Shown here: in pieces, positions 1 through 56,778 of the stretch
Layout: the number at the start of each line of letters is the position of its first letter
Numbering within the stretch: position 1 is the stretch's first letter
DNA from: an archaeon
Lineage (GTDB): Archaea > Nanobdellota > Nanobdellia > SCGC-AAA011-G17 > GW2011-AR20
Direction: 5' to 3'
Length of the DNA stretch: 56,778 nucleotides
Assembly (NCBI GenBank): GCA_043808705.1
Contig: JAZDEO010000005.1
Span: forward strand, 1 to 56,778
Program-made: the position numbers and the translations under genes
The notes under the pieces: model-generated
The model's database searches: none
The model's input: the letters and a program-made list of their open reading frames with translations, nothing else
Told to the model about the DNA's origin: nothing

Positions 1-25
1 TTTTCATACATTATATAAGACTTTT

Positions 26-84
26 TCATTTATAAAGATGGGGGGGCGGAGTTGTCCAGCTGTCCCATATACTAGAAAATATAT
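26..84. repeat. Conserved 59-bp non-coding element, copy 1 (TTTATAAA + GC-rich hairpin)
   Basis: tcatttataaagatgggggggcggagttgtccagctgtcccatatactagaaaatatat aligns without gaps to 9344-9402 at 50/59 nt. It lies upstream of a minus-strand ATG at 7-5 whose ORF runs off the window. Confidence 0.9.
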
Positions 85-141
85 GTTAAAATATAAGATA
101 CAAAATGGTTTTTGTGTAAAAAGGAGTTTATGTGCAAAGCA

Positions 142-1725
142 TTAATAACCAAAATACAAATCATTATCTTGTATATATCTCTTGTTATTCTTTAAAGCAA
201 GTTCAGCTTTCATAAGCTCTGTACCTAGATACATTAAATGCCTCTTATTTTCAGAACTTCCCATAAAAGCAATTCTATCTACTAACTCTAAAGCAGTATT
301 TCCATAAAATATCTCTAAAGTAATTCCTTTATTATCTACATGTTCTACCTTTATTTTATTATTTTCTATACTTATTATGTAATTACCTCTCAAATCATAT
401 ATCTTGTTTTCATGTGTTCTATATTTTTCTAGCATCTGTTCAGCTATTCTAAAGACATGATGATATACCTGAGCACTTCCAGAAATCATAGTCATAAAAC
501 CCAATTTCATCCCTAAAGCATCAGCTATCTCTTTCTGTAAGGCTCTAAAACCATAAGCATTCTGAGGCCATCCATTGTACATATCATGGCTTCTAAAGAA
601 CACTGTTAAATTTATCTTATTATTTTGCATTAACACTTGAATAAAAACAGCACACGGGCTGCTCTTATGCTTTCTTACAAGTTCATCTTCAACATGCCAA
701 GTTATTCCAACACAATTCTTAGAATTAATATTGATTTTTAGGCATTCAATAATATCCTTAACTTGATTTATTTTATAAACATTATCGTGTTTTAATGCAT
801 TTTTAACTAATAATTCTCTTTTTTCTCCAAGATTTTTTTTAAATTCAAAATCAACATTGCTTTGGTCTATATTCAATAAATTGTCAATCTTATAAGAAGG
901 AACTTCATACTCTCTTAATTTATTTCCATAAGTGTATGCCTTTCCTTTTGGTAATTCAGAACTTAATATTTCTCCCTGATAAAATTTAATTTGTTCTTTG
1001 GTAAAATTTAAAGGATTAATACTCAAATCAGGTTCATCAGGATTTTCATCATAAACAACAGCAACCAAATTATTTATTTCTCTTACTACTCTATCTGTGT
1101 TAGCATCCATCAGGTTTTCAACACCACATCTCATAATATTATAGATTATTTCAATCCATGTTTCCATCACTGTCCTTCCTCTAATAATCAAAGGACCTTG
1201 CTCAAATGGAAATGTCTTTGTTTCAGGCTCCTCAAAATCAAAATAAACAGGATTAGAATATGCCTCTTTCTTTTCTAATTTTTTCATTAAATCATTACCT
1301 TTTTTGATTTGTTCTTCTAAGGAAATATATTTTTCAGTAAGATCAAATATTTGAATAGAATTTCTCATAAGATTTATCTGTTCAATAGGAATATTTTTAT
1401 CAATATAAGTATCATCAAACCCAATAATCTCTCGTTTTTCATTTAAACCATTTTTGAAGAAACTCTTTAAAGTCTCAAGACTTTTACCATCCTGTTTATT
1501 CCCTATTAAAATTATATATCTTATGCATGGATTCGCTAAGCAATTCCTTATTAATGGTTCAATACCCTTTTGATGAGAATATAAATTAGCAGCTACAGCT
1601 AAATTATCTTTTTCAAGATAAGGTAAAACATTGGTTCTTTCTGTCCACAAAAAACATACAGCTACATTTTTATTATCGCAAAAATATGAAATCCTATCCT
1701 TAACAACAACAGGCCACTCCTTCAT
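142..1725 (-). CDS. thyA: Thymidylate synthase-family fusion: N-terminal MtrA-like domain, ThyA domain, C-terminal DUF4346-like domain
   Basis: ThyA motifs YTYG, SSPC (catalytic Cys), FRSHDMYNGWPQN, SAQVY. N-terminal GIEPLIRNCLANPCIRYIILIG resembles MtrA. C-terminal HLMYLGTELMKAELAL...YIQD resembles DUF4346. ATGA-coupled to dcd. Confidence 0.8.
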   Translation of the reverse strand: MKEWPVVVKDRISYFCDNKNVAVCFLWTERTNVLPYLEKDNLAVAANLYSHQKGIEPLIRNCLANPCIRYIILIGNKQDGKSLETLKSFFKNGLNEKREIIGFDDTYIDKNIPIEQINLMRNSIQIFDLTEKYISLEEQIKKGNDLMKKLEKKEAYSNPVYFDFEEPETKTFPFEQGPLIIRGRTVMETWIEIIYNIMRCGVENLMDANTDRVVREINNLVAVVYDENPDEPDLSINPLNFTKEQIKFYQGEILSSELPKGKAYTYGNKLREYEVPSYKIDNLLNIDQSNVDFEFKKNLGEKRELLVKNALKHDNVYKINQVKDIIECLKININSKNCVGITWHVEDELVRKHKSSPCAVFIQVLMQNNKINLTVFFRSHDMYNGWPQNAYGFRALQKEIADALGMKLGFMTMISGSAQVYHHVFRIAEQMLEKYRTHENKIYDLRGNYIISIENNKIKVEHVDNKGITLEIFYGNTALELVDRIAFMGSSENKRHLMYLGTELMKAELALKNNKRYIQDNDLYFGY

Positions 1726-2282
1726 TTTTTTAGATTTAATTTTATTCCCTCAGGACCTCTTTGATTTTTATATAGAGCATTAATCTTTTTGTAATAAGGA
1801 GTTTCACATTTATCACTCAACTTTGAAAATGTTAATCTACAAATATTCATACCAGGCCATAATTTTATAGGTACAGAGTTTATATTTGATATTTCTAAAG
1901 CTATATTTCCTCTAAAACCAGGATCAATCGAATTTGCAGTAGAATGTACAACAATACCAAGTCTACCTAAAGAACTTCTGCCATCCAATGTTCCAACTAT
2001 ATCATCTGGTAATTCTACATGTTCTATTGTAGCACCTATAACTAGTTCTCCAGGATGTATTACAACAGGATATCCTTCTTTAATTTCTTTAAACTCCATT
2101 AACTTATCTAAGTCTATATCTTTAATATCTATATAAGTTATGTTACTCTTTTTAAAGAATCTAAATTTATTGCTTAATCTCAAATCTATAGAACAGGAAT
2201 CTATATTTCCATCATGATCTTTGATTATAATTTTTCCTTCTTTTAATTGTTTTCTTATATCTTTATCACACAAAACAGCCAT
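1722..2282 (-). CDS. dcd: dCTP deaminase
   Basis: SIDLRL, DGRSSLGRLG, IDPGFRGNIALE, Y-x-x-Q-x-G-P motifs. Confidence 0.93.
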   Translation of the reverse strand: MAVLCDKDIRKQLKEGKIIIKDHDGNIDSCSIDLRLSNKFRFFKKSNITYIDIKDIDLDKLMEFKEIKEGYPVVIHPGELVIGATIEHVELPDDIVGTLDGRSSLGRLGIVVHSTANSIDPGFRGNIALEISNINSVPIKLWPGMNICRLTFSKLSDKCETPYYKKINALYKNQRGPEGIKLNLKK

Positions 2283-2376
2283 ATTAACCCCTTATTTTTT
2301 TAAAATGTTCTTTGCATTTAAGTATTTATATCTTTCAGAATATATAATTAAGATTAAAATGATATTAATATATAAT

Positions 2377-4134
2377 TTAGATATAATAATACTCGCCTTT
2401 ACTTCTTTGCTCTTTATCAAGCTGAGAATCGGGCTTATTTATTCTTCTCCTTCCAGTGCTTCTATCTATTCTATAAGTTATATCTAAACTTTTTAATACC
2501 CTATTCATACCCTCTTTTTTATTACAAGGTCCGTAAACATATCCTTTCTTTCCAGAAATTCCCTCAAACACAAGTAAAGAATCAGCCAAATAATCAATAA
2601 ACTGTATATCATGATCAACAATAATAGCACATACCTCCTTTTTAATAATAAATTCTTTAATTATTTCAGCTACCTTTAATCTGTCTTCAACATCTATAAA
2701 AGCAGAGGGTTCATCCATGGCAATTATTTTAGCTTCCTCTGATAAACAACCAGCTATACTTACTTTTTGAAGCTCTCCACCAGATAATGTTTTTATCTTA
2801 TTATTCAATATCTTTCCCAATCCTAATTTTTCTAAAATATTTTGTTTGTACCATCCAGAATTAAAGCTTCCTTTAGCTTTATTTTTTAAATAACTTAAAA
2901 CAGTATCATCACTATCTAAAAATATATACTGTGGCTTATAACTTATCTTTAATTTTTCAACATTCCCTTTAGAAGGTTTTTCCTCACCACTTAACATCTT
3001 TAAAAATGTACTTTTACCAAGTCCATTGGCTCCTACAATTCCTAATACTTCTCCTTTCTTTACATCACCTTTAGTTATCTTTAAAGAAAAATTCTCATAA
3101 TTCTTTTCTAGTTCAGGATATGAAAATAATATTTCTTCACTTATTTCTCGTTCAATAGCGCTTGTTGAAAATTTTATACTATAGTTTCTAAATCTAATAT
3201 TATCATCCTTTAGAAATCCATCTAGGTATTCATTAATTCCCCTACTAACTGCTTTTGACTGTGAAAATATTCCATAACAAGCAGGTTCTCCATAAATTAT
3301 TTGGATTTCATCAGAAACATAATCTAGGGCAGTTAAATCATGATCAACAACAATTACAGATTCCTTCAGTTCTCTAATAATCTTAGCAATCTTAATCCTA
3401 TAATTAATATCTAAGAAACTCATAGGTTCATCTAGATAAATAACATCAGCATTCTTAACTATCGAGGCTATTATTGCTAATTTTTGTAATTCTCCACCAG
3501 ATAAATTAGAAACCTCTCTATCTTTTATTTCATATAAATCCAGTTCTTTTAATAAAGAAATTCCAATCTTTTTTTCATCAATCTTTTTTATTAAATCAAT
3601 AACAGTTCCATTATACATCTTAGGTATAAGCTCTATTCTTTGAGGCTTGTAACTAACTTTTATTTTTTTATCAAATAACTTTTTGAAATAGTCTCCTAAT
3701 ATTGTGTTAGAATATCTATCTATTATCTCTTTATCATCTAATTTTTTATTATATTTTCCAAAATTAGGTTTAATGTTTCCAGATAAGATTTCTAGAGCAG
3801 TACTTTTACCTATCCCATTTCTTCCAATAATTCCAATAACTCCTTTTTTAGGAAGAGGTAAAGAAAATAATTCAAATGCATTTACTCCATATCTTAAGAT
3901 TGGATCCTCTTTTAATCTTTCAGGCAAGTTAACTATTGAAATTGCTTCAAAAGGGCATCTATTTGAACATATCTTACATCCATTACAGACTTCCTCATTA
4001 ATTTGGATTTTGTCATCTTTTTTAATAATACAGTCCTGATCATTCCTATTAAGAGGACAGAGGCGGATACATAAAAAATTTCCACATCCAAGAGGGTTAC
4101 ACTTAGACCTTTCAACAATTGCTATTCTAGACAT
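2377..4134 (-). CDS. Ribosome recycling ATPase ABCE1/RLI1
   Basis: N-terminal 2x[4Fe-4S] Cys cluster and two ABC domains (GRNGIGKST, LSGGELQ, GANGLGKST); C-terminal INKPDSQLDKEQ. Confidence 0.96.
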   Translation of the reverse strand: MSRIAIVERSKCNPLGCGNFLCIRLCPLNRNDQDCIIKKDDKIQINEEVCNGCKICSNRCPFEAISIVNLPERLKEDPILRYGVNAFELFSLPLPKKGVIGIIGRNGIGKSTALEILSGNIKPNFGKYNKKLDDKEIIDRYSNTILGDYFKKLFDKKIKVSYKPQRIELIPKMYNGTVIDLIKKIDEKKIGISLLKELDLYEIKDREVSNLSGGELQKLAIIASIVKNADVIYLDEPMSFLDINYRIKIAKIIRELKESVIVVDHDLTALDYVSDEIQIIYGEPACYGIFSQSKAVSRGINEYLDGFLKDDNIRFRNYSIKFSTSAIEREISEEILFSYPELEKNYENFSLKITKGDVKKGEVLGIVGANGLGKSTFLKMLSGEEKPSKGNVEKLKISYKPQYIFLDSDDTVLSYLKNKAKGSFNSGWYKQNILEKLGLGKILNNKIKTLSGGELQKVSIAGCLSEEAKIIAMDEPSAFIDVEDRLKVAEIIKEFIIKKEVCAIIVDHDIQFIDYLADSLLVFEGISGKKGYVYGPCNKKEGMNRVLKSLDITYRIDRSTGRRRINKPDSQLDKEQRSKGEYYYI

Positions 4135-4157
4135 TTTAAATTTTTAAGAATCTTTTA

Positions 4158-4751
4158 TTAGCTCTTTATTATTACCTCTATTTGATTAACAAATTCAATA
4201 GCTCTTTTTAAGGATGTTTCTGCATAACTTTTTTTTATAGACTCAAGCATATTATATTGAAATTTATGTCTTTTTTCTCTTTCAAAATCAAGGTTATTTG
4301 ATAGCTCATCTGCAACTTTAATATATTTATTATCTGTTAAATCTAATGCCTCATCTTTTATTTCTTCATAAATCTCAAACAGTCTTTTTGCAATCTTATT
4401 ATTTTTTATAAAATAAAAGTAAAATACATCTGATGTAACCTTATGCGCAATTTTATCTCCAATCTTTATCCCATTTTTTGAGAACAATGCATTTACAGCA
4501 TAAAACATAGAGTAATAAGATGTAGTGATCACCCATAAATAAGTCTCAAAATCATCTAATAAATTAAATAATTTTTTTAAATTCACATCATTTGAAAGCT
4601 GTTTTAGCGCTTCAGATGTTGCCAGTGATTTTTTAGCGTTTTCTAAATAAAATTCTGTAAGATGATCATACTCTATTTTCTTAAACAAACCATCCTTTAA
4701 ATAATAATTAATATTACTTTTTATTTCCTTAATTTCTTTTTCAGTTTTCAT
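4158..4751 (-). CDS. HEPN domain protein (putative toxin of HEPN-MNT pair)
   Basis: YYSMFYAVNALF and R-x4-Y (RHKFQY) HEPN pattern; ATGA overlap with the upstream nucleotidyltransferase. Confidence 0.75.
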   Translation of the reverse strand: MKTEKEIKEIKSNINYYLKDGLFKKIEYDHLTEFYLENAKKSLATSEALKQLSNDVNLKKLFNLLDDFETYLWVITTSYYSMFYAVNALFSKNGIKIGDKIAHKVTSDVFYFYFIKNNKIAKRLFEIYEEIKDEALDLTDNKYIKVADELSNNLDFEREKRHKFQYNMLESIKKSYAETSLKRAIEFVNQIEVIIKS

Positions 4752-5362
4752 TCTCCTAACCTAATACATTCATAAAATTGTTCAAACCCATATATTATAA
4801 CATGGTTTCTTGTCATTTCTTTTGCCACATTTAACTCCTTTGATTTCAACATTTCTATAAAATCAATATATGCAAACTCTAATGCATGAATATTTATATT
4901 TGTTGTTTTTGTAAATGATCTAATTATTGATTCAGCTTTCTCTAGGTTGTCTTTTGAAGTTATAACTGCTAAATCCAGATCTGAATTTTTTGTTTGGGTA
5001 TTTCTTGCAAAAGAGCCAAAAATAATTAAAGAGTGATCAGGAAAATTGAGCTTTTCTTTAAGATTATTTAAAAATATATGAATATTTTTGTTTTTGATTA
5101 AAAAATCCCTAGCTATCTGGGCTTCTACAAAGCAAGCAATATCCAAATTATTTTTATAATCTAATCTACAGTAATGTGATTTTCCTAATACATTTATATT
5201 TATTATATTTTTACTTAAAAGTCTCTGAATTGAAGAATGAACCTTTACATAAGGTCTTTTTAAGATATTTGAAAGCTCGTTTATAGAGAATTGTTTATTT
5301 ATATCTATAACTAAATATTTTAATATTTCAATATCTGTTTTCTCAAGTTGAATGTATACCAT
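4748..5362 (-). CDS. wHTH + minimal nucleotidyltransferase (MNT antitoxin-like)
   Basis: FGSFARNTQTKNSDLD (GS-x10-DxD); N-terminal wHTH FSINELSNILKRPYVKVHSSIQRL. Confidence 0.85.
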   Translation of the reverse strand: MVYIQLEKTDIEILKYLVIDINKQFSINELSNILKRPYVKVHSSIQRLLSKNIININVLGKSHYCRLDYKNNLDIACFVEAQIARDFLIKNKNIHIFLNNLKEKLNFPDHSLIIFGSFARNTQTKNSDLDLAVITSKDNLEKAESIIRSFTKTTNINIHALEFAYIDFIEMLKSKELNVAKEMTRNHVIIYGFEQFYECIRLGE

Positions 5363-5365
5363 TTT

Positions 5366-5383
5366 TAGTATAATATTATACTA
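5366..5383. promoter_or_regulatory. Perfect 18-bp palindrome, putative operator of MNT-HEPN
   Basis: TAGTATAATATTATACTA directly upstream of the MNT start codon. Confidence 0.65.
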
Positions 5384-5469
5384 CAAGAGGTATTTAAAAT
5401 AGTTTTTATTATTTTTTAAGTAGTAAAAAAAACAAAACCTTTTAAATACTTTATTACTAAACTAAAAAC

Positions 5470-5625
5470 ATGGCAAAATGTGATCTTTGTAAGAGTCAGA
5501 TTGAAGAAACATTCCTAAATAAAATTAAAGGTACTTATATTGCAGTTAAAGGCAAGAAGAAAACAATATGCAATAACTGCCAGAAAACATTCTCTAATCA
5601 AGAAATTTTAGAAAAATTAAAATAA
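5470..5625 (+). CDS. 51-aa zinc-finger protein (not in ORF track)
   Basis: MAKCDLCKSQIEETFLNKIKGTYIAVKGKKKTICNNCQKTFSNQEILEKLK has CxxC...CxxC; TATA-like tttaaata about 30 nt upstream; fills the intergenic gap. Confidence 0.8.
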   Translation: MAKCDLCKSQIEETFLNKIKGTYIAVKGKKKTICNNCQKTFSNQEILEKLK

Positions 5626-5627
5626 AA

Positions 5628-6170
5628 TTATTTATTGTAATTCTTTTTTAATAATCCATACATCACTTCATCATGTATCTCTCCGTTAGATTTACTTCTT
5701 CTACACTCTTTCCTTAAACCTTCTTTAACAAATCCAAATTTCTCAAGTAATTTTCCAGAGCCAGGATTTTTAGAAAATACTCCCGCTTCCAATCTTCTCA
5801 ACTTTAATTTATTAAAAGCAAAATCAATTAAGGTCTTTAATGCTTCAGAAACATATCCGTTTCTCCAATACTTTTCTCCTAACCAATATCCTACTTCAGC
5901 TGTTCTCTGAAATTTATCAAAATGACTTAAACCTATGCCACCTACTAATTTTTTCTCTGATTTTAATTCTATACAAAAATTATATTCCCTACCTTTTTCT
6001 TTACAGTGATTAATCCACCATTTAGCATCTTTTATAGTATATGGATAAGGTACAACTAAAAGATACTTAGAAACATTTAGGTTATTGATATTTTCAATTA
6101 AACTTTCAATGTCTTTATCACTTATACTCCTTAAAATCAATCTTTCTGTTACAATTCTCATTTTACTCAT
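5628..6170 (-). CDS. GNAT N-acetyltransferase (RimJ/RimL family)
   Basis: TERLILR, AEVGYWLGEKYWRNGYVSEA, NPGSGKLLEKFGF. Confidence 0.9.
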   Translation of the reverse strand: MSKMRIVTERLILRSISDKDIESLIENINNLNVSKYLLVVPYPYTIKDAKWWINHCKEKGREYNFCIELKSEKKLVGGIGLSHFDKFQRTAEVGYWLGEKYWRNGYVSEALKTLIDFAFNKLKLRRLEAGVFSKNPGSGKLLEKFGFVKEGLRKECRRSKSNGEIHDEVMYGLLKKNYNK

Positions 6171-7461
6171 GAGGCTTTGTTATATTAACATCTTTAATTA
6201 AGACTTCAGGAGTAACACAAGGAATTTGAGCCTCCCAACTTCTTAGTTGTTCACTAATCTTACTGCATGATTGAATATTATTTAAGATATTTAACATATT
6301 ATCACTTATTCTTATGTTTTTTAAACTTTTAACTATCTCACCATTCTCCATTAAGAATATAGCATCTCTCGGTATTGTTGAAAAGTCTCCTGTATTATAA
6401 TTCTGGAATCTTGTATACCACGTATTTGTTACATAAATTATTTTTTTTTGTTTGAATATATCTTCCTTTTTAGCATCAAACAAAAGATTAGATGGATCAG
6501 GTCCTATTAATCCAGCATTTGCAGTTGTTTTTGTTTTATACCTTATTGCAGAAGATGTATTATGCAAATATGTTTTTAATACACCATTCTCGATTATATT
6601 ATTTCTCTGGCAAGGGACACCTTCAGCATCGTACTTACTTGAATTATATCCATTCTCTAAAGTACCATCATCAATCAAATTAAAATTTCCTAATTTTTGT
6701 CCTATTTTATCTTTAAAGAAACTTAGTCCTGCTTCTACATTAAATATAGAACAAGCCTCCATAACATAATTAAGCAAAGAAGCCATAGGCATATATCCTA
6801 AAATAACATCATATTTTCCAGCATCAAGCTCTGTAGGGTTTTTAGCTAATTTTGCTATCTCTCCAGCTTTTCTTCCAGATTGTTCAACCTTTAACTTGTT
6901 TAATGTTCTCGAACAAGAAGTCATATGTCCAGATTCGTCTTTTTCATTTAATGCTCTTATTGAAAAATATAAACCAGTACTTTTATCTTCTACATTTATA
7001 TTATTTGAAGTTACTAAATGACTACTATTTATGCTAGATTCAAAAATACCAGCAACCCTTTTACTATTCTCTAGAGCTGCATTAATGCCTTTATTCAATA
7101 AATCAACTTCATCAAAATCTAAAACATTTTTATCATATCCATTCTCTGTTTCTTTATACTTAAAAGGCCCTTTTGCAATTCCCCTATAATCTTTATTTGG
7201 CTCTGTCTGCTTTAAAAATTTAAAAATATTTTTTATTAATTCATCAGCTGATTTTTTATTTAAATCCTTAAGTGAAGTAGCAATTATCTTATTCTTTTGT
7301 ACAACAAAAACAGATAAATTACTTAATATCTCTGTTCCTGTCTTTACTATCTTATTATTTGCAAACTTTAACTGAGTGCCTTCAGATTTATTAAACTCTA
7401 GCACAACATCATCTGCACCATTTTTTAATAATTCATCTCTAATGTAATAGATTATTTCCAT
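6163..7461 (-). CDS. pmbA: TldE/PmbA family protein
   Basis: GKYDVIL, YDAEGVP, ENGVLKTYLHN, GDFS; no HExxxH; in the tldD neighbourhood. Confidence 0.85.
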   Translation of the reverse strand: MEIIYYIRDELLKNGADDVVLEFNKSEGTQLKFANNKIVKTGTEILSNLSVFVVQKNKIIATSLKDLNKKSADELIKNIFKFLKQTEPNKDYRGIAKGPFKYKETENGYDKNVLDFDEVDLLNKGINAALENSKRVAGIFESSINSSHLVTSNNINVEDKSTGLYFSIRALNEKDESGHMTSCSRTLNKLKVEQSGRKAGEIAKLAKNPTELDAGKYDVILGYMPMASLLNYVMEACSIFNVEAGLSFFKDKIGQKLGNFNLIDDGTLENGYNSSKYDAEGVPCQRNNIIENGVLKTYLHNTSSAIRYKTKTTANAGLIGPDPSNLLFDAKKEDIFKQKKIIYVTNTWYTRFQNYNTGDFSTIPRDAIFLMENGEIVKSLKNIRISDNMLNILNNIQSCSKISEQLRSWEAQIPCVTPEVLIKDVNITKPHE

Positions 7462-7462
7462 T

Positions 7463-8242
7463 CTAACTACTTTCTAGCTCCTTAAACCATTTTACAAATA
7501 AATCTATAGCCTCTTTATACTTCTCTTCATTTGAAAATTTGTGATCGGCACCCTTAATTATCTTAAATCTTCTATTGCTTAATAAGCTACATAATCTTCT
7601 GCTCTGTTCTATAGGAACAGTTTTATCATTATCACCATGAACAACTAAAACAGGTATCTTAATATTTCTTGCAGATTCCCATCCATCATATTTCTTTGAA
7701 TCTTGATAAAAACCATAATTCAATCTTAATTTTCCCTTTAATGTACTTGTATAATATATAAATCCAATCTGGTCCCAATTTTTAATGTTTTCATTACTCC
7801 TATCTAAGATAATATTTCCCAAATAATTTGAAACAGGACTCATTAAACCCAGTCTAATTATATCTTTAGATAATGAAGCAGTAATCAATGAGGCATATCC
7901 ACCAAAACTCATTCCAAATAGTCCAATCTTTTTATAACCTAAACTTTTAAGATATTCAACAGCTTTCAATATGTCATCTATAGCCTCACTTAAGGTTATG
8001 TCTTCAAACTTGCCATCACTTTCACCATGCCCGTAAAAGTCAAATCTAAAAGTAGATATCTTTATTTCCTTTAATTTTTCATATAAATCAATTGTCACTC
8101 TAGAATCTTTACTCAGACCTAGACTATGACATAATATCACAATCAAGTTTTCTTTATTTTCAGAGGGATTTGATAATCTTGCACTTAATTTAATATCTTT
8201 ACTGTTCTTAAATACAATCTTTTCTTCCTTTGGTTCTTTCAT
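7463..8242 (-). CDS. Alpha/beta hydrolase
   Basis: RFDFYGHGES, GMSFGG nucleophile elbow, HGDNDKTV, GADH. Confidence 0.9.
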   Translation of the reverse strand: MKEPKEEKIVFKNSKDIKLSARLSNPSENKENLIVILCHSLGLSKDSRVTIDLYEKLKEIKISTFRFDFYGHGESDGKFEDITLSEAIDDILKAVEYLKSLGYKKIGLFGMSFGGYASLITASLSKDIIRLGLMSPVSNYLGNIILDRSNENIKNWDQIGFIYYTSTLKGKLRLNYGFYQDSKKYDGWESARNIKIPVLVVHGDNDKTVPIEQSRRLCSLLSNRRFKIIKGADHKFSNEEKYKEAIDLFVKWFKELESS

Positions 8243-8323
8243 ATTGTTCCTTTAACCTATTTGTCCATTTTAACATTAAATTGTCATTAGTTAAAATTTA
8301 TAAATTAAACGGTTTATTATATT

Positions 8324-9316
8324 TTATATATTTAGATAAAAATTCATCTTTTCAATCTTTTGAGGATCAGAAAAGCCAATTTTGTTATTAAAATTCCTAA
8401 TATTTTCCTTTCCACTAATTTCAACAACCCACTCACTAGAGACTCTTGTCTGATACTTACAAATACTTCTACATCTTAAACTAGATCTTATCCCGAATTT
8501 ATTCAATATATTTTGTTCAGAAACAAGCAATTTTGGAGGATTCTTTAAAACAATGTTCTTAATATTTTCTGGAAGGTTATTAAAATAAATCTTTTCACTA
8601 AATTCCATACTTCTAGAAAAATTTTCTGGAAAGTTAATCAGAATAACACTTCTTCCTAAAACTATTTTTCTGCTTATCTTAGTAGCAGCATGTCCTTCAT
8701 CATCAAAAACTTGTATTAAATATTGTTTCATCCATTCTCTTTTAGAAAATATAGTTTTAGGCACATCAGGATTTATTCTAGATTTACAACCATAAGGAAC
8801 CCCTAATTTTAATAATATTCTTCCTAAGATTGGATGAAATCTAACATGCTCATTCCTAAATTCATAAGGAATATTTATAATAAAAGATTTAGCAGAGTTT
8901 ATTATTTTATCCCCCAAAAATCCAGTATTTGCATAATGAGGATGCTGATCTTCATTATGGCCATCAGACATAAAAGCCGCAATTAAAATTGGTGTATTAA
9001 TACTATTTAGATTTATAGGAAATTTTAAATCAAGATAGTCCTTAACTCCTCCAAAACCTTTTATATTTTGGTTATATAAATTATAATCTAGTTTTAAATT
9101 ATTTAAAATTTTTTTTAAAGTTTTCAGCCTAATTAATTTATTCTGATTAATATAAAACAAAGTTTTAGAATCTATACCAACCATCTTGGAAATATTCTTA
9201 TTAGATTTATATCTTTGTTTAAGCATCAAAAATAAATCTTTAGAAGCTTTTTGTTCTAATAGAACCAAAATGTTATCAGGATTCTCATACCAATTGAATA
9301 ATAAATTTTTATTCAT
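8324..9316 (-). CDS. Free-standing LAGLIDADG endonuclease-like protein with N-terminal HTH
   Basis: Two LAGLIDADG-like helices (LIAAFMSDGH, YLIQVFDDEGH), FNNKIGFSDPQK tail, N-terminal HTH (NKNISKMVGIDSKTL); no intein splice motifs. Confidence 0.8.
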   Translation of the reverse strand: MNKNLLFNWYENPDNILVLLEQKASKDLFLMLKQRYKSNKNISKMVGIDSKTLFYINQNKLIRLKTLKKILNNLKLDYNLYNQNIKGFGGVKDYLDLKFPINLNSINTPILIAAFMSDGHNEDQHPHYANTGFLGDKIINSAKSFIINIPYEFRNEHVRFHPILGRILLKLGVPYGCKSRINPDVPKTIFSKREWMKQYLIQVFDDEGHAATKISRKIVLGRSVILINFPENFSRSMEFSEKIYFNNLPENIKNIVLKNPPKLLVSEQNILNKFGIRSSLRCRSICKYQTRVSSEWVVEISGKENIRNFNNKIGFSDPQKIEKMNFYLNI

Positions 9317-9343
9317 TTAACATCGATAAAAATAAAGAAATAC

Positions 9344-9402
9344 TCATTTATAAAGATGGGAGGGCGGAGTTGTCCGTTGGACCCATATACCCTAAAATAT
9401 AT
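9344..9402. repeat. Conserved 59-bp non-coding element, copy 2
   Basis: tcatttataaagatgggagggcggagttgtccgttggacccatataccctaaaatatat; lies between the tldD stop (9418) and the LAGLIDADG start (9316). Confidence 0.9.
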
Positions 9403-9417
9403 ATTAAAGAAATCTAA

Positions 9418-10815
9418 TTAATTTATCTGAATACTCTTTAATCTGATAACAGGACCGCCCATCCATACAGCGACGGGTTGCATTTTTTCTCCCTTACCAC
9501 ATGAACCAGCAAAATGCTCTACTTTATTTCCAATCATATCAATTGATTTCCAAAAAGCGGGTGTTGTTATCTCTAGAGCCGGAGCAATTAATGGCTTTGT
9601 TATTTGACCATTTTCAACCAAATAAGCCTCACACCCAACATATTTTTGTTGATATCTTTTATCATCAATATTCCATTCTGTAAAATTTTTTAGGAAAACA
9701 CCTTTTTTAGTTTCTTTAATTATCTCTTCCTCAGAAGAATCTCCAGCAAGCATAAATGTATTACTCATTCTTACTAGATTTTCTACATCATAACCACTAG
9801 CTCTAGCACACCCATTACTTTCTAAGTTCATTTGTTTTGCTGTCTCTCGATTATGCATAAATTCAGTTATCATTCCATCTTTAATCATAAACTTTCTTCT
9901 TGCTTTAATTCCTTCATCATCATACAAAAAGAAGCCATAACTATTTTCTAATGTAGGATCATCAACAACAGTAACATTTTTAGCTCCTATCTGTGTTCCA
10001 ATCATCTTTTCAGTAATAAAAGATTCACCTGCTTGAGCAGCTTCTCTTCCAAATATTCTATCAGCTTCATATGGATGCCCAGCAGATTCATGCACAGCTA
10101 TTCCAGTAACTTCTTGACCACAAATAACATCATACTTTCCAGGCTTAACCTTAATTCCACTTTTAATATTTTCTTTTAAAGCCAAATATTCTCTCTTAAG
10201 TTTTTCATTTAAGTTCCAATTCTTCAAGCATTCATATCCTGATGAAGAACCATATGGGATGTATCTTTGTCTTGTTTTATTGTCATGCATTATAGTTAAA
10301 TAAGCATAGAAATGAATTCTAGGTATCTTAGATGTTATTCTAGAACCATCTGTATTTATATAATATTTTTCAGTTATATTATCAGATAAATAAAAAAATC
10401 TTGTATGAACATCTTTTATATCTTTATCAAGCTCCATTAAAAATCCAATCTTTTTATCTGCTGTCAAATCCTGTGTTTTTTCTTTTTCCTTAACCTCATA
10501 ATCTTTTTTAAAAGAAGGATCTTTTGATAAATACACCTTGTCTCCTATCTTTACACCATTCTTAGTTATTCGAACAGATTTTTCAATAATTCTCTTAATT
10601 GTTTCTTTATCAAGTTCATTTATTGAAACAAATCCTAGATTATTATTAATCAGATATCTTATGCCTAATCCAATACTCTTGTCAAAACCAGCAACATCTA
10701 AATTTCCATTTTTAATAAGAAATCCATTTCCATAAGTTGTTTCTAATTTTACTTCAGCATAATCTACTTTAAATTCCTCTAATTTCTTTAATGCAAAATC
10801 AGCTATATCTTTCAT
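9418..10815 (-). CDS. tldD: TldD family metalloprotease
   Basis: HESAGHPYEADR (HExxxH), YDDEG, RMSN, C-terminal CGKG. Confidence 0.92.
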   Translation of the reverse strand: MKDIADFALKKLEEFKVDYAEVKLETTYGNGFLIKNGNLDVAGFDKSIGLGIRYLINNNLGFVSINELDKETIKRIIEKSVRITKNGVKIGDKVYLSKDPSFKKDYEVKEKEKTQDLTADKKIGFLMELDKDIKDVHTRFFYLSDNITEKYYINTDGSRITSKIPRIHFYAYLTIMHDNKTRQRYIPYGSSSGYECLKNWNLNEKLKREYLALKENIKSGIKVKPGKYDVICGQEVTGIAVHESAGHPYEADRIFGREAAQAGESFITEKMIGTQIGAKNVTVVDDPTLENSYGFFLYDDEGIKARRKFMIKDGMITEFMHNRETAKQMNLESNGCARASGYDVENLVRMSNTFMLAGDSSEEEIIKETKKGVFLKNFTEWNIDDKRYQQKYVGCEAYLVENGQITKPLIAPALEITTPAFWKSIDMIGNKVEHFAGSCGKGEKMQPVAVWMGGPVIRLKSIQIN

Positions 10816-10887
10816 AAAAATAGTAATAAAAGTAGTATTTAAATAGATTATGGAAGTTAAAAAAATAAAAAATAATGTGTTCTTAAA

Positions 10888-12051
10888 TCAAAAATGTGCA
10901 AAACACCTCTCCCTTGTATATACCATTGCCATATTATTTTTATTAATAGCTTCTATAATTTCATAATCCCTCAAAGACCCTCCAGGTTGAATAACAGCAG
11001 TTACACCAACTCTCGCAATAGTATCTATAGAATCCCTAAAAGGAAAAAACGCATCTGATGACATAACTGCATTATCTAATGGACTTATTCCTAGATTATC
11101 TCTTAAATTAGCACCATCAAGACTATCATATTTTATACCCTCTCTATCCATAGCCTTTTGATATGCCTTTATAATAGCCTGTTCAACAGCACCAACTCTT
11201 TCTTGTTGGCCAGATCCAATTGCAACACTAACCCCATCTTTAACAAAAACAATCCCATTGCTTCTTACACCTATATTAACATACCAACTAGTTAACAAAT
11301 CTTCTAATTCCTTTTCTGTAGGATCTCTTTCAACAACATATCTTTGATTATCTTTTATAACCATAGGATCCAATATTAAATCACTTTTACTTTTGATACT
11401 GCTCAAATAAGGTTTTTGAACAATTACTCTCCCAGTAGGTAATGCTTTTAAGTCATACAAACCCAAAGTATCATCTCCAATAAACTTAGGCAATTTATCA
11501 ATATTTGAATACAAAATTGCTCTTATGTCTTTTTTTTCTTCTAAAATTTTTAAAGCACCCTCTTCATACTCAATTGCAGCAACGCCCTCCACATAGGTAC
11601 TTGTTATAGCCTCAGCTGTTGCTTTATCTAAAGGCATGTTTAAGACAACAACAGAACCAAATGCGCTTCTCGCATCAGCATCTCTTGCCTTTACATAAAT
11701 ATCATCTAAACTATTTCCATTAAATTGTGTTGCAAATCCTGAAGGAATCAAATGCTTCATAACAGCTACAGAAGGCTTATTAAAAAATTTTAATACATCC
11801 AAGGCTCTTGTTACATCCATAAAGTTTGTAGCAGATAATCCACCCTTGCCTGTTTTTGCTAGTCTTATATTTGTAATTTCAGCTAATTTAATATCCTTAA
11901 ATCTATATGCAGCTGCAGGCTGATTTGGATTTTCACCATATCTCAAATCAGATTCTTTTTCTAACCTTATTGATAATTCATCAGGAAACTCATTCTCAAC
12001 AGCAGTTCTGTAAGTCTTTTTCATATCAGTAACATCAGTTCCTCTCGACAT
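10888..12051 (-). CDS. purH: AICAR formyltransferase (PurH C-terminal domain only)
   Basis: LRYGENPNQ, MKH, SAFG, RSN, SDAFFPFRD, IQPGGS; lacks the N-terminal IMP cyclohydrolase domain. Start moved to ATG at 12051, which follows a GGGGGAGGT SD. Confidence 0.88.
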   Translation of the reverse strand: MSRGTDVTDMKKTYRTAVENEFPDELSIRLEKESDLRYGENPNQPAAAYRFKDIKLAEITNIRLAKTGKGGLSATNFMDVTRALDVLKFFNKPSVAVMKHLIPSGFATQFNGNSLDDIYVKARDADARSAFGSVVVLNMPLDKATAEAITSTYVEGVAAIEYEEGALKILEEKKDIRAILYSNIDKLPKFIGDDTLGLYDLKALPTGRVIVQKPYLSSIKSKSDLILDPMVIKDNQRYVVERDPTEKELEDLLTSWYVNIGVRSNGIVFVKDGVSVAIGSGQQERVGAVEQAIIKAYQKAMDREGIKYDSLDGANLRDNLGISPLDNAVMSSDAFFPFRDSIDTIARVGVTAVIQPGGSLRDYEIIEAINKNNMAMVYTRERCFAHF

Positions 12052-12052
12052 T

Positions 12053-12835
12053 TTAAACCTCCCCCATATTTTTTTCATCCACTGTTGTAAGGTCACATCT
12101 ATTTTGTATTTTCATATCAAGTTCCATATCTTCTTTTTCATTTCCTAAATTATAATAAACAGCGCCAACACAAACCCTAAAATCATCTTTATCTTTTTTA
12201 GGTTCTAAAGATTCATAGACTGCTATAATAGCATCTAATGGATTATCCCATTCTATACCCACATCTAATGGTTCTCCAATAAAAGAAGACAGAGGATCTT
12301 TATTAACTCCTGTATAAGTTGATATCATTTTACCTCTGCCATTTATTAGAGGAACCTCAAAATAATTTCTAAAGGAAGAACCATCCTCAGCTCTTTTAAT
12401 AATACTCAAAGCAGCACTATCTATATTCATACATCCGCTTATCCTTGGTGTATAACTTGGATCTGGTTCATAATCAAATCCTAAAAGAGCTTTTACTAAT
12501 GTATTTATAGCAGATCTGTTATGGGAGCAATAATCTAAAATCCTATCTGTCTGCTTTCCATTGCTTATGCAAATAAATCTCTTTTGAACCATTATTGCAT
12601 TGTATAATAACAAATCAGGATTTCCCTTTTTTAATATATCTTCATCAGTAGGTTCTAAATTAATATATCCAGAATCATATGATGTTTGATTCAAAACAAG
12701 TTTTCTCGCTTGACTAGATAAACTTCTACCAGTTATTACATATATAGCAACATTCTCACTCTTGTGACTTTTTCCCAATATAATAAATCTTCCAGGATAC
12801 TCCATATCAGTTAATACCTCTAAACCTTTAACCAT
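12053..12835 (-). CDS. purO: Stand-alone IMP cyclohydrolase (PurO-like, Ntn fold)
   Basis: YPGRFIILG, YVITGRSLSSQAR, LLLYN, SNGKQTD, YEPD-x3-TPRISG. Confidence 0.82.
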   Translation of the reverse strand: MVKGLEVLTDMEYPGRFIILGKSHKSENVAIYVITGRSLSSQARKLVLNQTSYDSGYINLEPTDEDILKKGNPDLLLYNAIMVQKRFICISNGKQTDRILDYCSHNRSAINTLVKALLGFDYEPDPSYTPRISGCMNIDSAALSIIKRAEDGSSFRNYFEVPLINGRGKMISTYTGVNKDPLSSFIGEPLDVGIEWDNPLDAIIAVYESLEPKKDKDDFRVCVGAVYYNLGNEKEDMELDMKIQNRCDLTTVDEKNMGEV

Positions 12836-14301
12836 TTTAAACCCCCAATATCTTCAAGTGTTTTTTTATTATGATATTTCTCATAAACCCTTCTAACAAT
12901 CTCTTTGCTTTCTCCTATATAATCAAAAGGATCAGCCAATCTCCTTAATGTATCTTGATCAACTAAACCATTTACTCTTTCATTACCTAATAAAACATCA
13001 ATAAAAGGAATTTTATTATCCCACGCATATTTTGCTAGTTTTCCTAATAAATCATGAGCCTCGCTCCTTATCATGGGATCTTTAACCTTTCTATGATCTG
13101 TAACATAAGTTAATACCTTTTCTGATGTTACCACACCATAACTTCTTTCTACTCTTTCCTTACATCTCTCTTCTCTTAAACCAAGCCAATATACTATATT
13201 AGAAAGATTTCTTACACTATGATCAAAGAATTTAAAACCATCCTCTAAGTTTATTCTGCTATTGGCTGATGCAGCTAAATTTCTTGCATAAGGAAACTCA
13301 CAATTAGCTAAAGAAGTCATCATATTTCCCTGAAAATAATTTCTTAAGGACATAACTTGTTCTTCATCTATAGGATTGCCATTTTTTGCATCTTTATGAG
13401 GCATACCAGAAGATCCTTTTCTCTTTTTTGGATTATTGTTAATAAATATATTAACATCATCGCTTCTCCCCCAAGCTATATAATTGGCTATATTATTTAT
13501 TGTTTCACTTAATCTCACCACAACATATGTAACATCTGCATCAAACTCTAAACCAGGAACCTGTGCAGCAGCATCCATAAAACCTAAACCCAAATCATTA
13601 CAATATTCTTTTTGTAAACAAATTCCATCAATACCTAATTCTTTAGCAGAATGATGATTTCCAGTTACATCCCCCCATTTTCCAATCATAGAATTTTCAT
13701 ATACAAATTTTAAAAGTTTTAATCCACTTTGTAACATTTCTGCATAATGAGAAAAAGCTCTACCCGCAACACTTGGAACAGCGTCATAACCATGTGTATT
13801 ATCCATATGAACAACATCTATCCATTCTATTGATTTCTCTAATAAGATGTCTCTTAAATTTTCAACAGTGTCTGTAATAACCTCTAGAGATTTTTTTATT
13901 TGCAATGATTTAGCAGATTGAGTTGTGTCTGCACTTGTTCTTGCTTGATTAATATGTGGACGAGCCTTTTCACTTACTGCTTCCTCTAAAGAAAGGTTTA
14001 TAGCAATTACATCATGACCCTTTAGATCTTCTAATTCTCTTATTCTATTTGGATCTATATGATCTAAAGAAGCTCTTTCACTTATTTCTGAAGCTAAATC
14101 TGCAGAGATTATGTCTGGATGTAATCTTGATAATGTTAATGCTGATTGACCCTGCACCTTTAAGCTAAATTCAAAAGTTTGCTCAGGACCCCATACCTCT
14201 ACCATATCTAAAGTACCATATCTTCCTGCAGCAAGTTTTGTAGGATCTATAGAATACTCATCAGGAAACCTTTGTTTTGGTTTTGTTTTTTCTAAATTCA
14301 T
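12820..14301 (-). CDS. purB: Adenylosuccinate lyase
   Basis: GHDV, TSAD, THG, GSSGMPHK signature; probable start ATG 14301 after a GGTGA SD. Confidence 0.85.
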   Translation of the reverse strand: MNLEKTKPKQRFPDEYSIDPTKLAAGRYGTLDMVEVWGPEQTFEFSLKVQGQSALTLSRLHPDIISADLASEISERASLDHIDPNRIRELEDLKGHDVIAINLSLEEAVSEKARPHINQARTSADTTQSAKSLQIKKSLEVITDTVENLRDILLEKSIEWIDVVHMDNTHGYDAVPSVAGRAFSHYAEMLQSGLKLLKFVYENSMIGKWGDVTGNHHSAKELGIDGICLQKEYCNDLGLGFMDAAAQVPGLEFDADVTYVVVRLSETINNIANYIAWGRSDDVNIFINNNPKKRKGSSGMPHKDAKNGNPIDEEQVMSLRNYFQGNMMTSLANCEFPYARNLAASANSRINLEDGFKFFDHSVRNLSNIVYWLGLREERCKERVERSYGVVTSEKVLTYVTDHRKVKDPMIRSEAHDLLGKLAKYAWDNKIPFIDVLLGNERVNGLVDQDTLRRLADPFDYIGESKEIVRRVYEKYHNKKTLEDIGGLKWLKV

Positions 14302-14320
14302 TTTCTCACCATCCATATAA

Positions 14321-15382
14321 TTATCTTAAATATCCTCCAGATGATAAAGCATCCAATATCATCTGCTTTTTAGGCTCTTCTGTAATTACAGGTAATGTTT
14401 CAGTTATTTCTTCTCTTATGTCACAATATTTTATTACCCCTTCTCTTAAAACATTATCAGGCATCCAGTATTCAGCTAAAGCCTCTTTATCTTTATGAAG
14501 GCCTAAACTTTCAATATGGTCTCTAAAATGCTGTTTATCCTTTTGCACAATTGTAAATTCTTTTCTTTCTGGATTAAATACATATTCAGAAGCATCCCAT
14601 ATTCTAGAAGAATCAGGAGTAACACATTCATCAATTAATATTATTTTTCCATCAGGCAAATACCCAAACTCCCATTTTGTATCTGCAAGCAAATACCCCT
14701 TCTTTCTAAGATCAGAACTTATATGTTTATATAATCTAAAAGCAGCATCTATTACAAAATCAAGATCACACTCTCTCCTTAAACCAAATTTTTTATAATT
14801 TTTTAATATAATCTCTTTATCAATCTTAGGATCATCTTCACTTGGATCTAGACCTTCAAATTCAGGAATATCAAAATCTCCAGCCTTTCCTTTTGCTGTC
14901 GGAGTAAATACAACTTGCTCTAATTTTTCATTTTTTCTATAACCTGGTCTTAAAAAAGCCCCACAAAAATTCATCCCCCTTTCAGGTCCGTTTTGCTTGA
15001 CATATTCATTCCATCCAGATCCAGTTAAATAATTTCTAAAAACCATTTCAACAAGAATAGGGTCAGCTCTCTGAACTAACCAAGTATTTGGTGCTACTGT
15101 TTCAACATAATGATTAGGTATTATTCTTCTTGTTAAATCAAAATAAAATGCAGAAATTGCATCAAGATTTTCACCTTTACCATAAACCTGTCTTCTATGA
15201 ACAACATCATGAGTAGAAAGATCATCACTTGACATTATTAATAAAAAACCATTTCCAATATCATAAACAACTCTTACTTTTCCCAACTTAGGATTTTTTA
15301 TACATTCAATCTCAGGATAAATCTCTTTAACAAGAGTGTTTCCTAAAATCTCTTTTGTGATTAATCTTTCATCTATTGGCAT
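14321..15382 (-). CDS. purC: SAICAR synthetase
   Basis: GKVRVVY, RNYLTGSGW, FTPTAK, LADTKWEFG, DECVTPDSSR, DKQHFR; probable start MPIDER just after the purA stop. Confidence 0.9.
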   Translation of the reverse strand: MPIDERLITKEILGNTLVKEIYPEIECIKNPKLGKVRVVYDIGNGFLLIMSSDDLSTHDVVHRRQVYGKGENLDAISAFYFDLTRRIIPNHYVETVAPNTWLVQRADPILVEMVFRNYLTGSGWNEYVKQNGPERGMNFCGAFLRPGYRKNEKLEQVVFTPTAKGKAGDFDIPEFEGLDPSEDDPKIDKEIILKNYKKFGLRRECDLDFVIDAAFRLYKHISSDLRKKGYLLADTKWEFGYLPDGKIILIDECVTPDSSRIWDASEYVFNPERKEFTIVQKDKQHFRDHIESLGLHKDKEALAEYWMPDNVLREGVIKYCDIREEITETLPVITEEPKKQMILDALSSGGYLR

Positions 15383-15383
15383 T

Positions 15384-16760
15384 TTATTTCCTTGATACAA
15401 TCTCACCTTTTGGGCTTATACCTACACCAGTAATAGGGCATCCCATATATCTATCATGATCTGCAATATATCTTATTAAATCATTAGGAAGTCCCTTAAT
15501 ACCTGTTTCAACATAATGAGCTCTTGCATCTTCTATCTTTTGGTTTAGATGTAATGGATTACCTTCAACTTCTGTCCCCCAAAGATCCCACCAGTAATTT
15601 GATGTATAAATAGGCACCACAGAACTTAAATCAAGAGGAACTTCTCTTAAAGTTCTTCCATCAAATCTATAATCTGTGCAAACCTTTAAATTTAAACCCT
15701 GAACAACATCAGCCCTTGTTACAATAATTTCATTACAGGTATTAAGCAAAACAGACCTTTTTACAATAAGCCAATCAGGATATCCTACTCTCCTTTTTCT
15801 GCCAGTAGTTGCACCAATCTCATCACCTATTTTAGCAACAATTTCTCCAAACTCATCCTTTGCTTCAGTAGGCATAATCCCTTCTCCAACCCTTGTAGGA
15901 TATATTTTTTCTACCCCAATAACCTTAACCATAGTTCTTGGTAGACCTAGACTACTAAAGGCATTTGGAGCAAGAAGATGGGAAGAAGTAATATCAGGAA
16001 TAGTGCCCATATTTACATCTAACATAGTACCTTGAGCACCCTCTATAATTATATGATTTCCTTGATTTAAGTAATCCTCAAATAATCTATATTCTAATCT
16101 TTCTGAAAATTGAGTTAGTTCTTTTCTTATTGGATCATGTACACTTATTAATTCTTGGCAAAGATTATCTAAAGTTCTATCCTCTAAAACACAAGTAAGT
16201 AATTCATCTAATTTTAATTTTAAGACAGCCATTAGTCTATCATGAAATCTATCTGAAATATAATCCCTAAAAGTAATCCTTGTTTGTCTTCTAGCATTAT
16301 CCTCATAAAAAGCCCCTATACCATTTCTTGTTGTTCCAATCTTTCTTTCAGAATTATCTTCTCTCCACCCATCAATCTTTCTATGATAATCAAATAAAAT
16401 ACCAACTCTTTCAGAAATCATAATTCTTCCATTATACCCAAATAATTCTCTACCTTGATCTATTTCACGTTTAAATTTTTCAGGATCAAAAGCAACATCG
16501 GGTCCAATCGCAATATCTGTATTCCCAACAATACCGCTTGGAGCAGCGTGTGTTACAAATTTAGCTAATTCTCCCTTTAAATTAGTACCATAAATAGTAT
16601 GTCCAGCATTAGGCCCACCTTGGAATCTTACAACAACAATTCTTTTTTCAGGATTAATAAGTTTAGCACGTTCAATACTATTATCAACTAAACGGCCTTT
16701 ACCTTCATCACCCCATTGAAGTCCAACATAACATTCTAAAACCTGTTTTGTATTATTCAT
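15384..16760 (-). CDS. purA: Adenylosuccinate synthetase
   Basis: GLQWGDEGKG, QGGPNAGHT, IGTT, EGAQG, ATTGRKRRVG. Confidence 0.95.
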   Translation of the reverse strand: MNNTKQVLECYVGLQWGDEGKGRLVDNSIERAKLINPEKRIVVVRFQGGPNAGHTIYGTNLKGELAKFVTHAAPSGIVGNTDIAIGPDVAFDPEKFKREIDQGRELFGYNGRIMISERVGILFDYHRKIDGWREDNSERKIGTTRNGIGAFYEDNARRQTRITFRDYISDRFHDRLMAVLKLKLDELLTCVLEDRTLDNLCQELISVHDPIRKELTQFSERLEYRLFEDYLNQGNHIIIEGAQGTMLDVNMGTIPDITSSHLLAPNAFSSLGLPRTMVKVIGVEKIYPTRVGEGIMPTEAKDEFGEIVAKIGDEIGATTGRKRRVGYPDWLIVKRSVLLNTCNEIIVTRADVVQGLNLKVCTDYRFDGRTLREVPLDLSSVVPIYTSNYWWDLWGTEVEGNPLHLNQKIEDARAHYVETGIKGLPNDLIRYIADHDRYMGCPITGVGISPKGEIVSRK

Positions 16761-16784
16761 TATCTTACCTTTTAAATTTTTAAT

Positions 16785-18236
16785 TTATTTTTTTACACTT
16801 ATATCATGAACATCGCTTACAATTCTGCTGGATTCTATTGATAATAATTCCAGTACAGAATTTTTTCTAAATTCATCTAAGTTCATAGATCCAGCATTAC
16901 TTAAAGCAGATTTTATCTTTTTTATATCCTTATTCAAATTAGGTTTTAATCTTCCTGCATAGGGTATTGTTCCCTCCTCTCCTTCAGGAAAAAATGTTGT
17001 TTTACTAAAATGTCCATATCTGTCTAAATTCTGAGCTCTTAAAGAACCCTCTCCCCATGTTTCAACATATCTCATTCTATTTTCATCTCTCGTTAAAGTT
17101 TTATTTTCATCAAGTTTATCTGCAGCAGCTTCATAAAATCTATTAAAGTAATAACCCATCATCATGCCATCAGCTATTGTTAAAGTTACTATCATATCAG
17201 CTGCATTTACTATACCACCATCAATAATTATAGGAACATATCTTCTCTTTTCTTTAAAGTATTGAGATCTCGCCTTATCAGCACTAATTAAAGCACTCAT
17301 AGGGGCTCTTCCAACAGCCTTTTCTCTTTGTGTAGAGCATATAGAACCAGGAGACATCCCAACTTTTACAATATCTGCACCGCATCTCATTAAAAATAAA
17401 GCCCCGTCATAAGTTATTACATTACCAACACACAAAGGTACTTTTATCTTCATACCTTTCTTATATTCTATAATGAGGTCTTTAACAAATTCACTATAAG
17501 CATCAGATGTATCAACAACTATTAAATCAACGCCAGCATCAACAATTGCTCTTACTCTCTTCTGCCATCCTTCATGGGTTGATATAGCAGCACCAATCTT
17601 TATCTCTTCTATGTCTTTTCTAAAAGCTAATTTAACCAATCTATTTTGAGCATCAAGAACCACAAGATAATTTTTGTTCTTATCTCTCAGCATTTTTTTT
17701 GCTTCACTTACATATATTTTTGGATCATTACAACATAATATCTCATCTGATCCAAAACCAATCATAGCAGATTTAACATTATCTGCTTTACTAACATTCT
17801 TTTCAAAATAGTGTTGCTCTGTAAACATACCCAAAAAAACATTATTCTTATCTACAATAGGGATAGTAGAATGTCCAACCCTTTCTATTTCTTTCAAAAC
17901 CTCTTCTACTGTAACATCCTCTCTTTTAGTTACAGGATCCTCAACAAAACTCATTTCATAACTCTTTATTTTTTTTATTATTCCTACCTGATCTTCTAAA
18001 GGTAATCTTACAGGTAATACACCTAAACCTCCTTCCTTTCCTAAAGCCAGTGCCATATCAAAACCAGTAACAGAAGACATAGCAGCACTTAATAAAGGTA
18101 TTTTAAGTTTAAGATTAAGATGAAGGATTGCTCTAAGGCTTATATTTTTTATAATACAATCTTTACTAGAGTAATTAGTAAGAAGACTAAACTCATGGAA
18201 GGTTCTTCCAGGTTCCGTTATTATTTTTTTAACCAA
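16785..18236 (-). CDS. guaB: IMP dehydrogenase with CBS pair
   Basis: PLLSAAM, GNV, KVGMSPGSICST (catalytic Cys), DGGI, PEGEEG; TTG start after GGTGA. Confidence 0.9.
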   Translation of the reverse strand: MVKKIITEPGRTFHEFSLLTNYSSKDCIIKNISLRAILHLNLKLKIPLLSAAMSSVTGFDMALALGKEGGLGVLPVRLPLEDQVGIIKKIKSYEMSFVEDPVTKREDVTVEEVLKEIERVGHSTIPIVDKNNVFLGMFTEQHYFEKNVSKADNVKSAMIGFGSDEILCCNDPKIYVSEAKKMLRDKNKNYLVVLDAQNRLVKLAFRKDIEEIKIGAAISTHEGWQKRVRAIVDAGVDLIVVDTSDAYSEFVKDLIIEYKKGMKIKVPLCVGNVITYDGALFLMRCGADIVKVGMSPGSICSTQREKAVGRAPMSALISADKARSQYFKEKRRYVPIIIDGGIVNAADMIVTLTIADGMMMGYYFNRFYEAAADKLDENKTLTRDENRMRYVETWGEGSLRAQNLDRYGHFSKTTFFPEGEEGTIPYAGRLKPNLNKDIKKIKSALSNAGSMNLDEFRKNSVLELLSIESSRIVSDVHDISVKK

Positions 18237-18394
18237 AATATCACCAAATAAGAGAAAAACCAGTTTCTATATATACCTTTCTATTTGTTATCATTTTATA
18301 ATGATTTCAAAAATTGGAAAACATTTTAAAATTATATATTACTAATAAGTAGTCACAAATAGAAAGATTTATAAACCAAAATTTCATTAAAATA

Positions 18395-18895
18395 TTGATT
18401 AAAATGAATATAGAACAATATCTAACAGGAATAGAATCTTGTAAGGATACACAAACACTTACAGATAAATATGGCATTTATTTTGATAATATGTTCTTTT
18501 TCATTAGATCAGAAGATCCAAAAGCTACTTTTGAAAAAATAAGATCAGACATTGGAACTCATAAATGTTTAGAAAATTATTTTCTTGATGAAAGAGATCT
18601 GATGTATGGTCGTGTATCTTTTGTGAGAAGAGATACACCATGTAGTGAAGGAGTAATAAGTCCAAATCCCCATAGTGCATATAAAAAAGCATTAGATTTA
18701 GACCACCAACTTTTGGTTATGTTTGGTAAATCATTAAATAAGGATTTTACAGAGGATGACTCTGTTTTAGCTATAAAAGACATGATAGGAGATTTTTCAA
18801 GATACTTTATTGAAGAAGGAATAAAATCAATACTATTAACCAATCATAGTGAAGATGCAGACATAAAACAAGGAATATTTATCAATACATCTTAA
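18395..18895 (+). CDS. Hypothetical protein divergent from the purine operon (likely start ATG 18404)
   Basis: 166-aa ORF with BRE/TATA (gaaagatttataaa, 18362-18375) upstream; no recognisable motif. Confidence 0.65.
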   Translation: MIKMNIEQYLTGIESCKDTQTLTDKYGIYFDNMFFFIRSEDPKATFEKIRSDIGTHKCLENYFLDERDLMYGRVSFVRRDTPCSEGVISPNPHSAYKKALDLDHQLLVMFGKSLNKDFTEDDSVLAIKDMIGDFSRYFIEEGIKSILLTNHSEDADIKQGIFINTS

Positions 18896-19973
18896 ATATC
18901 TCTTTCTTAACTTTATAAAATTCATTTTCCTTAATAGAAATTCTTATTCTTTTCATAAGTTCCTGTAAAAAATAAAGATTATGATAACTCTTGTATCTCT
19001 TACCTATGGGTTCATTAATATTGGAGAGATGATAGATATAAGCCCTTGTAAAATTTTTACAAACAAAACAATTACATTCCTTATCTATTGGATTAAAATC
19101 ATGCCTATATCTTGATTTGTCGATGAACAATTTTCCACTAGATGTAAACAAGGTATTATGTCTAGCATTCTGAGTTGGAAAAACACTATCAAAACAATCT
19201 ATTCCTTGTTCAATGCATTTTACTAATTCTCTAGGACTTCCAACACCCATCAAATATCTTATCTTTTCTTTAGGTAAATAAGGTTTAACATAACTAATTA
19301 TTTTATGCATTTCTTCTAGAGGTTCTCCTATAGCTAATCCGCCTATAGCAATTCCATCAAAGTCCAAAGAAGTCATAAATCTTGCTGATTTTATTCTTAA
19401 ATCCTTATAGAAATTTCCTTGTATTATCCCAAAGAGAAGCTGATTTTTATTTTTATGTTTTAAACATTCTTCTCCCCACTTATGGGTATTTATTAAAGAA
19501 TTACTAGCCTCTTTATAACTTGCTTTGTAAGGAGACATATCATCTAATGCCATAGCAACATCAGATCCTATTTTTCCTTGAATCTCCATAATTTTCTTAG
19601 GAGTTATCAAATGTTTTTCATTATTAAAAGGGCTTTTAAAATGAATTCCATGCTTACTTATTTTCTCAAAAAATTCTCTGCTTATTTGAAAACCTCCACA
19701 ATCAGTAAAAATTACCTTATCAAAGTCCATAAATCTATGAATCCCTATTTTTTCCAATACATCTAAACCAGGCTTTAAAGATAAAATAAATGCATTACAA
19801 ATAATAGCATCAACCTTCATTCTTATGTAGTCATCAGAACTAATAAATTTTCCAGTTCCTAATGTGGCTACAGGCATAAAGAAAGGTGTTTCTATCTTAC
19901 ATGTTTTTGTTTTTAAAACCCCATATCTAGCTTCACTTTTACTTTTATTATCCTGGCTTATTAATTTAAACAT
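18882..19973 (-). CDS. tgt: tRNA-guanine transglycosylase, bacterial-type architecture
   Basis: TPFFMPVAT, DCGGFQ, GIIQG, GGLAIGE, YLMGVG, FDSVFPT, CxCxxC...H zinc site; no archaeal C-terminal PUA domains. Confidence 0.92.
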   Translation of the reverse strand: MFKLISQDNKSKSEARYGVLKTKTCKIETPFFMPVATLGTGKFISSDDYIRMKVDAIICNAFILSLKPGLDVLEKIGIHRFMDFDKVIFTDCGGFQISREFFEKISKHGIHFKSPFNNEKHLITPKKIMEIQGKIGSDVAMALDDMSPYKASYKEASNSLINTHKWGEECLKHKNKNQLLFGIIQGNFYKDLRIKSARFMTSLDFDGIAIGGLAIGEPLEEMHKIISYVKPYLPKEKIRYLMGVGSPRELVKCIEQGIDCFDSVFPTQNARHNTLFTSSGKLFIDKSRYRHDFNPIDKECNCFVCKNFTRAYIYHLSNINEPIGKRYKSYHNLYFLQELMKRIRISIKENEFYKVKKEIFKMY

Positions 19974-20022
19974 AAAATAAAAAGAATATCTTATTTATAT
20001 AAATTTAACCTAATTAGAGAAC

Positions 20023-20334
20023 TTAACTAGAGATTATTACTTCTTCTTCAGAGCCCTTAATTAAGTTCCAATCCAATTTTATTAGCTGTTTTATTGCAGG
20101 GTTATTAATATTCAATTTATATAAATCAGATTTTCCAACCCTTCTTGTTTTTACAACTATATTGTTTTTTTCTAATCTGCTCCAAAAAGTTTGTAATGTA
20201 AAATAACTTACATTAGAATTTTTAGCTATTTCTGTTAAAGGGTAATCAAATAATTGAAAGGTTATTAAAAAATCTAAAACCTTCATTGTAGGATTGTTTC
20301 CAAATACCTCTTTGAATACATTTTCCATTTTCAT
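20023..20334 (-). CDS. Winged-helix DNA-binding protein
   Basis: KVLDFL...LTEIAKNSNVSYFTL...TRRVGKSDLYKLN. Confidence 0.75.
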   Translation of the reverse strand: MKMENVFKEVFGNNPTMKVLDFLITFQLFDYPLTEIAKNSNVSYFTLQTFWSRLEKNNIVVKTRRVGKSDLYKLNINNPAIKQLIKLDWNLIKGSEEEVIISS

Positions 20335-20360
20335 AAAAAGGTTAATGAGTTACTGTTTAT

Positions 20361-20597
20361 TTACTTTTTCTTTAGTATCATAAACAATACAATTCCAGAT
20401 ACTATCAAGCTTACTAAATTGTAAAATGCTAAATCCTTTAATCCTGTTGTATATCCATCATAAACTAAAAAAGCTACTCCAATAATATAACTTACAACAA
20501 AAAAAGTCTGAATATCTTTTTTACCCCTTAAAGAATAGCCTAATTGTATAGCCCATCCAAAAATTATAAACAAAAGCCCAATAACTCCAATTTCCAT
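20361..20597 (-). CDS. Small 3-TM membrane protein (PQ-loop/SemiSWEET-like)
   Basis: Three hydrophobic helices, WAIQ motif, GGAGG SD. Confidence 0.55.
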   Translation of the reverse strand: MEIGVIGLLFIIFGWAIQLGYSLRGKKDIQTFFVVSYIIGVAFLVYDGYTTGLKDLAFYNLVSLIVSGIVLFMILKKK

Positions 20598-20815
20598 AAA
20601 AACGCCTCCTTTAAAATTTAAAATTATACTGAATTATAATCCATGAGTTATACTATTTAAAAAACTTTATATACTCTAAACAATTACAAATATATATGAA
20701 ATTTAACAATAATTTCCTTCTTAATAATTTTTGATAGTGCATCGGCCCTAAAATAATTTAAAAATAATAAACATAATCTTTTTATATTCTGAAAATAAAT
20801 TCTTATGGGATTAAA

Positions 20816-22099
20816 ATGTACATATCAATTGAAAAGGCAATAAAAAAAGGTAAAGGTAAAGTATCTTTAAGAGGCTGGGTATATAGAGAGCGAGGCTCAT
20901 CTAAAATAAAATTTGTTGTTCTAAGAGATTCTTCAAATATCATACAGTGTGTTATTGAAAAAGACAAGATAAGTGAAAAAGAATGGCAAGATGCTAAAAA
21001 ATTATTGATTGAAAGCTCTGTAGAAATAGAGGGAACAATAAAGAAGGATGAAAGAGCTCCAACAGGATATGAAATAAATGTTTCTAAGCTTAATGTTGTA
21101 CATTTTGCTGAAAAATATCCCATAACTAAAGATCAAAGTGAGGAATTTTTATTAGATGTAAGACATTTAGCAATAAGATCTAGAAAGCTAACATCATCAT
21201 TAAAAATAAGATCTACTGTAATGGGAGCCTTACATGAATGCTTAAGAAAGAAAGGGTATATAGAAGCAGAAGCACCTAGTTTTAATGCAGCCACAAGTGA
21301 AGGAGGAGCTGAAGTCTTTAAACTAGATTACTTTGGAAGAAAGGTCTTTTTGACACAATCCTGGCAATTCTATGCAGAAAATTTTATCTATGCTTTTGAA
21401 AAGGTATATGCAATGGCTCCTTCATTTAGAGCAGAAAAATCTAGAACAAACAGACATTTAACAGAATTCTGGCATTGTGAAGTAGAAGCTGCTTGGGAAA
21501 ATATGGATTATATTATAAAAGTTGCAGAAGACTGCATTATGTATTCTATTAAAGAGGTCTTGAAAAATAATAAAACAGAGCTAAATGTCTTAGGTGTTGA
21601 AGAAAGTCATCTTAAAAATATAAAAATACCTTTTCCAAGAATTACATATAAAGAGGCAATAGAAATTTTAAACAAAAAAGATTACAAAATAAAATATGGA
21701 GAAGACTTTGGTGTAAATGAAGAAAGAGAAATAGCAAGTTATTACAATAACTTTGTTGTTGTTACTAACTATCCATTGGAACTATTAAAATTCTATCACG
21801 GTGAAGATCCAAAAAATCCAGGAACAGGAACAAACTTTAATCTTATGGCCCCAGGAATTGGAGAAACAGTAGATGGCTCTCAAAGAGAACCAGATCTAAA
21901 CAAGATAGTAGAAAGACTAAAAAAAGCCAACATAGACTTAGGTGATTCTAACTGGTATCTAGATTCAAGAAGATATGGAGCTGTTCCTCACTCAGGTTTT
22001 GGTTTAGGAACAGAAAGGCTTGTTCAATGGATATGTAAACTAGACACAATCAAGGATGCAATACCATTCCCAAGAACGCCAACAAGGGTTTATCCATAA
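20816..22099 (+). CDS. asnS: Asparaginyl-tRNA synthetase
   Basis: OB fold LRGWV...FVVLRD, LTQSWQFY, FRAEKSRTNRHLTEFW, RRYGAVPHSGFGLGTER. Confidence 0.9.
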   Translation: MYISIEKAIKKGKGKVSLRGWVYRERGSSKIKFVVLRDSSNIIQCVIEKDKISEKEWQDAKKLLIESSVEIEGTIKKDERAPTGYEINVSKLNVVHFAEKYPITKDQSEEFLLDVRHLAIRSRKLTSSLKIRSTVMGALHECLRKKGYIEAEAPSFNAATSEGGAEVFKLDYFGRKVFLTQSWQFYAENFIYAFEKVYAMAPSFRAEKSRTNRHLTEFWHCEVEAAWENMDYIIKVAEDCIMYSIKEVLKNNKTELNVLGVEESHLKNIKIPFPRITYKEAIEILNKKDYKIKYGEDFGVNEEREIASYYNNFVVVTNYPLELLKFYHGEDPKNPGTGTNFNLMAPGIGETVDGSQREPDLNKIVERLKKANIDLGDSNWYLDSRRYGAVPHSGFGLGTERLVQWICKLDTIKDAIPFPRTPTRVYP

Positions 22100-22155
22100 T
22101 TTCTTTTATTTATTAAAAAAGATAATATTAAAAACTTAAACATCTTATATAGATT

Positions 22156-22785
22156 ATGAAAGAAAAACAAATCATTGCAGTAGATTTTGATGGTGCTTTG
22201 TTAAAATCAAGACCTTTTAATGAAGCACATAAAAGATGGTTCTATTTAATGTCCATATTATTAAAAGATGATTCAATCAATAAATATGCTTCTCTAGAGA
22301 ATTATTTTGATAAAGTACATGAGGTTATGAAAAGATATCTAGGAAATGTTGATGAAGAAACAAGAACAATATTTGCTAGAAGTCTTTATGCCATGGTTAC
22401 AATCGCTGAAGTCAAAAAAGAAGATTTAATTTCTGAATTTGTTCAATACTTAAAAAGTATTAAAAGTAAATATAAATTAGCTCTAATAACAACAGCACCA
22501 GAATCTTCTGTAGAACCAATCTTAAAAAAACTAGACTGTTTCGAATTATTTGATATTATCTACAAAAGCCCTGTAAACAAACAACCAAATAAAAAAGAGT
22601 TGTTTGAAGAATTTATTAAAAAATATGGAAAACCAATATTTTATATTGGAAAGGGTGATAAAGACATAATAACATGTAAAGACTTAGGAATTAAATCTAT
22701 ATCTGTAAGCTGGGTTTCTAAAGGACAACTCAAAGGAGATTATGATATTAAAACAGTTAAAGAGCTAAAAGATATAATTGAATAA
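22156..22785 (+). CDS. HAD-superfamily hydrolase-like protein
   Basis: AVDFDG motif I and LITT motif II; motif IV degenerate (IGKGDKD). Confidence 0.7.
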   Translation: MKEKQIIAVDFDGALLKSRPFNEAHKRWFYLMSILLKDDSINKYASLENYFDKVHEVMKRYLGNVDEETRTIFARSLYAMVTIAEVKKEDLISEFVQYLKSIKSKYKLALITTAPESSVEPILKKLDCFELFDIIYKSPVNKQPNKKELFEEFIKKYGKPIFYIGKGDKDIITCKDLGIKSISVSWVSKGQLKGDYDIKTVKELKDIIE

Positions 22786-22827
22786 GGGTTAAAAAGCTTT
22801 AAATATCAAAAAATTCATAATAAAAAT

Positions 22828-23208
22828 ATGAAAAAAGAAGAGGGCCTTAAAAAGTACCTTTCAGTATTACTAATGTTGGCAGTTCTAATAATTATTTTAT
22901 TTTTATTTTCAGCATTACAGACACCACAAACATCAAATAGGGATATAACAGGATACAGCATAAGTATTGATGAATGTAATCATCTATATAACACCAAAGC
23001 CAAAGACTTTTGTCAAGGCTCAATAATAGTAAGCAAAGCAATGTTTACTAGAAATATAGGTTTATGCAATGATTTAGTAAAGAGCGATGAAAAAAGCATA
23101 TGTACTGATAGTGTTCTATTAATACAGGCATTGGAAAATAAAGATAAGTCCTCCTGTAACAACATATTAGATTCAGAAATAAAAAATATATGTTTAACTT
23201 CTACATAA
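22828..23208 (+). CDS. Membrane-anchored Cys-repeat protein
   Basis: N-terminal TM helix and three C-x10-C units. Confidence 0.65.
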   Translation: MKKEEGLKKYLSVLLMLAVLIIILFLFSALQTPQTSNRDITGYSISIDECNHLYNTKAKDFCQGSIIVSKAMFTRNIGLCNDLVKSDEKSICTDSVLLIQALENKDKSSCNNILDSEIKNICLTST

Positions 23209-23235
23209 AGTTTATATAAACTATTTCTCCTGTTT

Positions 23236-23805
23236 ATGTATATGAAATTATTATTTAATGAACAGAAGAAAGCCGCTTTAAATAAAGATAAATCAAATAT
23301 AGGATCTATAGATGAGCCAATATTAAAAACTATAAATTTAATCAACTCATCTAAAAATTATTACACAACAAGTTCATGTTCTGGAAGAATTATATTAATT
23401 AAAATATCTCAAAATGGAAAAAAGAACGAAGCAGAATTTCTTTTTAGAACACATTCTAAAACAAGCCTTAAAGAACTTAAGCAATATTTAAAGCCATTAA
23501 AAGAGGAAATATGGCTAAGACAAGAACCATTAATAATTCATGTATGTTCAAAAAGCTTAGAAGATGCTTTAAAACTATTAAATACAGCAAGACTCTGTAG
23601 TTTTAAAAAATCAGGTATTATGAGCTATTCAAAAAGAATAATTTTAGAGATTAATGGTATAGAACAGATATCAACAATAGTATCAAAAGATAACAAGATC
23701 TTGGTAGATGATGACTATTTGAATGTACTAATACAAGAGGCAAATCAAAATCTAGAAAGAATAATGATTAAGATAGAGAGATTTAATAAACTATTGATAA
23801 AATAA
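23236..23805 (+). CDS. taw3: tRNA wyosine-derivative methyltransferase Taw3/TYW3
   Basis: DKS-x2-GSIDEPI and YTTSSCSGRI signature. Confidence 0.9.
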   Translation: MYMKLLFNEQKKAALNKDKSNIGSIDEPILKTINLINSSKNYYTTSSCSGRIILIKISQNGKKNEAEFLFRTHSKTSLKELKQYLKPLKEEIWLRQEPLIIHVCSKSLEDALKLLNTARLCSFKKSGIMSYSKRIILEINGIEQISTIVSKDNKILVDDDYLNVLIQEANQNLERIMIKIERFNKLLIK

Positions 23806-23820
23806 GAATAAAAAAATAAA

Positions 23821-24450
23821 ATGAAAAAGTTAATAGTCTTTGATATGGATGGCATTATTTTCGAGCATTTTAATTTTTGGTTAGAACTTCATAAAGCCTA
23901 CAATACATATGAAGAGGGCATTATTCTAACAAAAAAATATCTAAAGACAGATTATCAAAAGCTTGTGGATGAGGTTATAGGAAGACTATGGAAAGGGAAA
24001 TCTTCTAGTATATATTTTGATTTAATTAAGAAAGCAAATTATGTTAAGGGGGCTAAAGAGACATTAAAGGAATTAAAGAATAAAGGCTATAAGATAGGTA
24101 TAGTCTCTTCAGGCCCCTCTGACTTAGCAGAAAGAGCAAAAAAGGAATGTAAAATAGACTATTATTTCACAAATAAATTACTTATTAAGAACGGAAAAAT
24201 AACAGGTTCTAAAGATATAAAATATTGGCCAATAAGGCACGGAAGTAAAAAAGATCCATTAAAAGAAATCTGTAAATTAAGTAATACAAAAATAAAAGAT
24301 TCAATAGTTGTTATTCATGAAGACAGCGATCTAGAAATGGCTCAAGAAGCGGGTTTTGTTATTGGCTTTAATCCATCTAAAGAAATAAAAACATATTGTA
24401 AGGTTATAATAAAAGGTGATGATCTAAGAGAAATTTTAAAATATGTCTAA
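23821..24450 (+). CDS. HAD phosphatase (phosphoserine phosphatase-like)
   Basis: VFDMDG, IVSSG, N-x-L-x3-GKITG; motif IV atypical (HEDSD). Confidence 0.75.
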   Translation: MKKLIVFDMDGIIFEHFNFWLELHKAYNTYEEGIILTKKYLKTDYQKLVDEVIGRLWKGKSSSIYFDLIKKANYVKGAKETLKELKNKGYKIGIVSSGPSDLAERAKKECKIDYYFTNKLLIKNGKITGSKDIKYWPIRHGSKKDPLKEICKLSNTKIKDSIVVIHEDSDLEMAQEAGFVIGFNPSKEIKTYCKVIIKGDDLREILKYV

Positions 24451-25568
24451 AACAAATTTAAACCAAATATAATCCCTAATATAAACATTAACATTATTAA
24501 TGCCCCGATTAAATAATTCTTATTTAAGCTATATTCTGGTTTTCTATCACCATATTTTTTAGCCCGATAAAACATTAAAATAACAATAATTCCTTCAATT
24601 CCTCCAGTTAAAACACCGCTTACATTAATTATGTCTCTAAAATTAACATTCCTAAATAATAATAGAAAGATGAAAGGGATAAAACAAACAAGAGCCCAGC
24701 TTACATATTTATTCAATTTGTAATCATAATTATACATCTCCTTTAAAGCTAAACCTAAAGCCAAGAAACCCGTTGAAACAGCAAACAAAGCAAACAAATT
24801 TCCAAATAAAACAATCTGCCATCCAAAAATATTACTTAAACCCAAAGTAGCAATTTCAGTAGTATTTTTTCCAGTAACACCAACAACAACAAAGGCAAAC
24901 AACAAATAAACAACCATAGGTATTAATGCACCTATCATTATAGCCTTTTTCAAATCTTTCTTATTTTTTACAAGTTCTTCTTTCATTTCAGGAACAGCAG
25001 CTAATCCCAGATAAGCAAACAAGATTATACCGTAAGGGTAAAATAGATATGATACATTAACTGATTTAAGATTACTAAAATCTATTTTTGTAAAACCAAC
25101 TAAACATATTATTAGAACAACAAAAATCATCATACCTGATATTATAAATTCTGATTTCACAATAGTCTTAAATCCAAATAAGACAATTAAAGCCATTAAA
25201 ATAAAATATCCAATAAGGTAATAAATTACAGGGCCTGTAAAAATAGCACTTAAACTTTCACTTCCAACAATTAAATAAGCAATTAAAGCTCCATAAATGC
25301 CTAATGTCATAGTAATTGAAATTATTATCTTGCCAAATTTTCCAAGGTATCTTTCAGCATATCCTGTTAATTGATGATCTCCCTTTGTTCTTAAAACAAT
25401 CTCTCCAAAGAATAAGTTTATAGTCATTATAGCTAGGCCTATTAATATAATAAATAAAAATCCTATCAGAAATCCAGATTTTGATATTACGTAAGGTATT
25501 CCTAAAACACCGGCACCAATAGTCATTCCTATTAGTATAGATACAGCTTCATATACCTCTTTTTTCAT
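24447..25568 (-). CDS. Aromatic amino acid permease family transporter
   Basis: GMTIGAGVLGIP, about 11 TM helices, C-terminal GDRKPEY. Confidence 0.85.
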   Translation of the reverse strand: MKKEVYEAVSILIGMTIGAGVLGIPYVISKSGFLIGFLFIILIGLAIMTINLFFGEIVLRTKGDHQLTGYAERYLGKFGKIIISITMTLGIYGALIAYLIVGSESLSAIFTGPVIYYLIGYFILMALIVLFGFKTIVKSEFIISGMMIFVVLIICLVGFTKIDFSNLKSVNVSYLFYPYGIILFAYLGLAAVPEMKEELVKNKKDLKKAIMIGALIPMVVYLLFAFVVVGVTGKNTTEIATLGLSNIFGWQIVLFGNLFALFAVSTGFLALGLALKEMYNYDYKLNKYVSWALVCFIPFIFLLLFRNVNFRDIINVSGVLTGGIEGIIVILMFYRAKKYGDRKPEYSLNKNYLIGALIMLMFILGIIFGLNLF

Positions 25569-25624
25569 AATATAACTTAAAAGTTTCTTATTTAAATAAG
25601 TTTTTAACTTAAAATTTGTAGTGA

Positions 25625-26257
25625 TTATACAATAACTCTTTTCTTATTTTTTATATACCTATAAATAAAAAATATGCCTAATAACAAGACAATTATAAAA
25701 ACAATTATTGAAATATATTCAGAATAAATTCTAACCATATGCCAATTCTTTCCTAATAAGTATCCTAGATAAGCCAAAAATCCATTCCATAATGTGGCTC
25801 CAATCAAAGTGTAAATAATAAACTTCTTCAAGTTCATCTTTCCAACACCTGCAGGAATAGAAATTAAATGTCTTACAACAGGTACAAATCTACTAATGAA
25901 TATGATCTTTTCCCCTCTTTTTTTAAACCATGCTTCAGTCTTTTCAAGATCACTAGCATCCAATAATAAATATTTGCCAAACTTTAATACAGTCTTTTTC
26001 CCACCATAAAATCCAATATAATAAGAAATCAAAGATCCAATAATGCTTCCTAATGAACTAAATAACATCACAAGAACAAAATTAAATTTGCCCTCAGCAA
26101 TTAAAAAGCCGGCAAAAGGCATAACAAGCTCAGAAGGCAAAGGAAATATCATGCTTTCTAAAGCCATTAATATTAAGATCCCAGGATACCCTAAGAAAAG
26201 AATAGTGTCTTTAGCAAACACCGCTATGTACTCTAAAACTACTGTAATTATATTCAT
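25625..26257 (-). CDS. DedA family membrane protein
   Basis: PLPSELVMPFAG, SRFVPVVRHLISIPAG. Confidence 0.92.
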   Translation of the reverse strand: MNIITVVLEYIAVFAKDTILFLGYPGILILMALESMIFPLPSELVMPFAGFLIAEGKFNFVLVMLFSSLGSIIGSLISYYIGFYGGKKTVLKFGKYLLLDASDLEKTEAWFKKRGEKIIFISRFVPVVRHLISIPAGVGKMNLKKFIIYTLIGATLWNGFLAYLGYLLGKNWHMVRIYSEYISIIVFIIVLLLGIFFIYRYIKNKKRVIV

Positions 26258-26309
26258 AAATAATAGTATTTTTGTAGAGATTATAAATCTTGCTGAAAAT
26301 ATAAAATTA

Positions 26310-26864
26310 TTATTTCTTGTTTATTATATCATAAACCCTTTTTTTATTCTTTTCTAATTCTTTTTCATTTAAACAATCTAGCTCATGAGGAAAAATTATC
26401 CAATCATTTGTTTCATGAACATAAAAATCAGGCTTTAATTTAGTTTTGTTTCTAGAAGGCTTAAAATAAACAGTAGCAATTTTAAGATTTTTAGGATAAT
26501 TATTCTTTAATCTATTTTTAAGATCAATTAAGATTCCTTCCATAGACCTTCCAGTGTCAAATACATCATCTATTATCAATAAAGAACTTTTTGAATTCAA
26601 GTTCTTTTCTAAAAAACCTAAACCACTTACTCTTACTTTCTCTTGTGTTTCATCAATCCCCTTATAGAATTCTGTTTTTATAGGAAAGTGATTCATCTTT
26701 AATCCTTTATATTTAAAAAATTCCTGTATTGCTATTGCAGGAGGAGTTCCACCCCTCCATATTCCTACTAAAAAATCAGGCCTAAACCCAAAATCATAAA
26801 TATTCTTAGCCAGTTTAAAAGAATCCAATAAAAAATCTTCTGGTTTAACATATATCTTTTCCAT
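26310..26864 (-). CDS. Purine phosphoribosyltransferase (HGPRT/XGPRT-like)
   Basis: GIWRGG, LLIIDDVFDTGRS PRPP-binding loop, WIIFPHE. Confidence 0.85.
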   Translation of the reverse strand: MEKIYVKPEDFLLDSFKLAKNIYDFGFRPDFLVGIWRGGTPPAIAIQEFFKYKGLKMNHFPIKTEFYKGIDETQEKVRVSGLGFLEKNLNSKSSLLIIDDVFDTGRSMEGILIDLKNRLKNNYPKNLKIATVYFKPSRNKTKLKPDFYVHETNDWIIFPHELDCLNEKELEKNKKRVYDIINKK

Positions 26865-26917
26865 GATAAAAAAATATTTTTCTTATTTAGATTATCTTAT
26901 ATATCTAATTATTAAAA

Positions 26918-27142
26918 TCATTTCAATCTTAAATCTTTTGCAACAGACTTATTAATCTTTTCTGCTATTTCATCAACATCTTTTTGTGTTAGTTTACTTT
27001 TTTTTGTAAGTCTATCCATAATCTCTAAATCATTTATTTTTTCAACTATAGTTTTTCTAACTATTTCACTCCATCTTATCTCAGAGTGTTCTTTCATTTT
27101 TACATGCAAATCTTCTGGTATAGCTAATGTTATATTTGGCAT
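26918..27142 (-). CDS. Ribbon-helix-helix (CopG/VapB-like) protein with no adjacent toxin
   Basis: MPNITLAIPEDLHVKMKEHSEIRWSEIVR; GGAGG SD. Confidence 0.75.
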   Translation of the reverse strand: MPNITLAIPEDLHVKMKEHSEIRWSEIVRKTIVEKINDLEIMDRLTKKSKLTQKDVDEIAEKINKSVAKDLRLK

Positions 27143-27159
27143 TTTTACCTCCTATGTGA

Positions 27160-27181
27160 ATATATGTGATTACACATATAT
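27160..27181. promoter_or_regulatory. Inverted repeat overlapping the TATA box of the RHH gene (putative operator)
   Basis: ATATATGTG-ATTA-CACATATAT, with an extra TATGTGA half site at 27153-27159. Confidence 0.6.
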
Positions 27182-27256
27182 AAATCTTTCGGTTCTTTTT
27201 CAGTTAAACTGAATAAACACTAATTTTATAAAGAAAATCTCTTTAACAGATTTAAA

Positions 27257-27341
27257 GGGTCTGTAACATAACTTGGATCGTGTGGTCGGCTTCAAAAGGG
27301 CTAAGGACCGATTAATCAGAGTTCAAATCTCTGCAGGCCCA
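27257..27341 (+). tRNA. tRNA-Arg(TCG) with 11-nt intron at 35/36 (27294-27304)
   Basis: Acceptor GGGTCTG/CAGGCCC+A; T arm CAGAG-TTCAAAT-CTCTG; anticodon stem GTCGG/CCGAT with an 18-nt loop; A20. Refolding gives helix GGTC/GACC, a 3-nt bulge AAG and helix GGCT/GGCT, which yields the loop CT-TCG-GA. Confidence 0.85.
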
Positions 27342-27355
27342 TTAAATAAATTATA

Positions 27356-27445
27356 GGGGTTGTATGCTAATCTGGTTAGGCTTCGTGCTTAGGGAAATGC
27401 TTTTATAAAAAGCACGCGACCCCAGTTCAAATCTGGGCAGCCCCA
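27356..27445 (+). tRNA. tRNA-Pro(AGG) with 16-nt intron at 37/38 (27395-27410)
   Basis: Acceptor GGGGTTG/CAGCCCC+A; T arm CCCAG-TTCAAAT-CTGGG; anticodon stem CGTGC/GCACG with a 23-nt loop; relaxed BHB gives TT-AGG-GA. The body resembles archaeal tRNA-Pro. Confidence 0.8.
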
Positions 27446-27477
27446 ATCTTTTTATACTAAAAAATTATATAAGTTAT

Positions 27478-27843
27478 ATGAAGAAATTGACTTTTATTTT
27501 GTTATTAACCTTATTTCTAATAAGTTCTTGTTCTAAACAAGAAAATTCTAATACAAACATCAATAATAATCAAGATACTCAAAATGCTCAAGACATTCAA
27601 GATATTAGTGTAGAACAAAAATGCATTGATTTATGTTTACAAGAACTTGACAAAGGCACAAATCTTGAAAATGGACCCTGTCTATCTAATGAAATACAAG
27701 TAGATTGGGTTTGTGACATAGCTCATAATCCTAGACAATCAATAGATAATCAACAAGAAAATCAATGCTCAAGATTTAGACAAGGTTTAACACACCATTT
27801 TGTTGAAGTTTCTCCTGAATGTAACTTTATTAGGAAGTTTTAA
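27478..27843 (+). CDS. Putative lipoprotein with Cys-rich domain
   Basis: Signal peptide with LISSC lipobox, N/Q linker, six-Cys domain (GPCL...WVCDIAHNPR...NQC...HFVEV..EC). Confidence 0.75.
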   Translation: MKKLTFILLLTLFLISSCSKQENSNTNINNNQDTQNAQDIQDISVEQKCIDLCLQELDKGTNLENGPCLSNEIQVDWVCDIAHNPRQSIDNQQENQCSRFRQGLTHHFVEVSPECNFIRKF

Positions 27844-27868
27844 ATATTAAATTATTAGTTCTTTATTT

Positions 27869-29293
27869 ATGGAAAACCAAGAAGGTATTACAGTAAAGAA
27901 AGAAGACGACTTCTCAGAGTGGTATACTCAAGTTATTCAAAAATCTGACTTAATAGAATACACAGATGTTTCCGGTTGTTATATATTAAGACCTACATCT
28001 TACGCTATTTGGGAAACAATCAGAGAGTATCTTAATGAAAAGATAAAAAAATCCGGCGTTAAAAATTCATACTTCCCTTTATTAATCCCAGAATCACTTT
28101 TAAAAAAAGAGAAAGAACACGTTGAAGGTTTCAATCCTGAAGTAGCCTGGGTTACTGAAACAGGAGATACAAAACTAAATGAAAGACTAGCCATAAGACC
28201 AACATCAGAAACAATTATGTATCCTGCTTATAAAAAATGGATCCGTTCTTATAAAGATTTACCACTAAGATTAAATCAATGGAATAATATAATACGCTGG
28301 GAATTTGCTCACCCAGTACCTTTCTTAAGATCAAGAGAATTCTTATGGCAAGAGGGTCATACTGCGTTTGCAACAAAGAAAGGAGCTGAAGAAGAAGCTT
28401 TAGAGATTTTAGAGTATTATAAACAAGTTTTTGAGAATTTATTATCTGTACCTATGTTAAAAGGAAAGAAATCAGATAAGGAAAAATTTGCCGGTGCAGA
28501 TTCAACATTAAGCGTAGAAACATTTTTACCAGCAGGAAAAGGCATACAGGGTGCAACATCTCATAATCTAGGACAGAATTTTTCAAAAGTATTTGACATA
28601 TCATTTTTAGATAAAGATAGCAACAAACAATTTGTCTGGCAGAATTCATGGGGGTTATCAACAAGGAGTATTGGTATAATGATAGCCATGCATAGTGACA
28701 ATAATGGTTTAATTTTACCACCAAAAGTAGCTTATAATAAATTAGTAATTGTTCCAATTATATTTGACAAAACAAAAAATACCGTATTAAAGGAAGCAAA
28801 AAAATTACAGAACAAATTAAAGAAATACAATCCAATCTTAGATGATAGAGAAGATTATAGTGCAGGATGGAAATTTAATGAATGGGAATTAAAAGGTATT
28901 CCAATAAGAATTGAAATAGGCCCTAAAGACATAAGCAAGAATCAAGTCATTTTAGTAAGAAGAGATACACTAAAAAAAGAAACAGTAAGAATACAAGACA
29001 CAGAAAAGATAATAGAAAAAACCTTAGAGAGTATACAATCTGATCTGTTTAAAAAAGCTGATAAATTCATAAAAGATAATACACTTGAACCTAAAAATAT
29101 TAATGATTTTAAAAAAGCAGTAGAAGATAAAAGATTAATAAAATCATATTGGTGCAAAAATAGGGAATGTGAAGACTCTATTAAGGAAAAGACAGGAGCC
29201 AAAATATTAAATCTACCTTTTGAAGAAAAGAAAGGTAAATGCATTTATTGTGGTAAAGATGGAATATTAGCTTATTTTGCAAAGTCCTATTAA
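27869..29293 (+). CDS. proS: Prolyl-tRNA synthetase (archaeal/eukaryotic type)
   Basis: FSEWY, IRPTSE, RSREFLWQEGHT, SWGLSTR, C-terminal Zn domain and FAKSY. Confidence 0.96.
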   Translation: MENQEGITVKKEDDFSEWYTQVIQKSDLIEYTDVSGCYILRPTSYAIWETIREYLNEKIKKSGVKNSYFPLLIPESLLKKEKEHVEGFNPEVAWVTETGDTKLNERLAIRPTSETIMYPAYKKWIRSYKDLPLRLNQWNNIIRWEFAHPVPFLRSREFLWQEGHTAFATKKGAEEEALEILEYYKQVFENLLSVPMLKGKKSDKEKFAGADSTLSVETFLPAGKGIQGATSHNLGQNFSKVFDISFLDKDSNKQFVWQNSWGLSTRSIGIMIAMHSDNNGLILPPKVAYNKLVIVPIIFDKTKNTVLKEAKKLQNKLKKYNPILDDREDYSAGWKFNEWELKGIPIRIEIGPKDISKNQVILVRRDTLKKETVRIQDTEKIIEKTLESIQSDLFKKADKFIKDNTLEPKNINDFKKAVEDKRLIKSYWCKNRECEDSIKEKTGAKILNLPFEEKKGKCIYCGKDGILAYFAKSY

Positions 29294-29322
29294 AGAATCT
29301 TGGAGAGTCCTATCAAAATCTA

Positions 29323-31311
29323 TCAGAACATCTCTCTTATCTTATTTCTAAAAACAAGTAATAAAACAAGCATTATTATTAAAACCCACCACCAGCCAAT
29401 CTTTACATAAAATGGAACATCATTAACATTAATGTCAAGTTCTTGTTCTAATTGATAAGGCATTCCATTATTATCTTTATATTCTATTTTTATTTTTCTT
29501 CCACCCTTATAGAAATAATTTCCTTTAAAAGGTATAACAAATTCCTCATTACCATCAAAGTCATTTAAATCAAAAGCTGTATTCTTATTTACTTTAATTA
29601 GTACATTATAGGCTTTAGAATCTGATTTTAATCTAAATTTTATTTCACCTTCATTATTATAAGAGATTACATTAGGATATGTTAAATTTTCAATCCTTAA
29701 ATTAGGACTTTTTAAAACATTTATATCCACATATTCATACTTTGTTATTTGATTATTATTAGCAAGTATAGAATACTCCTTATTGCTTTCGTTAAGTTTA
29801 AATGAGAATTCAACATTCTTTGATTCAGCTATAAATAAATCAATACTTTTACATTCATTTAAAAAACATACCTGTAAGTTATTAAGATTAATATTTCCAA
29901 TATTTTCAATATTACAGAGCAATTTTCCACTCTCATAAGTATAGAAGGTCTCCTTAGAGGGATTGCATAATATCTTTAAATCAAATAAATAACTCTGCTC
30001 TTCCTCTTCTTCTAATTCATCTATCTTATTTTGTGCTTCTTCTAAAGTATATGTATCATAATCGTAATCATACTGAAGACTTTCAGAATCTTGCGAATTA
30101 AATGAATCAATAACTTCAACAGTAGAAGTATAGATATAACCCGGTTCTAAATCATTAGGTATATGTAACATCCAAAAAATACTCTTTTCCTCTTGGGGCT
30201 TTAAAAAGACATCTTGTCTATTGTTTTCTATTAAATCAGGAGATTTTGTTACAAAAACAGATGTTGACATATAAAAATTATTTTCATTCTTTAATTTTAT
30301 CTGTATAGGTACATAACTGTTAGGCCCAACATCATTCTTTAGTAAGATTAGATCTAAGCTTATATATTCTGGATTTAGCTCTCCAGTAGATATCAAATTT
30401 GCTTCAATATCCATATTGACATTTACATCAATATCATTGGCTAACCACCCATAATTAGCACTAGACTCTTTAGCATCCAAACTTTCTTTCATCTTAATAT
30501 GAGATGCATCAACATAACCAAATTGCCCATAAGTAACATCATAAGGTATCCATCCATAATCAGGAAAGTAAACTTCAGCCCAAGCATGATTACCAAAACC
30601 ATTTATGGTATTTGAATAACTTACACCAGAAACAAATTTTGCAGGAATTCCTACTGATCTTAGCATAGCTATAAACAAAGCATTTAATTCATCACAAACC
30701 CCCTGCTTATTATTTAAGACCCAAACAGAATTTTGAACAAGCTCAGCTGTTTGCGTATTCAAATCATAGTTTATGTTTTCCTTTGTCCATAAACCAAGTT
30801 TAAAAACAACCTCATATAAATCATCTTCACCCTGTACTATCTCATTAGCCTGTTGTATTATCTCACTATTATTTGAATTTATATAATCAGTTGACTGTAA
30901 ATAAATATTAATATCATCAGGTAAATCACTTATTATAGGAAATCTTATTTTTTCATCTATTTGCTTTAATTTAAATTCACTTTCTATATCATAATCCAAA
31001 CCATACTGAATTTGATCTACATTTGGATTATTCCATTTATAATAAATATAATCTTCACCTTCCTCTATTTCATCACTATAAATAAGATTCTTACTTGTTA
31101 TCTTTTGAAAATCATCTTCCCTGGGAAAAAACGTTAGATTAGCAAATATATATTCTATATCTCGATTTGATGATAAATAATCAATATTTATAAAAGAATT
31201 TATCTTGCTATTGATATTCAACTGTTTATATTCCTCATATGTTTCATTACTTGCAATAACTTGAGTAACTAAAAACATTAAGAACAGAAACAAAGTAATC
31301 AGTTTTTTCAT
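29323..31311 (-). CDS. Secreted, membrane-anchored transglutaminase-like protein
   Basis: Signal peptide, GVCDE / HAWAEV / WIPYD catalytic triad, Ig-like domains, C-terminal TM. Confidence 0.85.
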   Translation of the reverse strand: MKKLITLFLFLMFLVTQVIASNETYEEYKQLNINSKINSFINIDYLSSNRDIEYIFANLTFFPREDDFQKITSKNLIYSDEIEEGEDYIYYKWNNPNVDQIQYGLDYDIESEFKLKQIDEKIRFPIISDLPDDINIYLQSTDYINSNNSEIIQQANEIVQGEDDLYEVVFKLGLWTKENINYDLNTQTAELVQNSVWVLNNKQGVCDELNALFIAMLRSVGIPAKFVSGVSYSNTINGFGNHAWAEVYFPDYGWIPYDVTYGQFGYVDASHIKMKESLDAKESSANYGWLANDIDVNVNMDIEANLISTGELNPEYISLDLILLKNDVGPNSYVPIQIKLKNENNFYMSTSVFVTKSPDLIENNRQDVFLKPQEEKSIFWMLHIPNDLEPGYIYTSTVEVIDSFNSQDSESLQYDYDYDTYTLEEAQNKIDELEEEEEQSYLFDLKILCNPSKETFYTYESGKLLCNIENIGNINLNNLQVCFLNECKSIDLFIAESKNVEFSFKLNESNKEYSILANNNQITKYEYVDINVLKSPNLRIENLTYPNVISYNNEGEIKFRLKSDSKAYNVLIKVNKNTAFDLNDFDGNEEFVIPFKGNYFYKGGRKIKIEYKDNNGMPYQLEQELDINVNDVPFYVKIGWWWVLIIMLVLLLVFRNKIREMF

Positions 31312-31349
31312 AAAAACTAAAAGGTTTTGTTTGTTTATATAATTTTAGT

Positions 31350-32366
31350 TTATATTAATTTATTGAAATTTTCTATAAACTTATATAAGTCAAATTTATT
31401 GATATTGACTCCGCAAGCAAAATCATGGCCTCCACCATAACCGTCTAAATCTTCAAGAGATTTATTTATTAATTCTGGTAATTTTATTTTACTTGACCTT
31501 AAACTTAATTTAACCCTATCATCTTTAATTCTGCCAACCATAATTATCTTATCTGGATATCTATACATCAATTCATTGCTTAAATCAGCTGTAAAGCTCA
31601 TCTTTGAAGAGGCATATGTAAAAACCATTAATTTGCCCTTTGTTTCAATCTCTAAAGCCTTATCTAACAATTCTTGATAATTCTTATTTACACCCTCATA
31701 ATTTTTGTATATATAACTGCCCTGAGGACTTTTTTTGTCTAAAATTTCATAAGGATCTTTTATCCTGGTTAATATCCTAATGGATTTATTTACCTCAGAG
31801 GTTCTATTCTTAAGTATAAAAGAAAATATTCTAACAAGTTCCCCAAACTTACTTTCAAACAATATTGTTTCTGGTTTTCCTAGATCATTAGGAAATAAGT
31901 CCTTATATTTTTCAGAAAACTCCTTTACACTAGCGAGACAAAAATCACCTATTATCCCTATTAAAGCTATCCATTCATCCTGCTCAACTATTTTGTAACA
32001 CCAATAAGTAACTGGCCTGTTATCTTTACTGTCATTAATTAATGGATTAAAATATTTAACTCCTTTCATGTCTATAATTGGATGGTGATCTATCCAAATT
32101 ATTGGCACATTTATTTTCTCTATAAACTCTTCATCTATTAATGGTTGATCTAATATAACAACGAGATCAGGGCAATATTCCTCAACCCTTCTTAAATAAG
32201 AAATGTCTAATTTAGGAGAGGCTTTTATAACGACACCATTACCTTTATTAAAATATCTTTTAAGCAACAAATAAGAACATAAACCATCAGGATCATCATC
32301 AAAGAAAAATAGAGGATTATCTGCTTTAATCAATAGTTCTTTAATTTGTTCCAGGCTTATTTTCAT
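31350..32366 (-). CDS. DHH/DHHA1 phosphoesterase (RecJ/NrnA-like)
   Basis: DDDPDG, ILD, IDHH, GD, SLRS, GGGHDFACG. Confidence 0.88.
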   Translation of the reverse strand: MKISLEQIKELLIKADNPLFFFDDDPDGLCSYLLLKRYFNKGNGVVIKASPKLDISYLRRVEEYCPDLVVILDQPLIDEEFIEKINVPIIWIDHHPIIDMKGVKYFNPLINDSKDNRPVTYWCYKIVEQDEWIALIGIIGDFCLASVKEFSEKYKDLFPNDLGKPETILFESKFGELVRIFSFILKNRTSEVNKSIRILTRIKDPYEILDKKSPQGSYIYKNYEGVNKNYQELLDKALEIETKGKLMVFTYASSKMSFTADLSNELMYRYPDKIIMVGRIKDDRVKLSLRSSKIKLPELINKSLEDLDGYGGGHDFACGVNINKFDLYKFIENFNKLI

Positions 32367-33945
32367 TTTTCACTTTGTCAAAAGCCTTGTTGATATCATC
32401 TGTAGACCAACCAACACCCAAAAGCTTCTCTTTGATAACTGCTTCTGGAATTTTATAATTTAAATTCTTTTTTATATAACTTTCTATTGTATTATCTTCC
32501 ATACTCTGTTTAGCTTTATTCATAACATCTTTATCTATCTTTATTTTTCTTCTTTTTTCTAAAAAGCCTATTAACGCAAAACTAAATAATAAGAAACCTA
32601 CAGCACTGACTATATAAATTAAGATGCTCCCAAAACTTGTCTTTTCTATCTTTACACACTGATGAGAAACACAAACTTCATCATCACCACATTTAACATC
32701 ATAAGGGCAACTTAAACAAGTTTCACCAGAATCTGTTTGGTTATTACCACACAAACTAGTCATATTATCTTGTGTTTGATTATCTACAGATGAACCACTT
32801 ACTGTAAGCGGCCAAGTAATTGAGCTAGTTGTATAACCATCAGAAACAAAAACAGTTAAATTATAATTCCCTATAGTCTGTACTAAAAAAGTATAACTAG
32901 AATTTGTGCTAACAACCTGGTTATTTAAATACCACGTTACAGTTAAAGGATCATTATCAATATCAGAAAAAGTTATATTAAATACCTGAGGAACCCCAAC
33001 AATTACATCAGGAATACTTAATGGATAAAAAGAAGGTATAGATGGAGCATGGTTACTAGCACTTGAATTAATAACATTTAATGTTATATTATTACTAGAT
33101 ATGTTATATTGACCATCATGAGCAGTAAAAACAATATATTCTGTACCAATCCAATTTAATTGAGGACTAAATATTACATTTTCTCCGTTTATATAAACAG
33201 TTATATACTGTAAACTACTATAGGTGTAATTCAAGGTATTATCAACATCAGAAAAATAATCTCCCAAATCTAATGTTTTATTTGTATTCTTTGTTATAGT
33301 TTGTATACTTATGTTCTCTTCAAAAATAGGAGCATCATTAACACCAGTAACATTTAATAAAATAGGATTAGAACTAACACCATTAGATATAAATATTACA
33401 GTCTCTGAACCATGCCAGTTAGCTGCTTGAGTGAAATTTACAAAACCATTATTCATTATTTGTATAATTACATTACTATTTCCAGAAACACTATAAGTGG
33501 TAGCATTTTTAAAATATATGCTTAAATTAAATGCATTTAAATTAGAACCATCTTCAATCCATGTCTGATTTGATATAACCCCCTCAAATACAGTTATCCA
33601 CACCCCAAAAGTATAATTAGAAGAAGCAAATTCCTTATAATTTGATGTATTGGTTACTAAACAATTCCATAAATAATATCCATTAATTATGTTGTTTTTT
33701 GTAAATTGAGCATAACCTCCAGAAACAAGGTCTCCTGTCTGTGTTTGAAAGGTTCCAGAAATATTTGTATAAAGAGTTATATTATCTATATTACTAGATG
33801 TTGTTGAGCAGTTAAATATTATTGTACGTGAAGTTGCATTTAGTAGATTATTTGAAGGAGAATTTAGATTTATATTAAATTCTTGAGCAGATACAACTAA
33901 TGAAAATAGAAATACTATTAACAAAAGATAAAAATACTTCATCAA
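32341..33945 (-). CDS. Surface protein with cadherin/Ig-like repeats, Cys motif, TM and cytoplasmic GW tail
   Basis: Signal peptide, VNDAP/NHAP repeats, CGN...GETCLSCPYDVKC, TM, LLGVGWSTDDI. Confidence 0.75.
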   Translation of the reverse strand: MMKYFYLLLIVFLFSLVVSAQEFNINLNSPSNNLLNATSRTIIFNCSTTSSNIDNITLYTNISGTFQTQTGDLVSGGYAQFTKNNIINGYYLWNCLVTNTSNYKEFASSNYTFGVWITVFEGVISNQTWIEDGSNLNAFNLSIYFKNATTYSVSGNSNVIIQIMNNGFVNFTQAANWHGSETVIFISNGVSSNPILLNVTGVNDAPIFEENISIQTITKNTNKTLDLGDYFSDVDNTLNYTYSSLQYITVYINGENVIFSPQLNWIGTEYIVFTAHDGQYNISSNNITLNVINSSASNHAPSIPSFYPLSIPDVIVGVPQVFNITFSDIDNDPLTVTWYLNNQVVSTNSSYTFLVQTIGNYNLTVFVSDGYTTSSITWPLTVSGSSVDNQTQDNMTSLCGNNQTDSGETCLSCPYDVKCGDDEVCVSHQCVKIEKTSFGSILIYIVSAVGFLLFSFALIGFLEKRRKIKIDKDVMNKAKQSMEDNTIESYIKKNLNYKIPEAVIKEKLLGVGWSTDDINKAFDKVKNENKPGTN

Positions 33946-35054
33946 ATCACCTCTAATATTTTTTCCAGTATTATCTTTTCTTCATTAGTTTTAATAATAA
34001 ATACCTTTATTTTTGAATCTTTACTTGAGATTATAATACTGTTTCTTTTATTTAAATTATTATCTATTTTAACACTCATGAAATTTAATCTATCTAATAT
34101 TTGTTTCCTTATTATCCATTCATGTTCTCCTACACCACCAGTAAAAGCAATTGCATCAACGCCTTTTAATACAAAATAGTAAGATCCTATATATTTTAAA
34201 ATATTATAAACAAAAACATCAACAGCCAATTTAGCCCTTTTACTCTTCATTTTATCAAGCTCTTTCATGTCTCTACTAATCCCGGAAATACCTAATAATC
34301 CAGATCTTTTGTTTAATAGATTATTTATGGCTTTAAGGTCCATATGTTCATGTTTCATTAAAAAAAGAGGTATTGACGGATCTATACTTCCTGATCTTGT
34401 TCCCATCATCAAGCCTTCTAGAGGAGTAAATCCCATTGAAGTATCTACTGATTTATTATTCTTTATAGCAGAAATACTGCAACCATTTCCTAAATGTAAG
34501 ATGATTAATCTTAAATCTTTTTTATTTAAGATTCTAGAAACCTCTTTTGTCACATAATTATGAGATTCCCCATGAAACCCATATCTTCTTATACCATATT
34601 TTTTACATAACTTATAAGGTAATGCATATGTATATGCCTCTTCCTTCATTGTTTGGTGGAAAGAGGTATCAAAAACAGCATATTGCTTTATTTTAAATCT
34701 TTTACATTCTTCAATAACATGTAATTCAGGATAATCATGCAATGGAGCTAATTCAGCAACTTTTTTTAATTTTTTTAATAACTTATGATTTATCAAAGAA
34801 GCCTTTTTTAGATTACCCCCATGAACAACCCTATGCCCTATAATATCTATTTTTATACCTTTTAATTTTTTAAAGAGAAAGTCTAAAGCCTGAGAAAAGT
34901 TCTTTTCACCTATATTAATTATTTTATCATTTTCCCTTAAGAAAGTTCCTTTAATCCCTATTTTTTCTATATTGCCCTTTGCTATTTCCTCTTTTCCTTT
35001 AAAGACAACATACTTTATTGAAGAGCTTCCAACATTTAATATTAAAGCATTCAT
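33942..35054 (-). CDS. ackA: Acetate kinase
   Basis: LNVGSSSIK, GHRVVHGG, APLH, YGFHGESH, HLGNG, MGTRSG, FTGGVGE, TNEE. Confidence 0.96.
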   Translation of the reverse strand: MNALILNVGSSSIKYVVFKGKEEIAKGNIEKIGIKGTFLRENDKIINIGEKNFSQALDFLFKKLKGIKIDIIGHRVVHGGNLKKASLINHKLLKKLKKVAELAPLHDYPELHVIEECKRFKIKQYAVFDTSFHQTMKEEAYTYALPYKLCKKYGIRRYGFHGESHNYVTKEVSRILNKKDLRLIILHLGNGCSISAIKNNKSVDTSMGFTPLEGLMMGTRSGSIDPSIPLFLMKHEHMDLKAINNLLNKRSGLLGISGISRDMKELDKMKSKRAKLAVDVFVYNILKYIGSYYFVLKGVDAIAFTGGVGEHEWIIRKQILDRLNFMSVKIDNNLNKRNSIIISSKDSKIKVFIIKTNEEKIILEKILEVI

Positions 35055-35055
35055 T

Positions 35056-35865
35056 TTAATTTTTTTTAGCTTGCACTGAAGTTATAGCAGCCAAGTCAAC
35101 AATATCTTGAACTGAACAACCCCTAGATAAATCATTAACAGGCTTCTTTAAATTCTGTAATATAGGTCCTATTGCTTTCGCATTCCCGAGTCTCTCAACT
35201 AATTTATATCCAATATTACCTGAATTTAAATCTGGAAATATTAAAACATTAGCATCACCTTTAATTATTTTAGAACCTTTTTCTTTTGCAACCCAAGGTA
35301 CTAAAGCAGCATCTAATTGAATTTCGCCATCAACAATCAGGTTTCTATCTTTTTGTTTGATTATCTTCACAGCATTTCTTACTCTCTCTAAAGATGGATC
35401 CTGAGAAGAACCCTTTGTTGAAAAACTAAGCAAAGCAACTTTAGCTTTAATTTTAGTTAAATTTTCAAATTCTTTAGCAGAATCTAAAGTTATTTGTGCT
35501 AATTGCTCTTCATTTGGATTAGGAATTATAGCACAATCAGCAAACCAAAATATTTTGTTTTTTAAAATCATTAGAAATGCTCCAGAAACCAACCCATTTT
35601 TAACTTTAAAAGCAAGTCTTGCAGTCATGCCAGAAGAATGTGTAGATCCTGTAATAATACCATCAGCTTGATTATTGTTTAATAATTCAATAGCCTTTTC
35701 TAATCTTTGTTCTAAAGAACCATATTTTAATATTAAAGGCTTGCATATCTTTTCCCTTTCAATAATCTTGCAGGCCTTAATAACTCTTTTTTCAGTTCCC
35801 TCTGGAAAAACAATTATCTTATCTAGCTTTCTCGCCTCTTTTTTTATCCTTTCCAAAATATCCAT
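35056..35865 (-). CDS. pta: Phosphate acetyltransferase (short form)
   Basis: VFPEG, FADCA, SFSTKGS, DGEIQLDAA, FPDLNSGNIGYK, NDLSRG. Confidence 0.92.
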   Translation of the reverse strand: MDILERIKKEARKLDKIIVFPEGTEKRVIKACKIIEREKICKPLILKYGSLEQRLEKAIELLNNNQADGIITGSTHSSGMTARLAFKVKNGLVSGAFLMILKNKIFWFADCAIIPNPNEEQLAQITLDSAKEFENLTKIKAKVALLSFSTKGSSQDPSLERVRNAVKIIKQKDRNLIVDGEIQLDAALVPWVAKEKGSKIIKGDANVLIFPDLNSGNIGYKLVERLGNAKAIGPILQNLKKPVNDLSRGCSVQDIVDLAAITSVQAKKN

Positions 35866-35905
35866 ATAGAAATATTTATATTAAATACTATATATAAACT
35901 TTATT

Positions 35906-36163
35906 ATGGTAAAAATTACAGCACTAGAAATTACAGCAATAATCTTTTTTTTACTAGCCTTAATAATCTTTATTAGAATATCTACTCTTAAGTTTAGAGA
36001 GAGAAGCATTTTTAGTTTAAAATCAAGAATATTTTTTGCTTTATTGTTTCCATTATTTATTGTAATCTTTATTTTGTTTGGTTTTATAATATTTATAATC
36101 TTGATAATTTTATTTCTAATAGTATTATTTTTTCTAATATTTGGTAGGTTTAGAAGACACTAA
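35906..36163 (+). CDS. Small hydrophobic membrane protein
   Basis: 85 aa, 2-3 TM helices, TATA about 22 nt upstream. Confidence 0.6.
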   Translation: MVKITALEITAIIFFLLALIIFIRISTLKFRERSIFSLKSRIFFALLFPLFIVIFILFGFIIFIILIILFLIVLFFLIFGRFRRH

Positions 36164-36931
36164 TACATTATTTACCAATTCTTTTTTAATTTTATCAAAA
36201 TCCTCTAATTCACCAATTATTAAATTTTTTAAGTCAGTCAACCAGATTTTTCTAAATTCCTCAATCCTATCCTTAAAATTTTTAGTATTAAACTTTATAT
36301 TATAAAGAGCTAATTTCTTGTCTATTAATTTATAATCAAAACCTATATTTTTTATTTTAGTCAAAAACCATAAATCATAGACATCTCTAGGTTTTATTCT
36401 TGTAAATATTGCTCTAACCTTTTCACTTAAAATTTCGCTTTCTTGCATAGCAAAAATCTCAAAATTAGGTATATCTTTGTATAAAGATATAATAGATTCT
36501 CTATTTGGTTGAAGCAAGACCTTTTCTTTTTTGCTTATATTTAACGCAATAAAAGATTGTGTTTCTTTATTTCCCTTATAAAGAGGACCATTTAACAATA
36601 ATCTGATATTTATCTCATTTCTATACTCTTTAATGTCTTTTATTTTGCACTTTATGTTGCTAAACATCAAATCAGAGGCTATTTTATTAGACAACTTTTT
36701 TATGTCAATACTTTTTGTTAGTGTAAAATCTAAATCTTCAGAAAATCTATTCAATTTATAAATTTTAAATAAACAAGTTCCCCCCTTAAAAACCAAATCT
36801 CTGCCCACATTTGAATAAATACTAAATAATATAAGGTCTTGCAGATAATCCTTTTCTGCATTCACTAAAGAAAGCCTCTTCAATCTCGCAATATTTTCAA
36901 ATTCATCATAGGCTAACATTTTCAATAACAC
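36134..36931 (-). CDS. abiEii: AbiEii nucleotidyltransferase toxin (type IV TA; likely start ATG 36919)
   Basis: EKDY, VFKGGT, RFSEDLDF, EKVRA, RDVYD. Confidence 0.92.
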   Translation of the reverse strand: MLLKMLAYDEFENIARLKRLSLVNAEKDYLQDLILFSIYSNVGRDLVFKGGTCLFKIYKLNRFSEDLDFTLTKSIDIKKLSNKIASDLMFSNIKCKIKDIKEYRNEINIRLLLNGPLYKGNKETQSFIALNISKKEKVLLQPNRESIISLYKDIPNFEIFAMQESEILSEKVRAIFTRIKPRDVYDLWFLTKIKNIGFDYKLIDKKLALYNIKFNTKNFKDRIEEFRKIWLTDLKNLIIGELEDFDKIKKELVNNVLVSSKPTKY

Positions 36932-37619
36932 CCCATTTTTTATTTTTTTTATTATTTCCTTTAATAGAATAGTCTAAAACAACATAATTAGAATCAATAC
37001 ATTTTTTTAATTTATCATATATATTAATATTTAATTTATAAAATAAAAAACCAAATCTTTTGATTAAGGCTTTATTTTTAATCTTAATTAAATAATCAAT
37101 CATTAACTCTATGTCTATTTCATCTATATTCTTCTTTATAATATCACATATCTCTGAAAATGAAACTCTTTTAAACAAAACAGAATCTATTAAAGCCTTT
37201 TCTTTATTAGCAATAAAAATATCAAAGTTTTGGTATCTCTCTTTATTATATCCAAAGAAATATTTCCCTTTTACAGTTGTAAACACTATTTTTATATCAT
37301 TAAACTTAATCTCTTTCTTCTTTCTAGCTCTTGTTGTTACTACAGAAATATTTTGAGGTAATTGTTCTGTAAGATTATAATAGCGCAAAGCTGACCAAAA
37401 AGAAATATAACAAGGCCAGATAATATTACTGGCTATTACAAAAGGGTCTTTATTTAAAGTATACTTATTTTTTTCTACCTCAAATATCAACCCTTCTTTC
37501 TTAAGCCTATAAACAAGGAGTTTAGAGTAGTTACTATCTTTTTCTGTTATATTCCTTACTGTATTTAAATTGAATACAGGGTACTTTTCTAATTCTCTTA
37601 TCAAGCTTATTTTTTTCAT
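36906..37619 (-). CDS. abiEi: AbiEi antitoxin / transcriptional regulator
   Basis: N-terminal wHTH, YISFWSAL..Y.LTEQLP, EKALID, KRFG. Confidence 0.88.
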   Translation of the reverse strand: MKKISLIRELEKYPVFNLNTVRNITEKDSNYSKLLVYRLKKEGLIFEVEKNKYTLNKDPFVIASNIIWPCYISFWSALRYYNLTEQLPQNISVVTTRARKKKEIKFNDIKIVFTTVKGKYFFGYNKERYQNFDIFIANKEKALIDSVLFKRVSFSEICDIIKKNIDEIDIELMIDYLIKIKNKALIKRFGFLFYKLNINIYDKLKKCIDSNYVVLDYSIKGNNKKNKKWGVIENVSL

Positions 37620-37631
37620 CTTTCAATAGAC

Positions 37632-37657
37632 CATAGTTATCAAATATGATAACTATG
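37632..37657. promoter_or_regulatory. 11-bp perfect inverted repeat, putative AbiEi operator
   Basis: CATAGTTATCA-AATA-TGATAACTATG between the TATA box and the abiEi start. Confidence 0.75.
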
Positions 37658-37727
37658 TACCTTTAGAAGTTTAAAAATCTTTCGATTTTATATTTAACAC
37701 CATTTATTTAACACTTTTTATTTAATA

Positions 37728-38444
37728 CTATTTAGAAGATCTTAAAATTTCCTTTCTCTTTTCTTCAGAAAGCTTTTCAATAGCATATCTTAACATTGTC
37801 CTAGGCATTTTTCTCTTATTAGTTTCAATAAACTTTATTACTGTATCCTTATTCTTGCTTTTAGTAGTTTCTTTTAACATCCAGCCCACTCCCTTTTGTA
37901 CAAGATCATCTTTATCCTCTAGTAATATAGAGGCTATCTTTAAAATGTCCTTCAAGAATAAACCCCTATTTCCTGCTCTTACAAATGAAACAGCACTAGC
38001 TCTTCTCAACCATCTATTTTTGGAATAAGCCCATTTTTCTACCTTTAAAATTAAATCAGGATATTTTTCAATAACACTATAAATCAAATCAGTACACAAA
38101 AAGTCACACCAGGCCCAATTATCTACATATTTATTAAGCCAAGATTCAAAAATCTTAAATGTATCTTTATTAAATTTTTTCTTATAAAAATCCATTAATG
38201 TAAATGCAATAATTCCATATTCAAAATATTTTTTCTTTAAAAGCTCTTCACATAATTTAATTGTTTCTTCATATCTTAGATTCTTATAATTTTTGGCTAT
38301 CTTTCTAGCTATATTTCTTACTATAGGAGTTCTAACACCAATAAAAGTTACAGTTTCCTTAAAATATCTAGTAGCACCTTTTTTGTAATTTAAATCAATA
38401 TTTCTTTCTAATTCTTTTTTAATAGAATTCAATATTTTGTTCAT
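37728..38444 (-). CDS. DNA alkylation repair protein (AlkD-like HEAT repeats)
   Basis: GVRTP, VDNWAWCD, WLRRAS, LVQKGVGWMLKE, LRYAIEK. Confidence 0.88.
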   Translation of the reverse strand: MNKILNSIKKELERNIDLNYKKGATRYFKETVTFIGVRTPIVRNIARKIAKNYKNLRYEETIKLCEELLKKKYFEYGIIAFTLMDFYKKKFNKDTFKIFESWLNKYVDNWAWCDFLCTDLIYSVIEKYPDLILKVEKWAYSKNRWLRRASAVSFVRAGNRGLFLKDILKIASILLEDKDDLVQKGVGWMLKETTKSKNKDTVIKFIETNKRKMPRTMLRYAIEKLSEEKRKEILRSSK

Positions 38445-38448
38445 ATTG

Positions 38449-39717
38449 TTAAAATTTACTTTCTAAAAGCCATTTCCATAAAGGTATAAATTTTATTTTC
38501 TTGTTGTTTATTATAATCTCTTCATACTTTCCATTATAAATTACAAGACCTTCTTTTATATTATATCTTTTTAAGAAATATATCATATTTTTAAGTTCAT
38601 TCTTTGTTATTTCATTTTTATTTTTAACCTCAATACATATAATATCTTTCTTATCTACTATCAAAAAATCTATTTCTTTACCCTCCTTTCTCCAATAATA
38701 CTTTGCATTTATAGAACTACTAACAATATTTTCCATTATTTTATCATAATTGTCAGAATAACAAGATGCTAAAGACCACCAATTTGCATATATCCTTTGC
38801 ATTTTTCTTGATGCAACAAAAACATTTACCCTAAAATTCCTTATCCTGTTAATGAGGTAAGAAAATTCTAAATAAAATATATGCTTAACTAATGTTTTTT
38901 TGCTTATCCTTAATTTTTTTGAAAGACCATCATAATCAATATACATTCCTGGTTCGCTATAAAATATTTCTATCAAATTTAAAAGTAAATCCTTATTAAC
39001 ATTTTTAAACCTATCAGGGATATCTTCTTTTAACACTTTATCAATTATAGTGCTTTTTAAATAATCTTTAATTAATGGTTTATCTTCCCAATCTATTATT
39101 TCGGGAAAACTTTTTAATAAATAATTTTGAAACTCTTTTTTAATCTCTTTTTCCCATAGATTTATGTTATCTAAAAACTTGCTTTTACCTCTTAATTCCA
39201 AATACTCGATAAAACTTAAAGGTTTTATATTTACAATAAAATACCTTCCAGCAAGGTTTTTTATTGCCTCTTCTTCTAATCTAACGCTGCTTGAGGATGA
39301 AATTAAAAATTTTATGTTAGGAAAAGCATCATAAATTAATTTAATCTTATCTGCCCATTCACTAAGTTTTACTATTTCATCTAAAAAAACAAAAACTTTC
39401 TCTTTCTTCCAATTAATATTTGTTGATTCCTCATACTTATTAAGGATTTCAGTTAACTCTTTAACCCTCTTATCAAAATTAAAGTAAAGAATATGTCTAG
39501 GTTCTATCTTTTTTAATAAATGCTCAATTACTTGATAAAGCAAAACTGTTTTTCCAACCCTTCTTAATCCTGATAATATAATTATATTTCTATATTTTGT
39601 TAAATCTATAATATGGGCAAAAGATTTTCTTTTGTAAGGTTTTGCAAGTTCCTTGTTAATACTATTCTCTTTCCACCAAGGATTAAGTAATTCTGTTATT
39701 TCCTTTATGTCTTCCAT
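38449..39717 (-). CDS. AAA+ ATPase (AAA_14) with wHTH and DUF4143 PD-(D/E)xK-like domain
   Basis: NPWW, GLRRVGKT, LDEI, LAGR, EIDF...EVK. Confidence 0.85.
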   Translation of the reverse strand: MEDIKEITELLNPWWKENSINKELAKPYKRKSFAHIIDLTKYRNIIILSGLRRVGKTVLLYQVIEHLLKKIEPRHILYFNFDKRVKELTEILNKYEESTNINWKKEKVFVFLDEIVKLSEWADKIKLIYDAFPNIKFLISSSSSVRLEEEAIKNLAGRYFIVNIKPLSFIEYLELRGKSKFLDNINLWEKEIKKEFQNYLLKSFPEIIDWEDKPLIKDYLKSTIIDKVLKEDIPDRFKNVNKDLLLNLIEIFYSEPGMYIDYDGLSKKLRISKKTLVKHIFYLEFSYLINRIRNFRVNVFVASRKMQRIYANWWSLASCYSDNYDKIMENIVSSSINAKYYWRKEGKEIDFLIVDKKDIICIEVKNKNEITKNELKNMIYFLKRYNIKEGLVIYNGKYEEIIINNKKIKFIPLWKWLLESKF

Positions 39718-39729
39718 AAGGGTACAATA

Positions 39730-39772
39730 GGAAACTAATATATAAGCTTTTCGTTTCCAAATGGAAACTAAT
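39730..39772. promoter_or_regulatory. Repeats flanking the TATA box of the AAA-DUF4143 gene
   Basis: GGAAACTAAT direct repeat (39730-39739, 39763-39772) and inverted repeat GTTTCCA-AA-TGGAAAC (39753-39768). Confidence 0.55.
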
Positions 39773-39774
39773 GT

Positions 39775-42696
39775 TTAGCTACTTCCTTGTTGATTTACAG
39801 GCTCCATATAAGGATTCATAACAACATTAAACCCATAATAATCTTCTAAATTTCCTTGCATAGTTCCTATAACTTGACCATTTCCATTTAATAAAGCAGC
39901 ATATACTCTATAATTTCCTGTTTGATTAATCATAACATTATAGGGATTCCATATAGTATCTAAAGCCAGATAAGAATTTCCCTGAATAGTTCTTATTGTT
40001 CCTGTTTGTAAATCATTAACAACAACTTGATAATCCTGCCATACCCCATTAATATTTTTCTGTATCTTCATTAACAAGTAGCCCTGTATTACATAAGAGC
40101 CAGTATTCTGTATTTTAGATTTGGGCAGTACATTAATATTAACCGTATTTGAAAATAATACATTTTCTGGCTCTATTATCTTTACTGTTGCATTATAATT
40201 CCCCTCATTTTGATATACATGAGCCATATAAGTTTGGGTTGTTAATCCACTATTGTTATTATCACCAAAATACCATATAAATTGTGTCCCTATTAAAAAA
40301 TCACCATTTAAATTAAATAAAACAGTTAATGGAGCTACTCCAGATGTTTGATTAGCTGTTAATATGTATTGTGGTGATTGTATATACCCTCTCTGATAAA
40401 AACCAGTGTGCTCTTTATCATAATGGAACAAGGGCCATTCTATTCCTCCAGAAAGATTTAAATCATAAGATATGAGTTTTCTATCATCGGTAGAGGTTAT
40501 AATCTCAAGATCACCATCACCTGCTAAATCAGTAATAACGGGATTTTCATGAGCGTATCCAAAACCATAAGAAGTTAAAGAATTTAACTCTAGAATAACT
40601 TCTGCATTATAATTAATAGCATAAATCTTCCCAGCAGATGTGCTTATGACAATATCATCTATTCCGTCTTCATCTATGTCAGCAATAATGGGTTGATCAG
40701 CGCTAAAATCCTCATTTTGGATGCTGTAAAAAGATTTGGGAAAATTAGGTAATAAATTTCCATTACTATCTAGTGCATAAACAGCCAACATATTTGGAAC
40801 AACGACTAAACTTACAATTATTTCTAGATTACCATCTCCATTTATATCACCAACAACAGGAGAAGAAGCATCAAAAAACATACCGCCTAAACCATATCCA
40901 AAAGGTGGTATAGGATCTGATATAGAGGTATTGTCAAAGAGAACTGGAAAACCTTCAACCATTTCTCCATTATGATGGCAAGCAACTATCTCCAAGGTTT
41001 CAGGTAAAACCCAATCAGGCACACCAGATATGTATAAACTGGATAATATCTCTAAATCCCCATCATTATCCAAGTCTACCAATGTTGCTTCATTTCTATT
41101 ATACATACCAAATATACTTATATAATCATAATCAAATTTATGCCACTCTTGCTCTGTATAATTAACTCCCTCTTGAATATATGGAATGGTACAGAATTTT
41201 TTATACTCATTATTAAAGATATCATTCTTTGTTAATATATCATGAAATTTAACTTCAAAAGTTCCATAAGGGGTCTCATAAATTCTTGTTGTAGAGTTAT
41301 AACTAAAAATAGTCCTAACAATTTCTTTATTTATATCATTATTTATATCCCCGACTGATGATTCTCGTAAGTATGATATCCATAATGGTGGAGCTAATTT
41401 AGGAAAACCACCAACTAGACTACCATCTATATTAAATGCATATAATTTAGCAGATTCTACAACACTAAAAGAATAAAATTGGCTATAATTAGCTAATATA
41501 ATCTGACTTGTAATATTAGTGATATTAAAATATTGAAATAAATTTCTAAACAAAACAATCTCCAAGGAATTATCATTATCCATATTAGCTAATGATAAAC
41601 TTCCTGAAGAACTAATAGTAATTGGCCAATTATCAATTAAATTACCTTGATAATCCCAAACATATAATTTCTGGATTAAAGTATTAGTTGCACTAATACC
41701 ACAGTATACATTACATCTAGATTCACAATCATCATACTCTTCACTAGTATTTATATAATATAACCCACATAAATTAAGACAATTATTATTACAATTCTCT
41801 TCAAGTGTGTCATTAAAATAAAGACCTTCAGAAACAACAATCTCTAAATAACCATCATTATTTAAATCACCTAAAGAAAGTGATGCCGGCATAACAACTA
41901 AATTTTTTGGCCAGCCATTTAAAATATTCCCTTGATAATCAAAGAAAAAAACTCTAGGTGGATCATCTAAGAAAGTAGCTATAGCAATTTCTTGTTTACC
42001 ATCGTTATTAATATCCCCAGCATTAATAGGTATTATATGAGCTACCTGGGAATTTATAGGCATGTTTACAGACCACTGTTCGTCAATATCATCGACTATT
42101 TGGTTATTCTCTATATTTATACCAATAACCTTTCTATTAAAAACATCTACAATACTCTCAATCAAATTGCTAAAAAATCCCCCACTATTTTCTAAAGGAG
42201 GATCCGTCAATTCAATAGGCTCATTAACATAATAATTTTGTTTTAAAGTAGCCAAGCTTAAGTATCCATTTAAAACAGGAGCAGGAACCTGATCTATGCT
42301 ATTCTCTTGTGTTATTATTATCGATTGTGGTTGTTGTTTTTGTATTATAATATTAGTACCCTGAGTTTGTATATTTTCTATATCATTTTGAATCTGTTCA
42401 GAACTTATTACAGGTATTTCTTGTACTGATTGTTGAATTCCTTGTTGACTGGAAACATCACTTACAGGACTAACGGGACCGCTAACAGGATTTATTGGGA
42501 CATTCTGACTTATTTTAATGGTTTCAACAGGTTCAATTCCTGCATCTCTAACATTTATCCCTACTGTATCCTTATGAAATAGATTATACAAAAAATCCTT
42601 TATTGAAAAAGTCGTTAAAGAATCTTTAATAGAGAAGGCATAGACACTTGTTGTTAATAAAACTAGAACAAATAAAATAAACACCGCTTTTTTCAT
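39775..42696 (-). CDS. Secreted FG-GAP/VCBS repeat + PKD surface protein
   Basis: Signal peptide, many GD(I/L)NNDG-x2-EI repeats, WPLFHYDKEHTG, PKD (WYFGD...H.Y...G.Y). Confidence 0.85.
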   Translation of the reverse strand: MKKAVFILFVLVLLTTSVYAFSIKDSLTTFSIKDFLYNLFHKDTVGINVRDAGIEPVETIKISQNVPINPVSGPVSPVSDVSSQQGIQQSVQEIPVISSEQIQNDIENIQTQGTNIIIQKQQPQSIIITQENSIDQVPAPVLNGYLSLATLKQNYYVNEPIELTDPPLENSGGFFSNLIESIVDVFNRKVIGINIENNQIVDDIDEQWSVNMPINSQVAHIIPINAGDINNDGKQEIAIATFLDDPPRVFFFDYQGNILNGWPKNLVVMPASLSLGDLNNDGYLEIVVSEGLYFNDTLEENCNNNCLNLCGLYYINTSEEYDDCESRCNVYCGISATNTLIQKLYVWDYQGNLIDNWPITISSSGSLSLANMDNDNSLEIVLFRNLFQYFNITNITSQIILANYSQFYSFSVVESAKLYAFNIDGSLVGGFPKLAPPLWISYLRESSVGDINNDINKEIVRTIFSYNSTTRIYETPYGTFEVKFHDILTKNDIFNNEYKKFCTIPYIQEGVNYTEQEWHKFDYDYISIFGMYNRNEATLVDLDNDGDLEILSSLYISGVPDWVLPETLEIVACHHNGEMVEGFPVLFDNTSISDPIPPFGYGLGGMFFDASSPVVGDINGDGNLEIIVSLVVVPNMLAVYALDSNGNLLPNFPKSFYSIQNEDFSADQPIIADIDEDGIDDIVISTSAGKIYAINYNAEVILELNSLTSYGFGYAHENPVITDLAGDGDLEIITSTDDRKLISYDLNLSGGIEWPLFHYDKEHTGFYQRGYIQSPQYILTANQTSGVAPLTVLFNLNGDFLIGTQFIWYFGDNNNSGLTTQTYMAHVYQNEGNYNATVKIIEPENVLFSNTVNINVLPKSKIQNTGSYVIQGYLLMKIQKNINGVWQDYQVVVNDLQTGTIRTIQGNSYLALDTIWNPYNVMINQTGNYRVYAALLNGNGQVIGTMQGNLEDYYGFNVVMNPYMEPVNQQGSS

Positions 42697-42739
42697 ATAA
42701 AAAATAAAAGAATCACTAATATTTAATCCTTAGCTTTTT

Positions 42740-43321
42740 TTAGTTTTTTCCTCTTTTACCATGTGCTGCTAAACTTGGCCTATTCTTCTCGTAACCCTTC
42801 CCTTTTCCTCTAAGTCCTCTTGATTTTCTAGCTGCACTAGTCAATCCTCTAAAAACTCTTCCTCTATGTTGAGAAGAAGCAATCCATTTGACATCTTTAT
42901 CTGATTTAATAGAAGGATGGTTTTTATCTACAAGAATAACTTCAAAGAAATAATTCATGCCGTCTTTACCAATTTTATAACTATTCATGACTTCACAATT
43001 AGGAAATCTTCTTGCTGCTCTCTCTTCAGCAATCCATTGATAATTTTTTCCAACAACCTTTTTTCTTCTTGCATTCCTTGTTTTCCTACCTTTCTTTATC
43101 TGTGGCCTTTGTCTTCCAGCTCTTAATAATTTAACTCTAGCAACTACAAAGCCTTGTTTATCTTTATATCCTAAAGCCCTAGCTCTATCTATTCTTAAAG
43201 GCTTATCAACCCTAGTAACAGAATCAGAAGTTCTCCACTCTATTAATCTATTCTTAATAATCTCTCTTAATTCCTGATTAGGATTTCTATACAGTTTTTT
43301 AATATATTTTAAATATCCCAT
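42740..43321 (-). CDS. rpl15e: 50S ribosomal protein L15e
   Basis: RARALGYKDKQG, QWIAEERA, EVILVD, GRVFRGLTSA. Confidence 0.97.
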   Translation of the reverse strand: MGYLKYIKKLYRNPNQELREIIKNRLIEWRTSDSVTRVDKPLRIDRARALGYKDKQGFVVARVKLLRAGRQRPQIKKGRKTRNARRKKVVGKNYQWIAEERAARRFPNCEVMNSYKIGKDGMNYFFEVILVDKNHPSIKSDKDVKWIASSQHRGRVFRGLTSAARKSRGLRGKGKGYEKNRPSLAAHGKRGKN

Positions 43322-43493
43322 TTTAGATTTTGGATTTTAACCCAACATTTCTTAAATTTATTAAGTTTGTTAAAAAAATAATGTTTAAAAGCTTTTCTAA
43401 AGCACTTTTTAATCAATTATGATAATTTTAATAGTTATATCAATAGTTTTATATAACTAAATATTTACATTAATTAAAAATTAAGAGGTAAAT

Positions 43494-46064
43494 ATGAATT
43501 ATCATTCTTTAAAGATAGACCATTTATTTAGAGAATTAAATTCCTCTAAACAAGGTTTAACAGAACAAGAAGCAAATTTAAGATTAGAAAAATATGGTCT
43601 AAACGAGATAAAAGAAGAGAAAAAATTTTTAGCTCTTAAAATATTCTTTAAGCAATTTGATAGTTTTTTAGTCTATTTATTATTGGCATCATCCTTAATA
43701 CTTTACTTAATAAGTTTTTACTCAAATGAATCAAGAATTATTGATGCATCTTTAATATTGATTATAGTTTTTATTAATTCTATTTTTGGTTTTATCCAGG
43801 ATTATAAAGCAGAAAAAAGTATTAAGGCATTAAAGAAATTAACAAGCAAGAAGACAATAGTCATAAGATCAGGAAAAGAACAAGAAATTGATTCAAAAAA
43901 TATAGTTCTCGGAGATATTATAATAGTACAAGAAGGGGACTATATACCAGCAGATTCTAGATTAATTGAGATTAATGATTTCAGAGTAGATGAATCTATT
44001 CTTACAGGAGAAAGCAAGGATATTGAAAAAGAAATCTCCGTATTAAATGAAAAAACAGTATTAGCTGAAAGAAGAAACATGATTTATTCTGGAACTCTAG
44101 TAACAAAAGGAAAAGCTAAAGCATTAGTTATTGGAACAAGCTTGAATACAGAAGAAGGAAAAATAGCAAAACAACTACAAGAAACTAAAGAAACAACAAC
44201 AGTATTTGAAAAAGAAATAAGCTTACTAGGGAAAAAAATTGGATTCTGGATTATTTTAATAATAGTTTCTATGTTTGTAATATTGAGTGCATTTAGCACA
44301 GAAAAGATATTTGATATATTTATTACATCTGTTGCATTAGCTGTTGCAGCAATACCAGAGGGATTGCCTGCAGTAGTTACATTATCTCTAGCTTTAAGTA
44401 CAAAGATATTAGCCAAGAAAAACAGCTTAATAAGAAGATTATCTATAATAGAAAGCTTAGGTTCTGTAGATGTAATATGCGTTGATAAAACAGGAACCTT
44501 AACAGAAAACTCTATGAAAATAACACAAGCATATTTTAATAATACAGTATATAATGAAAATAATCTAAACTCAAAAGAAATTAGGCCTTTATTAAGAGCC
44601 AGCTTATTGACAAACTCAGCATTCTTCAATGTTAATTATTTCGGTGATCCAACAGAAATTGCCTTATTAAAAACATGTTATGAAAATAAGCTAAATAAAG
44701 AATCCATAAAAGATTATAAAAAAATAAATGAAATTCTGTTTACATCTCAGAGAAAAAGAAAAACATTTTTGTACCAATATAAAAACAGATATTACGCTTT
44801 TATGGAGGCCTCTGTAGAAATTAGTTTAGAAAGATGTTCTCATATCTTATTAAATAAAAAAAGAGTAAAGCTTAATGATAAACTAAAAAGAACGATTCTT
44901 GAAAAGAATAAAAAATTTGCATCACAAGGATTAAGAGTAATAGGGTTTTCTTATAAAGAATCTAGTTTGAAAGATAAAGACATAGAACAAGATCATGTTT
45001 TCTTGGGATTAGAGGCAATGGAAGATCCCCCAAGAAAAGGAGTAAAAGAATCCATCCAGTTATGCAAAGAAGCAGGCATAAGAGTAATAATGATTACTGG
45101 AGATAATTTAATTACAGCTAATGCTATAGCCAAACAAATTAATCTTGAAGGTTATTCTATTGAAGGAAAAGATCTAGACAGTATGTCTGATCTAGAACTA
45201 AAAAATATAATAGACAATTATTCAATATTTGCTAGAACAGCACCAGACCATAAAGTAAAAATCCTAAAGACATTACAAAACAAAGGCTATATAGTAGCAA
45301 TGACAGGAGATGGCATAAATGACGCTCCAGCCTTAAAAAATGCAGATATAGGAATATCTATGAACATTAAAGGAACAGATGTAGCAAAACAGACATCAGA
45401 TATTATATTATTGGATGATAACTTTAACACAATAGTAGAATCAATAAAACAAGGAAGAACTATATTTAATAATATTAGAAAGTTTATAACATATTTATTG
45501 ACATGCAATCTAGCAGAAGTCTTTGTTGTATTCTTTTTATCATTATTTGGTTTTCTTCCAGTAACTGCAGCACAACTGCTTTGGATTAATTTTGTAACAG
45601 ACGGATTTCCTGCTCTATCTTTAAGCTTAGACAAATCCCATAAAAATATAATGAAAGAAAAACCAAGAAATAAAAAAGACCCAATAATAAACAAAAAATT
45701 AAGTTCTTTAATATTTGGTATTGGTATTCAAAATTCAATATTAATCATAATATTATTTTTTATAAGTTTGTATTTATGGGATATAAAAGTAGCAGGAACT
45801 CTAGTTTTTTTAGCTTTCATACTCTATGAATTCTTAGTTATTATAGCTATAAGAAGAAAAGAAAATCTAGAATTTTTCTCAAATAAATGGTTGATAATTG
45901 CCTTATCTTTATCATTTATACTTCAATTAATAATAATTTACAGCCCATTAAGAGAATTATTTAAACTATCTTCATTGAACATAGTTCATTGGTTAATATT
46001 AACCATAGGTTTATGTATATCCTGGATATCAACAATGATAATAATCAAATATTTTGATTTTTAA
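43494..46064 (+). CDS. P-type cation ATPase (type IIA, Ca2+-like)
   Basis: TGES, PEGL, DKTGTLT, DPPR, TGDN, TGDGINDAPALK, WINFVTDG. Confidence 0.93.
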   Translation: MNYHSLKIDHLFRELNSSKQGLTEQEANLRLEKYGLNEIKEEKKFLALKIFFKQFDSFLVYLLLASSLILYLISFYSNESRIIDASLILIIVFINSIFGFIQDYKAEKSIKALKKLTSKKTIVIRSGKEQEIDSKNIVLGDIIIVQEGDYIPADSRLIEINDFRVDESILTGESKDIEKEISVLNEKTVLAERRNMIYSGTLVTKGKAKALVIGTSLNTEEGKIAKQLQETKETTTVFEKEISLLGKKIGFWIILIIVSMFVILSAFSTEKIFDIFITSVALAVAAIPEGLPAVVTLSLALSTKILAKKNSLIRRLSIIESLGSVDVICVDKTGTLTENSMKITQAYFNNTVYNENNLNSKEIRPLLRASLLTNSAFFNVNYFGDPTEIALLKTCYENKLNKESIKDYKKINEILFTSQRKRKTFLYQYKNRYYAFMEASVEISLERCSHILLNKKRVKLNDKLKRTILEKNKKFASQGLRVIGFSYKESSLKDKDIEQDHVFLGLEAMEDPPRKGVKESIQLCKEAGIRVIMITGDNLITANAIAKQINLEGYSIEGKDLDSMSDLELKNIIDNYSIFARTAPDHKVKILKTLQNKGYIVAMTGDGINDAPALKNADIGISMNIKGTDVAKQTSDIILLDDNFNTIVESIKQGRTIFNNIRKFITYLLTCNLAEVFVVFFLSLFGFLPVTAAQLLWINFVTDGFPALSLSLDKSHKNIMKEKPRNKKDPIINKKLSSLIFGIGIQNSILIIILFFISLYLWDIKVAGTLVFLAFILYEFLVIIAIRRKENLEFFSNKWLIIALSLSFILQLIIIYSPLRELFKLSSLNIVHWLILTIGLCISWISTMIIIKYFDF

Positions 46065-46072
46065 ATTATAAG

Positions 46073-46429
46073 TTAATTCTTAACATTTATTCTAACAGCC
46101 ATAATCTCGCTATAATTTGTTCCATCAAAACCTCTTAGATAAATAACATGACCTCCATTATCAAAGTTGTTTGTATTTAAATTATAATACCATTCATCAA
46201 CACCATTAACCTTCTTCCATCCGTTTGTATCTATTTGTATCTCAACATACTGCATATCTTTAGATAAACCTCTAACAATTATCTTATCAGAAACAAACTG
46301 CTTATCAATAGGATAAAATATTGTAATATCTTCATTAATCCTAGCAGCTACCTCTTGTTTATTATAACTACAAGAATTTAAAAAAAGAATCAATATAAAC
46401 AACATTAACAGTTTTCTCATATTAATCAT
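46073..46429 (-). CDS. Putative lipoprotein with Ig-like domain
   Basis: LNSC lipobox; beta-rich domain with NGGHVIYLRG. Confidence 0.7.
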   Translation of the reverse strand: MINMRKLLMLFILILFLNSCSYNKQEVAARINEDITIFYPIDKQFVSDKIIVRGLSKDMQYVEIQIDTNGWKKVNGVDEWYYNLNTNNFDNGGHVIYLRGFDGTNYSEIMAVRINVKN

Positions 46430-46453
46430 ACTAAGTATAAGTTAAATATCTTT

Positions 46454-49327
46454 TTAAATATAACTCAATATCTCTCTTATCAGTTCTTCTTTCCAACCCT
46501 TACTCCTTAATTCCTTTTCTATCTGATCTTTGCTGAAACCATCACCTTTAGCTTTTTTTACAGCAATAACAACATTCCTTAACTCAGGTTTTATTTCTCT
46601 GTATATAGGTGTTTGAACTGCTTGAATTGTTGTTTGTGTTTTTAATTTATTGTCTAATTTCTTTTTTCTAAATGGTCCCCTGAAATAAATAAGTAAAGCG
46701 CATAATATTATCAAAATAAACAACAATATTAAAGCAATATATGTGCTTTTTATCCCTTTACCTTTATTTACATAATCTTGTATTTCTCCACTAATTCCTT
46801 CACCAAGATTAGAAATACCTAATTGATCAGCAAAAGTAGGAGTACACGATTGAACTAAAGAAGGCTTTCCTTCATTTGTTCCACAATTATTGAAATCAGA
46901 ACAGGTTCTTGTTTGTGTTTTTGTTTGCGAGGAACAAGAGCCCCAATCCAAACAAGACCATTGTGGCATACATGAATCTTCATCATCTCCAGATCCTCCC
47001 GATCCTCCACCACCGCCTCCTCCTCCAGGAGACGATTGAACACTTATCGAAACATTGTTTGAATAATTTAAATATATATTAGATGGTATTGTCTCAGTTA
47101 TTATAACATAGGCTATATAATTTCCAACAGTTTGATATGTATACTGAAGATAATTTTGATCATAACTAGTGTACACAAGAGGTATATTATTTCCTAAATA
47201 CCAAGTATAATTGATATTAGGGCCAGTTGTTCCCGTTAAATTAAACAGTACAATTAAAGGAACCGTTCCAGTTGTTGGATTAGCGCTTAATAAATATGAT
47301 AAATTTGTTGCATTAGTTGTATTTGCATTTGATGAAATTTGTACAATATTTGAAACACCAATCATCTGACCATTATTCCATACCTGTACGAAGGTATTAT
47401 AGTTTCCATAATTTTGATAAACATGTTGCATACTTGTTTGGGTATTTGTAATTGTTTGATCTCCAAAATACCATCTAAACTGAGAATTTATAGGAAAATC
47501 TCCATTTAAATTAAAATTAACTGTTAAAGGAATTGTTCCATTTGTTGGATTAGCGCTTAATAAATAATCATAATATTGTGGTTGTTGAGAAAATACTGCA
47601 GTAGCAGTTTTTACTGAATTCATTGTTATAGTACAAGTACTTGTTCCTGAACATGCACCCTCCCAATGAGAAAATGTATATCCTGGATTTGGTGAAGCTG
47701 TTAATGTTACACTAGTTCCTGAAATATATGGTAGAGAACATGTTAATCCACAATTAATATTAGTTTGTATCGGATTACTTGTGCCTGTTACAGTTCCAGA
47801 CCCTTGTTTTGTAACTGTTAATATATATGTTGATTGAAATTGTGAATTAAATACTACGCCAACAACCTTATTAGAATTCATTGTTACAGTACATATTGTT
47901 GATTGTGAACTACATATCCCACCAGTCCATCCAGCAAAAGTACTTCCATCCATTGGTAAAGCTGTTAATGTTACACTAGTTCCAGATGTATATGCTTGAT
48001 TACAATCACTTCCACAACTAATACCAGAGGGATTAGATGAAACATCCCCCTCTCCTGTTCCTGATTTATTAACTGTTAATGTAAACTGATTTACTATAGG
48101 TTTACATAAACCACTATAATAAACTATATTCGATGTTAATTGTTCTTCTGGACCATCATCACAACTAGCATATAAATCACAGTATTGATTAGGCCCGCAA
48201 TCTGAATTATAATCACAATCACACATCTCTTGAGGCGGAGATGTAACAGATACAGGTAAAATATTTGATTGCCCTAATTTAACATTATTATTATAGACCT
48301 CTACATAATTATTATAATTTCCCGCTGCACTAAAAACATGAGTCATGCTCATTAATGAATTTGTTACTATTTGACTTCCAAAATGCCATTTATATAAGCC
48401 ATTAATTAATGGATCATCCATCTGTAGAGAAAAAGAAACTGTTAAAGGAAAACTTCCAGAAGTTTGATTAGCAGTTAATAAATATGGATTTCCACCCGAA
48501 GCAACATTAACATGATTAGATGTTCCAACTATCTGACCATTTACTATAACCTCAACAAAATTATCATAACTACCAACTTGATATATATAATTCATATTCA
48601 TTAATGAATTTGTTACTATTTGACTTCCAAAATGCCATTCAAATTGAGCACCAACCGGAGGATCTCCAGATAATGAAAGAGAAGATATTAAAGGAGCAGT
48701 TCCAGATACAGGAGATGCTGTTAATAAGTAATCTAGTGTAGGAGAGAGAGAATTACCAGCATAATTAAGATTATAATTAAGCTGATTAGGGTCATTAGAC
48801 GCAATTTGTATAACTCCATTATAAGCTCCTAGTTGTATTGGAGCAAACGTAAATATTATATTATGACTCTGTCCATATTCAACAGTAAATGTTTGTTCTG
48901 ATACAGAAATAAAAGAGGGCGTTGTTATGCTTATAATATTTAGAGGTAAAGTCCCAGTATTTGATATTGTTATTACTTTATTATTAGATTGACCAAAAGT
49001 AATATCATCAAAAATTAAAGATGTTGGATTAACACTAATGCTTGGGGTTTCTTGACCAATAGGTTCTCTACAGTAACCATGTTTTCCAGTAACAGCACCA
49101 TTACATGCATAAGGACTAGTGTCACAAATTATAGCAGGTAATGAACATTCCTGAAAACTGTCACAATTACAATTAGGTATTGGTGCACCAACACTCTGTT
49201 TTTTGAATATACTTCCAAAGAAATTACCGATAGAGCCAAAGACCTCTTTAAAGCTAAATGCCTCTACATAAGTAGTGCTAATCAAAAGAAAACAGATTAT
49301 AAATACTACAATAACCTCTTTTTTCAT
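46454..49327 (-). CDS. Large surface protein: Cys motifs, Ig/ASH-like domain, four PKD-like and two InlB-B-like repeats, Gly linker, TM, cytoplasmic GW tail
   Basis: Signal peptide, YLLxAxxxxGxxPL repeats, SGTSVTLTA...F.xW.G.C repeats, WSCLDWGSC...QTRTC.D.NNC, TM, LRSKGWKEELI. Confidence 0.8.
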   Translation of the reverse strand: MKKEVIVVFIICFLLISTTYVEAFSFKEVFGSIGNFFGSIFKKQSVGAPIPNCNCDSFQECSLPAIICDTSPYACNGAVTGKHGYCREPIGQETPSISVNPTSLIFDDITFGQSNNKVITISNTGTLPLNIISITTPSFISVSEQTFTVEYGQSHNIIFTFAPIQLGAYNGVIQIASNDPNQLNYNLNYAGNSLSPTLDYLLTASPVSGTAPLISSLSLSGDPPVGAQFEWHFGSQIVTNSLMNMNYIYQVGSYDNFVEVIVNGQIVGTSNHVNVASGGNPYLLTANQTSGSFPLTVSFSLQMDDPLINGLYKWHFGSQIVTNSLMSMTHVFSAAGNYNNYVEVYNNNVKLGQSNILPVSVTSPPQEMCDCDYNSDCGPNQYCDLYASCDDGPEEQLTSNIVYYSGLCKPIVNQFTLTVNKSGTGEGDVSSNPSGISCGSDCNQAYTSGTSVTLTALPMDGSTFAGWTGGICSSQSTICTVTMNSNKVVGVVFNSQFQSTYILTVTKQGSGTVTGTSNPIQTNINCGLTCSLPYISGTSVTLTASPNPGYTFSHWEGACSGTSTCTITMNSVKTATAVFSQQPQYYDYLLSANPTNGTIPLTVNFNLNGDFPINSQFRWYFGDQTITNTQTSMQHVYQNYGNYNTFVQVWNNGQMIGVSNIVQISSNANTTNATNLSYLLSANPTTGTVPLIVLFNLTGTTGPNINYTWYLGNNIPLVYTSYDQNYLQYTYQTVGNYIAYVIITETIPSNIYLNYSNNVSISVQSSPGGGGGGGGSGGSGDDEDSCMPQWSCLDWGSCSSQTKTQTRTCSDFNNCGTNEGKPSLVQSCTPTFADQLGISNLGEGISGEIQDYVNKGKGIKSTYIALILLFILIILCALLIYFRGPFRKKKLDNKLKTQTTIQAVQTPIYREIKPELRNVVIAVKKAKGDGFSKDQIEKELRSKGWKEELIREILSYI
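48349..48639. repeat. Identical 42-bp direct repeat within the surface protein gene (48349-48390 and 48598-48639)
   Basis: tcattaatgaatttgttactatttgacttccaaaatgccatt occurs twice; 25-bp identical pairs also at 47272/47542 and 47695/47959. Confidence 0.85.
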
Positions 49328-49464
49328 ATAAAAATTATATTCTTAAATATATATAAATCTTACTAAATCTTTAAATATCCCCAAAATATGACAATTTCTG
49401 ATTTTCAAAAATTATATAAACAGAAATATAATCCTTTATACAAGGAGGTAAGGAGGAATTCAAG

Positions 49465-49659
49465 ATGAGTGCACTAAAAGGTCTCGTAAAAGTTATTTTA
49501 GGAGTATTGTTAGTAATAATTGCTTTATTTGTTGCTATAAAATATAGTGGTTGGGGTCAGGCAACATTGAATTTGATAAAAGGCGGTATAATATTAACAA
49601 TAATCTTTGTAGGCCTAATATTCTTCATGTTAGGAATCACAGACGTAAAAAATGATTAA
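49465..49659 (+). CDS. 64-aa two-TM membrane protein
   Basis: Two hydrophobic helices; tandem SD AAGGAGGTAAGGAGG upstream. Confidence 0.8.
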   Translation: MSALKGLVKVILGVLLVIIALFVAIKYSGWGQATLNLIKGGIILTIIFVGLIFFMLGITDVKND

Positions 49660-49747
49660 TAAGAAAAAAGTAGATGTAGAAAAAATTCTAAATGAAGAAC
49701 TATTAGAAGAATTAGAGGAAGACACAGAAATCTATGCAGCCTCTTAA
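49652..49747 (+). CDS. Possible 31-aa acidic peptide
   Basis: MINKKKVDVEKILNEELLEELEEDTEIYAAS; overlaps the previous stop codon and fills the gap to the next gene. Confidence 0.45.
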   Translation: MINKKKVDVEKILNEELLEELEEDTEIYAAS

Positions 49748-49762
49748 TTTTTTCTTTTTAAA

Positions 49763-50308
49763 ATGCCTTTAATTTCAATAACAGAAATAGTTTATATTAT
49801 TGTTCTTACTGTAGTTATAGGATATATATTTTCTGGTTACATCAAAAGAACCTCTGTAATTGATATCAAACCAAGATTTAAAGAAATAAAACTAGCCATA
49901 ATAATTGCAGCCCCAGGAATTATATTACATGAATTGGCTCATAAATTTACAGCCCTAGCATTTGGATTATCAGCTAAATTTTATATATGGTTTTTTGGTT
50001 TAATTTTAGGGTTATTACTAAGAGTACTTAACTCACCTTTCCTTATCTTAGCTCCAGGATATGTAAGTATAGAAGGAGGCACTCAATCTCAACTAGCTTT
50101 AGTTGCATTTGCAGGCCCATTTATAAATCTCTCACTATTTTTAATAGCACATTTTTTATTAAAGAAGAAAAATTTAAAGAAAAAGTATTTGCTTCCATTA
50201 TATTTAACAAAGATGATAAACTTATGGCTTTTTATCTTTAACATGTTGCCTGTTCCACCATTAGATGGTTATCAGGTATTTTATCACTTATACAAATTAA
50301 TATTTTAA
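49763..50308 (+). CDS. M50 family (site-2) membrane metalloprotease
   Basis: HELAH, AGP, FNMLPVPPLDG. Confidence 0.9.
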   Translation: MPLISITEIVYIIVLTVVIGYIFSGYIKRTSVIDIKPRFKEIKLAIIIAAPGIILHELAHKFTALAFGLSAKFYIWFFGLILGLLLRVLNSPFLILAPGYVSIEGGTQSQLALVAFAGPFINLSLFLIAHFLLKKKNLKKKYLLPLYLTKMINLWLFIFNMLPVPPLDGYQVFYHLYKLIF

Positions 50309-50336
50309 AATATAAATCCAATATAAAATATAAAGT

Positions 50337-51191
50337 CTAGAACCTAATTCTTTTTAATTTTTGTAGAAATCCCTTTTTCTCATTTTTAATTTTATTAACT
50401 TTAATCTTTTCTTTTTTAATCTTTTTAATCTTCTTAACAGGTTTAACAGTTTTCTTAACAACTAATTTCTTTTTAGTCTTTTTCTCAATTTTTTTAATTA
50501 TCGCTTTCTTTTTATATTTAAATTCTCTCTTCTTAATGTTCTTAGCAATCTTCCACTTTAATAATTTCTTGGGTTTTTTCTCAATTTTTTTCTTAGTTTT
50601 TTTAATCTCCTTCTCAATCTTTTTCTTCTTTGACTTCTTCTCTTTTTTCTTAGTTTCCTCTTTTATCAATTGAACATCAATAGGTTTATTCAATAACTCG
50701 AGGTCTTTTTCCAATCCTGCTAATTCCTCATTAACCTTAGCTCCTTCATATTTTACCTCTTTCTTAACAAGTATTGATTCGCACTCTGGGCATTTAAAAT
50801 GATGTTCCATAGCATCAATAATCTTAAAGTTTATACAGCTATTAGGGCAGATATACAAATCTTCAACCTCATTCCTGTTAATCTTATTTAATTTCTCCAA
50901 AGATTTCTGTTTACTTATAATAATCAAGTCTCTAGCATGTTTAAAATTAAAGGTCCAATAATAAATATACCATCCCTTCTGTCTATCTTTCTTTCTAGTT
51001 GCATACACTAAATGATTAGAATAAAACTTATACAACAAATTTCTAACATAGTTAATGTTCATCCTTAGGTCTTCAGCTATCTTAAACTCGCTGACATTCT
51101 CTTTAGCCCCTATAGTTCTAAAAACCTTTAAAGAATCATCACCAAATTTTTTCTTTATGTAGTCTTCAATCATCTCTATTAAATTTTGCAT
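50337..51191 (-). CDS. tfe: Transcription factor E (TFIIE-alpha) with Lys-rich C-terminal tail
   Basis: wHTH SEFKIAE...VRNLLY, RKKDRQKGWYIYYW, Zn ribbon CPNSC...FKCPEC. Confidence 0.9.
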   Translation of the reverse strand: MQNLIEMIEDYIKKKFGDDSLKVFRTIGAKENVSEFKIAEDLRMNINYVRNLLYKFYSNHLVYATRKKDRQKGWYIYYWTFNFKHARDLIIISKQKSLEKLNKINRNEVEDLYICPNSCINFKIIDAMEHHFKCPECESILVKKEVKYEGAKVNEELAGLEKDLELLNKPIDVQLIKEETKKKEKKSKKKKIEKEIKKTKKKIEKKPKKLLKWKIAKNIKKREFKYKKKAIIKKIEKKTKKKLVVKKTVKPVKKIKKIKKEKIKVNKIKNEKKGFLQKLKRIRF

Positions 51192-51305
51192 AGCAAGAAA
51201 TCAAAATGAACAAATATAAAAATCTTTGTTTTTTTACTACACCCTAATTAATAAGAAGCTTTTTTAATTATTTCCTTCTTAATTAATAAAATACTAATTA
51301 AAGAG

Positions 51306-51905
51306 GTGTTTATTATGAGTTTATTCAAAAAGAAAGATAAAAATCAAGATAAGTTAGATTTACCAAAACCAGACTATCCTACGCCAACATATCCTACACC
51401 AGTATTTGAGCCTAAAAGACAAGACCTTAATATACCAAAATTTCCAGAACCAGATTTTTCTGAAAGTTTTCAGGCATATAAGCCAATAATGCCAAAGCCT
51501 TCTGTATCAAATATGGAAACAATAAAGGAAGCTGTAAAGCCAAAAATAGAGATTATAAGAGATGATTTAGATGATGACATGTTATCAACCCCAATAAGCA
51601 GGCCATCAAGAAGAGAAGAATCAAATCAACAGGTATTTGAATCTAAGACAATATTTGAATCAAAACCAATATTTGAATCCAGAAATAATGAAAATCCTTT
51701 GTTTGTTAAAATAGATACATATGAACAGGCTATAAAAGAAATTGAGATGATTAAAGATAACATAAGCAAGATTAATGAAATCTTGTTGAATTTAGACACA
51801 ATAAAGAGACAAGAGGATAAGGAAATAGAACAGTGGAAAGAAAGAGTTTCTAAGATAAAAGATAAGGTCATGTCTATAGACAAAAACTTATTTGAAAGAA
51901 GATGA
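51306..51905 (+). CDS. Hypothetical protein, Pro-rich N-terminus and coiled-coil C-terminus
   Basis: GAGGTG SD before MSLFKKK; PLFVKID followed by heptad repeats; three FES repeats. Confidence 0.75.
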   Translation: MFIMSLFKKKDKNQDKLDLPKPDYPTPTYPTPVFEPKRQDLNIPKFPEPDFSESFQAYKPIMPKPSVSNMETIKEAVKPKIEIIRDDLDDDMLSTPISRPSRREESNQQVFESKTIFESKPIFESRNNENPLFVKIDTYEQAIKEIEMIKDNISKINEILLNLDTIKRQEDKEIEQWKERVSKIKDKVMSIDKNLFERR

Positions 51906-52270
51906 TAATAGATAATGAAGTAGTTTACAAAAGGGTGTTTAATTATAAGAACATAAGAAGGAACTTGTTAAATACAGCTATAGAATCATTAAGGCTTTTA
52001 CAGGATTATGAAAGAATAAAGTCAATAAGAAAAGAGAAGTATCAATTATTTCTTTACGCAAAAGAAAAGGTATTAGAATTAAACAAACAGATAGAATCTC
52101 TAAAAGACAAGATGCCTAAGGCAAAAATAGAGAAAGAAAAGCCATTAAGATTTGATATTAAAGAATCAGTAGAAGGACACAAATTTAAGATAGAAAGACC
52201 AAAGATAAGCTCTTTAGATCTTGAACTCGAAAACATAAAGAATAAACTGCAAAATCTAAATATCTCTTAA
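51902..52270 (+). CDS. Hypothetical coiled-coil protein
   Basis: ATGA-coupled to the previous gene. Confidence 0.7.
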   Translation: MIIDNEVVYKRVFNYKNIRRNLLNTAIESLRLLQDYERIKSIRKEKYQLFLYAKEKVLELNKQIESLKDKMPKAKIEKEKPLRFDIKESVEGHKFKIERPKISSLDLELENIKNKLQNLNIS

Positions 52271-52310
52271 TTTACTTTTTAATAAATAGCCTTAATCTTA
52301 ATATAAAATC

Positions 52311-53999
52311 TTAATATAAAACAGCCTTTATCCTTCTTATTCCTGCAGCACTTGATTTTTCAGAAATTATCTTAAATTTTCCTAGTTCTTTAGTATTATT
52401 AACATGTGGTCCAGCGCATATCTCCTTAGAAAAATTTCCAATTGAATAGACTTTAACTCGTTCAGGGTATTTTTCCTTAAAGAAAGCTAAATAACCTTTA
52501 TTAACAGCATCCTTATAAGGCATTTCCCTATATTCAACATTTAATGCTTCTTTTATCCTGCTGTTTACAATGATTTCTACCTTATTTTTTTCCTCATTAG
52601 TCAAAGGTCTTTCAAAAGAAAAATCAAATCTTAATCTTTCTTCATTAATATCAGATCCAGCTTGTTGTACATTTCTTCCTAGAACTTGTCTTAAGGCTTC
52701 ATGCAATAAATGTGTTGCTGTATGTAATCTTTTTATTATATCAGATGATTCCTGGCCCTCTTTAAATCCATGACCACCAAACTTCTTTTCAGCTCCAGCT
52801 TTTGATATTTCTTGATGTTTTTTAAATTGAAGTTCAAATTCTTTTTCATCAACCTTTAATTTCTTTTCTTTGGCTATATCCTTTATAACCTCTATAGGTA
52901 ACCCAAAACTTTGATATAAATAAAAAGCATCTTTCCCAGATACCTTTTTCTTAAAATTTAATCTGTTAAATTCATTTAAAGCCTTATCTAAGGTTTTTTC
53001 AAACCTCTCTTTTTCCTCATTTATTACTTTTAAAATATATCTTTCGTCTAATCTGTAATAATCTTTGTATATAGAAATTACAGCATCAACCAATTCCTCT
53101 AGATAATTCTCTTTGAAATTATAGAGTTTACCGTATCTTATTATTCTCCTCAAGATTCTTCTTAAAATATAGCCTTGTTCTACATTACTTGGAATTATTC
53201 CATCTGAAATTAAAAAAACAGAACCTTTTATATGATCGGCAATAATCCTTTTTATTTTTATATCAATATCAGGAAGTTTCTCAATAATAGGTTCAAAAAG
53301 GTCAGTCTCAAAAACACTTTTCTTATTCTGAACTATCATAGTTAATCTTTCTAATCCTATTCCTACATCAACACCGTTCTGTTTTAATAATTCCAATTTT
53401 TTATTTTTGTCTTGAAAATATTGATTAAAAACAAAATTTCCTATTTCTATATTATCAACATAAAACTCTACTGTAGGCCCGCAAGGTCCTTCCTCTCCTG
53501 TAGGACCCCAAAAATTATCATCTCGTCCAAGTTCCTTTATCTTTTTAAAACCCAATTTCTTTAAAATATTAAAAGATTCTTCATCTCTAGGCACATCTTT
53601 ATCACCCTTAAATATACTGGGAACTATTCTTTTTTGTTCTATACCTAAAACTTTTATAAAAAAGTCATATTCCATATTAATGCATTCTTCCTTAAAATAG
53701 TCACTAAATGAAAAATTTCCAAGCATCTCTAAAAAAGTTAAATGTGATTCATCACCCACATCATCAATGTCAGATGTCCTGAAGCATTTTTGTATGCTAA
53801 TAATTCTTTTTGAGCTAAAATCCCTTACAATATCTTTTTCTTGAGTGAAATAAGGCTTAAATTGTTGCATTCCAGCTGTAGTCAATAAAACAGATTTGTC
53901 ATCAGGAATTAAAAATGAAGATCTAACTAGCTTATGTCCATTTTTTTTAAAAAATTCAATAAATCTATCTCTTACATCAGATGATCTCATGTTAATCAT
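52311..53999 (-). CDS. alaS: Alanyl-tRNA synthetase, short form lacking the C-Ala domain
   Basis: TTAGMQQFK, QKCFR, FLEMLGNFS, GPCGP, GLERL, ADH, editing HTATH and EICAGPH; ends after GIRRI. Confidence 0.93.
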   Translation of the reverse strand: MINMRSSDVRDRFIEFFKKNGHKLVRSSFLIPDDKSVLLTTAGMQQFKPYFTQEKDIVRDFSSKRIISIQKCFRTSDIDDVGDESHLTFLEMLGNFSFSDYFKEECINMEYDFFIKVLGIEQKRIVPSIFKGDKDVPRDEESFNILKKLGFKKIKELGRDDNFWGPTGEEGPCGPTVEFYVDNIEIGNFVFNQYFQDKNKKLELLKQNGVDVGIGLERLTMIVQNKKSVFETDLFEPIIEKLPDIDIKIKRIIADHIKGSVFLISDGIIPSNVEQGYILRRILRRIIRYGKLYNFKENYLEELVDAVISIYKDYYRLDERYILKVINEEKERFEKTLDKALNEFNRLNFKKKVSGKDAFYLYQSFGLPIEVIKDIAKEKKLKVDEKEFELQFKKHQEISKAGAEKKFGGHGFKEGQESSDIIKRLHTATHLLHEALRQVLGRNVQQAGSDINEERLRFDFSFERPLTNEEKNKVEIIVNSRIKEALNVEYREMPYKDAVNKGYLAFFKEKYPERVKVYSIGNFSKEICAGPHVNNTKELGKFKIISEKSSAAGIRRIKAVLY

Positions 54000-54121
54000 C
54001 TAATAAACAATATTTATATATCTTACTATAGAATGCCTTTTTAATTTGTATGCTCTAGAATATAGGTCCAAGAGACAAGTCATCGAAGAAGATTTATAAA
54101 TTATTATGTCTTATACATATT

Positions 54122-55333
54122 ATGAACTGCATACAATGTAAAGGCAAGTATCTTTGTTCTAGACCTTTTTGTCCATTTCAAGTAAACTATAAGGTAATTC
54201 AAAAAGAGAGCTTTGATGGAAGTTCTCCTCCTCAGGTCTTTATAGGTTCTAAATTATATCCTAGAGCAAATGTAGGAATTTTAAGCCCGCCAGAAAAAAC
54301 AGAGGATTCCTGGATTTATAATAGCCCAAATTATTGGACACAAAACAAATATACAATAAATGAAATAGTAAATTTAAGAAAGAACTTAATAAATTCAAGA
54401 TTTGAAACCTCTATAAAAGAATCTTCAAAATTTTTAGATATTTCTAAGGAAATAGCAATGTCCTATAAGCCTGTAGATGTAGAAATAGAACTTCAAAAAA
54501 AGCCATTTGTAAATCAAAAATTTGACACAATTAATATGCCTGTAAGCATAGCATCTCCTTTAAAAAAAGTAAAGATAACATCAAATCCAAAAATACATCA
54601 AAAAGTAGACAAAGCAGTTAATGATACTGATTTAAAAGCAAATGAAGCTATATTATATTTAAAAGATTCATTTGATGAACATTTTTTAACACAACTTATT
54701 TCAATAGGTGTTCTAGGTTTAAAACATAATAGAAAACTAGTTCCAACAAGATGGAGCATTGTTTGTGTTGATAGTACATTAGGAAATGATTTTATAAACA
54801 AAATTAAAGAATATAAAGAATCAAATTATTTAATTTATTTTGGCGGATGTTATGGTAATTACTTTTTAGTTATGTTCTTTCCCGAAATATGGTCATATGA
54901 ACTATTTGAAATGTATATGCCAGAAGCTATTTGGAATCAAAATAATAAGATATCTTACACAACAGATTATGAAAATTATTATGGAAGAAAGACATACGCT
55001 AAAAACTGTGCTGGTGGTTATTATAGTAATCGCCTAGCAGTTTTAGAAAAACTAGAAAACCTAAAGAGACAAGCTAGTGTACTAGTAATCCGTTTTACAA
55101 CTAAAGAGTACACTACTAATTTGGGTGTTTGGGTTGTAAGAGAAGCTACAAGAGAAGCACTTAGAACAAAACCAATAGAATTTAATTCAAAGGAAAATAT
55201 GCTAAAATATGCAGAATTTCTGATTCATAAAAAATTTAATTATAATCTCTTTAACACAACAAAAGAGAGCATTATACTAAAAAATATAAATCAACAATGT
55301 AAACTATCAAAATTTTTTACCCAACATAATTAA
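54122..55333 (+). CDS. nreA: Archaeal DNA repair protein NreA/NreB (PCNA-interacting)
   Basis: N-terminal CxxC-x5-C-x3-C, GSSPP.VFIG, KLVPTRWSI, GGYY, GVWVVRE, C-terminal PIP box QCKLSKFF. Confidence 0.88.
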   Translation: MNCIQCKGKYLCSRPFCPFQVNYKVIQKESFDGSSPPQVFIGSKLYPRANVGILSPPEKTEDSWIYNSPNYWTQNKYTINEIVNLRKNLINSRFETSIKESSKFLDISKEIAMSYKPVDVEIELQKKPFVNQKFDTINMPVSIASPLKKVKITSNPKIHQKVDKAVNDTDLKANEAILYLKDSFDEHFLTQLISIGVLGLKHNRKLVPTRWSIVCVDSTLGNDFINKIKEYKESNYLIYFGGCYGNYFLVMFFPEIWSYELFEMYMPEAIWNQNNKISYTTDYENYYGRKTYAKNCAGGYYSNRLAVLEKLENLKRQASVLVIRFTTKEYTTNLGVWVVREATREALRTKPIEFNSKENMLKYAEFLIHKKFNYNLFNTTKESIILKNINQQCKLSKFFTQHN

Positions 55334-55406
55334 GATTTCAAATATTCAATTATAATTTTGTTAAAAAACAAAATTATTTTCACGGTCAGAAAATAAGAGA
55401 ATTAAA

Positions 55407-56549
55407 ATGAATAAAAAATTTGATAATAATTTAGTAGGATTAAAAGATTTAAGTACTCCCTCTTTTTATATACTCTTAACTAAAGACTATAGAGAATTTT
55501 TAATTAAGAAAGCCCTAAACAATAAAAAAGATTTTAAAAGCATCGCTCAGGAAATTGGTTGTTGTGTGGAAACTTTAAAGAACTTTAAAAATTATAAAGA
55601 AAAACACATTAACTCCAAATTTCTTAAAAACTTATTAAGTTTGTTAGATATACCGATTAATGATGCTGAAAAACATGTTTTATCTATAAAAAGAGGATGT
55701 TCTAACAGAGATGTAAAATTAAGATTACCAATAAAAGCAAAGCCAGAATTAGCTTTACTTATGGCAAAGGCATTTGGAGATGGAAGCGTTTTATCTGATT
55801 GGAGATTTCATTATACAAATACTCAATTAAATTTGATAAAAGAAGTAATTAATGCTGTAACCAAATCAATAGGTAAGACTAGATACACCCTACATAAGAG
55901 ATCAGACAGAAAAATTTATGAAATAAAATTTTCTCCAGTTGTAGGATATATCTTAAATTTAATTGGTGCTCCCAAAAGTTACAAAATTAATCAAGAATTT
56001 AGAATTCCTAATTGGATAATGGATGGAGATAAAAATACAAAATCATATTTTTTAAGAGGAATATTTGACGATGAATCATGTGTTAATAAAAGTGGAAGGA
56101 GTAAAAGAATTTTATTAGCAATGGGAAAAATTAACGATTATGAAGATTCTCTAAGGAATTTTTTAGAACAAATTCAAAAATTATTATTAGAATTTGATAT
56201 AAGTACAGGAAGCATCCATATCCAACAAAGGTATGGGAATAAAGTAATATTGAGATTTGGAATTTATAAAAAAACTAATTTTGAAAATTTTAAAATGTTT
56301 ATAGATTTTACTCACACAAAAAAGAAAAGAATTATTAAAGATATAATTAATAGCTATATAGATACACATAAAACAAAAAAAATGGTTTTGGAAACTTTGA
56401 AGGATGTAAAATATCCTTTAACTACAAATGAAATTGCTAAATTGAATAAACTTAGAAGAAGGAATGCATATGAACATCTTAATAATTTATTTAAAGAAGA
56501 TATCATTAAAAAGATAGAAGTAAGACCAACAATGTGGTTTAAGAATTAA
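55407..56549 (+). CDS. Free-standing LAGLIDADG endonuclease-like protein with N-terminal HTH and C-terminal wHTH
   Basis: LMAKAFGDGS, YTN, IPNWI, FLRGIFDDESC; HTH FKSIAQEIGCCVETL; wHTH LTTNEIAKL...AYEHLNNL. Confidence 0.82.
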   Translation: MNKKFDNNLVGLKDLSTPSFYILLTKDYREFLIKKALNNKKDFKSIAQEIGCCVETLKNFKNYKEKHINSKFLKNLLSLLDIPINDAEKHVLSIKRGCSNRDVKLRLPIKAKPELALLMAKAFGDGSVLSDWRFHYTNTQLNLIKEVINAVTKSIGKTRYTLHKRSDRKIYEIKFSPVVGYILNLIGAPKSYKINQEFRIPNWIMDGDKNTKSYFLRGIFDDESCVNKSGRSKRILLAMGKINDYEDSLRNFLEQIQKLLLEFDISTGSIHIQQRYGNKVILRFGIYKKTNFENFKMFIDFTHTKKKRIIKDIINSYIDTHKTKKMVLETLKDVKYPLTTNEIAKLNKLRRRNAYEHLNNLFKEDIIKKIEVRPTMWFKN

Positions 56550-56563
56550 AGACACAAAGCAAG

Positions 56564-56776
56564 TTAAGGGAATTCTTTTAAAATCTTCTCAATAATCTTT
56601 TTAGGCCACCCGCTCTCTAAAAATCTCCTCTCTATTTCTTCTTTACTATAACCCTTATCAAGGGCATCTCTAATAGCATTTTTTACCTCATCATTGTTAT
56701 ATTTTTTAGATCTTGCTTTATTTATTTTTATTATATAATAAACTATAAAAAATAAGACTATGGCAATAATTATTAT
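56564..56776 (-). CDS. 3' end of a membrane protein with cytoplasmic GW tail (truncated by window end)
   Basis: Reads ...IIIIAIVLFFIVYYII...AIRDALDKGYSKEEIERRFLESGWPKKIIEKILKEFP*. Confidence 0.75.
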   Translation of the reverse strand: MIIIAIVLFFIVYYIIKINKARSKKYNNDEVKNAIRDALDKGYSKEEIERRFLESGWPKKIIEKILKEFP

Positions 56777-56778
56777 AA

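Follow-up and report, generated by a model that had tools for sequence, protein, structure and literature searches.

The GC-rich element that occurs twice in the first 10 kb of the window, the 56,778-nucleotide stretch of archaeal DNA analysed here, is the central 59-bp part of a module of ~95 bp that is present in 18 unique copies in the genome (E ≤ 1e-7). We suggest, with a probability of roughly 0.68, that the module is a regulated archaeal promoter/operator that acts as double-stranded DNA and is reused mostly by selfish genes. Within this explanation, the GC 'hairpin' of the element is the lineage's version of the promoter spacer rather than a functional stem. The window is contig C5 of an assembly of 62 contigs and 971 kb (0.97 Mb) with a GC content of 28.6%, and the genome shows archaeal hallmarks, namely a TFIIB-type factor, Nre and leaderless TATA promoters.

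Copies 1 and 2 (positions 26–84 and 9344–9402) are identical at 50 of 59 positions without gaps, as the first-pass annotation had recorded. The 14-mer GGGCGGAGTTGTCC is exact in both copies and has two matches in the window when up to three mismatches are allowed (shuffle mean 0.34). The palindromic TTTATAAA is located at 29–36 in copy 1 and at 9347–9354 in copy 2, and is followed in both by a GC-rich stretch. The distances given earlier from the element to a minus-strand ATG also hold, being 18 nt for copy 1 (ATG at 7-5) and 27 nt for copy 2 (ATG at 9316-9314). The two copies comprise the following parts:

29–36, minus strand: predicted TATA box of copy 1, TTTATAAA, 21 nt from the ATG at 7-5 and invariant in copy alignment A2.
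37–51, minus strand: GC-rich 15-nt spacer of copy 1 at the BRE position, corresponding to the 5′ arm of the hairpin proposed earlier.
52–72, minus strand: conserved core of copy 1, a putative operator, which reads GGGACAGCTGGACAA in gene orientation; TTGTC is invariant in 28 copies.
76–91, minus strand: upstream AT-rich box of copy 1 (AAAATATAT.TT on the plus strand), kept in the own copies and in relatives.
9347–9354, minus strand: predicted TATA box of the LAGLIDADG gene in copy 2, 30 nt before the ATG at 9316 and aligned with the box of copy 1.
9355–9369, minus strand: GC-rich spacer of copy 2.
9370–9390, minus strand: core of copy 2, an inverted-repeat variant, GTCC-GTT-GGAC.
9394–9409, minus strand: upstream AT-rich box of copy 2.

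On the plus strand, the core of copy 1 reads TTGTCC-N4-GTCCC and is followed by ATATAC. A position just after a housekeeping stop codon, which had been taken as a property of the element, is true of copies 1 and 2, where the upstream neighbours end at minus-strand stops 142–144 (a MtrA/ThyA/pterin-binding fusion) and 9418–9420, but it does not hold generally: the end of a co-directional ORF lies at most 50 nt before the module in 6 of the 18 own copies, and the start of a divergent ORF lies within ~135 nt in 8 of them.

Iteration of the profile search saturates at the 18 copies, the next match in the own genome having an E-value of 0.18. Four more occurrences of the exact GC core are present in the genome, and the one at the end of contig C28 is the locus of copy 1 itself, because C28 overlaps the start of the window by 134 nt. 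The wider family keeps TTTATAAA, a TTGTCC..GTCCC/GGAC core and the AT-rich box, with the GC arm exchanged for an AT-type stretch. Indeed, the GC arm is present in 6 of the 18 own copies, and in the other 12 the spacer is of the AT type, with a BRE-like AAGAAGG at its end. The orientation of the module is always tied to the downstream gene, and the GC-type copies are almost identical over ~60 bp before a TnpB-like, a LAGLIDADG-HTH and a small-ORF gene. The flanks diverge at once beyond both module borders and no repeat bounds the module, which led us to reject a MITE or a transposon terminal repeat.

Wherever a gene accompanies the module, it is found on the side of TTTATAAA. Of the 66 copies with a downstream ORF of at least 60 aa (from the own genome, the sister strain and relatives), 19 have exactly 21 nt between the end of the box and the ATG, and 36 have 20–26 nt. 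The sequences between the TATA box and the ATG vary among genes while the distance stays constant. Genome-wide, the distance from a TATA-like box to the ATG of a long ORF peaks at 20–23 nt, with 160 pairs against a background of ~8 per distance. Since the box of the module adopts this same genome-wide spacing, TTTATAAA is best read as the probable TATA box of the downstream, mostly leaderless gene. Transcription would start at the ATG or a few bases before it, ~21 nt after the TATA box.

What sets the module class apart from ordinary promoters is a conserved block of 55 bp upstream; in the ordinary promoters of the own genome (n=203, many of them of housekeeping genes), conservation is limited to an A-rich BRE and the TATA box. 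Conserved half-sites are found in the module at a fixed spacing from the TATA box, as in an operator, with 14 nt between GACAA and TATA in 56 of 84 copies and 15 nt in 14 (70 of 84 together). The AAGAAGG at the end of the AT-type spacer resembles the A-rich BRE consensus of the genome, whereas the GC-type spacer and the spacers of most relatives do not; an alternative TFB that reads the GC spacer was discarded, as the genome has a single TFB gene. The promoter geometry and the reuse before unrelated genes would also be produced by a strong constitutive promoter that has no dedicated regulator, is copied by recombination to promoterless arrivals and uses the upstream block through DNA shape or direct contacts with TBP/TFB, and our analysis identifies no regulator. 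We nevertheless consider such a promoter unlikely, since ordinary promoters have no conserved block upstream of the BRE, the replacement of the A-rich BRE consensus by a GC-rich spacer argues against a stronger basal promoter, and half-site arrangements with genome-specific variants look like a protein-binding site.

We therefore return to the regulated promoter/operator, the proposed order of which, in gene orientation, is an AT-rich box, GTCC/GACA-type half-sites ending in GGACAA, a spacer of 14–15 nt at the BRE position, TTTATAAA and a short conserved GTCTTA-type stretch. We infer that a sequence-specific DNA-binding protein on the half-sites, beside a non-consensus BRE, would control the recruitment of TBP/TFB. 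By analogy with TFB-RF1 or EarA, the binder could activate transcription, but repression is equally possible. According to the accessible text of the two reports, the archaeal activator sites of TFB-RF1 of Pyrococcus furiosus (PMC5937170) and of EarA (PMC5512572) lie just upstream of a weak BRE. As far as these accounts extend, the site in the module is similar in that it is located directly upstream of a non-consensus BRE at a fixed distance from the TATA box, the likeness drawn here being one of layout and the binder of the module putative. Candidates for the binder are an 87-aa protein, Bro-N proteins and LAGLIDADG-HTH proteins, all of which are nominated through linkage alone. WhiA is a LAGLIDADG-HTH regulator, and the parallel to the LAGLIDADG-HTH candidates is drawn by analogy.

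Beyond the own genome, the module is present on ten metagenome contigs from one sample series, with 12 strong matches and one weaker match; these contigs are 77–93% identical to the own genome and are thus assigned to a sister strain or species. In exact-word searches of public collections, true copies are confined to those ten contigs, and matches to the 19-mer in bacterial MAGs, in one IMG/VR contig and in GC-rich metagenome contigs lie inside other DNA and were set aside as chance. Across 60 genomes, the type I 19-mer has one chance-like match, and a degenerate type II pattern matches the relatives at about the level of a reversed control. As exact and near-exact patterns are too strict or too loose in relatives, a sequence-only covariance model (R1) was built from 28 copies and run on 100 related genomes. 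The model matches 45 of the 100 at E ≤ 0.01, including 20 of the 26 from the same family and usually at several places per genome, these E-values being approximate owing to a shortened calibration on AT-rich DNA. At the same threshold the own genome yields just its 18 copies, which speaks for the specificity of the model.

The relatives retain the order of the parts, from the TATA box through a GC-rich spacer (60–85% GC) and TTGTC with a second GTC/GAC half-site to the AT-rich box, and the second half-site is arranged as a direct, inverted or tandem copy. With GC-rich spacers in the relatives, the GC spacer is thus the common state and the AT-type spacer belongs to the own lineage. The identity of core plus spacer is 0.71 within genomes compared with 0.53 between genomes, a difference that none of 1000 label shuffles reaches. 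This within-genome likeness fits co-evolution with a putative binding protein but, as paralogs are among the genes headed by the module, gene conversion or recent duplication could also account for it.

The first-pass annotation had interpreted the element as a plus-strand hairpin and possible small RNA. An element acting as structured RNA or single-stranded DNA, whether a small RNA, a terminator, a REP-like element or an IS200/IS605-type hairpin, would suit copy 1, which lies inside a TnpB-like unit and the plus strand of which does fold as described (-17.9 kcal/mol, z -2.57), with one of 200 shuffles as stable. The description does not carry over to copy 2 (z -0.91), which folds no better than shuffles, as do both minus strands and the copy on contig C10. 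Moreover, the 12 own copies without the GC 5′ arm keep the 3′ arm, and since the 3′ arm is conserved with or without its partner, it is therefore conserved for another reason. When the proposed stem of 12 pairs is laid over 28 aligned copies, 65.8% of cells are paired compared with 66.4% after shuffling, and covariation amounts to 0.062 against a shuffled value of 0.073, such that none is seen. RNAalifold returns 0 pairs both for 56 copies of relatives in plus orientation and for 49 in gene orientation, and Rfam has no match over copies 1 or 2, either at gathering thresholds or at E ≤ 1. A plus-strand start from the palindromic TATA box would, in addition, fall inside the stem. With no stem conservation, no covariation and no Rfam match, a hairpin or small RNA was rejected and we regard this class of explanation as highly improbable. 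Resemblances to C/D-box, H/ACA, tRNA-half and origin recognition box (ORB) elements, considered by eye, were dropped because the defining boxes seem to be absent or the G-run is wrongly oriented. A single weak Rfam row, SAR11_0636, is located at 104–186, outside the element.

The genes headed by the module were counted over the 18 own copies and over 42 downstream proteins scanned in relatives. In the own genome they are distributed as follows:

LAGLIDADG-type, two of them weak matches: 5 copies.
TnpB/Cas12f-like: 3 copies.
Bro-N: 2 copies.
XRE-HTH protein: 1 copy.
Schlafen/AlbA_2-HATPase-wHTH protein: 1 copy.
Nre: 1 copy.
Primase-like protein: 1 copy.
114-aa protein (the small protein discussed below): 1 copy.
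615-aa protein of no assigned family: 1 copy.
41-aa ORF (in the sister strain, a TnpB gene comes next): 1 copy.
No ORF: 1 copy.

Among the 42 proteins of relatives, nine are LAGLIDADG, four Bro-N, three TnpB and two DUF559/REase-like, with one each of integrase, ORF6N, KilA-N and RNase_H-like. The module precedes all three TnpB-like genes and both Bro-N genes of the own genome, and 5 of its 11 free-standing LAGLIDADG genes. The element had been proposed as a cis-acting unit that travels with LAGLIDADG/HTH genes; the association is real (5 of 18 own copies, 9 of 42 in relatives) but not specific, as 6 of the 11 LAGLIDADG genes have no module. Exclusivity is contradicted by the module also heading TnpB-like, Bro-N, Nre, primase-like and conserved small-protein genes. 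Near-identical promoter DNA is thus found before non-homologous, mostly selfish genes, so that the module behaves like a reused promoter by which these genes come under a common control. It looks like a regulatory plug common to mobile genes, rather than an RNA or a transposon end.

According to the accessible text of one report, putative mobile promoters in prokaryotes are highly similar promoters upstream of non-homologous genes, both within and between genomes (PMC3575422). As described there, they resemble the module in that similar promoter DNA precedes non-homologous genes; the module differs from them in being of the archaeal TATA/BRE type, in having an operator-like site at fixed spacing, in its order-wide distribution and in its concentration on selfish genes. 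The accessible portions of the literature on LAGLIDADG in DPANN, on mobile promoters and on leaderless/TATA promoters in DPANN contain no description of the module. Set against this partial literature, what appears new is an archaeal reused promoter with a putative operator, found order-wide and concentrated on selfish genes, promoter reuse and free-standing homing cassettes being known concepts. Gene regulation in ultra-small uncultured archaea is little known, and the module represents a concrete conserved cis-element with defined geometry. It defines a set of genes that consists mostly of selfish DNA with a few repair/replication genes, and may be used in annotation to mark accessory or selfish genes in these genomes.

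Copy 2 of the module lies in a cassette between two genes that are adjacent in most relatives:

6163–7461, minus strand: PmbA/TldE-type gene, which directly follows tldD in most relatives.
8324–9316, minus strand: free-standing LAGLIDADG gene of 330 aa headed by copy 2 (Pfam LAGLIDADG_3, 9e-5).
9418–10815, minus strand: gene for a TldD-type metallopeptidase, next to copy 2 on its upstream side (PmbA_TldD domains, 8e-50).

A TldD-type gene is present in 13 genomes of the same family, 12 of which are informative for the junction. The comparison with empty tldD-tldE loci that had been suggested proved productive: the junction is empty in 10 of the 12, with pmbA 1–125 nt after tldD. Orthologs of the LAGLIDADG protein of the window are located exactly between tldD and pmbA in genomes G026 (54% identity) and G016 (48%). 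In G026, which belongs to another genus, the tldD stop codon is immediately followed by the module, which occupies the edge of the LAGLIDADG cassette. The cassette of G016 is without the module and has in its place a small ORF with an ordinary promoter, which by eye encodes a putative ribbon-helix-helix-like protein. Short contig pieces from read run X1 (80–95% likeness) include one that spans 9273–9463, and none of them bridges an empty site. The window cassette (8324–9409) thus combines an endonuclease domain with presence and absence at one junction, as in a free-standing homing endonuclease, and the patchy occupancy of tldD|pmbA is what homing predicts. The comparison shows that the module travels with the LAGLIDADG gene as its predicted promoter, and provides natural filled and empty sites for this gene.

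Free-standing homing endonuclease genes have their own promoters, and I-TevI acts as an autorepressor at an operator. The LAGLIDADG gene is similar in that it appears to travel with its own promoter/operator as an intergenic cassette, the presence and absence of which at tldD|pmbA matches homing. Unlike such cassettes, the promoter in the module is common to TnpB-like, Bro-N, integrase and host genes.

Copy 1 is associated with a second type of mobile gene, only the first bases of which fall within the window:

1–7, minus strand: start of a TnpB/Cas12f-like gene, the rest of which is on C28, across the 134-nt overlap.
127–140, no strand assigned: 14-bp inverted repeat, TTTATGTGCAAAGC on the plus strand, read by eye, which bounds the TnpB-like unit that contains copy 1.

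The gene starting at 7-5 had been predicted to be a related nuclease/HTH gene. It does encode a mobile-element nuclease, but one that is TnpB/Cas12f-like instead of LAGLIDADG/HTH, and the gene is interrupted on C28 by an insertion of ~790 bp. Its paralogs of 348 aa on contigs C51 and C9 match Cas12f1-like_TNB at 3e-19. The 14-mer TTTATGTGCAAAGC follows the stop codons of the TnpB-like genes on C51 and C9, and its complement is found upstream of the modules on C51 and in the window, both by eye. The ends of IS200/IS605-family elements are subterminal hairpins recognised by TnpA. Copy 1 is reminiscent of these in that it lies upstream of a TnpB-like gene and has hairpin potential; unlike them, the module does not occupy a terminal position in the unit, the majority of copies have no adjacent tnpB and the stem is not conserved. 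With 3 of 18 own copies before TnpB-like genes and the 14-bp inverted repeats of the unit outside the module, an IS200/IS605 end hairpin was rejected.

Further cassettes differ between close relatives. Contig L044 of the sister strain is collinear with contig C13 of the own genome but is longer at two places, where ~50 and 28 bp of C13 correspond to segments of ~1.9 and ~2.1 kb in L044. One of these segments carries a module together with a small ORF and a TnpB gene, and in the other a module is accompanied by a 615-aa HTH/Mrr/NERD-type gene. No duplication is seen at the borders of these insertions. Cassettes that are present or absent between close relatives, nearly identical copies before non-homologous genes and the module of G026 at the cassette edge would all be expected if the module itself moved the cassettes as the end by which a mobile unit is recognised, be it a transposon end, an integrase att site or a homing-related site. 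Against this, the modules of L044 lie ~410 and ~107 nt inside the inserted DNA, the inverted repeats of the TnpB-like unit lie outside the module, and the 3′ flanks of 15 cassettes share no second end except between the TnpB-like paralogs. In addition, the module keeps a fixed orientation and spacing with respect to the TATA box and the ATG, Nre and a near-universal single-copy gene are headed by it as well, and the orthologous LAGLIDADG cassette of G016 lacks it. A mobile end is, in our view, decidedly unlikely.

The module is also found before a host gene in the window, in a third copy with the orientation opposite to that of copies 1 and 2:

54028–54117, plus strand: copy 3 of the module (nhmmer E 2.6e-15; covariance model E 1.3e-13).
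54065–54078, plus strand: type II core of copy 3, GGTCCAAGAGACAA.
54093–54100, plus strand: predicted TATA box of copy 3, 21 nt before the ATG at 54122.
54122–55333, plus strand: gene for Nre, an archaeal DNA-repair-associated protein, headed by copy 3 (Nre_N 1e-73, Nre_C 1e-28).
55407–56549, plus strand: LAGLIDADG-HTH gene directly downstream of Nre (LAGLIDADG_3 at 6e-7).

It had been remarked that the gene at 55407 lacks the element. This is literally correct, as its upstream region contains no module of its own, but the diverged copy 3 heads Nre directly upstream of that gene. The association with host genes is uneven: by eye, the core is present at canonical spacing in 3 of the 19 Nre upstream regions read, namely those of the own genome, G007 and G006, and was not seen in the other 16; at these regions in relatives, the covariance model scores G007 alone, weakly (E 0.09). 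Nre adjoins a Bro-N gene headed by the module, or a remnant of such a gene, in four other genera. Among the other promoters of the own genome, resemblance to the module is limited to that of the RFC small subunit, which is weak (E 0.7 in a promoter-only database). A DNA-replication regulon was rejected, since beyond the 18 strong copies there is only this weak RFC likeness and most Nre promoters of relatives are without the core.

The most widely conserved home of the module is the gene for a small protein of ~87 aa, which has no Pfam match and accounts for 7 of the 42 downstream proteins in relatives. The gene was detected in 91 of the 101 genomes, almost always once, and a manual cross-tabulation puts a module match immediately before it in 20 genomes, which represent many families. 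The leader at this gene is longer than elsewhere, with 38–121 nt. More speculatively, and with considerable doubt on our part, the module could be the native promoter/operator of the 87-aa gene that has been captured repeatedly by unrelated selfish genes, giving an order-wide mobilome regulon in which the selfish genes, along with Nre, primase and perhaps RFC, would be switched by a single host factor, possibly the 87-aa protein. If true, homing and transposition would be tied to the state of host DNA metabolism. If one factor reads the module, this would reveal the way in which mobile genes connect to a circuit of the host, and that circuit could be examined with recombinant proteins and synthetic DNA, without the need for a culture.

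Searches of Pfam, PDB profiles and the Atlas with the 87-aa protein were uninformative. Foldseek returns nothing at E ≤ 0.001 for its model, and the best VIA Z of 5.3 (HP0035) is within noise. Alignment A6 comprises nine sequences of the small protein, the seven from relatives together with the own-genome and sister-strain members; the own-genome member is encoded at C1:14846–15187. The AF2 model (pLDDT 75) predicts four strands and one helix.

The first 134 bases of the window, which span module copy 1 (the ~95-bp promoter/operator-like element), are identical to the end of contig C28 of the same genome, and the two contigs, C28 and C5, are therefore probably adjacent. The TnpB-like gene that starts at window positions 7-5, and lies to the left of the window on C28, is split by an insertion of ~790 bp (C28, roughly 65,600-66,400), which is absent from its TnpB-like paralogs on contigs C51 and C9. 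By eye, a candidate IS200-type TnpA-like ORF can be discerned inside this insertion, on the strand opposite to the TnpB-like gene. The TnpB-like units are bordered by a 14-bp inverted repeat (window 127-140, as well as the C51 and C9 units), with an additional 9-bp direct repeat (ATTCTACTT) in the C51 unit and an imperfect direct repeat of ~34 bp in the C9 unit. Such a combination of flanking inverted and direct repeats is unusual for TnpB-only elements.

Of two module copies on contig C36 (C36:8535-8599 and C36:6850-6939), one has a degraded TATA box and no ORF behind it, and the other comprises only the TATA-proximal half, ahead of a Schlafen/AlbA-HTH gene; these two copies are decaying or partial modules. 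Three or four tandem TGTC(T/C)TTTT half-sites are observed instead of two in some relatives (L083, L119 and L123; G043), which suggests that arrays of the putative operator half-sites can expand.

A family of small proteins of 87-114 aa (C1:14846-15187; nine-sequence alignment A6), often encoded behind the module, is present as one copy in 91 of 101 genomes of the order. These proteins, predicted to fold into four strands and a long helix and ending in an acidic tail, match no Pfam family, and no known structure resembles them convincingly. In four genera (L173, L179, L184 and L185; G018, G012, G008 and G019, respectively), the DNA-repair-associated Nre gene is directly adjoined by an intact or remnant Bro-N gene headed by the module; in the window, Nre is followed by a LAGLIDADG-HTH gene. 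The surroundings of Nre thus resemble either an insertion-type hotspot or a case of functional linkage.

A LAGLIDADG_3 match shares a single 822-aa open frame with two TFIIB repeats (C58:19303-20565), and the sole TFB gene of the genome thus seems to hold an intein. Since many other LAGLIDADG matches lie within frames of 800-1678 aa, inteins look common in this genome.

Fusion protein and tRNA genes of the window
142-1725, minus strand: three-part protein ('thyA fusion'); domains: MtrA-like, thymidylate synthase (partial), PterinBD-DUF4346
27257-27341, plus strand: tRNA gene (Rfam, 43.6 bits)
27356-27445, plus strand: tRNA gene (Rfam, 40.5 bits)

Neither tRNA gene is reported by ARAGORN, and both, at 85-90 nt, may contain introns or unusual features.
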